Shown here: piece after piece, positions 1 through 64,000 of the stretch
Layout of the letters: the number at the start of each line of letters is the position of its first letter
Position numbering within the stretch: position 1 is the first letter of the stretch
DNA from: Microcoleus sp.
GTDB taxonomy: Bacteria; Cyanobacteriota; Cyanobacteriia; Cyanobacteriales; Microcoleaceae
Assembly: GCA_042408215.1 (NCBI GenBank)
Contig: JAYFMW010000017.1
Location: 448,001-512,000 of the forward strand
Reading direction: 5' to 3'
DNA length: 64,000 nt
The notes under the pieces: model-generated
The model's input: only the letters and a program-made list of their open reading frames with translations
The model's database searches: none
What the model was told of the DNA's origin: nothing
Made by a program: the position numbers and the translations under genes

Positions 1-887
1 TTACTAAACGAATATATTTCCGGTCTGAAAACAAGTCCTAGCCAAGTTGCTTGCATTTCTAATTGATAGCGAGACTGTCCTTGGACGATCGAAGTTTTGA
101 CATCCCAGCGAGAATCTTCTGGAACTATCCGCATTTTTTTAAAGGATTCATTCTTCAGAAAAAAGCGCTCGTTGTCAATATCTATCAGCATTTGCTCTAT
201 CTGCGCCCAAGGTTTTGTGCGAGCCTCTTGTTTGAGGTATTTCTCCATTTCATTGAGGATAATAACACCTCGGGAGCGATTAATAGTTGGGCCTTGAAAT
301 GTCACCACATAATCGCTTCGCTTCAAATTCTCTGATAAAACACTCGGATAGTCTTGCAGCCAACCTTGAATTAAAAAGTGAAAGGCAAACCAACAAGAAA
401 TCAGCACATGACACAGGGTAAAAATCACAAATTGCGGGCGAACTAACGACCTGACTCTTTCCCATTTTGACTCGCTTTTCCAAATTTCTATGATAGCAGC
501 AACTACGATGGCGATAATCGGGCCAGCTATCCACGCTATTTCCTTATTTTCTGCCGGCAATCTTACCAACAACCACAAGCCAATTAAGAAACTTGTCACC
601 CACGGACTGATAATTTTTCCGTAAATAACAAAAGGTTTCTGAGAGGTGAGTGCACCCATTGAAATTGTAAAAAATAACCAGCTCAAATCAGCAATAGTCG
701 TTCTGGTTGGCGCATCAGCGAAGGCCGCCACCGACAGCAAAGCTAAAAATATGCTAATCAGTAAAGGCGTCTTCCAGTGGACAACTTTAGGCGGAACCAT
801 CGTCTTTTGGACTTTTTTATTGGTTTCCCAAAGGTTATTTGTTAGCTTCGTCAGTTGCTGGGTGACATCCAAAAATTGTTTCATCAT
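1..887 (-). CDS. fraD: Septal junction protein FraD (DUF5357), 3' end beyond window
   Basis: Not in the ORF track because there is no stop inside the window. Read manually from ATG 887: MMKQFLDVTQQLTK...PPKVVHWKTPLLISIFL...PWVTSFLIG...HVLISCWFAFHFLIQGWLQDYPSVLSENLKRSDYV. Multi-TM protein directly downstream of fraC. Confidence 0.75.
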   Translation of the reverse strand, partial: MMKQFLDVTQQLTKLTNNLWETNKKVQKTMVPPKVVHWKTPLLISIFLALLSVAAFADAPTRTTIADLSWLFFTISMGALTSQKPFVIYGKIISPWVTSFLIGLWLLVRLPAENKEIAWIAGPIIAIVVAAIIEIWKSESKWERVRSLVRPQFVIFTLCHVLISCWFAFHFLIQGWLQDYPSVLSENLKRSDYVVTFQGPTINRSRGVIILNEMEKYLKQEARTKPWAQIEQMLIDIDNERFFLKNESFKKMRIVPEDSRWDVKTSIVQGQSRYQLEMQATWLGLVFRPEIYSFS

Positions 888-893
888 ATAGCA

Positions 894-935
894 GAAGGAA
901 GAAGGAAGAAGGAAGAAGGAAGAAGGAAGAAGGAA
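894..935. repeat. Heptamer tandem repeat (GAAGGAA)n, STRR-type
   Basis: About 6 copies between fraC and fraD. Similar heptamer tracts at 12120-12152 (TGCCCYA), 13594-13632 (TTGTCAG), 25533-25600, 32445-32474, 42698-42745 and 59232-59273. Confidence 0.9.
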
Positions 936-995
936 TAATAGCAAGGATTTCAGCGATTAAAAATTTCCTAATTGCCGAGAAGGTTGCTATATGTT

Positions 996-1514
996 TCAAT
1001 TGACGCTTTCCAAAAAAAACACGGTTAAGATCACGAAATTGCTAACAGTGTGGGCGATTAAAACTGCACCAAAAGTAGTAGTTACTTGGAAAGTTTTTTT
1101 AGGAGGGCGCTTGGTGAGGGTGGGCGGCCCTAAGAATTGAGGTTTGGTTGTTTTTTTATTGCCAGATGCCAAATTTTGCACCAGTTCTAATCCCTGCCAC
1201 TTGGCTAAAAAAGTTATTCCTAATACTGCTACTGCTATCAGAGTTATGGGAGCGTAAATATCCTGGTATCCTCCTAATAACATATAACCGATCAGCCGTT
1301 CCCGCAGGTCTTTTGAAAGCACGCTTTCAATGCCGAAGAAAATTAACCAACCTACGCAAGTGCAAGATAGATTGATGATGGTGGTATATTCAACGCTGGT
1401 TTTCGGGCCGAGTTTAAGTAGCTTTTGGAGAAACCACGCTTCGATCGCGATCGCCAAAAACACAATTAAAATTTGCACCAAAACTATCCGAAATGGAAAA
1501 ACACTCGCAATCAT
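996..1514 (-). CDS. fraC: Filament integrity protein FraC
   Basis: 172 aa membrane protein with the FPFRIVLVQIL..LAIAIEA..KTSVEYTTIINL..VGW motif, upstream of fraD. Confidence 0.8.
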   Translation of the reverse strand: MIASVFPFRIVLVQILIVFLAIAIEAWFLQKLLKLGPKTSVEYTTIINLSCTCVGWLIFFGIESVLSKDLRERLIGYMLLGGYQDIYAPITLIAVAVLGITFLAKWQGLELVQNLASGNKKTTKPQFLGPPTLTKRPPKKTFQVTTTFGAVLIAHTVSNFVILTVFFLESVN

Positions 1515-1708
1515 AAGTTTACAGCTATAAGGGCTGGGTAGAATCTATGTCGCCACCGGGCACAAACAGGACGATCGCGATCGAGCTAATTTGCCGTCTT
1601 GATATTTCAATCCCGGACATTTTCGCCACTCTGTCGGACCTAGCACGATACCGGGTTTTGAGCTTGTTTATAGTATAATCTGTCCAGATCCATTCACAGA
1701 ATGGAAAC

Positions 1709-3053
1709 TTGACACTCCCCAGCCTAAAGGCGTGGGGATTCTTTGTTCATAGAGCTAACGTGCTGCGGACAGGATTTCTCCAACCAGAGTAGAGGTCAAT
1801 TCTCCCAAAGCGTTGCTTGCGTTAAGCGCAAAGGTTCCGGTATGTCCTACCGTACCCAATCCTCGACTCAGGATATTTCTAGCTGCGTTTTCATCCCTAT
1901 CAAGAGTGCATCCACACTTGCAAACGTGCGTCCTCGTGGATAGCGTTTTCTTGACAATTGCACCGCAGCTAGAGCATTCTTGGCTAGTGTATTGTGGATT
2001 TACCGCAACCGTAACTCTTTCAAATACTTTGCCAAAGTATTCCAGCCAGATACGGAACTGATACCAAGAAGCATCGTTAATAGACTTAGCTAAACAATGA
2101 TTTTTCACCAGATTTTTAATTCTCAAATCTTCGTAAGCTATCAAGTCGTTTGACTGAACTACGCACCGCGCTAATTTCACAGCGTGGTCTTTGCGTTGCC
2201 GACTTATTTTGAGATGGCGTTTTCCTAAAATCTGTCTAGCTTTGCCTCTATTTTTTGAACCTTTAACTTTTCTAGAAACGCGACGTTGAGAGCGCTTAAG
2301 AACTTTTTCACCTGTTCGGAGGAATCTCGGATTTTCAACCGTCACTCCATTTGAATCGGTGTAATATTCCTTCAAACCAACGTCTAATCCGATGGTATTT
2401 CCAGAAGGCTCTATGTTTTCCTTTCGAGCGACATCGACACAGAATTGAACGTACACGCCGTCTGCACGTTTTACCAATCTTACCCGTTTGATTTGGGCGA
2501 TTTGATAGAAATGCAAATCCCGTGTTCCCTTTAATTTGAGTTTACCAATCCCTTTTTTGTCGGTGAATTTGATTGATTTTCTGTCATCCGCAAGTTTCCA
2601 TCCAGTTGATTTATACTCAACTGAGCGACAGTCTTTCTGGAATTGTGGATATCCTTTTTTACCAGGAATTGACTTTTTGCAGTTCTCGTAAAATCGGGAG
2701 ATAGCAGACCAGGCTCGTTCAGCACTGGCTTGTCTAGCTTGAGAGTTAAGTTCGTCGGCAAACGGGAAGTTATGAGCCAATACAGCACAATATTTGTTTA
2801 AATCGTACTTATCTATTTTTTTGTTGTCCATCCAATAGCGCAAACAGCTATTGCGGACAAATTGTGCTGTACGAATCGCTTCATTTACTGCTGCAATCTG
2901 ATTTGATTTTCCGTAAGCTTTGAACTCAAAAACTAGCATCGCCTTACCTCCTGCCTTATACTAGATCTTTTAGCACAAGATTTGCTGGTATTGTAACAAA
3001 GGTTTACAATTAAAGCCGTCCTAAAAGGACGGGGTTTTAAACCCAATTTCCTG
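1709..3053 (-). mobile_element. IS200/IS605-family element, tnpB-only (IS1341-like), copy 1
   Basis: Left-end hairpin (AAACCCCGTCCTTTTAGGACGGCTTT on the - strand, ~3012-3042) preceded by TTTAT. Right-end hairpin ending GAGTGTCAA at 1709. Both ends align with copy 2. No tnpA. Confidence 0.85.
1755..2939 (-). CDS. tnpB: RNA-guided endonuclease TnpB
   Basis: 394 aa. RuvC motifs GLDVG, AYEDL, DRDENAA; Zn finger CSSC...CKCG. Confidence 0.95.
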   Translation of the reverse strand: MLVFEFKAYGKSNQIAAVNEAIRTAQFVRNSCLRYWMDNKKIDKYDLNKYCAVLAHNFPFADELNSQARQASAERAWSAISRFYENCKKSIPGKKGYPQFQKDCRSVEYKSTGWKLADDRKSIKFTDKKGIGKLKLKGTRDLHFYQIAQIKRVRLVKRADGVYVQFCVDVARKENIEPSGNTIGLDVGLKEYYTDSNGVTVENPRFLRTGEKVLKRSQRRVSRKVKGSKNRGKARQILGKRHLKISRQRKDHAVKLARCVVQSNDLIAYEDLRIKNLVKNHCLAKSINDASWYQFRIWLEYFGKVFERVTVAVNPQYTSQECSSCGAIVKKTLSTRTHVCKCGCTLDRDENAARNILSRGLGTVGHTGTFALNASNALGELTSTLVGEILSAAR

Positions 3054-3112
3054 ATAAAACATTAAATTCCCTTAGCTACCGACCGCAAGACAGACTAAAA
3101 TAACTGCTGATT

Positions 3113-4246
3113 ATGGTAAGGAATGGCATTGGTATTCGGACAGCATCATCCCGATCGGAACGCGACATCGGTCAGATTCACGTCTACGACGGCGCTGGGA
3201 AAGGCAAGTCTCAGGCAGCTTTAGGGGTGGTTTTGCGATCGATCGGGCTGGGAATCGAGTCGGACTCGCCGACACGAGTCTTGCTGTTGCGCTTTCTCAA
3301 AGGCCCCGATCGAGCTTACGATGAAGACGGGGCCATCGAAGCATTGCAGCGAGCATTCCCTCACTTGATCGACCAAGTGCGTACTGGTCGATCGGAATAT
3401 TTTGGGGCCGAAGCAATCACCCGCTTAGATCGCACAGAAGCCCAGCGGGGCTGGGATATAGCAAAAGGGGCGATCGCCTCGGAACTCTATTCCGTGGTGG
3501 TTCTAGACGAACTCAACCCCGTCTTGGACTTAGGTTTGCTCCCAGTCGATGAAGTCGTCCAAACCCTCAAAAACAAACCCGAATATTTAGAAGTAATCGC
3601 CACAGGAAGGGCCGCCCCCCAAGCTTTACTGGATATTGCCGACTTGCATTCAGAAATGAAGCCCCACTACCACCCCGCAGCGGCCGAACACAATATTACG
3701 GGTATCGAAATATACACTGGTGCTGGGAAAGGCAAGTCTACGAGCGCTTTGGGCAAAGCTTTGCAGGCGATCGGCAGAGGTATCAGTTTAGACCAATCTC
3801 ACCGGGTGTTAATTGTGCAGTGGCTGAAAGGTGGCACCGGTTATACGGAAGATGCGGCGATCGCAGCTTTGCGGAAAAGCTACCCGCAGCTAGTCGATCA
3901 CCAGCGGTGCGGCCGGGATGCCATAGTTTGGCGCGGTCAACAGCAGGAGGTAGACTGTACGGAAGCAGAACGCGGCTGGGAAATCGCTAAAGCTGCGATC
4001 GCCAGCGGCTGGTACAAAACAATTATTCTTGACGAACTCAATCCCACCGTAGACTTAGAATTGCTGCCGGTAGAGCCGATCGTCGAAGCCCTGCTACGCA
4101 AACCCCGCGATACAGAAATCATTATCACCGGGCGCTGCCACAAACCCCACGCTTACTTTGATTTAGCAAGCGTACACTCAGAGGTATACTGTCACAAACA
4201 CTACGGCGATCGGGGCGTAGAACTCAAGCGCGGCGTAGACTTTTAA
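3113..4246 (+). CDS. cobO: Cob(I)yrinic acid a,c-diamide adenosyltransferase (tandem BtuR/CobO domains)
   Basis: Two GAGKGKS P-loop repeats, LDELN and TGR motifs; the duplicated form is typical of cyanobacteria. Confidence 0.9.
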   Translation: MVRNGIGIRTASSRSERDIGQIHVYDGAGKGKSQAALGVVLRSIGLGIESDSPTRVLLLRFLKGPDRAYDEDGAIEALQRAFPHLIDQVRTGRSEYFGAEAITRLDRTEAQRGWDIAKGAIASELYSVVVLDELNPVLDLGLLPVDEVVQTLKNKPEYLEVIATGRAAPQALLDIADLHSEMKPHYHPAAAEHNITGIEIYTGAGKGKSTSALGKALQAIGRGISLDQSHRVLIVQWLKGGTGYTEDAAIAALRKSYPQLVDHQRCGRDAIVWRGQQQEVDCTEAERGWEIAKAAIASGWYKTIILDELNPTVDLELLPVEPIVEALLRKPRDTEIIITGRCHKPHAYFDLASVHSEVYCHKHYGDRGVELKRGVDF

Positions 4247-4593
4247 AACCTAAATTCTGATCCCTTTTTTGATCCTTAATCTCAAATTCCCCCTCTGGAT
4301 GCGATCCCGGCTCGCCAATCCAGCATGGAACATTCAGAATATCAACCACGTCTTCGAGAGCGTAAGCACCTCAGACCGTTCAATAAGGATTATAAAAGGG
4401 TGAAGACATTGAAAATAAAAGCTTACAACGAAAAAGTACCCCATCGAGAAAGTCTAGACAGGGTGAATGCAAGTAGGCTAGACTTGCGGCTGGCAAACAA
4501 GTTAAACTACAGCGGCATCCAAACATTCGGTGCTCTAGGCAGTGTCTGTAGTCGCAAAAGCGATGACCAATTAAGTAGAGGAGTGAATCTGTA

Positions 4594-6555
4594 ATGACAA
4601 CGCTAGATGACAATGCTAATCAAATTGATTTAAACATTCCGGGATTAGGCCCGGATACAATTTTTGCCGGAGCCGGGGCTGATTTCGTTAGAACTTCCAC
4701 CCTGGGCGGCAGCTTAATATTTGGCCAAGCCGATAACGATACTCTTATTTCTGTTGGCCCGAACGATACTTTGCATGGCGACAATGACGAAGACTCACTC
4801 AGATCTCAGGGCACACCCGCCTGGCTGTATGGCGAAGCAGGTAATGACACCATAGTCGCTCAAGGCCGCGCTACGATGGAGGGCGGTGATGGAGACGACT
4901 TCATGCAAGCTACTGCCGATGCTAACCGGATGCTTGGCAATGGGGGCAACGATACGATGCTGGGCGGGGCCGTTGGCAGAGACACCCTCTACGGTGGCAA
5001 GGAGAATGACTCCTTGGGGTTCTTCACCGCAAGCGGAGGCAACAACCTCGGTCTTAACCTAACTGGAGGCTCCGGTGGCAATCAAGGAAGCAACTACTTG
5101 CGGGGCGACTCGGGGGACGACTTGGTTGTGGGCATCAATATCAGAGACACCCTCCTAGGCGGTAAAGGCAACGACACGCTGGTGGGTGTGGCGAGCAACA
5201 GCTATCTGTCTGGCGATAATGGCGACGATTCTTTATATATTAAGAATCCTACCCAGATCCAATTCAACTCATTCACTGGTAACAACAACGATACTGTGAC
5301 TGTCGGCGTTGAAAAAATCACTTTGCGGGGCGGTGCGGGCAACGATACTATCACTGGCGGTTACGGCCAGTCGGGTGGTGGCAAAAACTTGTTTGATGGG
5401 GGCGAGGGTAACGACAGGATCACGGTTTTCGCCACGCAAGATACCGCCCTCGGAGGTGCAGGCGACGACTTCATCGAATCGACTACTGCGCCACCCTCAT
5501 TTAACCCATTACCTAACTTAGCGGGCCAGACATATGTAGGCAGTCGGAACTCTCTCGACGGCGAGGCGGGCAACGACACGATCGTCGGTGGCTATGCGTC
5601 TGATACGATACTTGGCGGTGCAGACAGCGACAGCCTGAGCGGTATCTTTAAGCTAGGCTCCGGTGGAGACGGCAACGATACGATCATTGCCAGTGTCGCT
5701 TTTGGTGGTACTACTCCTATTTCTATTACTCTCGAAGGTGGCCTGGGCGACGATTCCTTAGTTGGCAATGTTAATGCCGGCACCGTCACCAACTTCATGA
5801 ACGGTGGCGCAGGGAATGACACAATCATCTTTGGCTCCACGGGCGATAAGTTGATTGGCGACTTTGCGGGTAACGACTTCATCTCCTATTCCAGTGTTAA
5901 CTTTACCGGTTTTACAACGACGAACCTGATTACCGACAACTTAGGCAACAACTTCATCGATGGCGGCAGCGGCACTGATTCCATAACTACTGGTGACGGG
6001 ATTGACGTACTGTTCGGTCGGGCTGGAGACGATACCTTGAATGCCGGTGGCGGGAACGACACGCTGTTCGGCGACGTTGGTAACGACTATTTGCTCGGAG
6101 GTAATGGTAACGACTCTCTCGGCGGCGCGATCGGTGCTGACACGCTGATTGGCGGCGCGGGTAGTGACAGCTTCTACTACAACAACTCCGGCGAGGGCGT
6201 CGCGCTCGACAGCCTCACCGGCTTCCCCGTCACTACCGGCTTTGGTACCAACCCAGACCAAATCGGCGATTTTAACCCCAGTGAAGACAAGTTTATCTTA
6301 CAGTCCAGCCAATTCGGCTTTGGTACAGTTAGTGTGCCAAGTCGCCTAGCTTCTCAGTCATTCTTGACGGTTGACGCTGGGACTTACAACACCACTACGC
6401 CAGCTCCAACAGGATCATCACCGTTAATCGTTTACGAAGCTGCAAATGGCAGGCTGCTGTACGATGCTGACGGCCAGGGTGGTAAAGATCATATTTACCT
6501 TGCACTTCTGGCCGGCACACCGAGGCTTAATGCGGATAACATTACCCTGATTTAA
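4594..6555 (+). CDS. RTX/hemolysin-type Ca2+-binding surface protein, oscillin-like
   Basis: 653 aa with dozens of GGxGNDxL nonapeptides and a C-terminal GRLLYDADGQG..LALL..LNADNITLI type-I-secretion-like tail. Confidence 0.85.
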   Translation: MTTLDDNANQIDLNIPGLGPDTIFAGAGADFVRTSTLGGSLIFGQADNDTLISVGPNDTLHGDNDEDSLRSQGTPAWLYGEAGNDTIVAQGRATMEGGDGDDFMQATADANRMLGNGGNDTMLGGAVGRDTLYGGKENDSLGFFTASGGNNLGLNLTGGSGGNQGSNYLRGDSGDDLVVGINIRDTLLGGKGNDTLVGVASNSYLSGDNGDDSLYIKNPTQIQFNSFTGNNNDTVTVGVEKITLRGGAGNDTITGGYGQSGGGKNLFDGGEGNDRITVFATQDTALGGAGDDFIESTTAPPSFNPLPNLAGQTYVGSRNSLDGEAGNDTIVGGYASDTILGGADSDSLSGIFKLGSGGDGNDTIIASVAFGGTTPISITLEGGLGDDSLVGNVNAGTVTNFMNGGAGNDTIIFGSTGDKLIGDFAGNDFISYSSVNFTGFTTTNLITDNLGNNFIDGGSGTDSITTGDGIDVLFGRAGDDTLNAGGGNDTLFGDVGNDYLLGGNGNDSLGGAIGADTLIGGAGSDSFYYNNSGEGVALDSLTGFPVTTGFGTNPDQIGDFNPSEDKFILQSSQFGFGTVSVPSRLASQSFLTVDAGTYNTTTPAPTGSSPLIVYEAANGRLLYDADGQGGKDHIYLALLAGTPRLNADNITLI

Positions 6556-6629
6556 TTTGGGTAGGAGTAGGTACTCGATTCTGAAAATATCGTCCTACCA
6601 ACTCTAAAAACTAATTGTGCTATGTTTCG

Positions 6630-6659
6630 AGCTGGGGATATGTATCCCTGGCTTTTTTA
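6630..6659 (+). terminator. Rho-independent terminator
   Basis: AGCTGGGGAT/ATCCCTGGCT stem followed by a T-run, downstream of the RTX gene. Confidence 0.65.
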
Positions 6660-6687
6660 TTGGCCTTGGGCCTTGGGCCGGTTCAGT

Positions 6688-6804
6688 GTCATGCTGAGTG
6701 AAACGAAGCATCTCGGAGATTCTTCGCAACGCTTGCGAATGACATTTAACGCTCAGAATGACATTTAACGCTCAGAATGACATTTAATGCTCAGAATGGC
6801 ATTT
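6688..6804. repeat. Palindromic TGTCATGCTGAG...CTCAGAATGACA element with a tandemly amplified 19-bp end
   Basis: GAATGACATTTAACGCTCA repeated about 3 times after the hairpin body. Confidence 0.7.
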
Positions 6805-6910
6805 CTGCGGGTAGGGAGGTATTTCGGTAAAAACCCGGTTTCTGACCACTGGTAAAGGGGCGCGTTTTTATAATTAATCGATGGGTATCAGAGATTTAGG
6901 TGAAGCCACC

Positions 6911-7070
6911 CATTGGTGTCAACTTAAGACTGAAACCCATGAAAAATCTCGCTTTTACCTGAGTCTAGATCCCCCTAAATCCCCCTTAAGAAGGGAGTAG
7001 GGTGTGAGTAGGGGGTGACTTTGAGAAGATTCCTGTTCCCCCCTTGTTAAGGGGGGTTAGGGGGGATCTA
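6911..7070. mobile_element. Partial MITE (left TIR CATTGGTGTCAACTTAAG plus GATCCCCCTAAATCCCCCTTAAG palindrome)
   Basis: Same left end and body as the complete copies at 15172-15367 and 28679-28903; right TIR missing. Confidence 0.65.
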
Positions 7071-7092
7071 AGTTATCCCGTCAAAAAGTGAG

Positions 7093-7356
7093 GTGAAAAT
7101 AATGGAAACAATTAAAGACTTAGATATTGTTGCTTTAACAGAAGACTTGGAAGCAACCCATTTTGAAACAAAACAAATCATTAAATTGTCTAAAGGACAA
7201 GTCGGAACAGTTGTGATGGAATTTGATGGCAGTGCTTTTGAGGTAGAATTTTCTCATCAAGATGGCACAACTTATGCAATGGAGACAATTCCCGCCACCA
7301 AATTAATGCTTTTGCATTATGAGTTAGTAGAATCTGTAGGGGCGGTTCGCCGATGA
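7093..7356 (+). CDS. DUF4926 domain protein
   Basis: LDIVALTEDL...GQVGTVV...AFEVEFS..DGTTYAM pattern. Confidence 0.8.
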   Translation: MKIMETIKDLDIVALTEDLEATHFETKQIIKLSKGQVGTVVMEFDGSAFEVEFSHQDGTTYAMETIPATKLMLLHYELVESVGAVRR

Positions 7357-7372
7357 ATTTTGCCACTTGACT

Positions 7373-7925
7373 ACTGGTAAACTAAAGAAACCGGGTTTTT
7401 TGCGGTGCTGTGGTTGGTACTGAAACCCATGAAAAATCTCGCTTTTACCTGAGTCTAGATCCCCCTAAATCCCCCTTAAGAAGGGAGTAGGGTGTGAGTA
7501 GGGGGTGACTTTGAGAAGATTCCGGTTTCTGGCCACTGGTAAACTAAAGAAATCGGGTTTTTGGCAGTTCTGTGGTTGGTACTGAAACCCATGAAAAATC
7601 TCGCTTTTATCTGAGTCTAGATCCCCCTAAATCCCCCTTAAGAAGGGAGTAGGGTGTGAGTAGGGGGTGACTTTGAGAAGATTCCGGTTTCTGGCCACTG
7701 GTAAACTAAAGAAACCGGGTTTTTGCAGTGCTGTGGTTGGTACTGAAACCCATGAAAAATCTCGCTTTTACCTGAGTCTAGATCCCCCTAAATCCCCCTT
7801 AAGAAGGGGAGTAGGGGGTGACTTTGAGAAGATTCCGGTTTCTGGCCACTGGTAAACTAAAGAAACCGGGTTTTTGGCAGTGCTGTGGTTGGTAATCAAG
7901 TATTTCGGTAAAAACCCGGTTTCTG
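7373..7925. repeat. Tandem array of ~162-bp chimeric repeat units (3 full plus a partial)
   Basis: Units start at 7373, 7535, 7697 and 7848. Each fuses an AAAGAAACCGGGTTTT repeat half to the MITE body. Confidence 0.9.
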
Positions 7926-7939
7926 ACTCCTTGCGTGTC

Positions 7940-8161
7940 CTATGTTGGAATTTCCACAAGTTTATTTTTGGAGGAAAGACCACACTTAATTGATATAGAA
8001 GATTTCGGCACTTTAAACTTTTTAGACAATAATACAATTAATTCTTGATTGGCTTTGCCATCGACTGGCGGCGATTTGAGATGTACTATTAAACTGCCGT
8101 CTGGTTGTTCTTCGATGCTTTGATTTTTGGAGTTTGGTTTAACTTTGATTGTTAAAATCAT
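7940..8161 (-). CDS. DUF167 / YggU family protein
   Basis: KVKPNS...[33 protein letters not shown]. Confidence 0.9.
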
Positions 8162-8183
8162 CAAATTGCAGTCCTTGAAATAC

Positions 8184-8310
8184 TAAAGAAACCGGGTTTT
8201 TAACCAGTGTTAAAGGCTCAAATGCAGTATTTCTGTAAAAAACCCGGTTTCTGTTTTTAACCAGTGTTAAAGGCTCAAATGCAGTATTTCTGTAAAAAAC
8301 CCGGTTTCTG
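8184..8310. repeat. AAAGAAACCGGGTTTT...AAAACCCGGTTTCT palindromic repeat with an internal duplication
   Basis: Same family at 6826-6843, 7858-7924, 50339-50402 and 53428-53494. Confidence 0.8.
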
Positions 8311-8579
8311 CATCCAGGCTAATCTAGAAACCGTTGCGTCCCCAAATTACCATTGAAATTGAGAAGGAGAACAGAACTAGCAACGAAACCCAACCGAGTG
8401 ACAAAATATCCATAGTTATTTAAGAAACTGTACAAATTGACTCCAAACCTTATGATACAGCAGATTGCAGGTTTATGAGATACACCTCATCAACCCCGAA
8501 TCAGGGCGGGCACGGGGGCACCGCCCCTACAAAAAACCGGTTTCTTTGTGCTTCACTTACCTGAAAAGTGCTGTAGTCA

Positions 8580-9050
8580 ATGTCAAGTTTTAGTGCGGCT
8601 GAACGGGTAGAATCTTTGAAAGCAGGGGCTGTTGCTGCTTTTGGGATGTTTTGGGGTTTTGGGGCGATCGCTATTGTTAATAGCTTGATTCTGGCCCGTA
8701 GGTGGGATTTTCTGGCGGGATTGCAGGTAAGGGCGATCGACCTAAATTTTGCTTTCAAAGGGTCGATCGCCCTTTTGGCCGGTTTTCTATTCGGTGTCAC
8801 CTACCGCTATGCGATTCGCCGAGATACTAATCCGCAACTCAAATCGGGTGTGGTGTTGGCTTTTGGGCTGGTGCGGGCTTTTGGACAGTTGGATGCTGGA
8901 TTGTTGTTTGAGGCGGGGAAAATGCCAGCCCTACAAGAGTTATTGCCCTTTGTGGTTCGGAGTGTCGAGAGTGTGTTATTGTTTGCGATCGCCGGTTTTG
9001 TCTTGGATTGGGCGATCGGGCGATCGTGGATTAAGCCTTTTGATTCTTGA
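8580..9050 (+). CDS. Conserved cyanobacterial membrane protein
   Basis: 156 aa with ERVESLKAG...FLFGVTYRYAIR.D.NPQLKSGVVLAFGLVR. Confidence 0.7.
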   Translation: MSSFSAAERVESLKAGAVAAFGMFWGFGAIAIVNSLILARRWDFLAGLQVRAIDLNFAFKGSIALLAGFLFGVTYRYAIRRDTNPQLKSGVVLAFGLVRAFGQLDAGLLFEAGKMPALQELLPFVVRSVESVLLFAIAGFVLDWAIGRSWIKPFDS

Positions 9051-9097
9051 GATTTGCCGTTGGATGGGAGATTTGCGGTTGGGTGGGGCGGGTTTAC

Positions 9098-10437
9098 CGA
9101 AAAACTGGGTCTAAAGCCCCGTCCTTCTAGGACGGCTTTGTAAAGCTTTGCAAACATAGAGAAAAATCTTATATCTGCTGGAGTAATATAAGGTGGGAGG
9201 TCAAACAATGCTAGTTTTTGAGTTTAAGGCCTACGGAAATAAGAGTCAATTTGTAGCAGTAGATGAAGCAATTCGTACAGCACAATTTGTCCGCAATAGC
9301 TGTATTCGGCTGTGGATGGACAACAACAAGATTGGGCAATACGACTTGCAGAAATACTGTGCCGTACTGGCTCATGAATTTCCATTTGCTGACGCACTCA
9401 ACTCTCAAGCAAGACAAGCTAGTGCCGAACGAGCTTGGTCTGCCATCTCTCGATTCTACGACAATTGCAAGAAGAAAAACCCTGGCAAAAAAGGGTATCC
9501 GCAGTTTAAAAAAAACTGTCGTTCTGTCGAGTATAAAACTAGCGGATGGAAACTCGCCGAAGATAGAAAGTCTATAACCTTTAGCGACAAAAAAGGGATA
9601 GGCAAGCTTAAACTAAAAGGTACTCGCGACCTGCATTTTTATCAAATTAGCCAAATCAAACGGGTGAGATTGGTAAAAAAGGCTACGGGAGTATACGTTC
9701 AGTTTTGTATTGACGCTGAGCGAAAAGAGAATACTGAACCAACAGGAAAGACTGTCGGTATAGACATGGGATTGAAGGAATTTTACACCGACTCAAACGG
9801 AGTAATGGTTGAAAATCCCAAGTTCCTCAGAGCAGGCGAAAAAGTTCTAAAGCGGTGTCAGCGCCGCTTATCTAGAAAAGTAAAAGGTTCAAAAAATAGA
9901 GGCAAAGCTAGGCTGATTTTAGGAAAGCGCCATCTCAAAATAAGTAGGAAACGTAAAGACCATGCTGTGAAGTTAGCACGGTGCGTAATTCAGTCAAACG
10001 ACTTGATAGCTTACGAAAATTTGAGGATAAAAAATATGGTGAAAAATCACTGTCTAGCTAAGTCGATTAACGACGCTTCTTGGTATCAGTTCCGTGTCTG
10101 GATTGAATATTTTGGTAAAGTATTTGAGAGAGTCACGGTTGCTGTCAACCCAGCATATACCAGCCAAGAATGCTCTAACTGTGGTGAAATTGTGAAAAAA
10201 ACGCTATCCACTCGCACCCACGTTTGTAAATGTGGTTGTGTGATGGATAGAGATGAAAACGCAGCTAGAAACATCTTAAGTCGAGGATTGAGTACGGTAG
10301 GGCATACCGGAACTTTCGGACGAGATCCGAGCAACGCTTTAGGAGAATTAACCTCTACTTTGATTGGAGAAATCCGGTCATTGCAAGTTAGCTCGTAGAT
10401 TAAAGAATCCCTGCGCGTTTACGCCAGGGAGTGTCAA
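9098..10437 (+). mobile_element. IS200/IS605-family element, tnpB-only, copy 2, inserted in a REP-like repeat
   Basis: TTTAC|CGAAAAACTGGGTCTAAAGCCCCGTCCTTCTAGGACGGCTTT left end; AAGAATCCCTGCGCGTTTACGCCAGGGAGTGTCAA right end. The flanks rejoin into a GGGCGGGTTTAC...AACCCGCCCCTAC repeat. Confidence 0.85.
9208..10398 (+). CDS. tnpB: RNA-guided endonuclease TnpB
   Basis: Close paralog of copy 1. GIDMG, AYENL, DRDENAA and the Zn finger are intact. ATG at 9208 chosen by alignment with copy 1. Confidence 0.95.
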   Translation: MLVFEFKAYGNKSQFVAVDEAIRTAQFVRNSCIRLWMDNNKIGQYDLQKYCAVLAHEFPFADALNSQARQASAERAWSAISRFYDNCKKKNPGKKGYPQFKKNCRSVEYKTSGWKLAEDRKSITFSDKKGIGKLKLKGTRDLHFYQISQIKRVRLVKKATGVYVQFCIDAERKENTEPTGKTVGIDMGLKEFYTDSNGVMVENPKFLRAGEKVLKRCQRRLSRKVKGSKNRGKARLILGKRHLKISRKRKDHAVKLARCVIQSNDLIAYENLRIKNMVKNHCLAKSINDASWYQFRVWIEYFGKVFERVTVAVNPAYTSQECSNCGEIVKKTLSTRTHVCKCGCVMDRDENAARNILSRGLSTVGHTGTFGRDPSNALGELTSTLIGEIRSLQVSS

Positions 10438-10565
10438 GAGATTATGCGTTTTCGGCAATTATTGTCTGTGAACCCGCCCCTACGGTATTTTTTCAAGAGG
10501 TAGATTGTGATTGATGGTGGCGCGGGGGCTGGTTAATCAGGAATTATTGCACCTTAAATCCGCCC

Positions 10566-11240
10566 TTAAAAGTTGAACACTTCAAATTCTGGACTACCAT
10601 AAACCATTTGTTTATCTACCGCCGACAAAACCTTATTGTTAGCGACATCAGAAACTAAACATTGGCAAACTAACTGCGCTACATCGGCCCGATGAATTGT
10701 TCCAGCAACTCGACAATCTTCTGTTAAAATACCGTTGCTCGTTGCTGGTTCCGATTTCAGTCCGCCCGGACGAATTACAGTATAAATCATCCCGCTTGCT
10801 ATCAAGTGATTTTCGGCTTTTTCCTTCTCTATTAAAACTGGCCCCAAAGTTTCCAAAACTTGCGGTTGCAAAGCAGCGGCACTGTTACCGCTACCGATGG
10901 ATGACACTAAAATAAACTTCTGCACTCCTGCTTTTACAGCTGCGTCAATCAAGTTTTTGTTGCCTAAATAATCTGCTCTTTCTCCATCTTTTGGTAAGCC
11001 GCCAATGGTGCTGATTACGGCATAAATCGGTTCGCCACCTGTCATCGCTGCGAGCACGGCATCCGCGTCCAAAGCATCGCCCAGAGCGACTTTGATGCCC
11101 ATTGCTGCTAATTCTGGGCTGGTTTCGGGCGATCGCAAAAGTGCTGTTACTTGCATCTGTTGTTCTGTCAAACATTTCGCGATTTCTAAACCAACGCCTC
11201 GGCTAGCACCTGCTAAAAAAATGTGGGTTCTCTCTGTCAT
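10566..11240 (-). CDS. NAD(P)-binding atypical SDR oxidoreductase
   Basis: GASRGVG Rossmann motif, YTVIRPGGL, IHRADVA. Confidence 0.9.
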   Translation of the reverse strand: MTERTHIFLAGASRGVGLEIAKCLTEQQMQVTALLRSPETSPELAAMGIKVALGDALDADAVLAAMTGGEPIYAVISTIGGLPKDGERADYLGNKNLIDAAVKAGVQKFILVSSIGSGNSAAALQPQVLETLGPVLIEKEKAENHLIASGMIYTVIRPGGLKSEPATSNGILTEDCRVAGTIHRADVAQLVCQCLVSDVANNKVLSAVDKQMVYGSPEFEVFNF

Positions 11241-11391
11241 ATCAATTTTGTTGTAGTTTGTGCAGAATTTGGTTTTTTTGACTAGGGATCATTATATAAT
11301 AATCTTCTGTCAATTTGTGAATTATTTTTTTTTCTTTAACCGCAGAGGGCGCAGAGAGCACAGAGGAAGAGTGGGGAGTGATTCACAATTC

Positions 11392-12006
11392 CTATGAGAT
11401 TTTTTTCCCTACCATTACTACCCAAGATTGAGCTTCGCGTGGTAAACCGGGTGGGCGATAGTAGTGATTGATAATTGCAAATCCTGCTTGTTCTAAGCAA
11501 GGTCTTAAAGTGTGATATTCCCATCCAGCAGTGTAGCGTTTTCCTGTCGGCCTCTCGTCGTAGCCTTCCCAATTTCCTCGGCACATTGACATCACAATTG
11601 CACCGTTAATAACTAGGGCTTTGTGCAAGTCTTTCAGCACTTTTATCATCTCATCCCTGGGAACATGAATCAGGGAAGCATTGGCAAAAATTCCGTCAAA
11701 CTCTGCATTTGGTAAGTCTAGATTCAGAAAAGATTGGTGTAAAACTTCGCAATCTGACAACTCTTTTGCTATTTCTACAAATGCTGGAGTTGCATCTAAG
11801 CCCACAACTGTGTGTCCTTGGCTCTTGAACGCCACTAAGTCTCGTCCTGGCCCGCACCCTATGTCTAGGATTTTACCGGGGTTGCGGGGCATGGCAGCCG
11901 TCAGTGCGTCCCGATTTTGGGAGACGTCGTGATGCCATGTTCCTGCTCGGAAAGATTCGGCGGTTAGCTGGTATTCTGCGATCGTCACTTCTTCACGTTT
12001 GTCCAC
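11392..12006 (-). CDS. Class I SAM-dependent methyltransferase
   Basis: ILDIGCGPGRD, FDGIFANASLIHVP. Confidence 0.9.
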   Translation of the reverse strand: MDKREEVTIAEYQLTAESFRAGTWHHDVSQNRDALTAAMPRNPGKILDIGCGPGRDLVAFKSQGHTVVGLDATPAFVEIAKELSDCEVLHQSFLNLDLPNAEFDGIFANASLIHVPRDEMIKVLKDLHKALVINGAIVMSMCRGNWEGYDERPTGKRYTAGWEYHTLRPCLEQAGFAIINHYYRPPGLPREAQSWVVMVGKKIS

Positions 12007-12159
12007 AATTCCTCCTTATATGATGTCCGGTTAAATAATACCCCATTCCATCCGATTTTCCATTGCCGAGGGATTTTAGATTAAAATTACTCATCAATTT
12101 AAAATCTCAAATCTCAAATTGCCCCATGCCCTATGCCCTATGCCCCATGCCCAATTTTT

Positions 12160-13573
12160 TTAATATTTTCTGCCGATTAGCAAATAAGTCGTCATGTCTC
12201 CTTTGCCTTTGACATTGATTGTACCGCGCTTTTCCAATAAATACCGATCGCACAGTAACTGATAAGTTGAATCGCTAACTTGAATTTTACCAGAAATTCC
12301 CTGAGATTCCATGCGGCTAGCTGTATTGACAGCATCTCCCCACAAGTCGTAAATAAACTTTTTGGTGCCGATTACACCTGCTACAACAGGCCCAGTATTA
12401 ATCCCAATGCGAATATTAAGTGGTTGGTCACATTCTCCACTCAAGTTTCATAATTTCTTGCTGCATTTCCAGGGCCATTTCGGCAATTGATTCTGCATGA
12501 TTTGTACAGGGCATTGGCAAGCCGCCTGCTACCATATAATTATCGCCGATTGTCTTGATCTTTTCCAGTCCATATTGCTCGCTTAATCGATCGAATGCTG
12601 AAAATATTTTGTTAAGTAATTCCACTAATTCTTGAGGAGATGTGCGGGAAGATATTTCGGTAAAGCCCACAATATCGGCAAAAAGAATCGTGACTTCGGC
12701 AAATCCATCCGCAATGTTGCTGTCACCTTTTTTTAGGCGATCGGCAATCATTGCTGGTAAGATATTTAATAATAAACGTTCGGATTTTTCTTGTTCTGCA
12801 CGCAATATTTCCTCGGCTTTTTTGCGCTGTGCAATTTCGTCATAGACTCGACAAAACATTTGATTGAAAGCAAGCATTACTTCTCCTAATTCATCATCAC
12901 GTTTGACTGAAAGAGAATAAAAATTAGGCTGATCTCGATCTTTGCTCAAAGCATCTCCCGCAGCTATCAAGTCATCGCGCAGTCTCAAGATAGGTGCAAT
13001 TACTGTACCTCCTAAAAATAGCATGGTCACAGAAGTCACAAAGGCTGATATAATGATTACAAGAATAGCAATTCGCCCGATAAATGCGTAAAGTTCAGGT
13101 TGAATTAAGGAAGCATCGTGGCGAACAATTAATATGTAATCACCTCCCAAATGTCGCTCACTCCAAGCAATATCATAGCGTTTCCCATCGAGATTTTTTT
13201 TGCGAACAATACCATCGTTTTTTAGTTCCTCTAAACTGATTTCTGGCGGTTCGCCAACTGTATAGATTAGCCCATCGTCAGCTTGGTAAATAGATAATCC
13301 TAAAATTACTGTAGAATCCTTAGTAATATTTTTAATTTTTGCTTGCAATACATTGCGATCGGACATATCTTGTTTGATCAAAAATATTAGGGAATCAACT
13401 GTGGCGCGAGATACCTGTTCCAGTTGCATTAATAGTTCATCTTCGCGCCGAAAATAAGAGGGAACTAAAATAATGGCCTCTATTACCAGAATGCTAGCAA
13501 ATACCCACAAGGCGATTTGCCTAGACAATCGAGATTTGAAGAAACCTAAGAATGAGAAAATTCGCAGTGACAT
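12160..13573 (-). pseudogene. Membrane HAMP-adenylate/guanylate cyclase, frameshifted at ~12445 (or a sequencing indel)
   Basis: ORF 12428-13573 (TM, HAMP, ILFADIVGFT, KIKTIGDNYM) continues in ORF 12160-12444 ([32 protein letters not shown]) after a one-base shift. Confidence 0.85.
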
Positions 13574-13811
13574 AAAATTTACTATTTACTATTTGTCAGT
13601 TGTCAGTTGTCAGTTGTCAGTTATCAGTTGTCATTAACTCTTAGTTTTTGACTCACGACTTATGACTACTGATTGATTAGAAGGCCCCTGAATAATATAA
13701 TAAGCAAATTAAACCGACAGTGCACTGACTAATCTGCCCGCCAGCAGAGAAGAAGTCAGAAGTCTTCACGATCTGGGTTAAGATAGTGATTGTAATATAT
13801 GGCTAGCGATC

Positions 13812-14561
13812 GTGAATTCTCATTCTACTGCCTCACTTGTAAACAAGGAAATATTTCCGGGAGAAGTTTTTGTCAATACTGCGGATTTTGATATCGGCAT
13901 TCGGCGACTTTTGCCTAAATATGACGAAATGCTGGATGTATTAGCAGGTTGTATTAGTAGTGCTAACCACCGTATTTTAGAACTGGGTTGCGGTACGGGA
14001 GAACTTAGTTTAAAAGTTCTCCAACGCTACCCATCTGCGGAAATATTTGCTGTAGATTATTCGCCGCGAATGCTTGATTTTGCCCGCAGGAAAATAGAGT
14101 CCGCAGGATATGCTGCTAGGTGGAGTGGAATTGAAATGGATTTCGGAGAATGGGCGAATAATCCCAATTTTTCTGGTTTTGGCGATCAATTTGATGCTTG
14201 TATTTCATCTCTGGCAATTCACCATCTTGATGATGAGATGAAGTTGAAGTTATTTCAACGCATTCGTGAAAGTTTAAATCCTGATGGCTGTTTTTGGAAT
14301 GCCGATCCGATATTAGCAGAATCGGCGGCAATGAGAGATATTTATCAAGCTGCGCGAGAAGAGTGGGCTGCTAATCAGGGGGAAACATTGGCAAAAATTC
14401 GGGGGAATGTGGGAATGAGTGTCTCTTATGGGTATTCCAATCCCGATCGCCTGGCGACACTCTCTGCACATTTGGAAATGCTGGCCTCATCTGGATTTGA
14501 GACGATCGCAGTTCCTTGGAAATATTACGGTATGGCGGTGTTTGGGGGTTTTGTTAATTAA
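13812..14561 (+). CDS. Class I SAM-dependent methyltransferase
   Basis: ILELGCGTG, FDACISSLAIHHL. Confidence 0.9.
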   Translation: MNSHSTASLVNKEIFPGEVFVNTADFDIGIRRLLPKYDEMLDVLAGCISSANHRILELGCGTGELSLKVLQRYPSAEIFAVDYSPRMLDFARRKIESAGYAARWSGIEMDFGEWANNPNFSGFGDQFDACISSLAIHHLDDEMKLKLFQRIRESLNPDGCFWNADPILAESAAMRDIYQAAREEWAANQGETLAKIRGNVGMSVSYGYSNPDRLATLSAHLEMLASSGFETIAVPWKYYGMAVFGGFVN

Positions 14562-14588
14562 GGAATTCTGGCGAATTACGGTGAATCC

Positions 14589-14640
14589 CGGCGGTTAGAA
14601 ACCGCGTCTACACAAGCAAAGTCCGCCTACGCGGACTAAG
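14589..14640 (+). repeat. Dispersed GGCGGTTGAAACCGC...AAGTCCGCCTNCGCGGACTAA double-hairpin repeat
   Basis: Other copies at 21321-21372 (+), 22083-22135 (-) and 62322-62372 (+). Confidence 0.85.
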
Positions 14641-14661
14641 AATCAGAGAGTATTCTGGAAT

Positions 14662-15051
14662 TTAAGGAACAGGTGTGGTAATTTCAGTAGGTGCGATCGC
14701 CCCTGGTGTTGGCACTGCTTCTGCTGGGTTTTGCAGCATTTGGCGCTGTTTGTTCCGAAATTCGGCGGCCGCATCGTTTAAATTTTGACGCTGTTCAGAT
14801 GTAAATTCATCCATACTGCGGCCGCCTCCCAATCTGGATCTATGAATTAAATCAAATAGTCCTGTTCCACTGCTGCGGCCGGAAAAAGGGTCGGGATTGT
14901 CGTTAGTTTGAAAGTCTTGTAGTGGCTGGGAATTGTTTAAACTGCTGGCTTGAGCGAATGTTGCTTGAGGTAAGAAAAGGGTGGAAGATGCGATCGCACT
15001 GACAGCAACCCGCATTATCCAATGACTCGATTTAGAAGTTTTGCTGTTCAT
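14662..15051 (-). CDS. Hypothetical exported protein
   Basis: 129 aa with an N-terminal signal-like segment ending TFAQ, and a FDLIHRSRLG motif. Confidence 0.7.
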   Translation of the reverse strand: MNSKTSKSSHWIMRVAVSAIASSTLFLPQATFAQASSLNNSQPLQDFQTNDNPDPFSGRSSGTGLFDLIHRSRLGGGRSMDEFTSEQRQNLNDAAAEFRNKQRQMLQNPAEAVPTPGAIAPTEITTPVP

Positions 15052-15171
15052 AATTTATTTGTTTAACCTTCAAAAAAAACAATTCTATCTAAACAATATT
15101 CTGAGGGTCAAAAAATATTGTACCACTTCTTAAAAGTTTAGATCCGGGTAGGGACACTCAAGCGTGCCCTT

Positions 15172-15367
15172 CTTAGTGTCAACTTAAGCCTGAAAGCCCT
15201 GATAAATCTCGTTTTTACCTGAGTCTAGATCCCCCTAAATCCCCCTTAAGAAGGGGGACTTTGATCGGACTCTTGTCCCCCCCTTCTTAAGGGGGGCTAG
15301 GGGGGATCTAGACTTCGACTAAAAACCGATATTTATCAAGGGTTTTAGGCTTAAGTTGACACCTATG
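15172..15367. mobile_element. MITE with GTGTCAACTTAAG terminal inverted repeats
   Basis: TAGTGTCAACTTAAGCCT...AGGCTTAAGTTGACACCTATG. The whole element is a long imperfect palindrome, flanked by GTAGGGACACTC and GAGTGTCCCTAC. Confidence 0.8.
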
Positions 15368-15461
15368 GACAGTGGAGTGTCCCTACGATGGACTGCGATC
15401 GGGGTAGGGACTAAGGCCAAGCCGTGTCCCTACAATGGACGGTGCTGGTTAAACGATCGCC

Positions 15462-16352
15462 CTAAGCAAACCTGCGCCGCAACAGGGGCTGAATGCTCAG
15501 CAGCGCCACTAAATCAAACACCAGCAGCACCAACAGCGCTCCTCCAAAGGTGACTGTACCCCAAGGGGCTTGCATGACGACACTGGCTAGCGACCAATCG
15601 CTGTGCAGGTACAAATAGCGAATAGGTTCGATCGCATAACTCAGAGGATTGAGTGTCACCACAACTTGCAACCAGTCTGGCATAAATGACAGCGGCGCGA
15701 GGGCTGTGCTGGCAAATAACAGCGGCAGGTTAGTAACAAAAATTACCGCAATCAATTCTACGTGGCCGGGGAGAGCGAAGGCTAAACCCAGACTCAAACC
15801 AGTGACACCCAAAACTAACAACAGGACTATGAGGGCGATCGCCCCTAGTCCGGCAATTCCGGGGAATCCCGCGCCCAAAAACGCTCCAGCCGTTACAATT
15901 GCGCCTGTTTGGATGAAGCTGAGGGTGACGATGAAAATAGCGGAAGCTAGGACGATCGAAAATCTGGAAGCCAGGGGCGCGACTAATAGGCGGTTGAGAA
16001 ATCCGAATTCGCGATCGAACATAATCGGCAAACCGGCATTCAGCGCCCCGGCAAAGGCAGTAAAAACGATTACACCAGCGCCGAGAAATTGTCCGTAATT
16101 CTGGCTTTCGCCGAACAAGCCAGCGGGAGCATTTTCAAACAGGGCTCCGAACAAAACCAACCACATCAGCGGCTGAATAATGCCTGCAATTAGCGTTGAA
16201 GGGCGGCGCTGCAATTGAATAAACAGGCGCTTGGTTAAGGCGAGTGTTTCTTGGATGAAGTCGCCCAGCAGGGAACTGTTGGAGGCTGTAAGGGCCGTTG
16301 AGGGCGATCGCTGCTGGTTGAGGTTGTTGGTGGATGTAACAGTACCGCTCAT
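15462..16352 (-). CDS. ABC-2 transporter permease (DrrB-like)
   Basis: IIQPLMWLVLFG, DREFGFLNRLLVAP, NPLSYAIE. Start taken at MSGTVT. Confidence 0.9.
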   Translation of the reverse strand: MSGTVTSTNNLNQQRSPSTALTASNSSLLGDFIQETLALTKRLFIQLQRRPSTLIAGIIQPLMWLVLFGALFENAPAGLFGESQNYGQFLGAGVIVFTAFAGALNAGLPIMFDREFGFLNRLLVAPLASRFSIVLASAIFIVTLSFIQTGAIVTAGAFLGAGFPGIAGLGAIALIVLLLVLGVTGLSLGLAFALPGHVELIAVIFVTNLPLLFASTALAPLSFMPDWLQVVVTLNPLSYAIEPIRYLYLHSDWSLASVVMQAPWGTVTFGGALLVLLVFDLVALLSIQPLLRRRFA

Positions 16353-16440
16353 AATTACTTGTTTGCGCTGATTTTGATTAAATCTAACTATCTTTACAGT
16401 AGCAAGTCTGGGGGTATTGGTGGCGATCGGGCGATCGCCC

Positions 16441-17199
16441 TTACAATTGTTGGGGGTCAATGCCTTTTTCTCGCAGCAATTCTATTAAAGCTTGATAGCG
16501 CTGCTGTTCCTGTTGTCGCAGAGTGCGTTCTGCTTCTAGCTGTTGTTGAGCGAGTTGTTTTTCTTGCTGAGCAAGTTCTTTTTCTTGCTGTTCGCGATCG
16601 GCCCGTTGGCTTTCCTGTTCTCGAAGTCGATCTAATTCTACAGAGGTGAGGAATCTGCGATCGTCTGGGCGATAAATTTCGATGGTTTCTGGTGTGAGTT
16701 GAAACCGTATCCCCAAGCGGGGGCTAACCCAACCGTTGATTTCAGCGATTTCTTCTAGGCGATCGCCCACAAGTTGAGAGCCTGTAAATTCTACGGTATC
16801 TGGGTCATAGATGTAATATTCTTCAACTCCATAGTTCTGATAGAAGAATAGTTTTTTGAGCATTTCCGTGTGGGTATTTCCAGGGGATAATATTTCAAAT
16901 ACTACTTGAGGCGGAATATTATCTTCTTCCCATTGTTTGTAATAACCCCTATCTCCTTTTGGTCTGCCAAAAACAGCGAGTATATCTGGTGCTTTGCGAA
17001 TTTTGTTATTGCCTTCGACGGGATACCAGAGTAAGTCACCGGCAATAAATACGTCAGGGGAAGTAGCGAATAATATTTCTAGATTTTCTTTGATTGTGAC
17101 AATCCAGCGGAATTGTTTGGTGTTGTCTGCCATTGGTTGACCGTCGCTGTCCGGGTAGATGATTTGTGGTGTTGTTTGTGGGGCGAGTTGTTGTACCAT
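16441..17199 (-). CDS. Uma2 family (DUF820) endonuclease with coiled-coil tail
   Basis: YPDSDGQPMADNTKQF, APD, VVFEILSPGN, YGVEEYYIYDP. Confidence 0.92.
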   Translation of the reverse strand: MVQQLAPQTTPQIIYPDSDGQPMADNTKQFRWIVTIKENLEILFATSPDVFIAGDLLWYPVEGNNKIRKAPDILAVFGRPKGDRGYYKQWEEDNIPPQVVFEILSPGNTHTEMLKKLFFYQNYGVEEYYIYDPDTVEFTGSQLVGDRLEEIAEINGWVSPRLGIRFQLTPETIEIYRPDDRRFLTSVELDRLREQESQRADREQQEKELAQQEKQLAQQQLEAERTLRQQEQQRYQALIELLREKGIDPQQL

Positions 17200-17319
17200 G
17201 CCGTTCACCTTTTGGCTGCAATAGTTTTAATTCTATCACGTAGAGGGGAGTCAAGGGCGATCGCGACTGAAAAACGGTGCTGGATATGCTATATTGAGTA
17301 GGAAGAATTTGGCAGAAAA

Positions 17320-17526
17320 ATGTCTTGTACTTTCACGGCAATTGTTTATTGGGAAGAGGATGTTTATGTAGCCGAGTGTCCTGAAGTGGGAACGGCTAGC
17401 CAAGGAGAAACGATAGAAGAGGCGATCAGCAATCTCAAAGAGGCAACGGAACTTTATTTAGAAGAATTCCCTCTGCCTAAAACTTCCCCCCGTCTGCTAA
17501 CTACATCTAACAGTGCTATCCTATAA
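17320..17526 (+). CDS. HicB family antitoxin (no hicA partner; C-terminus looks replaced)
   Basis: YVAECPEVGTASQGETIEEAISNLKEATELYLE. Confidence 0.85.
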   Translation: MSCTFTAIVYWEEDVYVAECPEVGTASQGETIEEAISNLKEATELYLEEFPLPKTSPRLLTTSNSAIL

Positions 17527-17555
17527 GAGAACCAGACATTGGCGAGGAAAAAATC

Positions 17556-18035
17556 TTGTCAACTATCACCGACATAGGGACTTTAATTAGCCGTCAGCCT
17601 GACATACACGGTGGCTGTCCAATTATTGCCGGAACTGGTGTTACAGTGCGGCGCATTGCTATTTGGTACAAGCAAGGTTTGAATGCGGAAGAAATTGCCG
17701 ATCGCATCGGGCATTTAACTCTCACCCAAGTCTATGCAGCTTTGACTTATTATCATGCTAACCGAGAGGAAATTGATGCTGACATTGCAGCGGAAGAAGC
17801 AGAAGGATCTCGAATAGAAGCATTGATTTGCGATCGTCAGATTCAAAAGCAGCCCACCGATATAGATTTAGAAATACCAACAATAGCCAACTATCTCAGT
17901 CGCCGGGAATTTATGCAATTGTCGCTAGAAGAGAGGCGAAATATTTTAGAAAGACAAGCTGAGGTAATGTTGCAGCATTATCAGGAAGATAGAGAATGGC
18001 AAGAATTAGAAGCAGGAGATTTAATTGACTACTAA
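17556..18035 (+). CDS. DUF433 protein apparently fused to the C-terminus of a different antitoxin-like protein
   Basis: First ~90 aa are DUF433 (GGCPIIAGTGVTVRRI...YAALTYYHANREEID). An unrelated tail starts at a CGATCG site near 17831. Confidence 0.75.
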   Translation: MSTITDIGTLISRQPDIHGGCPIIAGTGVTVRRIAIWYKQGLNAEEIADRIGHLTLTQVYAALTYYHANREEIDADIAAEEAEGSRIEALICDRQIQKQPTDIDLEIPTIANYLSRREFMQLSLEERRNILERQAEVMLQHYQEDREWQELEAGDLIDY

Positions 18036-18138
18036 CTCTCCTTCTCCTAAACGGGGTGATATTTGGTTGGCTAATTTTGACCCAACACTGGGAGCCGAAA
18101 TCAAAAAAATTCGTCCGGCTGTAGTAGAGTATGAGTAG
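18025..18138 (+). pseudogene. Truncated MazF/PemK toxin (N-terminal ~34 aa only)
   Basis: Manual translation MTTNSPSPKRGDIWLANFDPTLGAEIKKIRPAVVEYE*; overlaps the upstream stop codon. Confidence 0.8.
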
Positions 18139-18228
18139 TTACTTATCAAGGGCGATCGCACTTGGTTTAAGTAAGGGCGATCGCAGACTTACAACTTAGC
18201 ATTCCCAGGTTACGCAGTCAGAAGGCAG

Positions 18229-18759
18229 TTATGGTTTAGCAGCTTTAACCACATCCTCAACCATTTTAATCGCCTCTTTGATTGCCATTTTACCGTTTTC
18301 TACGGCCCTAATTAAATCCTGAGCGTCTTTCGGGCTAATTAAATCGAGCCTGACGGGTTCTTTCAAGGAAACAATAAATTTAGTTTTATCGCTGTCTCCC
18401 AGCTTAGAGGCTCTTTCTTTGGCTTCAACATCTCTTAGCTGTTCTTTTAAGTTTTTCAGCATTTCTGCTTGTTTTCCCTCATTAAAAGTGCCATCAAAGA
18501 ACATTCGTTTTGCCCCTACAAGAGCCGCAGCACCTAAAGCTGCACCCCCAACAACTAATCCTACGGGAGGTGCAACGGCTATTAACCCAAATAGAAATGA
18601 TGTACCACCGAAAGCAGCCACCGCCGCACCAGCACCGGCAGCCCCCACCACACCAATGCCAATCTCTCCTAAAATGCCTAATTTATCATGTGGGTTTTTT
18701 TCCAGTTGCTCTATTGACTTCAGAATTTGCTCTTTGGTTGGCGTTTTATTTGCAGACAT
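18229..18759 (-). CDS. Hypothetical protein with Gly/Ala-rich hydrophobic hairpin
   Basis: GIGVVGAAGAGAAVAAFGG...VGGAALGAAALVG followed by a charged helical tail. Confidence 0.7.
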   Translation of the reverse strand: MSANKTPTKEQILKSIEQLEKNPHDKLGILGEIGIGVVGAAGAGAAVAAFGGTSFLFGLIAVAPPVGLVVGGAALGAAALVGAKRMFFDGTFNEGKQAEMLKNLKEQLRDVEAKERASKLGDSDKTKFIVSLKEPVRLDLISPKDAQDLIRAVENGKMAIKEAIKMVEDVVKAAKP

Positions 18760-18792
18760 ATTAGACCTCAATCTTTTTGCTAATTTGGGCAG

Positions 18793-19305
18793 TTAAGCAG
18801 TGATGACGTTGCGGAAAATTGTATTGAAAACGTCTATCAGCAGTTGAAAAAATGCTTTGGCAATCTCAATAATGTTTTGAGCAATTCCAATAATTCCATC
18901 ATCAGACACCTCTTTGCCTTGGGCGCGTTGATCGAGTCGGTGGCCGGCTATTGCACCAATTGGGATACCCAGCGCTGTTGCCAAAGGTGCTAATAACGGG
19001 CCGACAAATGGTATCGAATTTGCCAAAATTCCTACAGCGGCGCCAACAGCAGCCCCTATCGCTAAATTGGAATGCGCTTTGACAAATTCTATGATTTTAA
19101 TCAGGAGAATTTTACCGATGAATAAAACTTTGTTACCAGCTTTTTTCGTGTATGTGGCGAGTTCATGCAGCCGGATCGAGACTTCATGCGGCAAGCCGAT
19201 ATCATTTAACCACACATACAAGTCGCTGCTACTCATTGCATCAGCATCGACTTGCCAGAGAGCCATTTTTAAATTAGCTTGAGGTAGGGATAATGGACTA
19301 GACAT
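18793..19305 (-). CDS. Hypothetical protein with glycine-zipper-like segment
   Basis: IGAAVGAAVGILANSIPFVGPLLAPLA..GAIAGHRLD. Confidence 0.7.
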   Translation of the reverse strand: MSSPLSLPQANLKMALWQVDADAMSSSDLYVWLNDIGLPHEVSIRLHELATYTKKAGNKVLFIGKILLIKIIEFVKAHSNLAIGAAVGAAVGILANSIPFVGPLLAPLATALGIPIGAIAGHRLDQRAQGKEVSDDGIIGIAQNIIEIAKAFFQLLIDVFNTIFRNVITA

Positions 19306-19724
19306 GGTTTTTTATCTTCTTGTAAATTACAAAATTTTTACGAACATTTTACGAGGCGAAAAGCCCCTAAACATCGCTCACTGATGCGGCCACATTTTGA
19401 GCAACTTCTTTAACCGCTGGAGTAGCGGATGTAGCCACATTTTGAGCAACTTTTTGAACCGTTAGGGATGCACCCTGATATCTGACATAGTTGCGCCAGT
19501 CAGATTTACATGGTTAAAATCTTTTAGGTTGCCTAAGATTGTTTTAAAGCCCCTGCTTGAATTTTAAGTTAATTTTTCTGTAGTGTAAAGTAGGAGAATG
19601 TCACAATTTGCCAGTAGTTGATAAAATTAGCTAGCCGTTCAAGGTCACATTTTGCCATCCTTAGTCAGAAAAAGTCAGAAAAAGTCTGATACAATAGATA
19701 AAACCTCCTACATTTACCCAATAA

Positions 19725-21304
19725 ATGGATGTTCAAGAACTCTTAAGGTTAGCCAATGGCTTGGTGTTCGCTAAGACCGGCAAACGATTGGACGATCTGC
19801 AACAGGCAGTAGTACGGGGAACGTGGCAAGGTAAAAGATACTCCGAAATTTCTAAAGAGGTTCATTGTACTGAACGCCATGTCAGAAATATTGCCTCAAA
19901 GTTATGGCAAACTCTTTCAGAAATATTAGATGAAGATGTAATGAAATCAAATTTGCGCTCCACAATGGAGAGGTATCAAGTTTCTCACAATTCTAATTTC
20001 CTCAATTATAATTTTTTAGAACAGGGTAACATCAACTTCTGCACAGAAACGCCACACCCTCCAACAACTCCCCAAAACTCACCCCCAACACAAACCTCAA
20101 CTGAAGACGACACCCAACAGAAACCGCGAGTTGATTTAAGAGATGCACCCGATCGCAAAACCTTCTACAACTCCACATCCTCACCCCTCACCACCCTCGA
20201 AAATGCGATCGCACACCAAAACTGCCGCCTCCTCACCATCACAGGCATGACAGGCACCGGTAAAAGCGCGATCGCCCGTAACCTCATCCCCCAAATTCAA
20301 ACTCAGTTCGATCGCATCATCTGGCGCAGTCTCCGCACCTCCCCACCCCTAGAAACAACCCTCAAAAACCTCATTCAATTTCTCTCAAATCAAAACCCCC
20401 CCAACCCCCCCTTACCAAGGGGGGGCGAAGAGCGACAAACCCCCCCCTTACCAAGGGGGGGCGAAGAGCGACAAACCCCCCCCTTACCAAGGGGGGGCGA
20501 AGAGCGACAAACCCCCTCCTTACCAAGGGGGGGCGAAGAGCGACAAACCCCCCCCTTACCAAGGGGGGGCGAAGGGGGGGTTTTCCCCGCCAACACCGAC
20601 GATCAATTATCAATCCTAATAGAAACATTGCGCGAAAATCGCTGTCTCATCATCCTCGATGACGTCCAGCAAATTCTCAGCAGCGGGCAACTTTCCGGCA
20701 ATTATAAACCCGGATATGAAAACTACGGAACCCTATTTAAACTCATCGGCGAAATTCCCCATAATAGCTGCTTAATCCTCAATAGTTGGGAACCTCCCTC
20801 AGACATCCTCACATTCACCGACGATAATTCAGCAGTATGTTTATTACAATTAACCGGTTTAGGTGAAGCCGCCACAGAAATTCTGATAGAAAAAGGTTTA
20901 TTGGATGAAGAACAATGGCCAGAATTGATTGAGCTTTATCAAGGTAATCCCCTCTGGTTAAAATTAGTCGCTCAAACTATTAACAACTTATTTAACGGTA
21001 GAGTATCTCAATATTTAAGTTATCAACCAGTGTTTTTAAGCGACGAATTGACACCGATATTGCAGCAGCACTATCAGCGGTTGTCGGAAATAGAAAAACA
21101 GGCGATTTCGCAACTTAGTAATGAAATCGAACCTGTTTCGTTGACCCAATTATGGCAAAATGTCAAGGCTCGCAGGGCGAATTATTTAAAGCAATTCAAT
21201 CTTTAGACAGACGGGGAATGATCGAAAAATTGAGCTGTGAAACTGAAACGGTTTTCACAATTCCACCTGTGTTAAAACAGTATGTTAAGATGGTTTTAGA
21301 ATAG
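19725..21304 (+). CDS. wHTH-NB-ARC (STAND-type ATPase) regulator, frameshift near 21151
   Basis: N-terminal HTH, Walker A GMTGTGKS, Walker B LIILDDVQ, YQGNPLWL. The expected C-terminus (AIQSLDRRGMIE...FTIPPVLKQYV) is in another frame ending at 21304; the annotated ORF stops at 21206. Confidence 0.8.
20391..20580 (+). repeat. In-frame 36-bp tandem repeat (QTPPLPRGGEER) in the NB-ARC gene
   Basis: 5 copies of the CCCCCCTTACCAAGGGGGG palindrome. Confidence 0.92.
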
Positions 21305-21463
21305 CTGCCATCTTGATTATTCGGCGGTTGAAACCGCTACTACACAAACGAAGTCCGCCTTCGCGGACTAAGAAATAAGAGGGATATTTCACCATAACTG
21401 GGTATTAAATATCTAGCTAAATGAGAGCCAACCACGATCGCAACTCCTACCAAACATAAACAA

Positions 21464-22051
21464 ATGCTTACCTTCGATCGATTCATCAAGCAACTTCCCG
21501 ATGAAGACGGACGCTATGAACTTGTTAATGGAGAAATTGTCAAAATCTTGCCAACAATCAGACTGCACGAAAACGTAGCTGATTTTATTCAGAATACGTT
21601 TCATGACGAAGTAAAACGACTCAACCTGAATTACAGAATATCTGGTAGAATTGTAGTCAGGACTTTAACTCAGAATAGTAAAGAACAAGGTCGCCAGCCC
21701 GATGTTACTGTAATAGATCAAACGATTTGGGAATCCAAACCCTTCGACTATTCAGCACTAACTGAACCGCTGCAATTAGTTGTAGAAGTTGTCTCGATAA
21801 ATTGGGAAGATGATTATATCGACAAGCTGGATGAATATCAGCGGCTGGGAATTTCTGAATATTGGATTGTCGATTATTTAGCTTTGGGTAGCAGAAACTA
21901 TTTGGGGAATCCGAAAGAACCGACTGTTTTTGTTTACCTGCTTGATGAAAATGGGGTTTATCAAATGACTGCTTACCGAGGAAATGATCGAATTCTATCC
22001 CGAACTTTCCCAGAATTAGCATTGACAGCAGAGCAAGTGTTGGATGTATGA
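21464..22051 (+). CDS. Uma2 family (DUF820) endonuclease
   Basis: RYELVNGEI, QPDV, LVVEVVS.NWEDDYIDKLDEYQRLGISEYWIVDY. Confidence 0.92.
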   Translation: MLTFDRFIKQLPDEDGRYELVNGEIVKILPTIRLHENVADFIQNTFHDEVKRLNLNYRISGRIVVRTLTQNSKEQGRQPDVTVIDQTIWESKPFDYSALTEPLQLVVEVVSINWEDDYIDKLDEYQRLGISEYWIVDYLALGSRNYLGNPKEPTVFVYLLDENGVYQMTAYRGNDRILSRTFPELALTAEQVLDV

Positions 22052-22141
22052 TATCAAATCCAGCTTAAATATCGTTTTATCTCTTAGTCTGCGAAGGCAG
22101 ACTTCGTTTGTGTAGACGCGGTTTCAACCGCCGAAATTTTC

Positions 22142-22381
22142 TCAAGATTTTTTTGGGCTAACAAGCGCGATCGAACAACCGCTGAGATCGGGTTGAATGC
22201 CTAACAAACGCTGACGGACGGACTCTGCTAACTGCTCCCGATAATTGAGATAAGCTTCTACTGTTTCTTGGTGTCGGAGATAATAGCCGATCGCACTATA
22301 GACATCGGACAATGACACTGTTGAATAACGCTGCACAATTGATTCCGGCGACGCACCATCCTGAAAAGCTCGAATCACCAA
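22142..22381 (-). pseudogene. DUF433 protein fragment (5' end lost)
   Basis: VIRAFQDGASPESIVQRYSTVSLSDVYSAIGYYL. The N-terminal DUF433 strands are absent and repeats lie upstream. Confidence 0.7.
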
Positions 22382-22487
22382 AAAGCGATTTTCGATGGGG
22401 GAGGGCGGGTTTATTTGACCTGTCTGTAACCTTTAAGGCTACTCGCGAACCCGCCCCTACAGCTAATTGAGAATGGTGCAACATTTC

Positions 22488-22540
22488 AGTTACATCCGTT
22501 ACATCCGTTACAAAATCCGTTGCCGAACTTCCCCCTTCCC
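22488..22540 (-). repeat. GAAGGAAGTTCGGCAACGGATT-(GTAACGGAT)n dispersed repeat
   Basis: Other copies at 33265-33308 (in lnt), 34461-34520, 48801-48865 and 59093-59232 (3 tandem copies). Confidence 0.85.
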
Positions 22541-23569
22541 TCAAACTACGATCGCATCGCCTGCCTTTTGCTCAGCCTTCAAATCCCGATTGCTAGCAGC
22601 AGCCAACTCCGCATCCAACAAAGTCTTACCAGTCGCAGCCAAATACACATCATCCAAACTCGGACGAGATTGAGCAATCCCAAAAATAGGAAGTCCCGCA
22701 TTTTTCAACGCTTGCTGAATCGCGATCAATGCGTCGCTTTGTGCACCCACCACCAAATTCAAAGAATTTCCTTGAGCACTGTTGATAATCACTTCTTGCA
22801 CAAAAGGCAGAGATTGCATTAAAGCTTTTGCTGTTTCCGCTTCTGCGATCGGCGAAAACTCCCGAATCCGCAGAGTCACCCGATCGCCCCCAACCCGATT
22901 TTTCAACTCCAGAGGCGTCCCCTCAGCAATCACCGTACCCTTGTCAATAATCGCCACGCGATCGGCCAAAGCATCCACCTCTTCGAGATAATGACTCGTA
23001 ATCAAAACCGTAGTCCCCTCCTCCCGCAAGCGACGCAGGAAATCCCAAACCACCACCCGACTTTCAATGTCGAGCCCGACAGTAGGCTCGTCCAAAACCA
23101 AAACATCCGGCTGGTGTAGCAATCCAGCCGCCAAATCCAAGCGCTTGCGAATACCCCCGGAATAGGTGCCCGTCTGTTTATTTTCCCACTCCTCCAAACC
23201 GAGGAGTTTGACCATTTTGTCAATTTGCCCTTTAATGGTATGGCGGGGCAAATGGTAAAGCGCCGCTTGCAATTGCAGGAGTTCCCGGCCCGTCAACACC
23301 TTATCGAGAGCAACTTCTTGGGCGACGTAGCCCAGTCTCTGTCTAGCAATTCTCGGCTGACTGACAGCAGAAATGCCAGACACTTCAATTCGTCCGCTGT
23401 CTGGCGATGTCAAAGTACAAAGTACCCGCAGGGTTGTGGTTTTACCAGCACCGTTGGGGCCTAGCAAACCAAATATCTCCCCCGGTTCTACCTTGAAGGA
23501 AACATCTTTAACGGCTTCTACATTGCCGTAGCGTTTCTGAAGATTTTCAACTAAAACGGCGGGAGCCAT
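22541..23569 (-). CDS. ABC transporter ATP-binding protein (DrrA-like)
   Basis: GPNGAGKTT, YSGG, LVLDEPT, TSHY. Confidence 0.95.
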   Translation of the reverse strand: MAPAVLVENLQKRYGNVEAVKDVSFKVEPGEIFGLLGPNGAGKTTTLRVLCTLTSPDSGRIEVSGISAVSQPRIARQRLGYVAQEVALDKVLTGRELLQLQAALYHLPRHTIKGQIDKMVKLLGLEEWENKQTGTYSGGIRKRLDLAAGLLHQPDVLVLDEPTVGLDIESRVVVWDFLRRLREEGTTVLITSHYLEEVDALADRVAIIDKGTVIAEGTPLELKNRVGGDRVTLRIREFSPIAEAETAKALMQSLPFVQEVIINSAQGNSLNLVVGAQSDALIAIQQALKNAGLPIFGIAQSRPSLDDVYLAATGKTLLDAELAAASNRDLKAEQKAGDAIVV

Positions 23570-23669
23570 ATTATTATAGGATGAACAGGTTGTTAATATT
23601 TTGACACTTCCCGGCTCAAATTGCCGAAAAGTTTTGTTGGCGAATGGGAATGGCTTCTCAATTTAACTT

Positions 23670-23739
23670 GTAGGGGCGGGTTTTACCAACCATCAGTGCC
23701 TAAAACCAATAATCTCATAAACCCGCCCTCACCCAACCC
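23670..23739. repeat. GTAG-type REP-like repeat (GTAGGGGCGGGTTT...AAACCCGCCC), uninterrupted relative of the TnpB copy 2 target site
   Basis: Its reverse complement aligns end to end with the rejoined flanks 9077-9097 + 10438-10483. Confidence 0.85.
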
Positions 23740-24090
23740 TAAAATTTGGGGGCTTGTCGATCGGATACCACGTTGTTTTTTATTGATCCACAACCTAATT
23801 TTTGGCAAAAATAATGAGTTTTGAGTTAACTATAACTTCTGGGTTAGCAACTCAAAACTGATCGTTTTTCAAGTAGAGATACACCTGAAACCTGTTATTT
23901 ATAATTATCTCTACCTTAAGGCTGATGTCGATCGCGATTTTAATAATCAACCACCGCTCTAAAATACATCTAATCTCAAACACATCAAACTATCTAACGC
24001 ACAATTTAACCCACAAAAATGCCACATATCAAAATTTTACCGGGCAATTTCTACTTCTAACTCGCCTGTAGGGAGTTGAGGGTGGTACCT

Positions 24091-24279
24091 TTAATCAACA
24101 ATTTTTACCCAGCCACGCCGGACGTTGTACAGGAGTCTGTTGATGATGGCGTACTCATCTTCATTCAGCGTTCTTTCTAAGAGTGCAGATCTAAGCTGCC
24201 TCCGATCGTGGCGAGTAACCACGCTGGAGAACATGACCTGACCAAATAACTCTTCGAGTGTCATTTGGGATACTGACAT
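24091..24279 (-). CDS. Small conserved cyanobacterial hypothetical protein
   Basis: 62 aa, RBS-like GGAGG upstream, LNEDEYAIINRLLYNVRRGWVKIVD C-terminus. Confidence 0.7.
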   Translation of the reverse strand: MSVSQMTLEELFGQVMFSSVVTRHDRRQLRSALLERTLNEDEYAIINRLLYNVRRGWVKIVD

Positions 24280-24604
24280 GATATTTGACCTCCTAATTCC
24301 TTGAGACAGACAACACTTTTACATAGTCACCATCATTCTATTATGGTCTGTTCCATCAGGTCTAAAGGCGATCGAAAACATTGACAAGCTGTGATTTTTG
24401 CGCTAATAATTTGTGACCCATAGCTTGACGCCAAGTGACTTGGATCTTGTGATTTGGTGATCCTGGTCACTTTTTTGCAGGAAGAGGGAAGAAGGAAGAG
24501 GGGAGAGGGCTATGATGGCGATCGCACATCTCAGGAAAGCCCCAACCAGCCTCAAAAGCTCTCTCTCCCGTCTTAACCCATTTTTCACACTGCCAATTTT
24601 CCTG

Positions 24605-25528
24605 CTAATTGAGACATCGATCGATCGTCGCCACTACCGACTCGGCCAAATCTTTCAGCGCGTAACCCCCCTCCAAACCAAAGACAATGCGACGAGTGAT
24701 TTGCAGGCAATATCCCGTGAAAGTACCGTAATCTGAGGGTGCCAGGTTTATACTCGCCAGGGGATCGGCAGCATTAGCGTCGTAGCCGGCGCTGACAATC
24801 AACAAATCCGGCTCAAACTTGGACAAAAACGGCATAACTTGAGATTCAAAGGCGCTCAGGTATTCCGCAATGCCGCTGCCGGGATATAACGGAATGTTCA
24901 GCACATTGTCGTAAGCCCCGTGCTCGTCAGCATCTCCCGTTCCTGGATAGCAGGGAGATTGGTGCAGGGAACAGTAGGCAATTTGTCGGCTGTTTTCCAC
25001 CAAAGATTGAGTGCCGTTACCGTGGTGCACGTCCCAGTCGAGGATGGCGACACGTTTAATTCCCTGGTGTTCGAGGGCGTAATGAGCTGCGATCGCAGCA
25101 TTGGAAAACACACAAAATCCCATCGCCCGATCGCTCTCAGCATGGTGTCCAGGCGGCCTCGCCAGTACAAAAGCCGGCTCACCATTCGCCAAAACTCGAT
25201 CGACCCCATCCAGCCAAGCACTCGCAGCCAGCAGCGCTACATCGTAACTTTCCGCAGAAATCGGCGTGTCACCGTCGAGGTAGCCACCTCCCCCCTTTGC
25301 CAAATGTTCGACTTCCTTGATGTATCTCTGGGCGTGAACTTTTTTGATAGCACAGAACAGTTCCCGATCGCGGCGGGCTACTGGCGTGGGCAGTTGCCAC
25401 TCAATTTGAGCCGCCCAGGGAGCAGCTTTCAGAGCATTGGCGATCGCACTTAAACGTTCTGGTCGCTCTGGGTGAAGCATTCCAGTCTTGTGCAGTAAGA
25501 AATCGTCGGAATAGATGACGGGTAACAT
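24605..25528 (-). CDS. Histone deacetylase family protein (AcuC/AphA-like)
   Basis: HPERPERL, RPPGHHA, GFC, DWDVHHGNGTQ, SAGYDA, LEGGY. Confidence 0.95.
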   Translation of the reverse strand: MLPVIYSDDFLLHKTGMLHPERPERLSAIANALKAAPWAAQIEWQLPTPVARRDRELFCAIKKVHAQRYIKEVEHLAKGGGGYLDGDTPISAESYDVALLAASAWLDGVDRVLANGEPAFVLARPPGHHAESDRAMGFCVFSNAAIAAHYALEHQGIKRVAILDWDVHHGNGTQSLVENSRQIAYCSLHQSPCYPGTGDADEHGAYDNVLNIPLYPGSGIAEYLSAFESQVMPFLSKFEPDLLIVSAGYDANAADPLASINLAPSDYGTFTGYCLQITRRIVFGLEGGYALKDLAESVVATIDRCLN

Positions 25529-25926
25529 CAGCAGATTTTAGATTTTATATTTTAGATTTTAGATGGTCAATCGATTTTCGATTTTCGATTTTGGATTTTC
25601 GATTGAATAATTAGAGAATTCAAGCACTCATTTTATTTTTTATTTTCTCGCAAGAATTCCTGAGCAATGCCTTCTGCTCTCTGCCTAAAACCAACTTTCT
25701 AGCTTTGGTCAACCGAGCGCAAAATCACCACAGGCTAAATCATCAATTGTCCTTGTTTTGTCACTTAATTTTTCTGGCTACTTTCCCATACTCTCCAAGG
25801 CAAAATGTGATATAATTCAAGAGTAATTTGCAATATTTGGCAACTCTACTGAATCCAAACCGATTTTATCGTATTTTTGGGATTTATAGCGGTCAAATTA
25901 AAAGTTTTAACGGAGTTTTTTCACCT

Positions 25927-28650
25927 ATGAGCACCCCTGAGTCGCGGATAATCCCGACGGATCTGGGTAATGAGATGTCCCGATCGTACTTGGAATACGC
26001 CATGAGCGTAATTGTTGGTCGGGCACTACCAGATGCTAGGGACGGTCTCAAGCCCGTTCACCGACGCATTCTCTACGCCATGAACGAATTGGGCTTGACA
26101 CCCGATCGACCCTTCCGCAAGTGCGCCCGCGTCGTGGGGGAGGTGCTGGGCAAGTATCACCCCCACGGAGACACCGCAGTTTACGACGCCTTGGTGCGGA
26201 TGGCTCAAGATTTCTCCATGCGGGAACGCCTGATCAACGGTCACGGTAATTTCGGCTCGGTAGACAACGACCCCGCCGCAGCCATGCGGTACACCGAGTG
26301 TCGCCTCACCGCCCTGACTAGCGACTCGATGCTACGCGACATCGACTGCGAAACAGTTAATTTCGGCGACAACTTCGACGGTTCCCAGCAAGAACCCCTG
26401 GTACTCCCAGCTCGCATCCCCCAAATTTTGCTCAACGGTTCATCGGGAATCGCTGTCGGAATGGCCACCAACATTCCGCCACACAATTTAGGGGAAATAA
26501 TTGACGGTTTCGTAGCCCTGATTCACAATCCAGAAATTACCGACCTGGAATTGATGCAATACATCCCCGGCCCGGACTTTCCCACCGGAGGGCAAATTTT
26601 AGGGAAAGCCACGATTCGGGAAGCCTACACCACCGGTCGCGGCTCAATTACAATGCGGGGCGTCGCCAGCATTGAAACCATCGAACACGTCGGCCGCCCA
26701 GACAAAGAAGCAATTATTATCACCGAATTGCCTTACCAAACAAACAAGGCGGCCCTAATTGAGAAAATTGCCGAACTGGTAAACGACAAAAGATTAGAGG
26801 GAATTTCCGACATTCGCGACGAAAGCGACAGAGACGGAATGCGAATTGTCATCGAGCTCAAACGTGATGCCTATCCCCGCGTAGTTCTGAACAACCTCTA
26901 CAAACAAACACCACTCCAATCCAATTTTGGAGCCAATATGTTAGCGCTAGTAAATGGGGAACCCCAACTACTTTCGCTCTCGCAATTTCTGAATGTTTTC
27001 CTAGACTTTCGGATTGAGACAATTACTCGTCGGACTCAATACGAACTCCGCAAAGCAGAAGAACGGGACCATCTCCTGCAAGGCTTATTAATTGCACTCG
27101 ACAACCTAGATGGAATTATTCAGCTAATTCGTCGCGCTCCTGACTCCGCAGCAGCCAAACAAGAATTGATCGATAACTACGGTCTTTCTGAGCAGCAATC
27201 CGACGCAATTTTGCAAATGCAACTCAGGCGTTTAACAGCCTTGGAAGCGCAAAAAATTCAACAAGAACACGAGGAATTACGAGCTAAAATTTCCGACTTG
27301 GAAGATATTCTAGCGCGCCGGGAACGCATTCTAGAAATCGCCGAATTTGAAGCAGTCGAAATCAAAAACAAAATCGCCACTCCGCGACGTACAGTCATCG
27401 AACACGCCGAAGGAGAAATCGACGAAAGAGATTTGATTGCTAACGAACAAGCAATCATTCTGATCACAGAACAAGGCTACATCAAGCGGATGCCAGTCAG
27501 CACTTTCGAGGCCCAAAGTCGCGCAACTCGCGGCAAAGCAGGCACGAAAATGAAAGAAGACGACGGAGTAGAACATTTCCTTTCCTGTTGCGATCATGAC
27601 AGCGTTTTGTTCTTCAGTGACCGAGGCGTAGTTTACTCGGTCAAAGCTTATCAAATTCCGGTTAGTTCCCGGACAGCGCGCGGAATGCCTGTGCTGCAAC
27701 TGCTGCCGATTCCAATGGAAGAAAAAATCACTTCTATGGTGTCTGTAACAGAATTCAGCAGCGAAGAATACTTGGTAATGCTAACTCGCAACGGCTACAT
27801 CAAGAAAACAGCGCTTGCAGCTTTTTCCCATATCCGAACTAACGGTTTAATCGCTATTTCTCTAGAAGAAGGCGACCAACTGCGGTGGGTGCGGAGAGCA
27901 AAAGTTGGCGACAGCATTATCATCGGAACGCGCCAAGGGATGGCAATTCATTTCCGCACCAATCACGAACAGTTGCGCCCCACTGGGCGGGCAACCAGGG
28001 GTGTGAAATCAATGAAATTGCGATCGGGCGATGAATTGATTAGCATGGACATTTTGCCAAGTTCAATTGTGGCCGAAATTGCCGAATTGGCAACGGAAGA
28101 ATCAGAATTTGAGGCGGCAGATATTCCGCAATTAGAAACGGGCGACACGGAAATTGAGGCCGCAGATATTGCTGAATTGGAAACGGGTGACTCGGAAATT
28201 GAAGAGGAAGAATTAGAACTGGAAACTGAGGAAATTGAAGGCAGCGAAAGCGACGATGCCGAAGAAATTACTACTGTTAGCAGCGAAGTGCCTTCGGTTT
28301 TGGTAATCACAACCAACGGCTACGGGAAGCGCGTTCCAGTTTCTCAATTCCGCCTCCAAAGACGAGCTGGGAAGGGCTTGACTGCTACTAAATTCAAGTC
28401 TAAAAAGGCTCAAGATCATGTAGCGGCGCTGCGTATTGTTAACGACAGCGACGAGTTGATGATCGTTACCAACCGAGGTATTATTATCCGTCAGGCTGTC
28501 AGTGCAATTTCCACGCAATCCCGAACAGCAACGGGGGTGCGGGTGCAGCGGTTGGATGAGGATGATTCGATCGTGGCGGTGGCTTTAGTGCCGCCTGCGG
28601 GTGAAGAGTCGATCGAAGATTCGGAATCAGAGGAAGCGTCAGAGGATTAA
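25927..28650 (+). CDS. gyrA: DNA gyrase subunit A
   Basis: [36 protein letters not shown], and beta-pinwheel CTD with [10 protein letters not shown] box. ATG 25927 is the likely start. Confidence 0.97.
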
Positions 28651-28678
28651 TAGGTTCTCATGGGTAAGGTGGCCACTG

Positions 28679-28903
28679 CATTAGTGTCAACTTAAGGTCA
28701 AAACCCTCTGTATATCTCGCTTGTAGCCGAGTCTCGATCCCCCTAAATCCCCCTTAAGAAGGGGGACTTTGAGTGCTCTTCCCCCTTTTTAAGGGAGTAG
28801 GGTGTGAGTAGGGGTTGAAGGGGGCAAGAATGCGGGGGGATCGAGAGGATTGTGACTCAGACAGAATATCGATCCTACGTTTAACCTTAAGTTGACGCCA
28901 ATG
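28679..28903. mobile_element. MITE with 19-bp imperfect TIRs and apparent 5-bp target duplication (CACTG)
   Basis: CACTG|CATTAGTGTCAACTTAAGG...CCTTAAGTTGACGCCAATG|CACTG. Confidence 0.8.
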
Positions 28904-29327
28904 CACTGCCCACCTTACTGCTTTAATGTACAGAATTACAAATGTTGCCATGCTTCATCCTCCTGGGAGATCAACCAGTATTTTTGCAGGGAAGATTCAC
29001 TTAGGATGCTATTTTCTAGCTGGTATTTTTGATATTTAGTTTTGAAAAATAGCAGAAAAACCCCAACCTATTATAACATAAATTATGGAATATTTTCCAT
29101 TGATTGAAGGAGTAGTTATTTAGCACTCATTCCATTTACCTCTCATAATAATCAAGAGAGTAATTAATCGAAAATAATCTCTATCATATCAAATTTTTGG
29201 GTATCGAAATTACTCATCTCTCTCTTCTCTTCCTCTGCGCTCTCTGCGGTCTCTGCGGTTAAATCATTCCGAAAAAACCGTAAACGATATCGCTTACAAT
29301 CCTAGGAGGAAATTAGGCAAGAAAACT

Positions 29328-29795
29328 ATGAATAGGTTTGTAGTGAGGACTTTATTCCTCAGCGTTAGTTTAGCCCTCGCAGCCAGCGGAATGTCACCAA
29401 CAACCGCAGCAGTTGTGCCTGCTCCGATGATTGGTAAATCAATAGCACAAACCACTGAAAATAGCAAGCTAAAACCTCTAACCGAACAGGAAATTTCCCA
29501 GCGCTTGCAAGGTTTACCGAACTGGACTAGAGAGGGTAAAACTATTAAATACACCCACGACTTTAAAAATTTTGTGCAGGCTGTCAGTTTTGTAAATTGC
29601 CTGATTTCACCGTCAGAAAAAGCCGGCCACCATCCCGATATTTTTATTGCTTACAACCGCGTTACAATTAGTCTCACAACCCACGATGCAGGAGGCTTGA
29701 CAAAACCAGACTTCGAGCTAGCCGAGACTATCTCTAAAGTAGTGAGCGAGTGGATGCCGGGAAATGTTTGTTTAGTAGTGGAAGGTTCTGGATGA
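29328..29795 (+). CDS. Pterin-4-alpha-carbinolamine dehydratase family protein with N-terminal signal-like extension
   Basis: FKNFVQAVSFVN...EKAGHHPDI...LTTHDAGGLT.PDFELA. Confidence 0.85.
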   Translation: MNRFVVRTLFLSVSLALAASGMSPTTAAVVPAPMIGKSIAQTTENSKLKPLTEQEISQRLQGLPNWTREGKTIKYTHDFKNFVQAVSFVNCLISPSEKAGHHPDIFIAYNRVTISLTTHDAGGLTKPDFELAETISKVVSEWMPGNVCLVVEGSG

Positions 29796-32410
29796 TAAAT
29801 TTACTGCACCAAACTGCCAAATGTCAAGTTAAAAGACTGTTTTTAGTTTTATCAGTTTGCTTTTTCCTTGGGCCAACTGCTGCTTTTGGGCAATCCATTA
29901 CTCCCGCAACTGACGGCACCGGCACTGTCGTCACCCCTCAAGGAAATCGCATTGATATTAGCGGTGGAAAACTGTCGAGAGATGGGGCTAATCTTTTCCA
30001 CAGTTTTCAGCAATTCGGATTGAGTGAAACTCAAACTGCTAACTTTCTATCTAATCCTGCTATTCAAAATATTTTAGCACGAATAGTCGGGGGAAATGCT
30101 TCAGTAATTAATGGCTTGATTCAAGTGACGGGCGGGAATTCCAATTTATTTTTAATGAATCCTGCGGGGATTGTTTTTGGCGCTAATGCTCAGCTAAACG
30201 TGCCTGCATCCTTTACTGCGACTACTGCGAATAGTATTGGTTTTGGTGATTATTCGTTTAAGGCGATCGGCTATAATAATTATACCACTTTGCTAGGAAC
30301 GCCAAGCAATTTTAATTTTTCGGCAATTGAGTCGGCAAGTATTGTTAATCGCGGAAATTTGGCAGTGAATCCGGGGGAAAGTTTAACTTTACTCGGCGGA
30401 AATGTCACAAATACAGGTAAAGTATCGGCACCAGGAGGTCAAATTAACATTGTTTCTGTACCGGGGGCAAGTTTTGTTCGCATCAGTCAACCGGGACATT
30501 TACTGAGTTTAGAAGTAAGTAGCGAGGCGTTGAATTCTCAGACTCAGGTTGAGAAAGGGGAGAATGGGAAATCGGCTGCGAGTCTGACTGAATTGCTGAC
30601 AGGTAGAGGTGACAAAGTTAATGCTACAGGCGTTGCTGTTAATAGTGACGGCACTGTGCAGTTAACTGATTCTACTATCAGAAATGTTCCCGGAATTGGT
30701 TTGCCAGAAAATAACCGCGAGGCCGTTAAATTTACTCTAGAATCGCCTAATATGGGGAATATAAATTTGCCTCCTAACGGTAGCAATGTGGGAATTGTAC
30801 CTGTTGGGGGCGATCGCATTTCTGTCAATCCCAACATCAATCCTTCTGGCAATTCCCTACCTGCAAGTTTGGCTGGCGGCGATACAATCGTTAAAATTGA
30901 GAATTTTCCGCCACCGGGAGCACATCCCCAAGTTGGTTTGTTTAATGATATTAACCCCGACTCTAATATTAATAGACAGATTAATCTTAACAGTCCGCCA
31001 CCGCCTCATCCTAATAATATGCAGTTATTTTCTGCTCCCGGAATTGCGGGTAATCCCCCGCAGCCAAAACCGGGAAATACCACTATGCTAGCTCCTGGGT
31101 CCAGGGGCAATATTCCGGGTAAAAATGTGGATATTCCCAGAGGGGGGGCGAACCCTCCGGGCAATCTTTCAGCTATTTCTAATATCAATTACTTATTGTC
31201 TGTCGAGCAAAACCGTGCCGATCGATATTCGGCTTATTTTGGCGAGAGTTTTACCAATCAACCAATGGTGACAGAAAATATCCGCGACACTTTGAGTAAA
31301 ATTGCCTCTCAAACAAAATCGCGATCGGCAATTATTTATGTGAACTTATTTTCGGATCGATTAGAACTTTTATTATTCACACCAGATGGTGCTGCGATTA
31401 GAAAGACAGTCCCTCAAGCCGATCGCACCAGCTTGCTCACATTAGCAAAAGAATTCAGACAAGAAATCTCCAATCCTCGGAAGCGGAACACCACCAGCTA
31501 CAAAGAGTCGGCTCAGAAACTTTACGATCGGCTAATTGCACCTTTAGAAGCTGATTTGCAGAGTCAAGACATCAATACGCTGCTTTTTTCACTAGATACA
31601 GGTTTGCGAAGTCTCCCTTTAGCAGCTCTTTACGACGGCAAAAAGTTCCTAGTAGAAAAATATTCGCTCGCTCAGATCCCAACTATTTCTCTCACAGATA
31701 CTCGCTATCAATCGCTCCAAAATGCCTCTGTTTTAGCAATGGGAGCAGCCGAATTTACTAAGCTATCTCCCCTACCTGCCGTACCCGTTGAACTAGCTAA
31801 TATTGTAGATTTGTGGCCGGGAAAATCTTTTTTAAACGAGCAATTTACCCTAAACAATCTTAAATCTCAACGCAATCAACGGCACGATCAAATTATTCAT
31901 TTAGCAACTCACAGTGAATTCCAGCCGGGAGCAGCAAGCGACTCTTATATTCAACTGTGGGACGCAAAGTTGCAATTAAATCAACTCAGGCAGTTAGGAT
32001 GGAATAATCCGCCAGTGGAGTTACTGGTGCTTTCTGCTTGTCGTACAGCACTGGGAGACGAACAAACTGAATTGGGTTTTGCTGGCTTCGCATTTCAAGC
32101 GGGAGTTAAGTCTGTTTTGGCGAGTTTGTGGTATGTTTCAGATGAAGGTACTTTGGCGTTGATGAGCGAGTTTTATCAACAATTGAAAACAGCCCCAATT
32201 AAAGCAGAAGCTCTCAGACAAGCACAGATTGCTATGCTTAGGGGTGATGTCCGCATTGAACAGGGGGTATTGCGGGGCTCCTTTGCTTTCTCCTCGAAGA
32301 GGGCTGGGAGTGAGGTGCCGATTAGCCCAGAATTGGCAAGCATGGGCGATCGCAATCTTGCTCATCCCTATTATTGGGCTGCTTTCACAATGATTGGCAG
32401 TCCTTGGTAA
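29792..32410 (+). CDS. Filamentous haemagglutinin N-terminal domain plus CHAT (caspase-like) domain protein
   Basis: NLFHSFQQF, NPAGIVFG; CHAT motifs HLATHSEF, LVLSACRTA, ASLWYVSD, HPYYWAAF. The ATG at 29792 overlaps the upstream TGA. Confidence 0.9.
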   Translation: MINLLHQTAKCQVKRLFLVLSVCFFLGPTAAFGQSITPATDGTGTVVTPQGNRIDISGGKLSRDGANLFHSFQQFGLSETQTANFLSNPAIQNILARIVGGNASVINGLIQVTGGNSNLFLMNPAGIVFGANAQLNVPASFTATTANSIGFGDYSFKAIGYNNYTTLLGTPSNFNFSAIESASIVNRGNLAVNPGESLTLLGGNVTNTGKVSAPGGQINIVSVPGASFVRISQPGHLLSLEVSSEALNSQTQVEKGENGKSAASLTELLTGRGDKVNATGVAVNSDGTVQLTDSTIRNVPGIGLPENNREAVKFTLESPNMGNINLPPNGSNVGIVPVGGDRISVNPNINPSGNSLPASLAGGDTIVKIENFPPPGAHPQVGLFNDINPDSNINRQINLNSPPPPHPNNMQLFSAPGIAGNPPQPKPGNTTMLAPGSRGNIPGKNVDIPRGGANPPGNLSAISNINYLLSVEQNRADRYSAYFGESFTNQPMVTENIRDTLSKIASQTKSRSAIIYVNLFSDRLELLLFTPDGAAIRKTVPQADRTSLLTLAKEFRQEISNPRKRNTTSYKESAQKLYDRLIAPLEADLQSQDINTLLFSLDTGLRSLPLAALYDGKKFLVEKYSLAQIPTISLTDTRYQSLQNASVLAMGAAEFTKLSPLPAVPVELANIVDLWPGKSFLNEQFTLNNLKSQRNQRHDQIIHLATHSEFQPGAASDSYIQLWDAKLQLNQLRQLGWNNPPVELLVLSACRTALGDEQTELGFAGFAFQAGVKSVLASLWYVSDEGTLALMSEFYQQLKTAPIKAEALRQAQIAMLRGDVRIEQGVLRGSFAFSSKRAGSEVPISPELASMGDRNLAHPYYWAAFTMIGSPW

Positions 32411-32532
32411 ATTGTAGCCTTTCTCAGGTACATTAGGTACTCCTGGGCATGGGGCATGGGTCATGGGGCATGGGTTATTAGAACTAACAACTAACTCATG
32501 ACTTCTTCTATATTGATTTGTAATTATGAGTT

Positions 32533-34305
32533 TTGGCAATAATCACAGTGGCGATATTTAACAGACAGAAATTTGCAAAAATCGCGGTTCAGATACCTAA
32601 AAATTTAGGATGGGCGATCGCCTTTTTCAGCGGTATTTTGATGGCCTTGACAACCGCACCAGTTAATGCTTGGCTATTCGCGTGGTTCGCCTTAGTTCCC
32701 CTATGGATTCTGGTTGTCAGTTACGAACAGCGAAAAACAGAAGAAAAAACACAAAAATTTCTTTTTCTTCCCTCTTCCTTCTTGCTTCTTCCTTTACTCT
32801 GGGGAATTGGCTATCACGGATTAGCTTTATCTTGGATTATGGGAATTCACCCGATGACTTGGTTGGGGGTTCCTTGGTGGCCGAGTTTGGCGATCGCACT
32901 TTTTTGTTGGGCTTTCATCACTCTCTGGGGAGCCACATTAGTCGCCGTCTGGGCGTGGCTATTTGTAACTTTCAACTCTCTCTCTTTAGTGGGAAAAATT
33001 TCCCTTCTTGACTCCCCCCCTTTACAAGGGGGGGCTGGGGGGGGTAACTCCAAATTCTCAGCATTAATCCGCGTTTTAATTGGTACAGCTTTGTGGTGCG
33101 CCTTAGAAAGTCTTTGGAGCTCAACTCCGTTGTGGTGGACATCACTATCCTACACCCAAAGCCCGCACAATTTAGCAATTTTGCACCTGGGTCAACTCTC
33201 CGGGCCGAGTGCAGTAACAGCATCTATTGTAGCAGTAAATGGCTTAATTGCCGAAGCTTATATCGAAGGAAGTTCGGCAACGGATTCTGTAACGGATGTA
33301 ACGGATGGAATTCAACCCCCGCTTCGCTTACCCCCTTGGGCGAGGCAGAAAAAAGTAAAAGGAAATAATTGGATTTTTTATATTTTGCCTGTAAGTTTGT
33401 GTCTATTTTTGCATATTATCGGCTGGAGTTTATATAATCGCCTCTTAATTCAAGAGGCGGGAACGGCATTAAAAATAGGCATTATTCAAGGCAATATTCC
33501 GAACGAGATTAAGTTTGACTCAAAGGGCTGGCGTCGGGCTTTGGAAGGTTACACGGCTGGATACCAAAAGTTAGCAGATAGAGGTGTTGATGCTGTGCTA
33601 ACTCCAGAGACGGCTTTGCCTTTTTTCTGGACAAATGAGTATCAGCGTTCTACTCTTTCTTTTTACCAAGCGATTCTCGATCGAGGCGTTACGGCTTGGG
33701 TGGGAGGCTTTGGACAGCAAGATGATAGTATGACTAATAGCTTATTTGCGATCGACAAAACAGGAGAAATTATCAGCCGCTATGATAAACTCAAGCTAGT
33801 ACCTTTAGGCGAATATATTCCTTTTTATGAACTTTTAGGCGGGATTATTAATCGGCTTTCTCCTTTAGATGCTCATTTAGTACCGGGGAATTCTAAGCAA
33901 TTGTTTGATACGCCTTTTGGCCGTGCGATAGTCGGTATTTGTTACGATTCGGCTTTTGCTGAAATTTTCCGATATCAGGCGGCGAATGGGGGCGAATTTA
34001 TGCTCACAGCTTCCAACAATGCTCATTATAAACCACCGATGCTGGCGCAACACCATGCTCTCGATGTAATGCGGGCAATTGAGACGGATAGATGGGCGGC
34101 GATCGCCACTAATACGGGTTATTCTGCGTTTGTAAATCCTCACGGCGAAACGCTATGGATGTCTCGAATTAATACTTATGAAGTCCAAGATGCTGCTATT
34201 TATCGGCGACAAACTCAGACTTTGTATGTGCGCTGGGGCGATCGGCTGACACCTTTATTGTTAGTTTTGGCTGGATTAGCGATGTTTGTTATCAGAATTA
34301 AGTAG
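32533..34305 (+). CDS. lnt: Apolipoprotein N-acyltransferase
   Basis: IIQGNIP, TPETA, YDKLKLVPLGEYIP, ICYDS. Start codon uncertain. Confidence 0.93.
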   Translation: MAIITVAIFNRQKFAKIAVQIPKNLGWAIAFFSGILMALTTAPVNAWLFAWFALVPLWILVVSYEQRKTEEKTQKFLFLPSSFLLLPLLWGIGYHGLALSWIMGIHPMTWLGVPWWPSLAIALFCWAFITLWGATLVAVWAWLFVTFNSLSLVGKISLLDSPPLQGGAGGGNSKFSALIRVLIGTALWCALESLWSSTPLWWTSLSYTQSPHNLAILHLGQLSGPSAVTASIVAVNGLIAEAYIEGSSATDSVTDVTDGIQPPLRLPPWARQKKVKGNNWIFYILPVSLCLFLHIIGWSLYNRLLIQEAGTALKIGIIQGNIPNEIKFDSKGWRRALEGYTAGYQKLADRGVDAVLTPETALPFFWTNEYQRSTLSFYQAILDRGVTAWVGGFGQQDDSMTNSLFAIDKTGEIISRYDKLKLVPLGEYIPFYELLGGIINRLSPLDAHLVPGNSKQLFDTPFGRAIVGICYDSAFAEIFRYQAANGGEFMLTASNNAHYKPPMLAQHHALDVMRAIETDRWAAIATNTGYSAFVNPHGETLWMSRINTYEVQDAAIYRRQTQTLYVRWGDRLTPLLLVLAGLAMFVIRIK

Positions 34306-34331
34306 ACCAACCTAAAACAAACACAACACCC

Positions 34332-34364
34332 AGAACCCCGACTTATTAAAGAAGTCGGGGTTCT
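34332..34364. terminator. Hairpin between convergent lnt and bestrophin genes
   Basis: AGAACCCCGACTT-attaaag-AAGTCGGGGTTCT perfect 13-bp stem; may itself be a dispersed repeat. Confidence 0.5.
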
Positions 34365-34539
34365 AAAAGCGAGCGCGTTTTACGTTAATTAATCCCTGTA
34401 TCCGTGTCAAAATCCGTGTTCTTCCTTCTTCCTTCTTCCTTTTTCCTTCTGACTGACCTCCGTTACATCCGTTATATCCGTTAAATCCGTGGAGCAAATC
34501 CGTTTTGCCGAACTTCCTTCTGACTTCTTCCTTCGGACT

Positions 34540-35463
34540 TTACTTATCTTCGACCTGATTATGAACACTAGGAGACAAAGAAATTAAATCTTCGATATTG
34601 CGCTGAATGGTAGCACAAATATTATCCAAGGGCAAATCATTTGGATCGTGACCAAAAGGATTTTCGATTTCAATGCCAATTTCTTCGATTCCGAACAAAG
34701 TAAAACTCACTAAAGCTACTACTGGGGCTGTTCCCCAACCCAAATCTTTCACCATTTGAAATGGCAGTGCTAATGAATAAAGTAACAATAGCTGTTTTAG
34801 ATGAATCGCATAGGCTAGAGGCATAGGGGTTCTCAAAATTCGCTCGCAACCACTCAAGGCCTCAATCATGTTATTGACTAACTGATTCATCGCAGTCAGC
34901 CGATAGACATCAAGGTTATTTTTATTGTGCTGTTGGGTCAAGTAATCTGCAATCCAAAAAGCAATTTCGAGCGGGGTATTGTTCGTTTTTTTGAGAATTT
35001 CATACTGATATGGCAATACAAAATGCTCTATTTCTGAGTTAATTTTCTCTTGGCGTAGGTGCAATTTCAGTGCGATTGCAAAAGCAATTAAAAGCCGTAA
35101 AGCTGACTTTTTTTCAAGGAATTCCTCCGGCTTATTGTCGCTAATAGATACCCAGATTTGACGCGCCAAATTCCGAACTGCAATGATTAAAGTTCCCCAA
35201 ATTCTCCTACCTTCCCAAAAGCGATCGTAAGCCGTATTTGTCCGAAAAACTAATAATAAGCCGAGGACAATGCTGGGTACAACGCTAGATAAGATTGGTA
35301 AAGATACTGGAATACCCAGAGAGTACAGCAGTGAAATAAAAAAACCAAAACCAGCGCACAGTATGACGCGGGGTAAAATTGAGGGAATGACAGACCCCCG
35401 GAACTGCAAGGCAACTCTAAACCAGGGTCGTTTTTCTGCAATCATGGAAATCTCCTCTTTCAT
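34540..35463 (-). CDS. Bestrophin family ion channel (YneE-like)
   Basis: LLLVFRTNTAYDRFWEGR, ERILRTPMP, IENPFG.DPNDLPLD. Confidence 0.93.
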   Translation of the reverse strand: MKEEISMIAEKRPWFRVALQFRGSVIPSILPRVILCAGFGFFISLLYSLGIPVSLPILSSVVPSIVLGLLLVFRTNTAYDRFWEGRRIWGTLIIAVRNLARQIWVSISDNKPEEFLEKKSALRLLIAFAIALKLHLRQEKINSEIEHFVLPYQYEILKKTNNTPLEIAFWIADYLTQQHNKNNLDVYRLTAMNQLVNNMIEALSGCERILRTPMPLAYAIHLKQLLLLYSLALPFQMVKDLGWGTAPVVALVSFTLFGIEEIGIEIENPFGHDPNDLPLDNICATIQRNIEDLISLSPSVHNQVEDK

Positions 35464-35593
35464 TAAAATCAAGCATCAGGGGCTGTACAGGCTGTGTAAA
35501 TGCTTGCTATGGTTCTTTTTCGGCTCCGATTGAGTTCTGAGAGCATAGCATTTGCTGGGACTTACTATCGGGAGCAATTGTTACACTATTTGT

Positions 35594-35729
35594 GGGGTAA
35601 GGTGCGCCGAGGCGCACCCTACAGATGGCCGTCTGTGCGTAAGTCCTCATTTGTGTAAACAGGGGTAAGGTGCGCCGAGGCGCACCCTACAGATGGCCCT
35701 CTGTGCGTAAGTCCTGATTTGTGCAAACA
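35594..35729. repeat. Two 68-bp tandem units, each with a GTAAGGTGCGCCGAGGCGCACCCTAC hairpin
   Basis: Direct duplication starting at 35594 and 35662. Confidence 0.85.
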
Positions 35730-35859
35730 ATCTTTGAATTTTACCAAAAAGACTCATCTTTAGGGCAATTTTCAAATCTCAAATTTAAAATCTCAAATTG
35801 ATTAATTCCGGTGCTTAAATTAGGTAATATTAGATATGTATCTTTAAACGCAATTTTCC

Positions 35860-38148
35860 GTGCAAGATTTACCCACCTCTAATTCCTCGCATCTTCATCG
35901 GTTGCCCAACCAACGGTGGCAAATCTATTCGCCTCAACCACAGCAAGCCGATCGGTTGGCCGCAGAAATCGGTTTGTCGCCACTGTTGGCACAGGTACTG
36001 ATTAATCGGGGCATCGATACACTGACAGAAGTGCAAGGATTTGTAGAGCCAGAATCTTTGGTTTTGCCCGCGCCAATGTATGAGTTTCCAGATTTGGCGG
36101 TGAGTGTGAGATTGTTGCGGGAGGCGATTTCTCAAGGACAAAAGATTGCTATTTGTGGCGATTATGATGCTGATGGGATGACGAGCACGGCTTTGTTGCT
36201 GCGAGCTCTGAGGGCTTTGGGGGCTAATGTGGATTATGCTATTCCGAGTCGGATGCGCGAAGGTTATGGGATTAACGATCGCATTGTGGAAGAATTTCAC
36301 TCGGAAGGTGTGGCTCTGATTCTGACTGTAGATAACGGAATTGCCGCTTTTGGACCGGTGAAAAGAGCGCGAGAACTCGGTTTAAAAGTTATTATTACAG
36401 ACCATCACGACCTGCCACCACAACTACCACCGGCTGATGCAATTCTTAACCCGAAATTAATTGCTGAATCTTCGCCTTATCGCGGTTTGGCTGGAGTCGG
36501 TGTTGCTTATGTTTTGGCAATTACTTTGGCTCAAGATTTAAAGAAAGTTGGCGGTTTGGTGAATCCGCTGCTGGAGTTATTTACGTTGGGAACTATTGCG
36601 GATTTAGCGCCTTTGACTGGGGTGAATCGCCGCTGGGTGAAGCGGGGTTTGCGACTTTTGCCTCACTCGCAATTGGCAGGAGTTCAGGCTTTGATTCAGG
36701 TGGCTGGTGTGCAGCCGGGAAGTTCTGAAACTCCTTTGATTCCTAATTTTAAACTCAAGGGCGGGCACGGGGGCACCGCCCCTACAACTCAAAATTCCTT
36801 GAAACCTGAAGATATTGGTTTTCGGCTTGGGCCTAGGATTAATGCTGTGGGCAGGCTTGCTGACCCTCAAATTGTGATAGAATTGTTGACGACGGACGAT
36901 CGCGAATTGGCTCTCAAAAGGGCGCAAGAGTGCGAACAAATTAATCAGCGCCGGCAGGAGTTGTGTATTGAAATTGAACAGGAAGCGATCGCTTGGTGCG
37001 AGGAAAGTTCGCTGAATTTGCAGCAGGAACGGGTTTTAGTTGTGGTACGGCCTGGTTGGCATCACGGGGTGATTGGGATTGTGGCTTCTCGGTTGGTGGA
37101 GCGCTACGGTGTGCCTGTGTTTATTGGTACTTTTGAGGGCGGGCACGGGGGCACCGCTGAGGGCGGGCACGGGGGCACCGCTGAGGGCGGGCACGGGGGC
37201 ACCGCTGAGGGCGGGCACGGGGGCACCGCTGAGGGCGGGCACGGGGGCACCGCTGAGGGCGGGCACGGGGGCACCGCTGAGGGCGGGCACGGGGGCACCG
37301 CTGAGGGCGGGCACGGGGGCACCGCCCCTACTGATTCGCCCTCTCAAATTGTGCGGGGTTCGGCGAGGGGAATTCCTGAGTTTAATGTATTTGATGGGCT
37401 GAATTTTTGCGCGGATTTATTGACTAAATTTGGTGGACACAAAGCAGCGGGCGGTTTTTCGATGCCGGCCCAGAATCTGGAAAGATTCCGCAGTCAACTT
37501 GCGGTTTTTGCTAATCAGTGTTTGCAGCCGGAACACCTCAAGCCGCTGGTTTCAGTTGATGTTCAAGCGGATTTATCTGAGATTAATCTGGATATTTATC
37601 GACAAATTGATGCTCTGGAACCTTGCGGTATTGAAAATAAGGCTCCTGTGTTTTGGACACCGAATGTTTGTATAACTGAACAGAAAATTGTTGGGAAAGG
37701 AAACCATGTTAAACTAACTGTAAGTCAAACTGGCAAAATACCAGCAAGTTTACAGGGGATTGCTTGGCGTTGGGGTGAATATTTTCCTTTGCCTCGCCTG
37801 GTTGATATTGCTTACCGATTGCGCGAAAATACTTTTAATGGCAAGACATCGGTGCAGTTAGAGTTGTTGGGAATTAGGCTGCCGGCATCGTTGGCTAATT
37901 CTCTGCCTCTAGTGTCGGGTCAAGCTGAGTTTGATTTGGGCGATCGCACTTATGCTTGCAGTTTATCTCGATCGGGCGATTTCCAGGAATTGAGAATTCG
38001 TAACTCTCAAGGCCTAGTTTTGGCAATTCAACCTGGACAAAAAACGGGTTTATTAGGCAATAACCGGGAAAATGCTCAGGAAGTTGATGTTTCTCGGCCT
38101 TTTTTCGAGAATTTGATTCAAACGGCTTTGAGGGCGCTGGGTATTTGA
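35860..38148 (+). CDS. recJ: Single-stranded-DNA-specific exonuclease RecJ
   Basis: GDYDADG, TVDNG, TDHH, GPRINAVGRL, GSARG, FGGHKAAGG; two repeat-derived inserts. Confidence 0.96.
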   Translation: MQDLPTSNSSHLHRLPNQRWQIYSPQPQQADRLAAEIGLSPLLAQVLINRGIDTLTEVQGFVEPESLVLPAPMYEFPDLAVSVRLLREAISQGQKIAICGDYDADGMTSTALLLRALRALGANVDYAIPSRMREGYGINDRIVEEFHSEGVALILTVDNGIAAFGPVKRARELGLKVIITDHHDLPPQLPPADAILNPKLIAESSPYRGLAGVGVAYVLAITLAQDLKKVGGLVNPLLELFTLGTIADLAPLTGVNRRWVKRGLRLLPHSQLAGVQALIQVAGVQPGSSETPLIPNFKLKGGHGGTAPTTQNSLKPEDIGFRLGPRINAVGRLADPQIVIELLTTDDRELALKRAQECEQINQRRQELCIEIEQEAIAWCEESSLNLQQERVLVVVRPGWHHGVIGIVASRLVERYGVPVFIGTFEGGHGGTAEGGHGGTAEGGHGGTAEGGHGGTAEGGHGGTAEGGHGGTAEGGHGGTAEGGHGGTAPTDSPSQIVRGSARGIPEFNVFDGLNFCADLLTKFGGHKAAGGFSMPAQNLERFRSQLAVFANQCLQPEHLKPLVSVDVQADLSEINLDIYRQIDALEPCGIENKAPVFWTPNVCITEQKIVGKGNHVKLTVSQTGKIPASLQGIAWRWGEYFPLPRLVDIAYRLRENTFNGKTSVQLELLGIRLPASLANSLPLVSGQAEFDLGDRTYACSLSRSGDFQELRIRNSQGLVLAIQPGQKTGLLGNNRENAQEVDVSRPFFENLIQTALRALGI
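37135..37332 (+). repeat. In-frame 24-bp x8 tandem repeat (EGGHGGTA) in recJ
   Basis: GAGGGCGGGCACGGGGGCACCGCT units; the last ends GCCCCTAC. Confidence 0.95.
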
Positions 38149-38249
38149 GGTATCAGCCGGGAATGGGAAATTGGCGATCGAGTTTTGGGAACTCTGAATA
38201 GTTAAAAACTCAAAACTCGAAACTCTCGATCGCCCGTACTATGCTAAAA

Positions 38250-38390
38250 TTACAAGTCGCCGCCCCTTGCTGCGAGCAGAAAAATCACGATCGGACCCGA
38301 AAGCACGACTGCTGCGAGCAAAGCTACCTGAACAATGAGTTGGATGCTGACAGGGCCACCACCATTGAATAGATCCGTTATAAAGTCCAT
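38250..38390 (-). CDS. psb30: Photosystem II reaction centre protein Psb30 (Ycf12)
   Basis: Below the ORF-track cutoff. MDFITDLFNGGGPVSIQLIVQVALLAAVVLSGPIVIFLLAARGGDL*, with AGGAGG RBS. Confidence 0.9.
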   Translation of the reverse strand: MDFITDLFNGGGPVSIQLIVQVALLAAVVLSGPIVIFLLAARGGDL

Positions 38391-38660
38391 GTGTCCTCCT
38401 GACTGTAGTGAATAAGTCTAGATTGTTGAATTAGAAAATCCGCTTCTGATTTTACCGGGCGATCGACCCTATTTTTTAAGGAAGTTTACAAAATTCAATA
38501 AAACGCAAACAAAGATCGACCACATACTGACTGGGAAATGGCGACTTGACCCCCTTTCGGGGTTCTCCCTCCGACCCTGGCAATTGATATACTTGAAGGG
38601 CCCAAGTGCTGAATCATGCTCCCAAGCTCAAATCTACCATCTAAAATCTAAAATTAAACT

Positions 38661-39041
38661 ATGGCTACTTGGCGTTGCGTAAAGCAGTGCGGTGCTTGTT
38701 GTTACCTAGACCCAACAGAGCGCCCTGACTTAGACGAGTATTTGTCAAATGACGAATTAGCGCTCTACTTGAGCCTAGTAGGAGAGGACGGTTGGTGTAT
38801 AAATTTTGACCGAAAAACGCGAGAATGCGGAATTTATGCCGATCGACCGCGCTTTTGTCGGGTAGAATCGGAAGTGTTTCAGGAACTATACGGTATTGAG
38901 CCTTCGGAGTTGAACGATTTTGCGATCGACTGCTGCTTAGAGCACATTGAAGACCTCTATGGCGATCGATCCTTGGAAATGATCCGCTTCAACCAAGAAG
39001 TGGGAACAGTCGCCCATCCTCACCACCGATCGAGTAATTAG
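38661..39041 (+). CDS. YkgJ family cysteine cluster protein
   Basis: CVKQCGACC...C.NFD...CGIYADRPRFCR. Confidence 0.9.
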   Translation: MATWRCVKQCGACCYLDPTERPDLDEYLSNDELALYLSLVGEDGWCINFDRKTRECGIYADRPRFCRVESEVFQELYGIEPSELNDFAIDCCLEHIEDLYGDRSLEMIRFNQEVGTVAHPHHRSSN

Positions 39042-39144
39042 CATCTGGTTTCGAGGAATGGCGCAGCTAGATCGGAAGTTCTGCTACCAACTCGTCTCGT
39101 TACAATGAAAAAGTCAAGGAAATATCACCTAGTTGAGTTGAGTA

Positions 39145-39471
39145 ATGAGCAATCGAGAGGGTTTTACAGGGGGATTTATGGCTGGGGCTGCGGTTGGCGG
39201 CTTAGTCGGCGCAGTTTTGGGGGCGGTGCTATCGAGGCGCGCTGCTGAGGCTTTGCTGACTGAGCCCTCAGAGGCCAAAGCCTTTCAGCGAAGTAACGGG
39301 AAAGCCAGCCAACTCGATCCCGAACGCATTGAAGTAGCAAGGCTGAGTTTAGAAGATAAAATTGCCCAGCTAAATCAAGCAATAGATGACGTGCGACTAC
39401 AACTCGGCGACGTGAATGGGAACGTAAAGGTACACAACAGCGAGGGATCGAGCATCGCTAAAGACTCCTGA
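39145..39471 (+). CDS. Conserved hypothetical protein (N-terminal Gly-rich TM, C-terminal coiled coil)
   Basis: GFMAGAAVGGLVGAVLG...SLEDKIAQLNQAIDDVR, upstream of yggT. Confidence 0.8.
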   Translation: MSNREGFTGGFMAGAAVGGLVGAVLGAVLSRRAAEALLTEPSEAKAFQRSNGKASQLDPERIEVARLSLEDKIAQLNQAIDDVRLQLGDVNGNVKVHNSEGSSIAKDS

Positions 39472-39691
39472 ATCAATTTCAGATTTGAGATGCGCTGGCG
39501 GACGGCCTTCGCCTAACCGAAAGCAGCCTGGGTAGAAGCCCCCGGATTTACCCGTGGGGTCGCTTTCTTCAATTTTTCAATTCTTCAATCCAAAATCTCA
39601 AATCTCAAATCCAAAATCGATTCACTCCCCCAGGTATGCTAAACTCAAAGTCAAAGCATATCTAAACTGTACTCAAACATCAGCAAAATTT

Positions 39692-39982
39692 ATGAGTTAT
39701 TCAATAGGTCTTTTGGCTACCACGCTGGCGACATTTCTACAAATCTATCTAGTTCTGATGATTTTTAGAGTGCTGTTAAGCTGGTTTCCCAACATCAATT
39801 GGTACGACCCCCCGTTTTCGATTTTGAGTCAATTAACAGACCCTTACCTGAATCTATTCCGATCGATTATTCCCCCCTTGGGAGGGATTGACTTTTCTCC
39901 GCTGATTGCATTTTTTGTACTTCAGTTCGGCTCGGAATTCTTGATCAGTCTTTTAAGCAACTTACAACGAACACCATTTTAG
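39692..39982 (+). CDS. YggT/YlmG family membrane protein
   Basis: RVLLSWFPNINW...LTDPYLNLFRSIIPPLGGIDFSP. Start at MSYSIG. Confidence 0.92.
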   Translation: MSYSIGLLATTLATFLQIYLVLMIFRVLLSWFPNINWYDPPFSILSQLTDPYLNLFRSIIPPLGGIDFSPLIAFFVLQFGSEFLISLLSNLQRTPF

Positions 39983-40025
39983 ATAGAAACCGCCAAGGCA
40001 TTTATTGCAGTCGCCAAGGCGCTTA

Positions 40026-40060
40026 GGTCATTGAGTGCATTTCGACTTCGCTCAATGACC
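40026..40060. repeat. Small palindromic dispersed-repeat-like hairpin
   Basis: GGTCATTGAG...TTCGACTTCGCTCAATGACC between convergent genes. Confidence 0.55.
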
Positions 40061-40095
40061 AGATTTGTTTCTAACGCTCTATACCAAACTTGAGA

Positions 40096-40527
40096 TTAGC
40101 GACGAACGAGGCCTGTAAAACCAGTAGCTTTAAATTGCTTCAGTTTTAAAGGTGTTGGTTGATTAGCCGACACAGAGATTCTAAGTTGAAAATCGCTGAT
40201 TCCGGGGGGAACTTCTTCTATGGAACCCAAACGAGTGCGATTCTGCATCACCGGATTATCTTCAGCATCATAAATGCGGCCGAAAATATCAGCATTAACA
40301 ACGGGTTTGTTAGTGCTATTTTCGGCTTTCCCAGCGATCAGAAAGCAATTAGCTTCCATAGAACTGCCGCTGGTGACAGTTCCTTCTGCCATTTCTGCCG
40401 GACATTCGTGATAAGAAAGATCCGAGAGTTTAATTTGTGTCAGAGCCCAAGCAGGTGGAGTGAATGCTAAACTAAAAATTCCGATCAGACAAGTAGCGAA
40501 AAAAAGGCTGATAGCTCTAAATTTCAT
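40096..40527 (-). CDS. Conserved exported hypothetical protein
   Basis: Signal peptide ending AWA; NADIFGRIYDA, NRTRLGSI, LKQFKATGF. Confidence 0.8.
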   Translation of the reverse strand: MKFRAISLFFATCLIGIFSLAFTPPAWALTQIKLSDLSYHECPAEMAEGTVTSGSSMEANCFLIAGKAENSTNKPVVNADIFGRIYDAEDNPVMQNRTRLGSIEEVPPGISDFQLRISVSANQPTPLKLKQFKATGFTGLVRR

Positions 40528-40589
40528 AAGTCAAAGCGCAAGTATATTTTAACTCTTAGCTTAGCGCGATTTCAGTCGCAAATTGCTAC

Positions 40590-42692
40590 TTAATCTAAGC
40601 CTAAATGCTTTCGCAAGGCGAGGCGCATAACATCGACTGGGACGGATTCTTGATTCAGCCAAATTTTTAAGGCCGCTGCTCCTTGTTGAACTAACATTTC
40701 GAGTCCGTCAATGGCTCGCGCTCCTCTTTGCTGCGCGTCTTTGAGAAATTGAGTAGGATTCGGGTTGTAAATTAAATCATAGGCGATCGCACCAGGGGAA
40801 ATTCGATCCATCGCACTTGCGGAAACCGGCGACATTTCCCCCTGCGGATACATCCCCACAGGCGTCGTGTTGACCAGCAAATCCGCCTGAGAAATTAAGC
40901 TTGACAAATTATCCCAAGTATGCACTCGCAAAGATTTTACAGGCATGGAAGAATTGACCCAACTCTGCTGAAATTCCGCTAAGTTTTGCTGATTGCGGCC
41001 AACAACGTGAATCTCAGCACAGCCCAATTGAGCACATCCCGCCACAACCGCTCTCGCCGCGCCACCATTACCCAAAATTACCGCTACTTTCTGACTCCAA
41101 TCCGAACCATCCCTAGAGCTTGTTATCAAACCCGGAGATCCCCCTAAATCCCCCTTAACAAGGGGGACTTTGAGAGGATTTCCCCCCGTGCAGTTAGAAG
41201 ACTTTGCTTGCTCTAGCTCCCCCCTTGTTAAGGGGGGCTGGGGGGGATCGAGAGGATCTGGGAGACCACGGTTAGAGTCCGCTAAATCCCCCTTAACAAG
41301 GGGGACTTTGAGAGGATTTCCCCCTGGGCAATTAGAAGACTTTGCTTGCTCTAGCTCCCCCCTTGTTAAGGGGGGCTGGGGGGGATCGAGAGGATCTGGG
41401 AGACCACGGTTAGAGTCCGCTAAATCCCCCTTAACAAGGGGGACTTTGAGAGGATTTCCCCCTGGGCAATTAGAAGACTTTGCTTGCTCTAGCTCCCCCC
41501 TTGTTAAGGGGGGCTGGGGGGGAGCGAGAGGATCTGGGAGACCACGGTTAGATCCCCCTAAATCCCCCTTAACAAGGGGGACTTTGAGAGGATTTCCCCC
41601 CGTGCAGTTAGAAGACTTTGCTTGCTCTAGCTCCCCCCTTGTTAAGGGGGGCTGGGGGGGAGCGAGAGGAGCTGGGAGACCACGGTTAGAGTCCCCTAAA
41701 TCCCCCTTAACAAGGGGGACTTTGAGAGGATTTCCCCCCGTGCAGTTAGAAGACTTTGCTTGCTCTAGCTCCCCCCTTGTTAAGGGGGGCTGGGGGGGAG
41801 CGAGAGGATCTGGGAGACCACGGTTAGAGTCCGCTAAATCCCCCTTAACAAGGGGGACTTTGAGAGGATTTCCCCCCGTGCAGTTAGAAGACTTTGCTTG
41901 CTCTAGCTCCCCCCTTGTTAAGGGGGGCTGGGGGGGAGCGAGAGGATCTGGGAGACCACGGTTAGATCCCCCTAAATCCCCCTTAACAAGGGGGACTTTG
42001 AGAGGATTTCCCCCCGTGCAATTAGAAGACTTTGCTTGCTCTAGCTCCCCCCTTGTTAAGGGGGGCTGGGGGGGAGCGAGAGGATCTGGGAGACCACGGT
42101 TAGATCCCCCTAAATCCCCCTTAACAAGGGGGACTTTGAGAGGATTTCCCCCCGTGCAATTAGAAGACTTTGCTTGCTCTAGCTCCCCCCTTGTTAAGGG
42201 GGGCTGGGGGGGAGCGAGAGGATCTGGGAGACCACGGTTAGATCCCCCTAAATCCCCCTTAACAAGGGGGACTTTGAGGGGCGGTGCTCCCTGGCCCCCC
42301 CTGTGGGGGGACTCTGAATCTGATTGGAGAGTTGGAAAACCCCCCGTTTGTAGTGGGGCGAGAAAGCCTTCAACGTCAGTATTTGTGCCACACCAACCTT
42401 TGTCAGTCAGGTATACGGTATTGACAGCGCCGATCGCACGAGCAATGGGAGAAACCTCCGACAGCAGCGGTAAAATGGCTTGTTTGTGCGGAATCGTGAC
42501 GCTAAATCCCCTCACGCCGATCGCCCCAAAGCCTAAAAGAGCAACTTTTAAATCCTCTGGATTTACCGGAAAGGCTAGGTAAACAAAATCGACTCCCAAA
42601 TGGGAAATTGCAGCATTGTGCATCACCGGTGACAGAGAATGTGCGATCGGATGACCGATTACTCCCAATATTTTAGTAGTGCCTTTAATCAT
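40590..42692 (-). CDS. aroE: Shikimate dehydrogenase with a ~410-aa in-frame repeat insertion
   Basis: GHPIAHSLSP.MHN, SVTIPHK, GAVNT, NTD, GNGGAARA, NTTPVGM, DLIYNP, DGLEMLVQQG all intact around the insert. Confidence 0.93.
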   Translation of the reverse strand: MIKGTTKILGVIGHPIAHSLSPVMHNAAISHLGVDFVYLAFPVNPEDLKVALLGFGAIGVRGFSVTIPHKQAILPLLSEVSPIARAIGAVNTVYLTDKGWCGTNTDVEGFLAPLQTGGFPTLQSDSESPHRGGQGAPPLKVPLVKGDLGGSNRGLPDPLAPPQPPLTRGELEQAKSSNCTGGNPLKVPLVKGDLGGSNRGLPDPLAPPQPPLTRGELEQAKSSNCTGGNPLKVPLVKGDLGGSNRGLPDPLAPPQPPLTRGELEQAKSSNCTGGNPLKVPLVKGDLADSNRGLPDPLAPPQPPLTRGELEQAKSSNCTGGNPLKVPLVKGDLGDSNRGLPAPLAPPQPPLTRGELEQAKSSNCTGGNPLKVPLVKGDLGGSNRGLPDPLAPPQPPLTRGELEQAKSSNCPGGNPLKVPLVKGDLADSNRGLPDPLDPPQPPLTRGELEQAKSSNCPGGNPLKVPLVKGDLADSNRGLPDPLDPPQPPLTRGELEQAKSSNCTGGNPLKVPLVKGDLGGSPGLITSSRDGSDWSQKVAVILGNGGAARAVVAGCAQLGCAEIHVVGRNQQNLAEFQQSWVNSSMPVKSLRVHTWDNLSSLISQADLLVNTTPVGMYPQGEMSPVSASAMDRISPGAIAYDLIYNPNPTQFLKDAQQRGARAIDGLEMLVQQGAAALKIWLNQESVPVDVMRLALRKHLGLD
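41137..42278. repeat. 138-bp x8.3 tandem array of the GATCCCCCTAAATCCCCCTTAACAAGGGGGACT palindromic element inside aroE
   Basis: CTAAATCCCCC recurs at 41144, 41282, 41420 ... 42248 (period 138, i.e. 46 codons). Confidence 0.97.
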
Positions 42693-42745
42693 TTTTGTTA
42701 GTTAACTGTTAACTGTTGACTGTTGACTGTTGACTGTTGGCTGTT

Positions 42746-42844
42746 AACCATTTTCCAGCAACCATCAACCATTTTCCAGCAACCATCAACCATTTTCCAG
42801 CAACCATCAACCATTTTCCAGCAACCATCAACCATTTTCCAGCA
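42746..42844. repeat. 21-bp tandem repeat (about 5 copies) spanning the ATPase stop codon
   Basis: AACCATTTTCCAGCAACCATC units. Confidence 0.9.
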
Positions 42845-44186
42845 ACTCTTTGGCATCTGCCAATATGGGATTAACATCAAACCAATAATCCTCACCATAA
42901 CGATATTCAAACACCCAAAGACTACGCAATAAAGTTTGATATTTAGTCTCTCCACTCACAGTTTTAGTAGCAGCGACTTGGCGCAGCAGTGCCCACTCAT
43001 CCGGTTCGATCGCCAAAGTAAGCTGATGGCGGCGCTGGATAATCACATTTTCCAAAGTTTCCCGCGACAAAGGGGGGTCTTGTTTCTGGAGACAACTATA
43101 CAGCAGTTGCAGCAAATTGCGGACATGACCACCGCTGACTCGACAAAGCCGATCGAGAGTTTCGGGAGCATCAAAAATCTTGCCAATCCAAGCATAACGT
43201 GCGATCGGCTCCAACGCAGGAAAAGCCCGAGCTAGAACCATCTGTCGCAACAATTCCACGCCCTGAGCGCACTCAGAACCGTCGCGGAACTGCACCAGCA
43301 CCATTGGTAATACCTTTGGATCTACCCCAAATCGATTGGTAAGCTGACCCAAATCGTTAGAAAAAATCAGCACCAAAGGAATTGTATAAACTACGTGACA
43401 ATTGAGTCTGGCCAACTGTTCGCCCCTGTCTACAAACAGATATTCCGGCTGAAGTCGCCCGGTGGGCTTCACGCACAAATGTATGCGATCGAGATTATCA
43501 ATAATGACCACAAGTCCTTGTTTACCCAGCCGTTTGAGTGCTTGATTAGCCGGTTCGAGCAACTCATTATTCAGAGCATCCAAAATTACATTAGTTCGCG
43601 GCTCCAAATATTGCCTCAACTCCGATCGCAAATTAGGAGCATCTTTAGTTTTAGCAGTAATTTTGCCAATTCCCAAAGCCAAAGAAAACTCTCCATCCGT
43701 ACTAGCATTTATGCCACCAACACCAGGCAAAGCAGCTTCAGCTTTCAGGTCAATTTGAGTTTGAAAAACATCTGCCACCCCTTTCAGCAAAGCTTTAAAA
43801 CCAGTAGGTTGCAGCTTAATTTTCAGCTTCTCAATGCTTTCGCTCACCTGACGAGCAACGCTCAACAAAATGTCAGTAATATCAACATCTGCCATATCTA
43901 AATCTTTGCTAGACTCAAAGTAGACTACGTGAAATCCCTGATGCTCCAATTCAGCTTGGAGCCGCAACAATTCTGTAGATTTCCCACAGCCGATATGGCC
44001 CGTGAATAATTGACAGGTTGGCTCGTCAGGGGAGAGGTGGCTGATAGTGCGCTCCAATTGTTCTACGATTGTGCCGCCCCGCACGGTTGAGAAATCGATA
44101 TAGTATTGTCGGTCTTCTTGATTTGCTACTGCTAAGGTGTAGCTGGGATTGCAAGCCTTATAAAATTTCTTTAAATTTAGTTCCAT
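42828..44186 (-). CDS. P-loop ATP-binding protein (cyanobacterial AAA-like family)
   Basis: FTGHIGCGKSTEL, LVVIIDNLDR, SGGHVR, WFDVNPIL. Confidence 0.88.
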   Translation of the reverse strand: MELNLKKFYKACNPSYTLAVANQEDRQYYIDFSTVRGGTIVEQLERTISHLSPDEPTCQLFTGHIGCGKSTELLRLQAELEHQGFHVVYFESSKDLDMADVDITDILLSVARQVSESIEKLKIKLQPTGFKALLKGVADVFQTQIDLKAEAALPGVGGINASTDGEFSLALGIGKITAKTKDAPNLRSELRQYLEPRTNVILDALNNELLEPANQALKRLGKQGLVVIIDNLDRIHLCVKPTGRLQPEYLFVDRGEQLARLNCHVVYTIPLVLIFSNDLGQLTNRFGVDPKVLPMVLVQFRDGSECAQGVELLRQMVLARAFPALEPIARYAWIGKIFDAPETLDRLCRVSGGHVRNLLQLLYSCLQKQDPPLSRETLENVIIQRRHQLTLAIEPDEWALLRQVAATKTVSGETKYQTLLRSLWVFEYRYGEDYWFDVNPILADAKELLENG

Positions 44187-44599
44187 ACCCTGTGTGCTCA
44201 AAATACATTATGCCCTAATAGCTTATTCATGTAGCTCTTGCAATAATCAGCATGAATTGATAATTTATGCTCAAGTTTTATTTTACGGTCAACATTTTGA
44301 GGCACCTCTGAATCCACACTACCAAATTTGACATGATTTTTGCAGATTAGAATCAATAAAAAGTTGTCAACCGGCGATCCCTATGCAGTGGTTCTGCTGA
44401 GGGCTCGCGGGTGAGTTTACATCAATGACGAAGATTTGGCGGTAATGTTCTCGGAAAAAAGTGGCTATTTGAGTGCGGTTAACCGAATACAAAAATGGTC
44501 GGTACTAGAGCAATAGTCTACAGCTTTGTAGAGGAGACTTTTTTAAATGAACCACAGAGAACACAGAGAACACAGAGGAAGAGAAGAGAGAGGTTTACA

Positions 44600-45273
44600 A
44601 ATTATTATTTTGGATCAATTCTACCATTTTTTCGCCTACACCTGCTGCGGAAGCCGGATTTTGGCCTGTCACGAGGCGATCGCACGCAACAGCCATGCGC
44701 CTGAAAATTAGCAACTTTGGTGAAATGATCCCCAGCTTCAATTAACTTCGATTCCAGTAAAAACGGCACGATATCAGTCAATCCCACAGCCGCTTCTTCT
44801 TCATTAGTAAAAGCAGCCACAGTCTTATTTGCAACCAGATATGCACCATCAGACAACTTAAGATTAACTAAAGCCGCGGGCCCGTGACAAACCGCACTCA
44901 CAATGCCGCCTGCTTCATAAATAGCAGCAGCAATCCCAGCAAGTTCCTGACGATCGGCAAAATCCACGCACGTCCCGTCCCCCAGCATAGAAAATAGCGT
45001 CATATTCTGCGGGGTTAACTTGTGCAGGATTGAGAGTATTTTCTACTCGCGCCACCTGTTCCGAATCCTCTAAAAAAGCCTTATTTAGCCGATCTTCTAA
45101 ATCAATCCCAACCATCGGAGCTTTGCCGCCTTTTGGGCTGACAAAATCTACCGTTAATCCAGCATGAGTAACTGCGTCCAATGCGTCACCTCTGAGAGAT
45201 AGAAACCAGTTTATTTACCAGTTTCACCAAGAGTATCGTGGCTGGTTAAAACCAGAACTTTTTGGCTATTCAT
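44600..45273 (-). pseudogene. DJ-1/PfpI (type 1 glutamine amidotransferase-like) pseudogene
   Basis: MNSQKVLVLTSHDTLGETG / TGFYLSEVTH / VSPKGGKAP...YDAIFYAG / SAVCHGPAAL...FTNEEE spread over several frames. Confidence 0.8.
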
Positions 45274-45731
45274 AGTCTATTCTTTGTGCTTGTTGTTTTC
45301 ATCCTAGATCGAATTTATCTAAAATACAAATTATCCAATTTTCTGGGAAGTATAAATATCTTGATGATTAGCTTTGAATGGTATCGCTGTTTGATTAAGG
45401 TTTACCGATTTAAGAGCAATTATACAAGCCGTTGAATGCGGATTTGGCTTGATAATTCTTCCGACTACTTGTGTGGAAGATTGGGTAAAAAAAACGCTTG
45501 ACACCTGTCATCAAACCTGCACAGGCTGTTACAAATCGCATCTGGCTGGCTTTTAGGAAATCTGAAAGACAGTTACCAAAAATCAAACGGATGTTAGAAT
45601 TGTATCAGTTTGATTAAATTAGGAATTACCCACGCTTTCCTCAAAAACCCGGTTTCTTACCACACACTCTCTTTCCTCACTCTGCGCCCTCTGCGCCCTC
45701 TGCGGTTAAAAAAATCCAAATTATACCAAAC

Positions 45732-45761
45732 AAAAAAAGGGCTAGCAATTAAACCAGCCCC
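45732..45761 (-). terminator. Rho-independent terminator of apcE
   Basis: - strand GGGCTGG...CTAGCCC followed by T7. Confidence 0.7.
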
Positions 45762-45819
45762 TCAACTAATTTTAGACGTTAAATTAGCTCTAATCTAACA
45801 TCTAAAACCTCAAATCAAT

Positions 45820-48681
<2,862 letters not shown>

Positions 48682-48944
48682 TTACTTTCTCAGATTAAAA
48701 TGTTTTGGGGCTGATCACCCTAATTTGTTAAAAAGCCTGCCGAAACTTATTGTATAGATTTAATAGGGCCTATATGAGAAAAAATGATAAGTTTTGTTAC
48801 AAGAAGTTCGGCAACGGATTCTGTAACGGATGTAGCGGATGTAGCGGATGTAGCGGATGTAACGGTTCACTTCTGCTGAGCCTATAATCGCAGGTGTCGC
48901 TAAATGACTATACTTTACTTTGAATAAAAAAATTCTCTCACATT

Positions 48945-50171
48945 ATGGAAACTTCACCTGATATCAGTGCTGCGGTGCGCCGGCTTTACGATACTTTCCC
49001 TTTTCCGCCTGATCCTTTGTCGGACGAACCGCCGCCTGGGTACAACTGGCGCTGGAGTTGGCCGGATGCTTACAGTTTCTGCACGGGTCAAAAGCCGCCA
49101 AAACTGGATATTCGGATTTTAGATGCTGGCTGTGGCACGGGTTCGAGTACGGATTATCTGATTCACCTGAATCCTGAAGCTTCGGTGACGGCGATCGACC
49201 TTAGTTCCGGTGCTTTGAAGGTAGCACAAGAACGCTGTAGGCGATCGGGCGCGCGATCGGCAGATTTTCGCCACCTCAGCTTGTACGATGCCGATCAACT
49301 CGAAGGCGAGTTTGATTTGATCAACTGCGTGGGTGTGCTGCACCACTTACCCGATCCGATTCGCGGCATTCAAGCCCTGGCGGCGAAGTTGGCTAGCGGC
49401 GGCTTGATGCACATTTTTGTTTATGCTGAATTGGGCCGCTGGGAAATCGAGCTGATGCAAAGGGCGATCGCCCTGCTCCAAGGAACTCAAAAAGGCGACT
49501 ATCCCGATGGTGTCAAAGTCGGCCGTCAAATCTTTGCTTCATTACCAGAAAACAACCGCCTTGTCAAGTACGAAAAACAGCGTTGGGCGGGAGAAAATCA
49601 GCGGGACGAATGTTTTGCTGATATGTACGTTCACCCCCAGGAAATTGACTACAATATCGACACATTGTTTGAGTTAATTGACGCTTCTGGATTAGAATTT
49701 ATCGGTTTCTCAAATCCGGGATATTGGCAGTTAGAAAGACTTTTAGGTAAAGCACCGGAATTGATCGAAAGAGCTCAGGGTTTGACGGAACGAGAGCTTT
49801 ATCGATTAATTGAATTGTTGGATACGGAAATAAGTCATTACGAGTTTTTCTTGGGGAAAAAGCCTGTTAATAAGATTGATTGGTCGGACGATAAAGCACT
49901 TTTGGCGGCAATTCCAGAGTTGAGTGGTTGTATGCACGGTTGGCCTAGTCAACAAGTGTTTGATGGCAACTACCAATTGGTCAATTTGTCAAGTGCTGAG
50001 TTTGAGTTTCTGCAAGGTTGTGCACCCCCCCCAGACAGGGCGGGCACGGGGGCACCGCCCCTACAAATTGGTGGGAAGACAGTGGGGGAGATTTTGGTGG
50101 ATGTGGAGATTGGATTGGATGAAGTGCGATCGATCTTATCAAAACAGCTAATTTTGCTAACACCGAGTTGA
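48945..50171 (+). CDS. Class I SAM-dependent methyltransferase
   Basis: ILDAGCGTG, CVGVLHHLPDP; repeat-derived insert PPDRAGTGAPPLQ near the C-terminus. Confidence 0.9.
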   Translation: METSPDISAAVRRLYDTFPFPPDPLSDEPPPGYNWRWSWPDAYSFCTGQKPPKLDIRILDAGCGTGSSTDYLIHLNPEASVTAIDLSSGALKVAQERCRRSGARSADFRHLSLYDADQLEGEFDLINCVGVLHHLPDPIRGIQALAAKLASGGLMHIFVYAELGRWEIELMQRAIALLQGTQKGDYPDGVKVGRQIFASLPENNRLVKYEKQRWAGENQRDECFADMYVHPQEIDYNIDTLFELIDASGLEFIGFSNPGYWQLERLLGKAPELIERAQGLTERELYRLIELLDTEISHYEFFLGKKPVNKIDWSDDKALLAAIPELSGCMHGWPSQQVFDGNYQLVNLSSAEFEFLQGCAPPPDRAGTGAPPLQIGGKTVGEILVDVEIGLDEVRSILSKQLILLTPS

Positions 50172-50178
50172 GTCGTAT

Positions 50179-50320
50179 CGTAGGGTGCGTCAGTTGCCGT
50201 TATTTTCGCTAAAAATCGACAATCTACGAACTGACGCACCCTACAAGTTTCAGCCGTAGGGTGCGTCAGTTGCCGTTATTTTCGCTAAAAATCGAGAATC
50301 TACGAACTGACGCACCCTAC
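50179..50320. repeat. Two tandem GTAGGGTGCGTCAGTT...AACTGACGCACCCTAC REP-like hairpins
   Basis: Direct duplication with a ~77-bp period. Confidence 0.88.
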
Positions 50321-50509
50321 CTGAACTAGGCATAGGTCAGAAACCAGGTTTTTTACTAAATCTTGGTTAGACACGGTAAATTCTGTGAAAAACCCGGTTT
50401 CTCGCTCGGAGTATAATTTCTGTTAAATTCCCAATATTATTCGCCGAAATGAGGAGACGGCAGTGCCGTGTCCCTACAATGTTATTTTGGGTAGGGACAC
50501 GGCACTGCC

Positions 50510-50573
50510 CATTGGTGCCAACTTAAGACTGAAACCATTGATAAATCTCGCATTTAGCTACGTCTAGATCCCC
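50510..50573. mobile_element. Truncated MITE left end inserted in a GTAGGGACACGGCACTGCC repeat
   Basis: CATTGGTGCCAACTTAAGACTGAAACC...TCTAGATCCCC; breaks off where the AT-rich island begins. Confidence 0.65.
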
Positions 50574-50690
50574 ACATTTCCCCGCCTAAGCCCTGTAACT
50601 CATACAGCATGGATGCTATGGTATGTAAAGGCTTTATGTGCTATGTTAAAATTGGCGTACAAAAGTATTAAAATCAACCGAGGTGACAAA

Positions 50691-50987
50691 ATGCCTTCTG
50701 AAAATGAAGTTTTTGAAACACAAAATAAACGCTTACAGGTCTTAAATACTGTTTATGACTTAGCAAAACAAGGTAGACATAGTATCAGCAATTCAGACAT
50801 TACAAGCTACACAGACATTCAAGGTAAGGAATTATACGATATCTTAAAAATTTTAATATATGAAGATTTAATTAAAGAAACGTCGTCTATCATAGGTCTA
50901 CTTAAGACACCTGGATACGCTGCTGTTAAAATTACAGATAAAGGGTTAATTCATGTAGAGAATACAATCAAAAAAGCTAATGAATAA
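50691..50987 (+). CDS. Small winged-helix-like hypothetical protein
   Basis: 98 aa after GAGGTG; LYDILKILIYEDLI...VKITDKGLIHVE wing pattern. Confidence 0.6.
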   Translation: MPSENEVFETQNKRLQVLNTVYDLAKQGRHSISNSDITSYTDIQGKELYDILKILIYEDLIKETSSIIGLLKTPGYAAVKITDKGLIHVENTIKKANE

Positions 50988-51140
50988 CTGATTTAAAGTT
51001 ATTGACATTTTAAATCAGTAGGTATTTTCTGATTTAAATAATTTAAGGTATTAAATTCATTACAGCTAATTTGTAGTGGATTTTTTTTTATTTTATTTTC
51101 ATGACATAGTGAAAAATTTTTAACACTAACTGCTAAGTCA

Positions 51141-52379
51141 TTAATTTACTAAACCAAACAAGTTGTAATCAATACCACCTTTGATAAGAATTAAATTCAC
51201 AAAATCACTAATACAAATAGCATGACTTCCAAACCATATGTAATCACCAAAAGCTCCAGTATAATTTGTGTATCTATACCCGTTACTATTAAACACAGCT
51301 CCTCGAACAATGAGATTTAATTTTTCCAAAAGTAGGGATCTAGACATCATATTTCCAGAGTCTCTTTGTTGCAAAAATTCTAATAAAGCTTGTTGACAAT
51401 TGTAAATCGCATAACTAATTGAAAATGAATTACCCTTATAGATTATCCATTGATTGTTATCATTTTCTATTCGTTTATAGTCGTTTGGCACACTAACTAT
51501 ACCATTACCATTAGGATGATCCCAGGACGCTGAAGTCCTAATAAATTCTTCGGCAAGCTCTTTTTCTATCATTCCATTTGGTGTAAGCTGTTGTACTTTA
51601 GATATGGCTGTATTAACTATCCTTCTTCTAAGTTCTTGTTGTTGTCTCACTTCTTCTTGTTGTCTCAGTTCTTCTTTTTGTCTTATTAATTCTTGTAGTT
51701 TTTGTTCTTCTTGTTGTCGCAATTCTTCTTGTTGTCGCAATTCTTCTTGTTGTCTCAGTTCTTCTTGTTGTCTCAGTTCTTCTTTTTGTCTCAATTCTTC
51801 GGCTTCTTCAATTAATCTTTGATTCTCCCAAAGTTCACTCTCTAAATCATTCATTTCTTTTTTCAATTCACGATTTATTAAACTAAATTTTTTCCGTAAA
51901 TTTGTTATTTTTAATTCTAGCTTTTGAATCATTTCAAAAGTGATAGGTTTACGTTGAGGAATCCATTTATTTAATAAACACTCAATTTTTTCAACTTCTT
52001 TATTGTCAAATGTTATTACACTAGCTTCTTTGTTTTTTACGCCATTCCTAGTTAAATTCTGACTTCCTATAGTAGCAAATCGACCTGGTGAAATAATTAT
52101 TTTTGCATGGAGTCTTGGTAAATGATAAAGTTGACAACCCATCTCATGTAAACATTTTAAGGTTTTTAATGAAGAAGCACCCGAAATAAAATTATGGACT
52201 GAAAAGATTGTGTATATCTCACACTCAGCAAATTGTGAGTCTCTTAAAATCCCTTCTGCTGTTTTTGATGTTAAGTAGGGAGAAAGAATTATTATCTTAT
52301 CATCATCATTCAATTTCTTAATTTCAGCGTGCCAGCGACGGCTAATATTTTTTAAATAGTAGTAAGGTGGCTTTCTCAT
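51141..52379 (-). CDS. Phospholipase D-like (Nuc/BfiI-type) nuclease domain plus coiled-coil protein
   Basis: IILSPYL, LHAKIII, IGSQNLT, NKEA; central EELRQQ hexapeptide repeats. Confidence 0.75.
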   Translation of the reverse strand: MRKPPYYYLKNISRRWHAEIKKLNDDDKIIILSPYLTSKTAEGILRDSQFAECEIYTIFSVHNFISGASSLKTLKCLHEMGCQLYHLPRLHAKIIISPGRFATIGSQNLTRNGVKNKEASVITFDNKEVEKIECLLNKWIPQRKPITFEMIQKLELKITNLRKKFSLINRELKKEMNDLESELWENQRLIEEAEELRQKEELRQQEELRQQEELRQQEELRQQEEQKLQELIRQKEELRQQEEVRQQQELRRRIVNTAISKVQQLTPNGMIEKELAEEFIRTSASWDHPNGNGIVSVPNDYKRIENDNNQWIIYKGNSFSISYAIYNCQQALLEFLQQRDSGNMMSRSLLLEKLNLIVRGAVFNSNGYRYTNYTGAFGDYIWFGSHAICISDFVNLILIKGGIDYNLFGLVN

Positions 52380-52502
52380 AATGTAATTTCCTGATTTATA
52401 ACATCAAACCACTGCAAATTTTTGTCTACCCTTTACGTATCAAGTACAGTATACAAAACCCCTCACAATTCAATTGCAACGAGTTTTGTATAGAACTTTA
52501 AA

Positions 52503-52994
52503 CTACTTATGTTCAGTTAAATTTCCTATGCAAAAACCATCTACACGGTTTAAATTTCCTCTCCAATAACCTCCTCTATTATTTGGAATTAATAAATTAT
52601 TAGCGTTTTTTGGAGTTAAACAATTGCCATTATAAAAAGCAACATTTTTTAAATGTATGTATTCTATGTTTTTTAATGGGCTTTTCACTTCCCGATCACC
52701 TGACAGGTTTTCTGCCAAGGATTGATAACTTTGTAAGAATACTTGAGCCTCTTTTTCTAGTATATCAGAACTAGAAAAAGATAATTTCAGGTCATTATAT
52801 ATACCCTCAAAATACAATTCCTCATTAATCAAAACCCCACTCACAGTTAAACCTTGAACAGAAAGTGTAATGTCTATGTCTACCTGACCTGAAAATTTAT
52901 CCGCAGTATCTATCAGATAAATTAACAACTTGTCTGAATCTGATGATATCTCGATTTTTTGTTCGACTGAAACAGGTGTATTTTCTTGCGTCAT
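52503..52994 (-). CDS. GvpU-like hypothetical protein
   Basis: ITLSVQGLTVSGVLI...YF...YIHLKNV...YWRGNLNRVDGFCIG pattern. Confidence 0.55.
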   Translation of the reverse strand: MTQENTPVSVEQKIEISSDSDKLLIYLIDTADKFSGQVDIDITLSVQGLTVSGVLINEELYFEGIYNDLKLSFSSSDILEKEAQVFLQSYQSLAENLSGDREVKSPLKNIEYIHLKNVAFYNGNCLTPKNANNLLIPNNRGGYWRGNLNRVDGFCIGNLTEHK

Positions 52995-53522
52995 AAATTT
53001 TTCAGAATAAGTTAATTGAATATATTATACAAAAATTTTAAAAAAACGTCAACCATTTACATCTGAAGGTTTGACACACAAAAACTAGACCGTGCGACCG
53101 TGCCAGCCATGCGACCGTGCCAGCCATACCAGCCCTACCAGTGCGACAGTCCGAGCCGTAGCAGTGCTTAGGGTGCGATTGTCCGAGCGTTACCCGTGCC
53201 GCCAGTCATCCAATCACCCCAAAACCGCACTACAGCGCGTCTATCCTGCAATTTTGGAGCCGTGGCAGCCGTGCCAAGTGTCCGAGATGTCGAGTCGATC
53301 GCCCCGAGTCGATCGGACTGCCGCCAATTTTGGAGTCTTATTGGTGGAAAACCCTACTAACTTCGGCCGAAATCAAAGCCTGCCTTGCTTTTGCAGCGGA
53401 TAGATACAATCCTGGACGCACTCCGACAAAGAAACCGGGTTTTTTACCTAATCTGTCGGTACAACCAAGTTTTTGGTAAAAAAACCCGGTTTCTGGGCCC
53501 CATGCGTACATCCTATAGATAA

Positions 53523-54512
53523 TTAGCCGCCGATTTGAGACATGGTGCGGCTATAATTTCCTTGAGTAGTTCCCGAATCTCGCTGCTTGAAATTAATCTC
53601 CGGTTTAATCTCCAATATCTGCCGCACTCGATCGCGCAATTCGCCCGTAGACACCCCATTCCGCAAAGCAGTTTTCAAATCAATTTGCCCCGTTTCGTTC
53701 AGCAGACAAGGCCGCAGCCACCCGTCAGCAGACAAACGCATCCGATTGCACCGATCGCAAAAACACTCGGACATCTGACTAATAAACCCTAAAGTACCCT
53801 TCGCCCCCGGAATTTGAAACACATCCGCCGGCCCATTTCCCCGCACTCCCGACTCCGCCAACCCGTATTTATCGCTAATTTGTTGCCGCAATTCTGCCGA
53901 AGCTACCCAACCTTTATCGCCAAATAAGTCCCCATTCCCGATCGGCATAAACTCAATAAAACGAACGTGCCAATTCCGGTTAATAGTTAATGCGGCCAAA
54001 TCCAATATTTCCCCATCATTAACACCAGGAATCACCACCACATTCAGTTTCAGCGGATCGAATCCAGCTTCATAAGCCGCTTGAATTCCTTCCCAAACTT
54101 GCATCCAGCGCGATCGCCCCCGACTACCAATTATCCGATCAAAAGTCTCCGGTTCCAGCGAATCCAAACTAATATTAATCCGGCGCAAACCAGCATTATA
54201 GAGATCTGCCGCCATTCCCGCCAACAAAAAGCCATTAGTTGTCATTGACAAATCTCGCGTTTCCGGCAAAGATGCGATCGCCCCAACCAACTCCACCACC
54301 CCAGGGCGCAACAGCGGTTCCCCACCAGTCAAGCGAAACTTAGTAAATCCCACGGGTATGAAAACTTCCCGCAGCAAAGTTAGCAATTCCGAGTGAGTTA
54401 GCAACTGCTGCTGCAAAACATAGTCCAAGTCGCTACCTTCCGGCATACAATAGAGACAGCGGAAATTGCAGCGGTCTATCAAACTAATCCGAAGGTAGTC
54501 TACAGGGTTCAT
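53523..54512 (-). CDS. moaA: GTP 3',8-cyclase MoaA
   Basis: [53 protein letters not shown]. Confidence 0.97.
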
Positions 54513-54580
54513 TGTCAATAGTTTGTAATATTATGTAATTATAAATGCTGACTCCATTTTCTGCAATTATTGATAGAGAC

Positions 54581-54880
54581 CTCAATTTCTTCTCTCTTAA
54601 CTCTCTTACTCTGCGCCCTCTGCGCCCTCTGCGGTAAATAAAAAAAATCTCAATCACAACTCAAACAAACTCCCTACTCAATTGCTTGTCTCTTACTCTC
54701 TCCTCTCTTCCTCAGCGCCCTCTGCGCCCTCTGCGGTAAATAAAAAAAAATCTCAATCACAACTCAAACAAACTCCCTACTCAATTTCTTCTCTCTTACT
54801 CTCTCCTCTCTCCTCTCTTCCTCTGCGCCCTCTGCGGTAAATAAAAAAATCTCAATCACAACTCCAATAAACTCCCTAAA
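54581..54880. repeat. Three ~100-bp tandem units containing CTCTGCGCCCTCTGCGGTAAA
   Basis: Fills the moaA divergent intergenic region. Same family at 11336-11370, 29230-29262 and 45680-45712. Confidence 0.85.
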
Positions 54881-54883
54881 TTT

Positions 54884-55333
54884 ATGTTCTTTAAATTTGA
54901 AGCCGATTTTGTAGAAGCCCTCCGCTGCATTCCCATGCAAGTACGCCTCAAGTTAGATACTTGTGGAATTAAACTCAAGTTGCAAGATTGGAATCATTTT
55001 ACTCAAACAGAACGTCAAACTCTTGTAGAACTTCCTTGCTGGACAAGTGCAGAAATTTTTGCTTACCGAGAACAGCTAAATCAAATACTCATTAAACATA
55101 CTGGTAAATCTGGAACTGATTTACCCGTCGATGAAAATCCGCCGTGGATGGATGCTGCAACAGTACCAGAATCTGTGACAGCAAAGGCGCAAGAGTTTGA
55201 TTTGACTATTACTTTGGCACAATGGAGGGCTTTGGGGGCGATCGAGCGATTTGCTTTAATCAAACTTAGTCGATCGAGCCACGAGAATAAAAACTTTCTC
55301 CCGGCGGTTCGAGAGTTTGGCATTGTGGATTGA
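54884..55333 (+). CDS. narM: Nitrate reductase-associated protein (NarM-like)
   Basis: FEADFVEALRCIPMQVRLKLDTCGIKLKL..W...RFALIKLSRSSHENKNF. Confidence 0.85.
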   Translation: MFFKFEADFVEALRCIPMQVRLKLDTCGIKLKLQDWNHFTQTERQTLVELPCWTSAEIFAYREQLNQILIKHTGKSGTDLPVDENPPWMDAATVPESVTAKAQEFDLTITLAQWRALGAIERFALIKLSRSSHENKNFLPAVREFGIVD

Positions 55334-55360
55334 CACTCCCCAGCCTAAAGGCGTGGGGAT
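55330..55360 (-). mobile_element. Solo IS200/IS605 right-end hairpin
   Basis: 31/31 identical to 1709-1739. Confidence 0.85.
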
Positions 55361-55703
55361 GCTTGCCTAGGAACCAGTAGAAGCAAGGGAAGATATCTGA
55401 GTAATCGCAAGGTTACTCACTAAGTGAGATATACTTACTGTAAGTTACGGTAAACAAAGTGTGAAGTGGGGCGATCGCACATTTCTCCTGCTGAGCCCAC
55501 AGACGTGGAATCTAGCGTCAAATCATCTCCCACTCTGCCACTCTGCCATCACAGGTCGATCGCCCCAAAAGATTTCTGAGTCCATCGACACCAAAACCCA
55601 AAAAAATCATTAATTTAATTTTAAGTATTGTTACCGCAGCGTGGTAATATTTTTGTGAGCTTGCAAAGCAATCGCCAGCTACCTGCATTAGTTTCTGAGC
55701 TCC

Positions 55704-56156
55704 GTGAACACGCCAAACACACCCACCGAACCCGCACCAGCAACCGAGGATCATCCTCAGACTGGCACTGTCTCGACAGTCTCGTCAGAGACAGGCAATC
55801 CCATGCAAGACTTTTATCGCCTCCAACAAGAGTTGTTGGCGTACACCCTTGCATTTACGGCGATAATTTTTATCTCCGTTTGGATTTTTTACTCCCTCAA
55901 CATGGCCCTGAATTATTTGCTTGGGGCGAGCACAGGTGTGGTTTACTTAAAGATGTTGGCTAGAGATGTTGAGCGAATCGGCAGCGAAAATCAACGAATT
56001 AGTAAGACAAGGCTGGCTCTGCTTATTGGGTTGATCATCATAGCAACTCGGCTGGATCAGTTACAGATTTTGCCAATATTTTTGGGATTTCTGACTTACA
56101 AAATTTCGCTGATGATTTACGTGCTGCAAAGTGCATTAGCACCAGACTCCAGGTAG
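55704..56156 (+). CDS. atpI: ATP synthase protein I (atp1)
   Basis: First gene of the operon; [24 protein letters not shown]. Confidence 0.9.
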
Positions 56157-56210
56157 TTTGGGCAATCTAGTAAAACTCAACTCATAGATTTGTATGGGGA
56201 AGCCCGTTGA

Positions 56211-56969
56211 ATGGCAATGCTTGACGTTCTAAACATCTTTAATCGTTTCCCCCTCGCAAAATTGGAGGTTGGCCAGCAGTTGTACTGGCAACTGGGCAAT
56301 CTGAAAGTGCACGGGCAGGTTTTTCTAACCTCGTGGTTTGTAATTGCCGTTTTAGTTATAGTTTCGATTTTAGGAACCAGCAAAATCCAAAGAATTCCCA
56401 GCGGAATGCAAAATTTAATGGAGTATGCGCTGGAATTTATTCGGGACTTGGCTAAAAACCAAATTGGGGAAAAAGAATATCGCCCCTGGGTACCATTTGT
56501 TGGTACGTTATTTCTGTTCATCTTTGTGTCAAACTGGTCTGGGGCTCTAATTCCTTGGAAGCTGATTAAGCTGCCATCGGGAGAATTGGGAGCACCTACG
56601 GCTGACATCAATACGACGATCGCATTTGCACTGCTGACTTCTCTAGCATATTTTTATGCAGGTCTCAGCAAAAGTGGCTTGGGGTATTTCGCCCACTATG
56701 TAGAACCGGTGCCTTTCATGTTGCCGTTCAAAATCATAGAAGATTTCACTAAGCCTCTTTCCCTAAGTTTCCGTTTGTTTGGCAACATCCTTGCTGACGA
56801 ATTGGTAGTCGGAGTGCTGGTGTTGCTAGTGCCTTTATTTGTGCCTTTGCCAGTAATGGTTCTGGGACTATTTACAAGTGCCATTCAAGCTTTGATTTTT
56901 GCTACCCTAGCAGCAGCCTACATAGGCGAGGCTCTAGAGGGCGGTCACGGCGACGAACATCACGATTAA
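56211..56969 (+). CDS. atpB: ATP synthase F0 subunit a (cyanobacterial atpI)
   Basis: [22 protein letters not shown]. Confidence 0.97.
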
Positions 56970-57081
56970 CAACGGTGAACGGCGCAGAATAAGGGAGGAA
57001 ATATAAAATTTCTGAACTCAAAATTCTCCTCGTGAAATCGGACGAATCTGTAAAAATTCAGTTGACAATTTTGTACTTTAG

Positions 57082-57342
<261 letters not shown>

Positions 57343-57442
57343 TAATTTGGGGTCTGAGATTTTGGATTTTGGATTTGAATTACCATCCAAAATCCAAAGT
57401 CGAAAATCTCAAATAGAATTAGGTGGGAGCCGTCAAAAAAAC

Positions 57443-57928
57443 ATGATGCACTGGACAGTATTACTAGCAGTTGAAGAAGCAGCAAAGGAAGGCGGACTTT
57501 TTGATATAGATGCTACGCTGCCTCTGATGGCGGTGCAGTTCTTGATTCTAGTCGCAGTCTTGAATGTAATTTTTTACAAGCCGCTCACTAAGTCAATTGA
57601 GGAACGGGCAGATTACATTCGCAACACTAAAGTTGCAGCGAAAGAACGCTTGGCAAAAGCTCAGCAACTAGCGCAGCAGTATGAGCAAAAACTGGGAGAA
57701 ACTCGCAGGGAGTCTCAAAAGGTAATTGCTGTTGCTCAAGCAGATGCTCAAAAAATCGCGGCGGCGAAAGTAGCTGAGGCTCAAAAAGAAGCTCAAGTCG
57801 CGCGCTCTAAAGCAGGACAAGAGATTGAGCAGCAAAAGCAAGATGCAATGCGATCGCTAGAACAAGAAGTGGACTCCCTGAGCCGCCAAATTCTAGAGAA
57901 GCTATTAGGGCCGGAGCTGGTCAAATAG
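57443..57928 (+). CDS. ATP synthase F0 subunit b' (cyanobacterial atpG)
   Basis: [18 protein letters not shown]; start at MMHWT. Confidence 0.93.
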
Positions 57929-58015
57929 TGAAATTGAAGAGTTTTAGATTTTGGACTAAATCTAAAATCTAAAATTGGTTCAGCCCACCTGCACGCGCAA
58001 TTATGGAAGACTATC

Positions 58016-58543
58016 ATGGGGACTGTTTTATTGCTAGCCACAGAAGCTAGCCGGGAAGGTGGTTTCGGTTTCAATTTCGATATTTTAGAAACCAATCTGA
58101 TTAACCTGGTCATTATTATTGCAGTGCTGTTTTATTTCGGGCGCGACTTTTTAGGAAACATCCTGAATGAGAGGCGTTCGGGCATCGAAGAGGCGATTCA
58201 AGAAGCAGAAAAACGCCAAAAAGATGCCGCAGCAGCTCTAGCAGAGCAACAGCAAAAATTGACTCAAGCACAAGCAGAAGCGGAACGAATTCGATCGACT
58301 GCTGAAGCAACTGCGAAGAAAGCAAAAGAAGCAATTCTAGCTCAGTCGGCGCAGGACGTTGAACGCATGAAAGCAACAGCAGGTCAAGAGTTGGAATCGG
58401 AGCGGGAAAGAGCGATCGCCCAACTCAGATCTGCCGTTGTATCTATGGCATTAGAAAGGGTGGAAGGCCAGCTAAAAACTAGCTTGAACGAAAACGCTCA
58501 ACACCAATTAATCGATCGCAGCATTGCCTTACTGGGAGGCTAA
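58016..58543 (+). CDS. atpF: ATP synthase F0 subunit b
   Basis: [15 protein letters not shown]. Confidence 0.95.
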
Positions 58544-58546
58544 AAC

Positions 58547-59092
58547 GTGAGTAAAGTCAGCACAGAAGTCTTACAGCCTTACGCATCCGCTTTGATGTCA
58601 CTGGCTAAGTCTAACAATCTCTCAGAGCAGTTCGGCAATGACATTCGTTCCTTGCTGAGCCTACTAGAAAGTTCGGAGGAACTGCGTCAATTTTTAGCCA
58701 ATCCTCTGATTAAACCGGATGCTAAAAAAGCTGTCATCCAGCAAATAGCGGGGGAAGAAATGAACCCATTGATGCGAAACTTTCTGAGACTGTTAGTAGA
58801 CAAAGGAAGGATTCTTTTTTTAGAAGGAATTGGCAAACAATACTTGACCAAGCTCCGAGAACTCAACCAGACAGTATTGGCTGAAGTTACCTCGGCTGTA
58901 CCGCTTTCAGATGCTCAACAGCAGACTGTTCGCGAAAAAGTGCAGGCGATGACAAGCGCAAGGGAAGTGGAAATTGAAACCAAAATTGACGCAGATTTAA
59001 TCGGCGGTGTCGTGATTAAAGTAGGCTCTCAAGTGATTGATGCCAGCCTGCGGGGACAATTGCGCCGTCTGGGAATTCGCTTGAGTTCTTGA
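58547..59092 (+). CDS. atpH: ATP synthase F1 subunit delta (cyanobacterial atpD)
   Basis: PYASALM, LIGGVVIKVGSQVIDASLRGQL. Confidence 0.95.
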   Translation: MSKVSTEVLQPYASALMSLAKSNNLSEQFGNDIRSLLSLLESSEELRQFLANPLIKPDAKKAVIQQIAGEEMNPLMRNFLRLLVDKGRILFLEGIGKQYLTKLRELNQTVLAEVTSAVPLSDAQQQTVREKVQAMTSAREVEIETKIDADLIGGVVIKVGSQVIDASLRGQLRRLGIRLSS

Positions 59093-59232
59093 TAGAAGGA
59101 AGTTCGGCAACGGATTATGTAACGGATGTAACGGATAGAAGGAAGTTCGGCAACGGATTATGTAACGGATGTAACGGATAGAAGGAAGTTCGGCAACGGA
59201 TTATGTAACGGATGTAACGGATGTAACGGATA
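59093..59232 (+). repeat. 3x 43-bp tandem GAAGGAAGTTCGGCAACGGATT repeat inside the atp operon
   Basis: Starts immediately after the delta-subunit stop codon. Confidence 0.92.
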
Positions 59233-59400
59233 GAAGGAAAAAGGAAAAAGGAAAAAGGAAGAAGGAAGAAGGAATACAGGAACTAGGAATACATTAATTT
59301 CTATTGCCGAGTTTTTAATCCCCAATTCTTATTACAAAATTCTAAGGCTTTCTTACCGAAAACATCGACTGACAACTGACCAATGACAACAAACAATTGA

Positions 59401-60933
<1,533 letters not shown>

Positions 60934-60975
60934 TTAGTTATTGGTCATCAATCATTGGTCATTAGTTAAGTCGCA

Positions 60976-61127
60976 GATCCCCCCTAGCCCCCCTTAAGAA
61001 GGGGGGAACTGGAAGCAGTCACATTCCTCCTTCTTAAGGAGGAACTATAAGCAGTCAAAGTCCTCCTTCTTAAGGAGGAACTATAAGCAGTCAAAGTCCC
61101 CCTTATTAAGGGGGATTTAGGGGGATC
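60976..61127. repeat. GATCCCCC...GGGGGATC palindromic element with internal duplication
   Basis: Same family as the aroE array unit; lies between atpA and the gamma gene. Confidence 0.85.
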
Positions 61128-61278
61128 GAAACTTGGCTGCAACCCTAATTTAGACTTAGTTTTAGCCTGATAGTTGACTCAAATGCGTAATGCCGTGTCT
61201 CTACCGTAGCTAAACTTAAAAATTGATGGCTGGAAACTAAGAACTCAGAAATAAAGGCTAAGAAAAAAGGAGAACGTT

Positions 61279-62229
61279 ATGGCAAATCTGAAAACTATTC
61301 GCGATCGCATTAAGTCGGTCAAGAACACTAAAAAGATTACAGAAGCAATGCGCTTGGTGGCTGCTGCAAAGGTGCGCCGCGCTCAAGAACAGGTGACTGC
61401 AACTCGGCCTTTTGCCGATCGACTCGCAGAAGTATTGTACGGTTTGGCGGAACGCTTACAATTTGAAAATGTTGACTTACCGCTGTTGAAAAAACGCGAA
61501 GTCAGATGTGTGGGATTGTTGGTAGTTTCGGGCGATCGGGGTTTGTGCGGCGGCTACAATAGCGGTATTATCAAACGGGCTGAGATTCGCGCTAAGGAAC
61601 TGAAAGCGGAAGGCTTAGACTACAAATTTGTGTTGGTAGGACGCAAATCTGTTCAGTATTTCCAACGCCGCGAACAGCCCATTGATGCGACTTACACTAA
61701 CTTAGAACAGATTCCGACAGCACCGGAAGCAGCAGGAATTGCTGATGAATTGCTGTCGCTATTTCTGTCAGGAACCGTGGACAGAGTTGAGTTAATTTAC
61801 ACCAAGTTTGTGTCGCTAATTAGTTCGCGGCCGGTGATTCAAACTTTGCTTCCCCTCGACCCCCAAGGTTTGGAAGTTCAGGATGATGAAATCTTCCGTT
61901 TGACTTCGCAAGGCGGACAGTTTCAAGTATCGCGAGACAAGGTTACAGCACCTAAGAAGAGTTTGCCGCGCGACATGATTTTCGAGCAAGATCCGGCGCA
62001 AATTTTGGATGCTCTTTTGCCCTTGTATTTGAACAACCAATTGCTGCGGGCTTTGCAAGAGTCTGCTGCGAGTGAGTTGGCTGCGCGGATGACTGCGATG
62101 AATAATGCTAGTGAGAATGCTAGCGATTTGATTGGTAGTTTGACGCTGACTTATAACAAGGCGCGGCAAGCGGCAATTACTCAGGAAATCCTGGAAGTTT
62201 GCGGCGGTGCTGAGGCTTTGAATGGTTAG
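61279..62229 (+). CDS. atpG: ATP synthase F1 subunit gamma (cyanobacterial atpC)
   Basis: [38 protein letters not shown]. Confidence 0.98.
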
Positions 62230-62486
62230 GTTGGGGTTGACAATTTGTTGATTTTATGCTGTCTGGGGGAACTCAGGCGCTTTTTTTTAAGATGATTCGG
62301 CGGTTGATTCGGCGGTTGATTCGGCGGTTGAAACCGCTTCTACACAAACGAAGTCCGCCTGCGCGGACTAAGAGATAAAGTTGTTACAATTGAGGGTAGG
62401 GGGCTGAAAGATTTGTGGCAGACACCTATTGACATTCTTCCCGGATTGGGTAACTATTGAGTTGTAGTATTAGAGGTAAGCAACTC

Positions 62487-63128
62487 TTGGAGACTCAATC
62501 AGAAGTGACCCTTTCCATCGGAGAAGCCGCCAAAGAGCTTGGTATTTCGACAAAGACACTGAGACGCTGGACTGATGCAGACAAGATTAGGTTTGAACGC
62601 TCTCCCACTGGACAAAGACGATTCTACCTTGCCGATATCAAGCGAATCATTCCCAGAGACTTGAATCAGACAGATGAGCGAATCACTATCAATTATGCCA
62701 GAGTTTCTAGTCACGACCAAAAAGAAGATTTGAAGCGTCAGGCTGCTGTCTTGGAATCGTTTAGTGCTGCTAATGGCTGGCAATTTGAGACAATTCAAGA
62801 CTTAGGTTCTGGATTGAACTACAAGAAAAAAGGACTAACAAAACTACTCAAAAGAATCATGTCCGGTGAAGTTGGCAGACTTGTTATTACCCACAAAGAC
62901 AGGCTTCTTAGATTTGGTTCCGAGTTAGTCTTTGCAATGTGTGAAGAGTTTGAATGCGAGGTAGTAATTGTCAACAAATCACCGGATGAGTTGAGTTTTG
63001 AACAGGAATTAGTTCAAGACATGATTGAATTAATTCAAGTCTTTAGCGCTAGACTTTACGGAGCTAGAAGCCACAAAAACCAAAAACTGATTGATGGTAT
63101 AGCTAAAGCAGTGGAGGCTGTAAAATAA
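62487..63128 (+). CDS. tnpA: IS607 family transposase (MerR-type HTH plus serine recombinase)
   Basis: SIGEAAKELGISTKTLRRW, YARVSSHDQKEDLKRQ, DLGSGLNY, HKDRLLRFG. Confidence 0.95.
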   Translation: METQSEVTLSIGEAAKELGISTKTLRRWTDADKIRFERSPTGQRRFYLADIKRIIPRDLNQTDERITINYARVSSHDQKEDLKRQAAVLESFSAANGWQFETIQDLGSGLNYKKKGLTKLLKRIMSGEVGRLVITHKDRLLRFGSELVFAMCEEFECEVVIVNKSPDELSFEQELVQDMIELIQVFSARLYGARSHKNQKLIDGIAKAVEAVK

Positions 63129-64000
63129 TGCTACTCAGTTTCAAGACGGAATTAAAACCTAATAACAGACAGGTGACTCTATTTCGTCAACACTGTGGAG
63201 TAGCCAGACACGCTTACAATTTTGGCAATGCTGTTATTCAGGAAGCTTTACAACTTAGAGAGACTGACAAAGCAATCAAAATCCCCTCTGCTATTGACTT
63301 GCACAAACGTCTAGTCGCTGAGATTAAACCAGTTAATCCCTGGTACTATCAAAGCTCTAAAGCAAGTCCACAACAAGCTTTAGCAGAGGTAAGGACGGCA
63401 TGGGATAGATGTTTCAAAAAAGTCTCCAAACAGCCTAAGTTCAAGAAAAAAGGCAAGTCAAAAGACAGTTTTTATCTTGAGCAAGGCACTAAAGCCAAGC
63501 CTGGCATCAGCAATGATGGTAAGCGAGTCAAACTCCCTAAAATTGGTTGGGTTATACTGCACGAACCTTTACCTATCACATCTACCCATAACTGCGTAAT
63601 TAGTCGCACTGCTGAGCAATGGTTTATAGCTATCAAGTATGAGATTGAACAGCCTCCAACACCACTAAATCGCCCCTCTGTTGGCGTTGATATTGGTATC
63701 AAGGAATTGGCTATTACCAGTGACGGGAAGGTTTTTGCCAACCCTAAAGCTGACCGCAAAATGAGTAAAAAAATGAAGCGATTGCAGCGTTCTGTCAGTC
63801 GCAAAGCTAAAGGCTCAAAGAACCGGACTAAAGCCGTTAGAAAGTTAGCAAAGCTGCATTCTCGCATCTCATTCATCCGCAAAGATGCTATTCACAAACT
63901 CACTAATTATCTCGCTAAAAACCACAGCGTGATTAAAATTGAGGACTTGAATGTCAAAGCATTTTTGAAAAATCACAAATTGGCGGGTGCAATTGCAGAT
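63128..64000 (+). CDS. tnpB: IS607-associated TnpB, 3' end beyond window
   Basis: Manual translation MLLSFKTELKPNNRQ...VARHAYN...PKFKKK...VGVDIGIKELA...IEDLNVK; open to the window end. Confidence 0.93.
   Translation, partial: MLLSFKTELKPNNRQVTLFRQHCGVARHAYNFGNAVIQEALQLRETDKAIKIPSAIDLHKRLVAEIKPVNPWYYQSSKASPQQALAEVRTAWDRCFKKVSKQPKFKKKGKSKDSFYLEQGTKAKPGISNDGKRVKLPKIGWVILHEPLPITSTHNCVISRTAEQWFIAIKYEIEQPPTPLNRPSVGVDIGIKELAITSDGKVFANPKADRKMSKKMKRLQRSVSRKAKGSKNRTKAVRKLAKLHSRISFIRKDAIHKLTNYLAKNHSVIKIEDLNVKAFLKNHKLAGAIAD

Follow-up and report, generated by a model that had tools for sequence, protein, structure and literature searches.

The window analysed here, a 64,000-nucleotide stretch of a Microcoleus sp. 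contig (JAYFMW010000017.1, positions 448,001 to 512,000), carries a TnpB element within a dispersed, GTAG-type palindromic repeat. The guide of a TnpB is expected from the right flank of its element, and the predicted guide is therefore repeat-derived, as the original prediction had pointed out. The question is whether this guide is programmed against the repeat family, with homing into or erosion of the family as possible outcomes, or against the empty allele of a single site.

The element, its empty allele and the interrupted repeat

The element (window 9098..10437, + strand, 1340 bp) is a TnpB-only IS200/IS605 element of the IS1341 type. Its left end (LE) starts with CGAAAAACTGGG and its right end (RE) finishes with GAGTGTCAA, the last letters being TCAA. 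Close copies with different flanks have identical boundaries, and in silico excision of 9098-10437 gave back the intact repeat, just as had been proposed. The same locus without the element occurs in the congeneric genome G005 (contig C299), with an exact empty junction, the TTTAC motif and an identical 20 nt of right flank. The joint 9097→10438 was also found in contigs of DNA runs X1 and X4, and a contig of run X17 makes the same skip, its two sides separated by 10 letters. The insertion was scarless, located 3ʹ of the motif and without target duplication, a feature of family members, and it was not present at the orthologous locus in the relatives inspected. The empty G005 allele with its identical flank indicates that the insertion is recent and that the flank has been unaltered since.

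In distant relatives, this intergenic gap is filled by other repeats, and two of them have a sister repeat copy resembling the variant on contig C6 described below. The gap lies between convergent genes and is a turnover hot spot, where relatives carry several unrelated small repeats. In the relative G008, a different IS605 element of the TTAT type (locus L014, G008:C216:1525-1559) sits at the point corresponding to window ~10548, some 110 bp to the right of where the focal element inserted. Elsewhere in the window, positions 4594-6555 (+) encode a 653-aa glycine-rich repeat protein with the look of calcium-binding RTX repeats, judged by eye from the ORF list.

The tnpB gene (9208..10398, +; ATG at 9208, stop at 10398) encodes 396 aa with the Pfam domains OrfB_IS605 and Cas12f1-like_TNB, a zinc-finger domain, and aligns with ISDra2 TnpB at E 3e-35. 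The RuvC catalytic triad D186, E270 and D349 is intact in the sequence, in agreement with the catalytically intact TnpB of the original prediction, and its retention rules out a TldR, a nuclease-dead TnpB repressor. The element contains no tnpA. In contigs of runs X15 and X17, a close tnpB copy has a 24-nt insert, resembling a small mobile repeat, at the point corresponding to window 9461.

The predicted omegaRNA scaffold (10295..10437, +, with an approximate 5ʹ limit) consists of covarying stems, a right-end hairpin (10408-10430) and the terminal TCAA. Covariation among 40 sequences revealed compensatory pairs at 10340:10402, 10299:10305 and 10413:10425, and the focal copy retains all predicted pairs; in addition, a GGGCA/GGACA loop could pair with the terminal UGUC. 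The scaffold thus looks intact, with a single-sequence fold of only z=-1.8. Rfam gave no scaffold match, with one chance snoRNA match (E=0.86), and a promoter scan found four sites, all on the - strand, compared to 2.3 expected. None of the assembled run contigs joins the element to its right flank, and the RNA runs X15 and X17 are represented by contigs, which carry no information on RNA ends, strand or level.

The left half of the interrupted repeat (9077..9097, +) forms the 5ʹ arm, and the right half (10438..10483, +) comprises the loop, the 3ʹ arm and CTAC, which is GTAG on the - strand. When rebuilt, the repeat is a hairpin with a GC-rich stem, a spacer of ~33 nt and GTAG at one foot, and it is extragenic and multicopy. 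A pattern search of the 7.36 Mb source genome (G000) yielded 210 de-duplicated copies in 144 clusters, which exceeds chance. At the arm position, 98 copies have TTTAT and 35 have TTTAC, and the focal insertion motif falls in the predicted stem. No enrichment of insertions at this position was observed in the source genome for either TTAC or TTAT elements. The repeat arm holds 33 of the 9,153 intergenic TTAC sites and 1/45 TTAC elements, compared to 0.16 expected (P=0.15); for TTAT elements the count was 1/92, a 289-bp mini-element at C21:25401, compared to 0.64 expected, and for relatives' elements at a similar arm it was 1/108. Two more TnpB-type ends (C3:138190 and C6 minus 462146) are flanked on the right by sequence from the repeat's right half. 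The former is a right end with an RNA-like hairpin that abuts the repeat and has no recognisable left end or tnpB. A Y1/RAYT gene flanked by this repeat family was not found in the source genome; around a RAYT-like Y1 gene at C30:637637-638008 lie eight or more copies of another GTAG repeat (GTAGGGTGCGTCGC).

Insertion motif and predicted guide

The original prediction took TTTAT as the target-adjacent motif (TAM), noting that TnpB copy 1 is preceded by TTTAT. This is true of copy 1 (window ~1709-3053, -), yet that copy is 80% identical, has the LE guide AAAA and belongs to another subfamily. All three copies at ≥92% identity follow TTTAC, as the focal element does (9093..9097, +; core TTAC), and the LE DNA guide of the focal element, which lies at +16 to +19 at the foot of a subterminal hairpin (9113..9136, +), reads AAAG (9113-9116). 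The guide was related to the motif by the letter-by-letter pairing rule of IS608. Our catalogue lists 205 candidate right ends. A left end lay within range of 167, and for 155 of these the LE guide predicted the motif, the pairs being AAAG-TTAC, AAAA-TTAT, CAAG-TGAC and GAAA-TCAT. Pairing of LE DNA guides with the insertion motif is described in two earlier reports (10.1101/2023.03.14.532601; PMC6006769). In a subset of left ends (C6:1012557, C10:46102, C5:324743 and C30:529627), a GCGGAGCGTAGCGGAG-like insert of ~16 nt lies between the motif and the DNA guide and shifts their spacing from 15 to 31, with the guide-motif rule still valid.

The protein sequences track the same distinction. Among 18 TnpBs of at least 74% identity, positions 16, 44 and 48 alone fully separate the 4 TTAC proteins from the 14 TTAT proteins; residues 44/48 are Q/Q in the former and K/N in the latter, and position 16 is variable. 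In the TnpB tree, the fourth TTAC protein stands apart from the other three, and the forks are open enough for a single origin to be compatible. Positions 44 and 48 (codons in window 9337-9351) lie in a helix that aligns, with a register uncertain by ~2 residues, near Y52/S56 of ISDra2, residues that contact the -1 TAM base according to the structure paper (PMC10097598). The exchange of Q44/Q48 for K44/N48 is a candidate determinant of the choice between C and T at TAM position -1. From the TTTAC-flanked copies, the LE guide AAAG and Q44/Q48, we infer that the TAM of this TnpB is TTAC/TTTAC, and not TTTAT.

The predicted guide comprises the first 16-20 nt of the right flank (10438..10457, +) and corresponds to the variable loop of the repeat, as a consequence of insertion at the top of the stem. 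It is identical in the empty allele of G005 and private to that allele. By analogy with IS605 biology, a TnpA acting in trans would have inserted the element at TTTAC, and an RNA would read 16-20 nt into the right flank. The source genome has 20 Y1 matches, two of which adjoin left ends whose hairpin is the same and whose DNA guide is CAAG; no TnpA gene beside an AAAG-type left end was found among the 18 Y1 loci inspected. Cyanobacteria have several chromosome copies. Once excision has left an empty allele, or where another chromosome copy holds one, TnpB would cut it and recombination would bring the element back (restorative homing). The motif is common to TnpA and TnpB, and donor joints are cleaved by TnpB (10.1101/2023.03.14.532601).

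For the uninterrupted sister repeat at 23670..23739 (-), the original description was accurate: TTTAT (23721-23717) is followed by a 17/20 match (23716-23697) with the first eight letters perfect and mismatches at guide positions 9, 10 and 16. Among TTTAC sites, the closest to the guide are C3:219865 and three tandem copies at C6:92092-92274, the latter at 17/20 with the same mismatches (9, 10 and 16). Across all TTAC/TTAT sites of the source genome, leading guide matches reached a maximum of 8, at 5 TTAC and 8 TTAT sites, and every site differed from the guide at two or more of positions 1-12. A TTAT copy at C20:6407 had two mismatches in 16 nt, at positions 7 and 10. Among 79 congeneric genomes, several of them incomplete, TTAC followed by 12 nt of the guide was found in one, at the orthologous empty site of G005. 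In ISDra2, double mismatches at positions 1-12 abolish cleavage (PMC10097598). With the seed rule for the focal TnpB transferred from ISDra2 and ISDge10, all sister repeats, with at least two mismatches in positions 1-12, are predicted to escape cleavage, although binding may occur.

These matches do not support a guide directed at the family instead of at one empty allele; the mismatches at positions 9-10 recur at the best sites, and no better-matching copy exists, which at the level of sequence is one of the outcomes that the original prediction had named as refuting it. The element ends, the exact empty allele, the unaltered private flank, the seed mismatches and the lack of enrichment at the repeat arm can be read directly from the sequences, and we consider it highly probable that the element entered one already divergent repeat copy after TTTAC and that cleavage by its TnpB would be confined to the empty form of that site, with the sisters spared. 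The locus itself is ordinary, and the guide is an ordinary empty-allele guide. As 15/24 comparable TTAC copies have no 12-nt twin, the non-self-targeting of the focal insertion needs no selection.

Second targets across the genome

The source genome has ~200 IS605-type right ends and 142 TnpB-like ORFs of at least 150 aa (100 of at least 340 aa), together with many mini-elements of 180-500 bp, and at least five insertion motifs coexist. For none of 177 paired IS605 elements (0/155 plus 0/22 held-out) did the motif followed by a 12-nt guide match occur elsewhere in this genome. The length k=12 was taken from the ISDra2 seed, with k=8-20 examined, and the left flank served as control, since no guide comes from it. 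From the 155, we set aside 5 whose motifs are rare and 12 whose flanks are nested or run into contig ends; of the clean set of 138 that remained, 70 are protein-less. At k=12, left-only matches numbered 8, compared to 8.9 or 4.4 expected under two nulls, right-only matches 0 (9.3 or 4.4 expected) and matches on both sides 0 (9.5 or 2.9 expected). For any match on the right, 0 stood against 7.3-18.8 expected (P 5e-4 to 2e-9). Discordant elements were 8 left versus 0 right at k=12 (p=0.008), 10 versus 0 at k=11, and 3 versus 0, which is non-significant, at k≥14.

When repeated 16-mers were counted over rebuilt empty sites with long repeats masked, there were 0 at motif+12, compared to 18.8 under the intergenic null or 7.4 under the all-sites null, and the dip has shoulders on either side of the junction. 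Hairpin occlusion or GC content was rejected as the cause of this deficit, as folding/GC strata still expect ~19. In the held-out set, in which 22 paired elements were scored and 58 unpaired ends left out, the counts were left 0 and right 0 at k=12, and left 0 and right 2 at k=11; the combined k=11 result was 10 versus 2 (p=0.04).

A cross-genome set was assembled from 297 congeneric loci, of which 109 elements could be paired and 108 remained after one nested element was dropped, and these were scored against the source genome as a proxy repeat library. The set is almost entirely of family A, since the family-B left-end pattern occurs in only 1/8 relatives. With at least two copies required, left-only, right-only and both-sided matches numbered 5, 0 and 0 against a background of 3.1, 3.1 and 2.9, with 6.0 expected for any match on the right. 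With at least one copy, they numbered 7, 3 and 0 against 6.2, 5.8 and 4.0, and this lenient count alone (7 versus 3) gave p=0.34. Pooled with the source genome, the strict count was 13 versus 0 (p=0.0002) and the lenient count 15 versus 3 (p=0.008), in both cases over kin that are non-independent. Three elements of relatives (L059, L071 and L013) occupy the final motif of an array of 7-bp tandem units and have their guide outside it, which would fit a filter against second targets.

Whether guides had changed after insertion was assessed at five other left-only elements in 10 genomes. Four had exact empty alleles in G005 with the first 20 nt of the right flank unaltered, and for the fifth no orthologue was found in these genomes. 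The four alleles indicate that the junction calls are valid and favour survival at private sites over later mutation of the guide; at these four sites and at the focal one, where the empty allele is identical, post-insertion guide mutation is rejected as an escape from self-targeting. Homing into twin sites was likewise rejected. Among the 205 candidate ends of the source genome there were three groups with shared right flanks, one being a mis-hit to a paralogous gene and two reflecting one duplicated segment on C23 and C28, in which both copies are occupied; neither an unoccupied twin site nor spread of one guide was found. The duplicated segment (C23:19500-22800 and C28:256788-261844) carries the same mini-element in both copies, and each mini-element harbours, at one shared internal position, a nested IS605-type end that differs from the other's.

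We slightly favour the reading that TnpB autoimmunity shapes where IS200/IS605 elements persist, with insertions whose right flank has a motif+12-nt twin being purged, protein-less mini-elements served in trans included. Double-strand breaks are typically lethal unless repaired (10.1101/2023.03.14.532601), and insertions with true second targets would for this reason be purged. Judged by the genome statistics, self-cleavage would remove insertions when the genome offers a second match to the motif plus 12 nt of their guide, and survivors within repeats would sit at points with conserved repeat sequence to the left and private sequence to the right, like the focal element. The footprint suggested by these data, which rest on small numbers, is one-sided: left flanks lie in repeats as often as the background predicts, which is not true of guide-side flanks. 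On the autoimmunity reading, and with the same reserve, the focal element would have survived at the boundary, with two seed mismatches standing between it and cleavage of four repeat copies.

A competing account, only somewhat less credible, holds that the element is ordinary and that second targets are missing for reasons unrelated to TnpB, namely target choice by TnpA 3ʹ of the motif, young repeats or the choice of null. The expectation indeed shifts from 7 to 19 with the null, the 16-mer dip extends to both sides of the junction, right flanks are slightly AT-richer (GC 0.36 versus 0.40) and the held-out elements were even at k=12. Moreover, the asymmetry was measured in IS605-type elements alone; non-TnpB IS candidates numbered only 14, none with terminal inverted repeats. 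Against this account, the background is symmetric (left-only 8.9, right-only 9.3) where 8 versus 0 was observed, the folding/GC strata leave the expectation undiminished, the focal motif itself lies within a predicted stem, and other genomes deviate in the same direction. We regard the genome-wide signature of TnpB self-avoidance as moderately supported and testable.

The locus matters as an edge case that exposes this wider pattern. Should properly controlled analyses of closed genomes bear out the one-sided deficit, TnpB would be active against its own host chromosome in nature, guides of mini-elements would be loaded in trans, self-cleavage would limit insertion sites, and seed length, TAM strictness and in vivo TnpB activity could be read from genomes alone. 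No report of a flank asymmetry or of purged self-targets was found in the literature searched.

Fate of the sister repeats and relation to known systems

Binding of the sister repeats without cutting is improbable, if less so than their cleavage. TnpB with this guide would bind several sisters through the TAM and an 8-nt seed and act as a weak roadblock at repeat clusters. Four TTTAC repeat copies have 8 leading matches and 16-17/20 overall (C6:92092, 92183 and 92274; C3:219865), and the focal element ranks top of 155 in near-cognate sites (8 sites with TTAC, at least 6 leading matches and at least 16/20), which leaves room for such binding. ISDge10 TnpB with a 10-nt guide binds and does not cut (PMC13507860), and off-targets in dTnpB ChIP are TAM-dependent with a weak seed. 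However, binding peaked at 10 nt in the ISDge10 study, TAM-driven binding would cover ~55,000 TTAC sites among which the repeat is not special, and the insertion is absent at the locus in the relatives inspected, giving no sign of a conserved function.

Cleavage of the sisters, leading to homing into or erosion of the family, is very improbable: the intact D-E-D triad, the 17/20 matches, the two-sided homology that would permit repair from the element, the several host targets suggested in PMC10097598 and the possible relevance of C20:6407, should a TTAT-type TnpB load this RNA, are set against at least two mismatches in positions 1-12 at all sisters, no second copy of the element found in the repeat in the source genome, and the absence of perfect-seed sisters from the 78 other genomes too, so that nothing seems eroded. 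The shared guides among real ends, the lack of enrichment at the repeat and the unaltered flank likewise offer no indication of homing or erosion. Of the original reading, the intact TnpB and the repeat-derived guide from the right flank stand; the TTTAT TAM, the targeting of the family and its homing or erosion do not, and on sequence evidence the family-targeting reading is largely refuted, with repeat homing or erosion unlikely.

Several known systems can be compared with the focal locus. GTAG REPs (Di Nocera et al. 2013, PMC3733652), including the cyanobacterial GTAG-12, -15 and -16, are likewise extragenic and multicopy with a GC-rich stem, have GTAG at one foot and occur singly or in tandem clusters; their tabulated loops are 2-20 nt, whereas the spacer of the focal repeat is ~33 nt. 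The focal family also differs in lacking a Y1/RAYT gene that it flanks in the source genome. Tobes and Pareja reportedly described, in 2006, insertion sequences that target REPs. The focal element resembles these, and the IS110/IS1111 elements with bridge RNA, in being an IS within a palindromic repeat, but the repeat arm, with its 1/45 TTAC and 1/92 TTAT elements, is occupied within chance. A precedent for guide-directed action on identical unoccupied copies is the TnpB gene drive of multicopy plasmids (10.1101/2025.02.20.638934), and one for binding without cutting is given by TldRs; in contrast, the sister repeats here are non-identical in the seed and the focal TnpB is not nuclease-dead. 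The ISDra2 structure paper proposed that a 12-bp seed gives several host targets and might aid propagation (PMC10097598), which was not borne out at 12 nt in the source genome.

The closest counterparts are the IS605-family TnpB-omegaRNA systems (ISDra2, PDB 8h1j/8bf8; ISGst1-4 of Geobacillus; IS608 for the geometry of the ends), with which the focal element shares a TnpB homologue with the D-E-D triad, LE and RE hairpins, a four-letter DNA guide that lies at the base of the LE hairpin and covaries with the motif, the RE letters TCAA, a guide from the right flank and an empty allele that is a perfect target. It differs from them in having no tnpA, in its TTAC/TTTAC motif, in a flank that happens to be a repeat and in a host with ~200 related ends, which makes a genome-level test of second targets possible. 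These comparisons indicate that the focal element is a typical TnpB-only member of the IS200/IS605 family.
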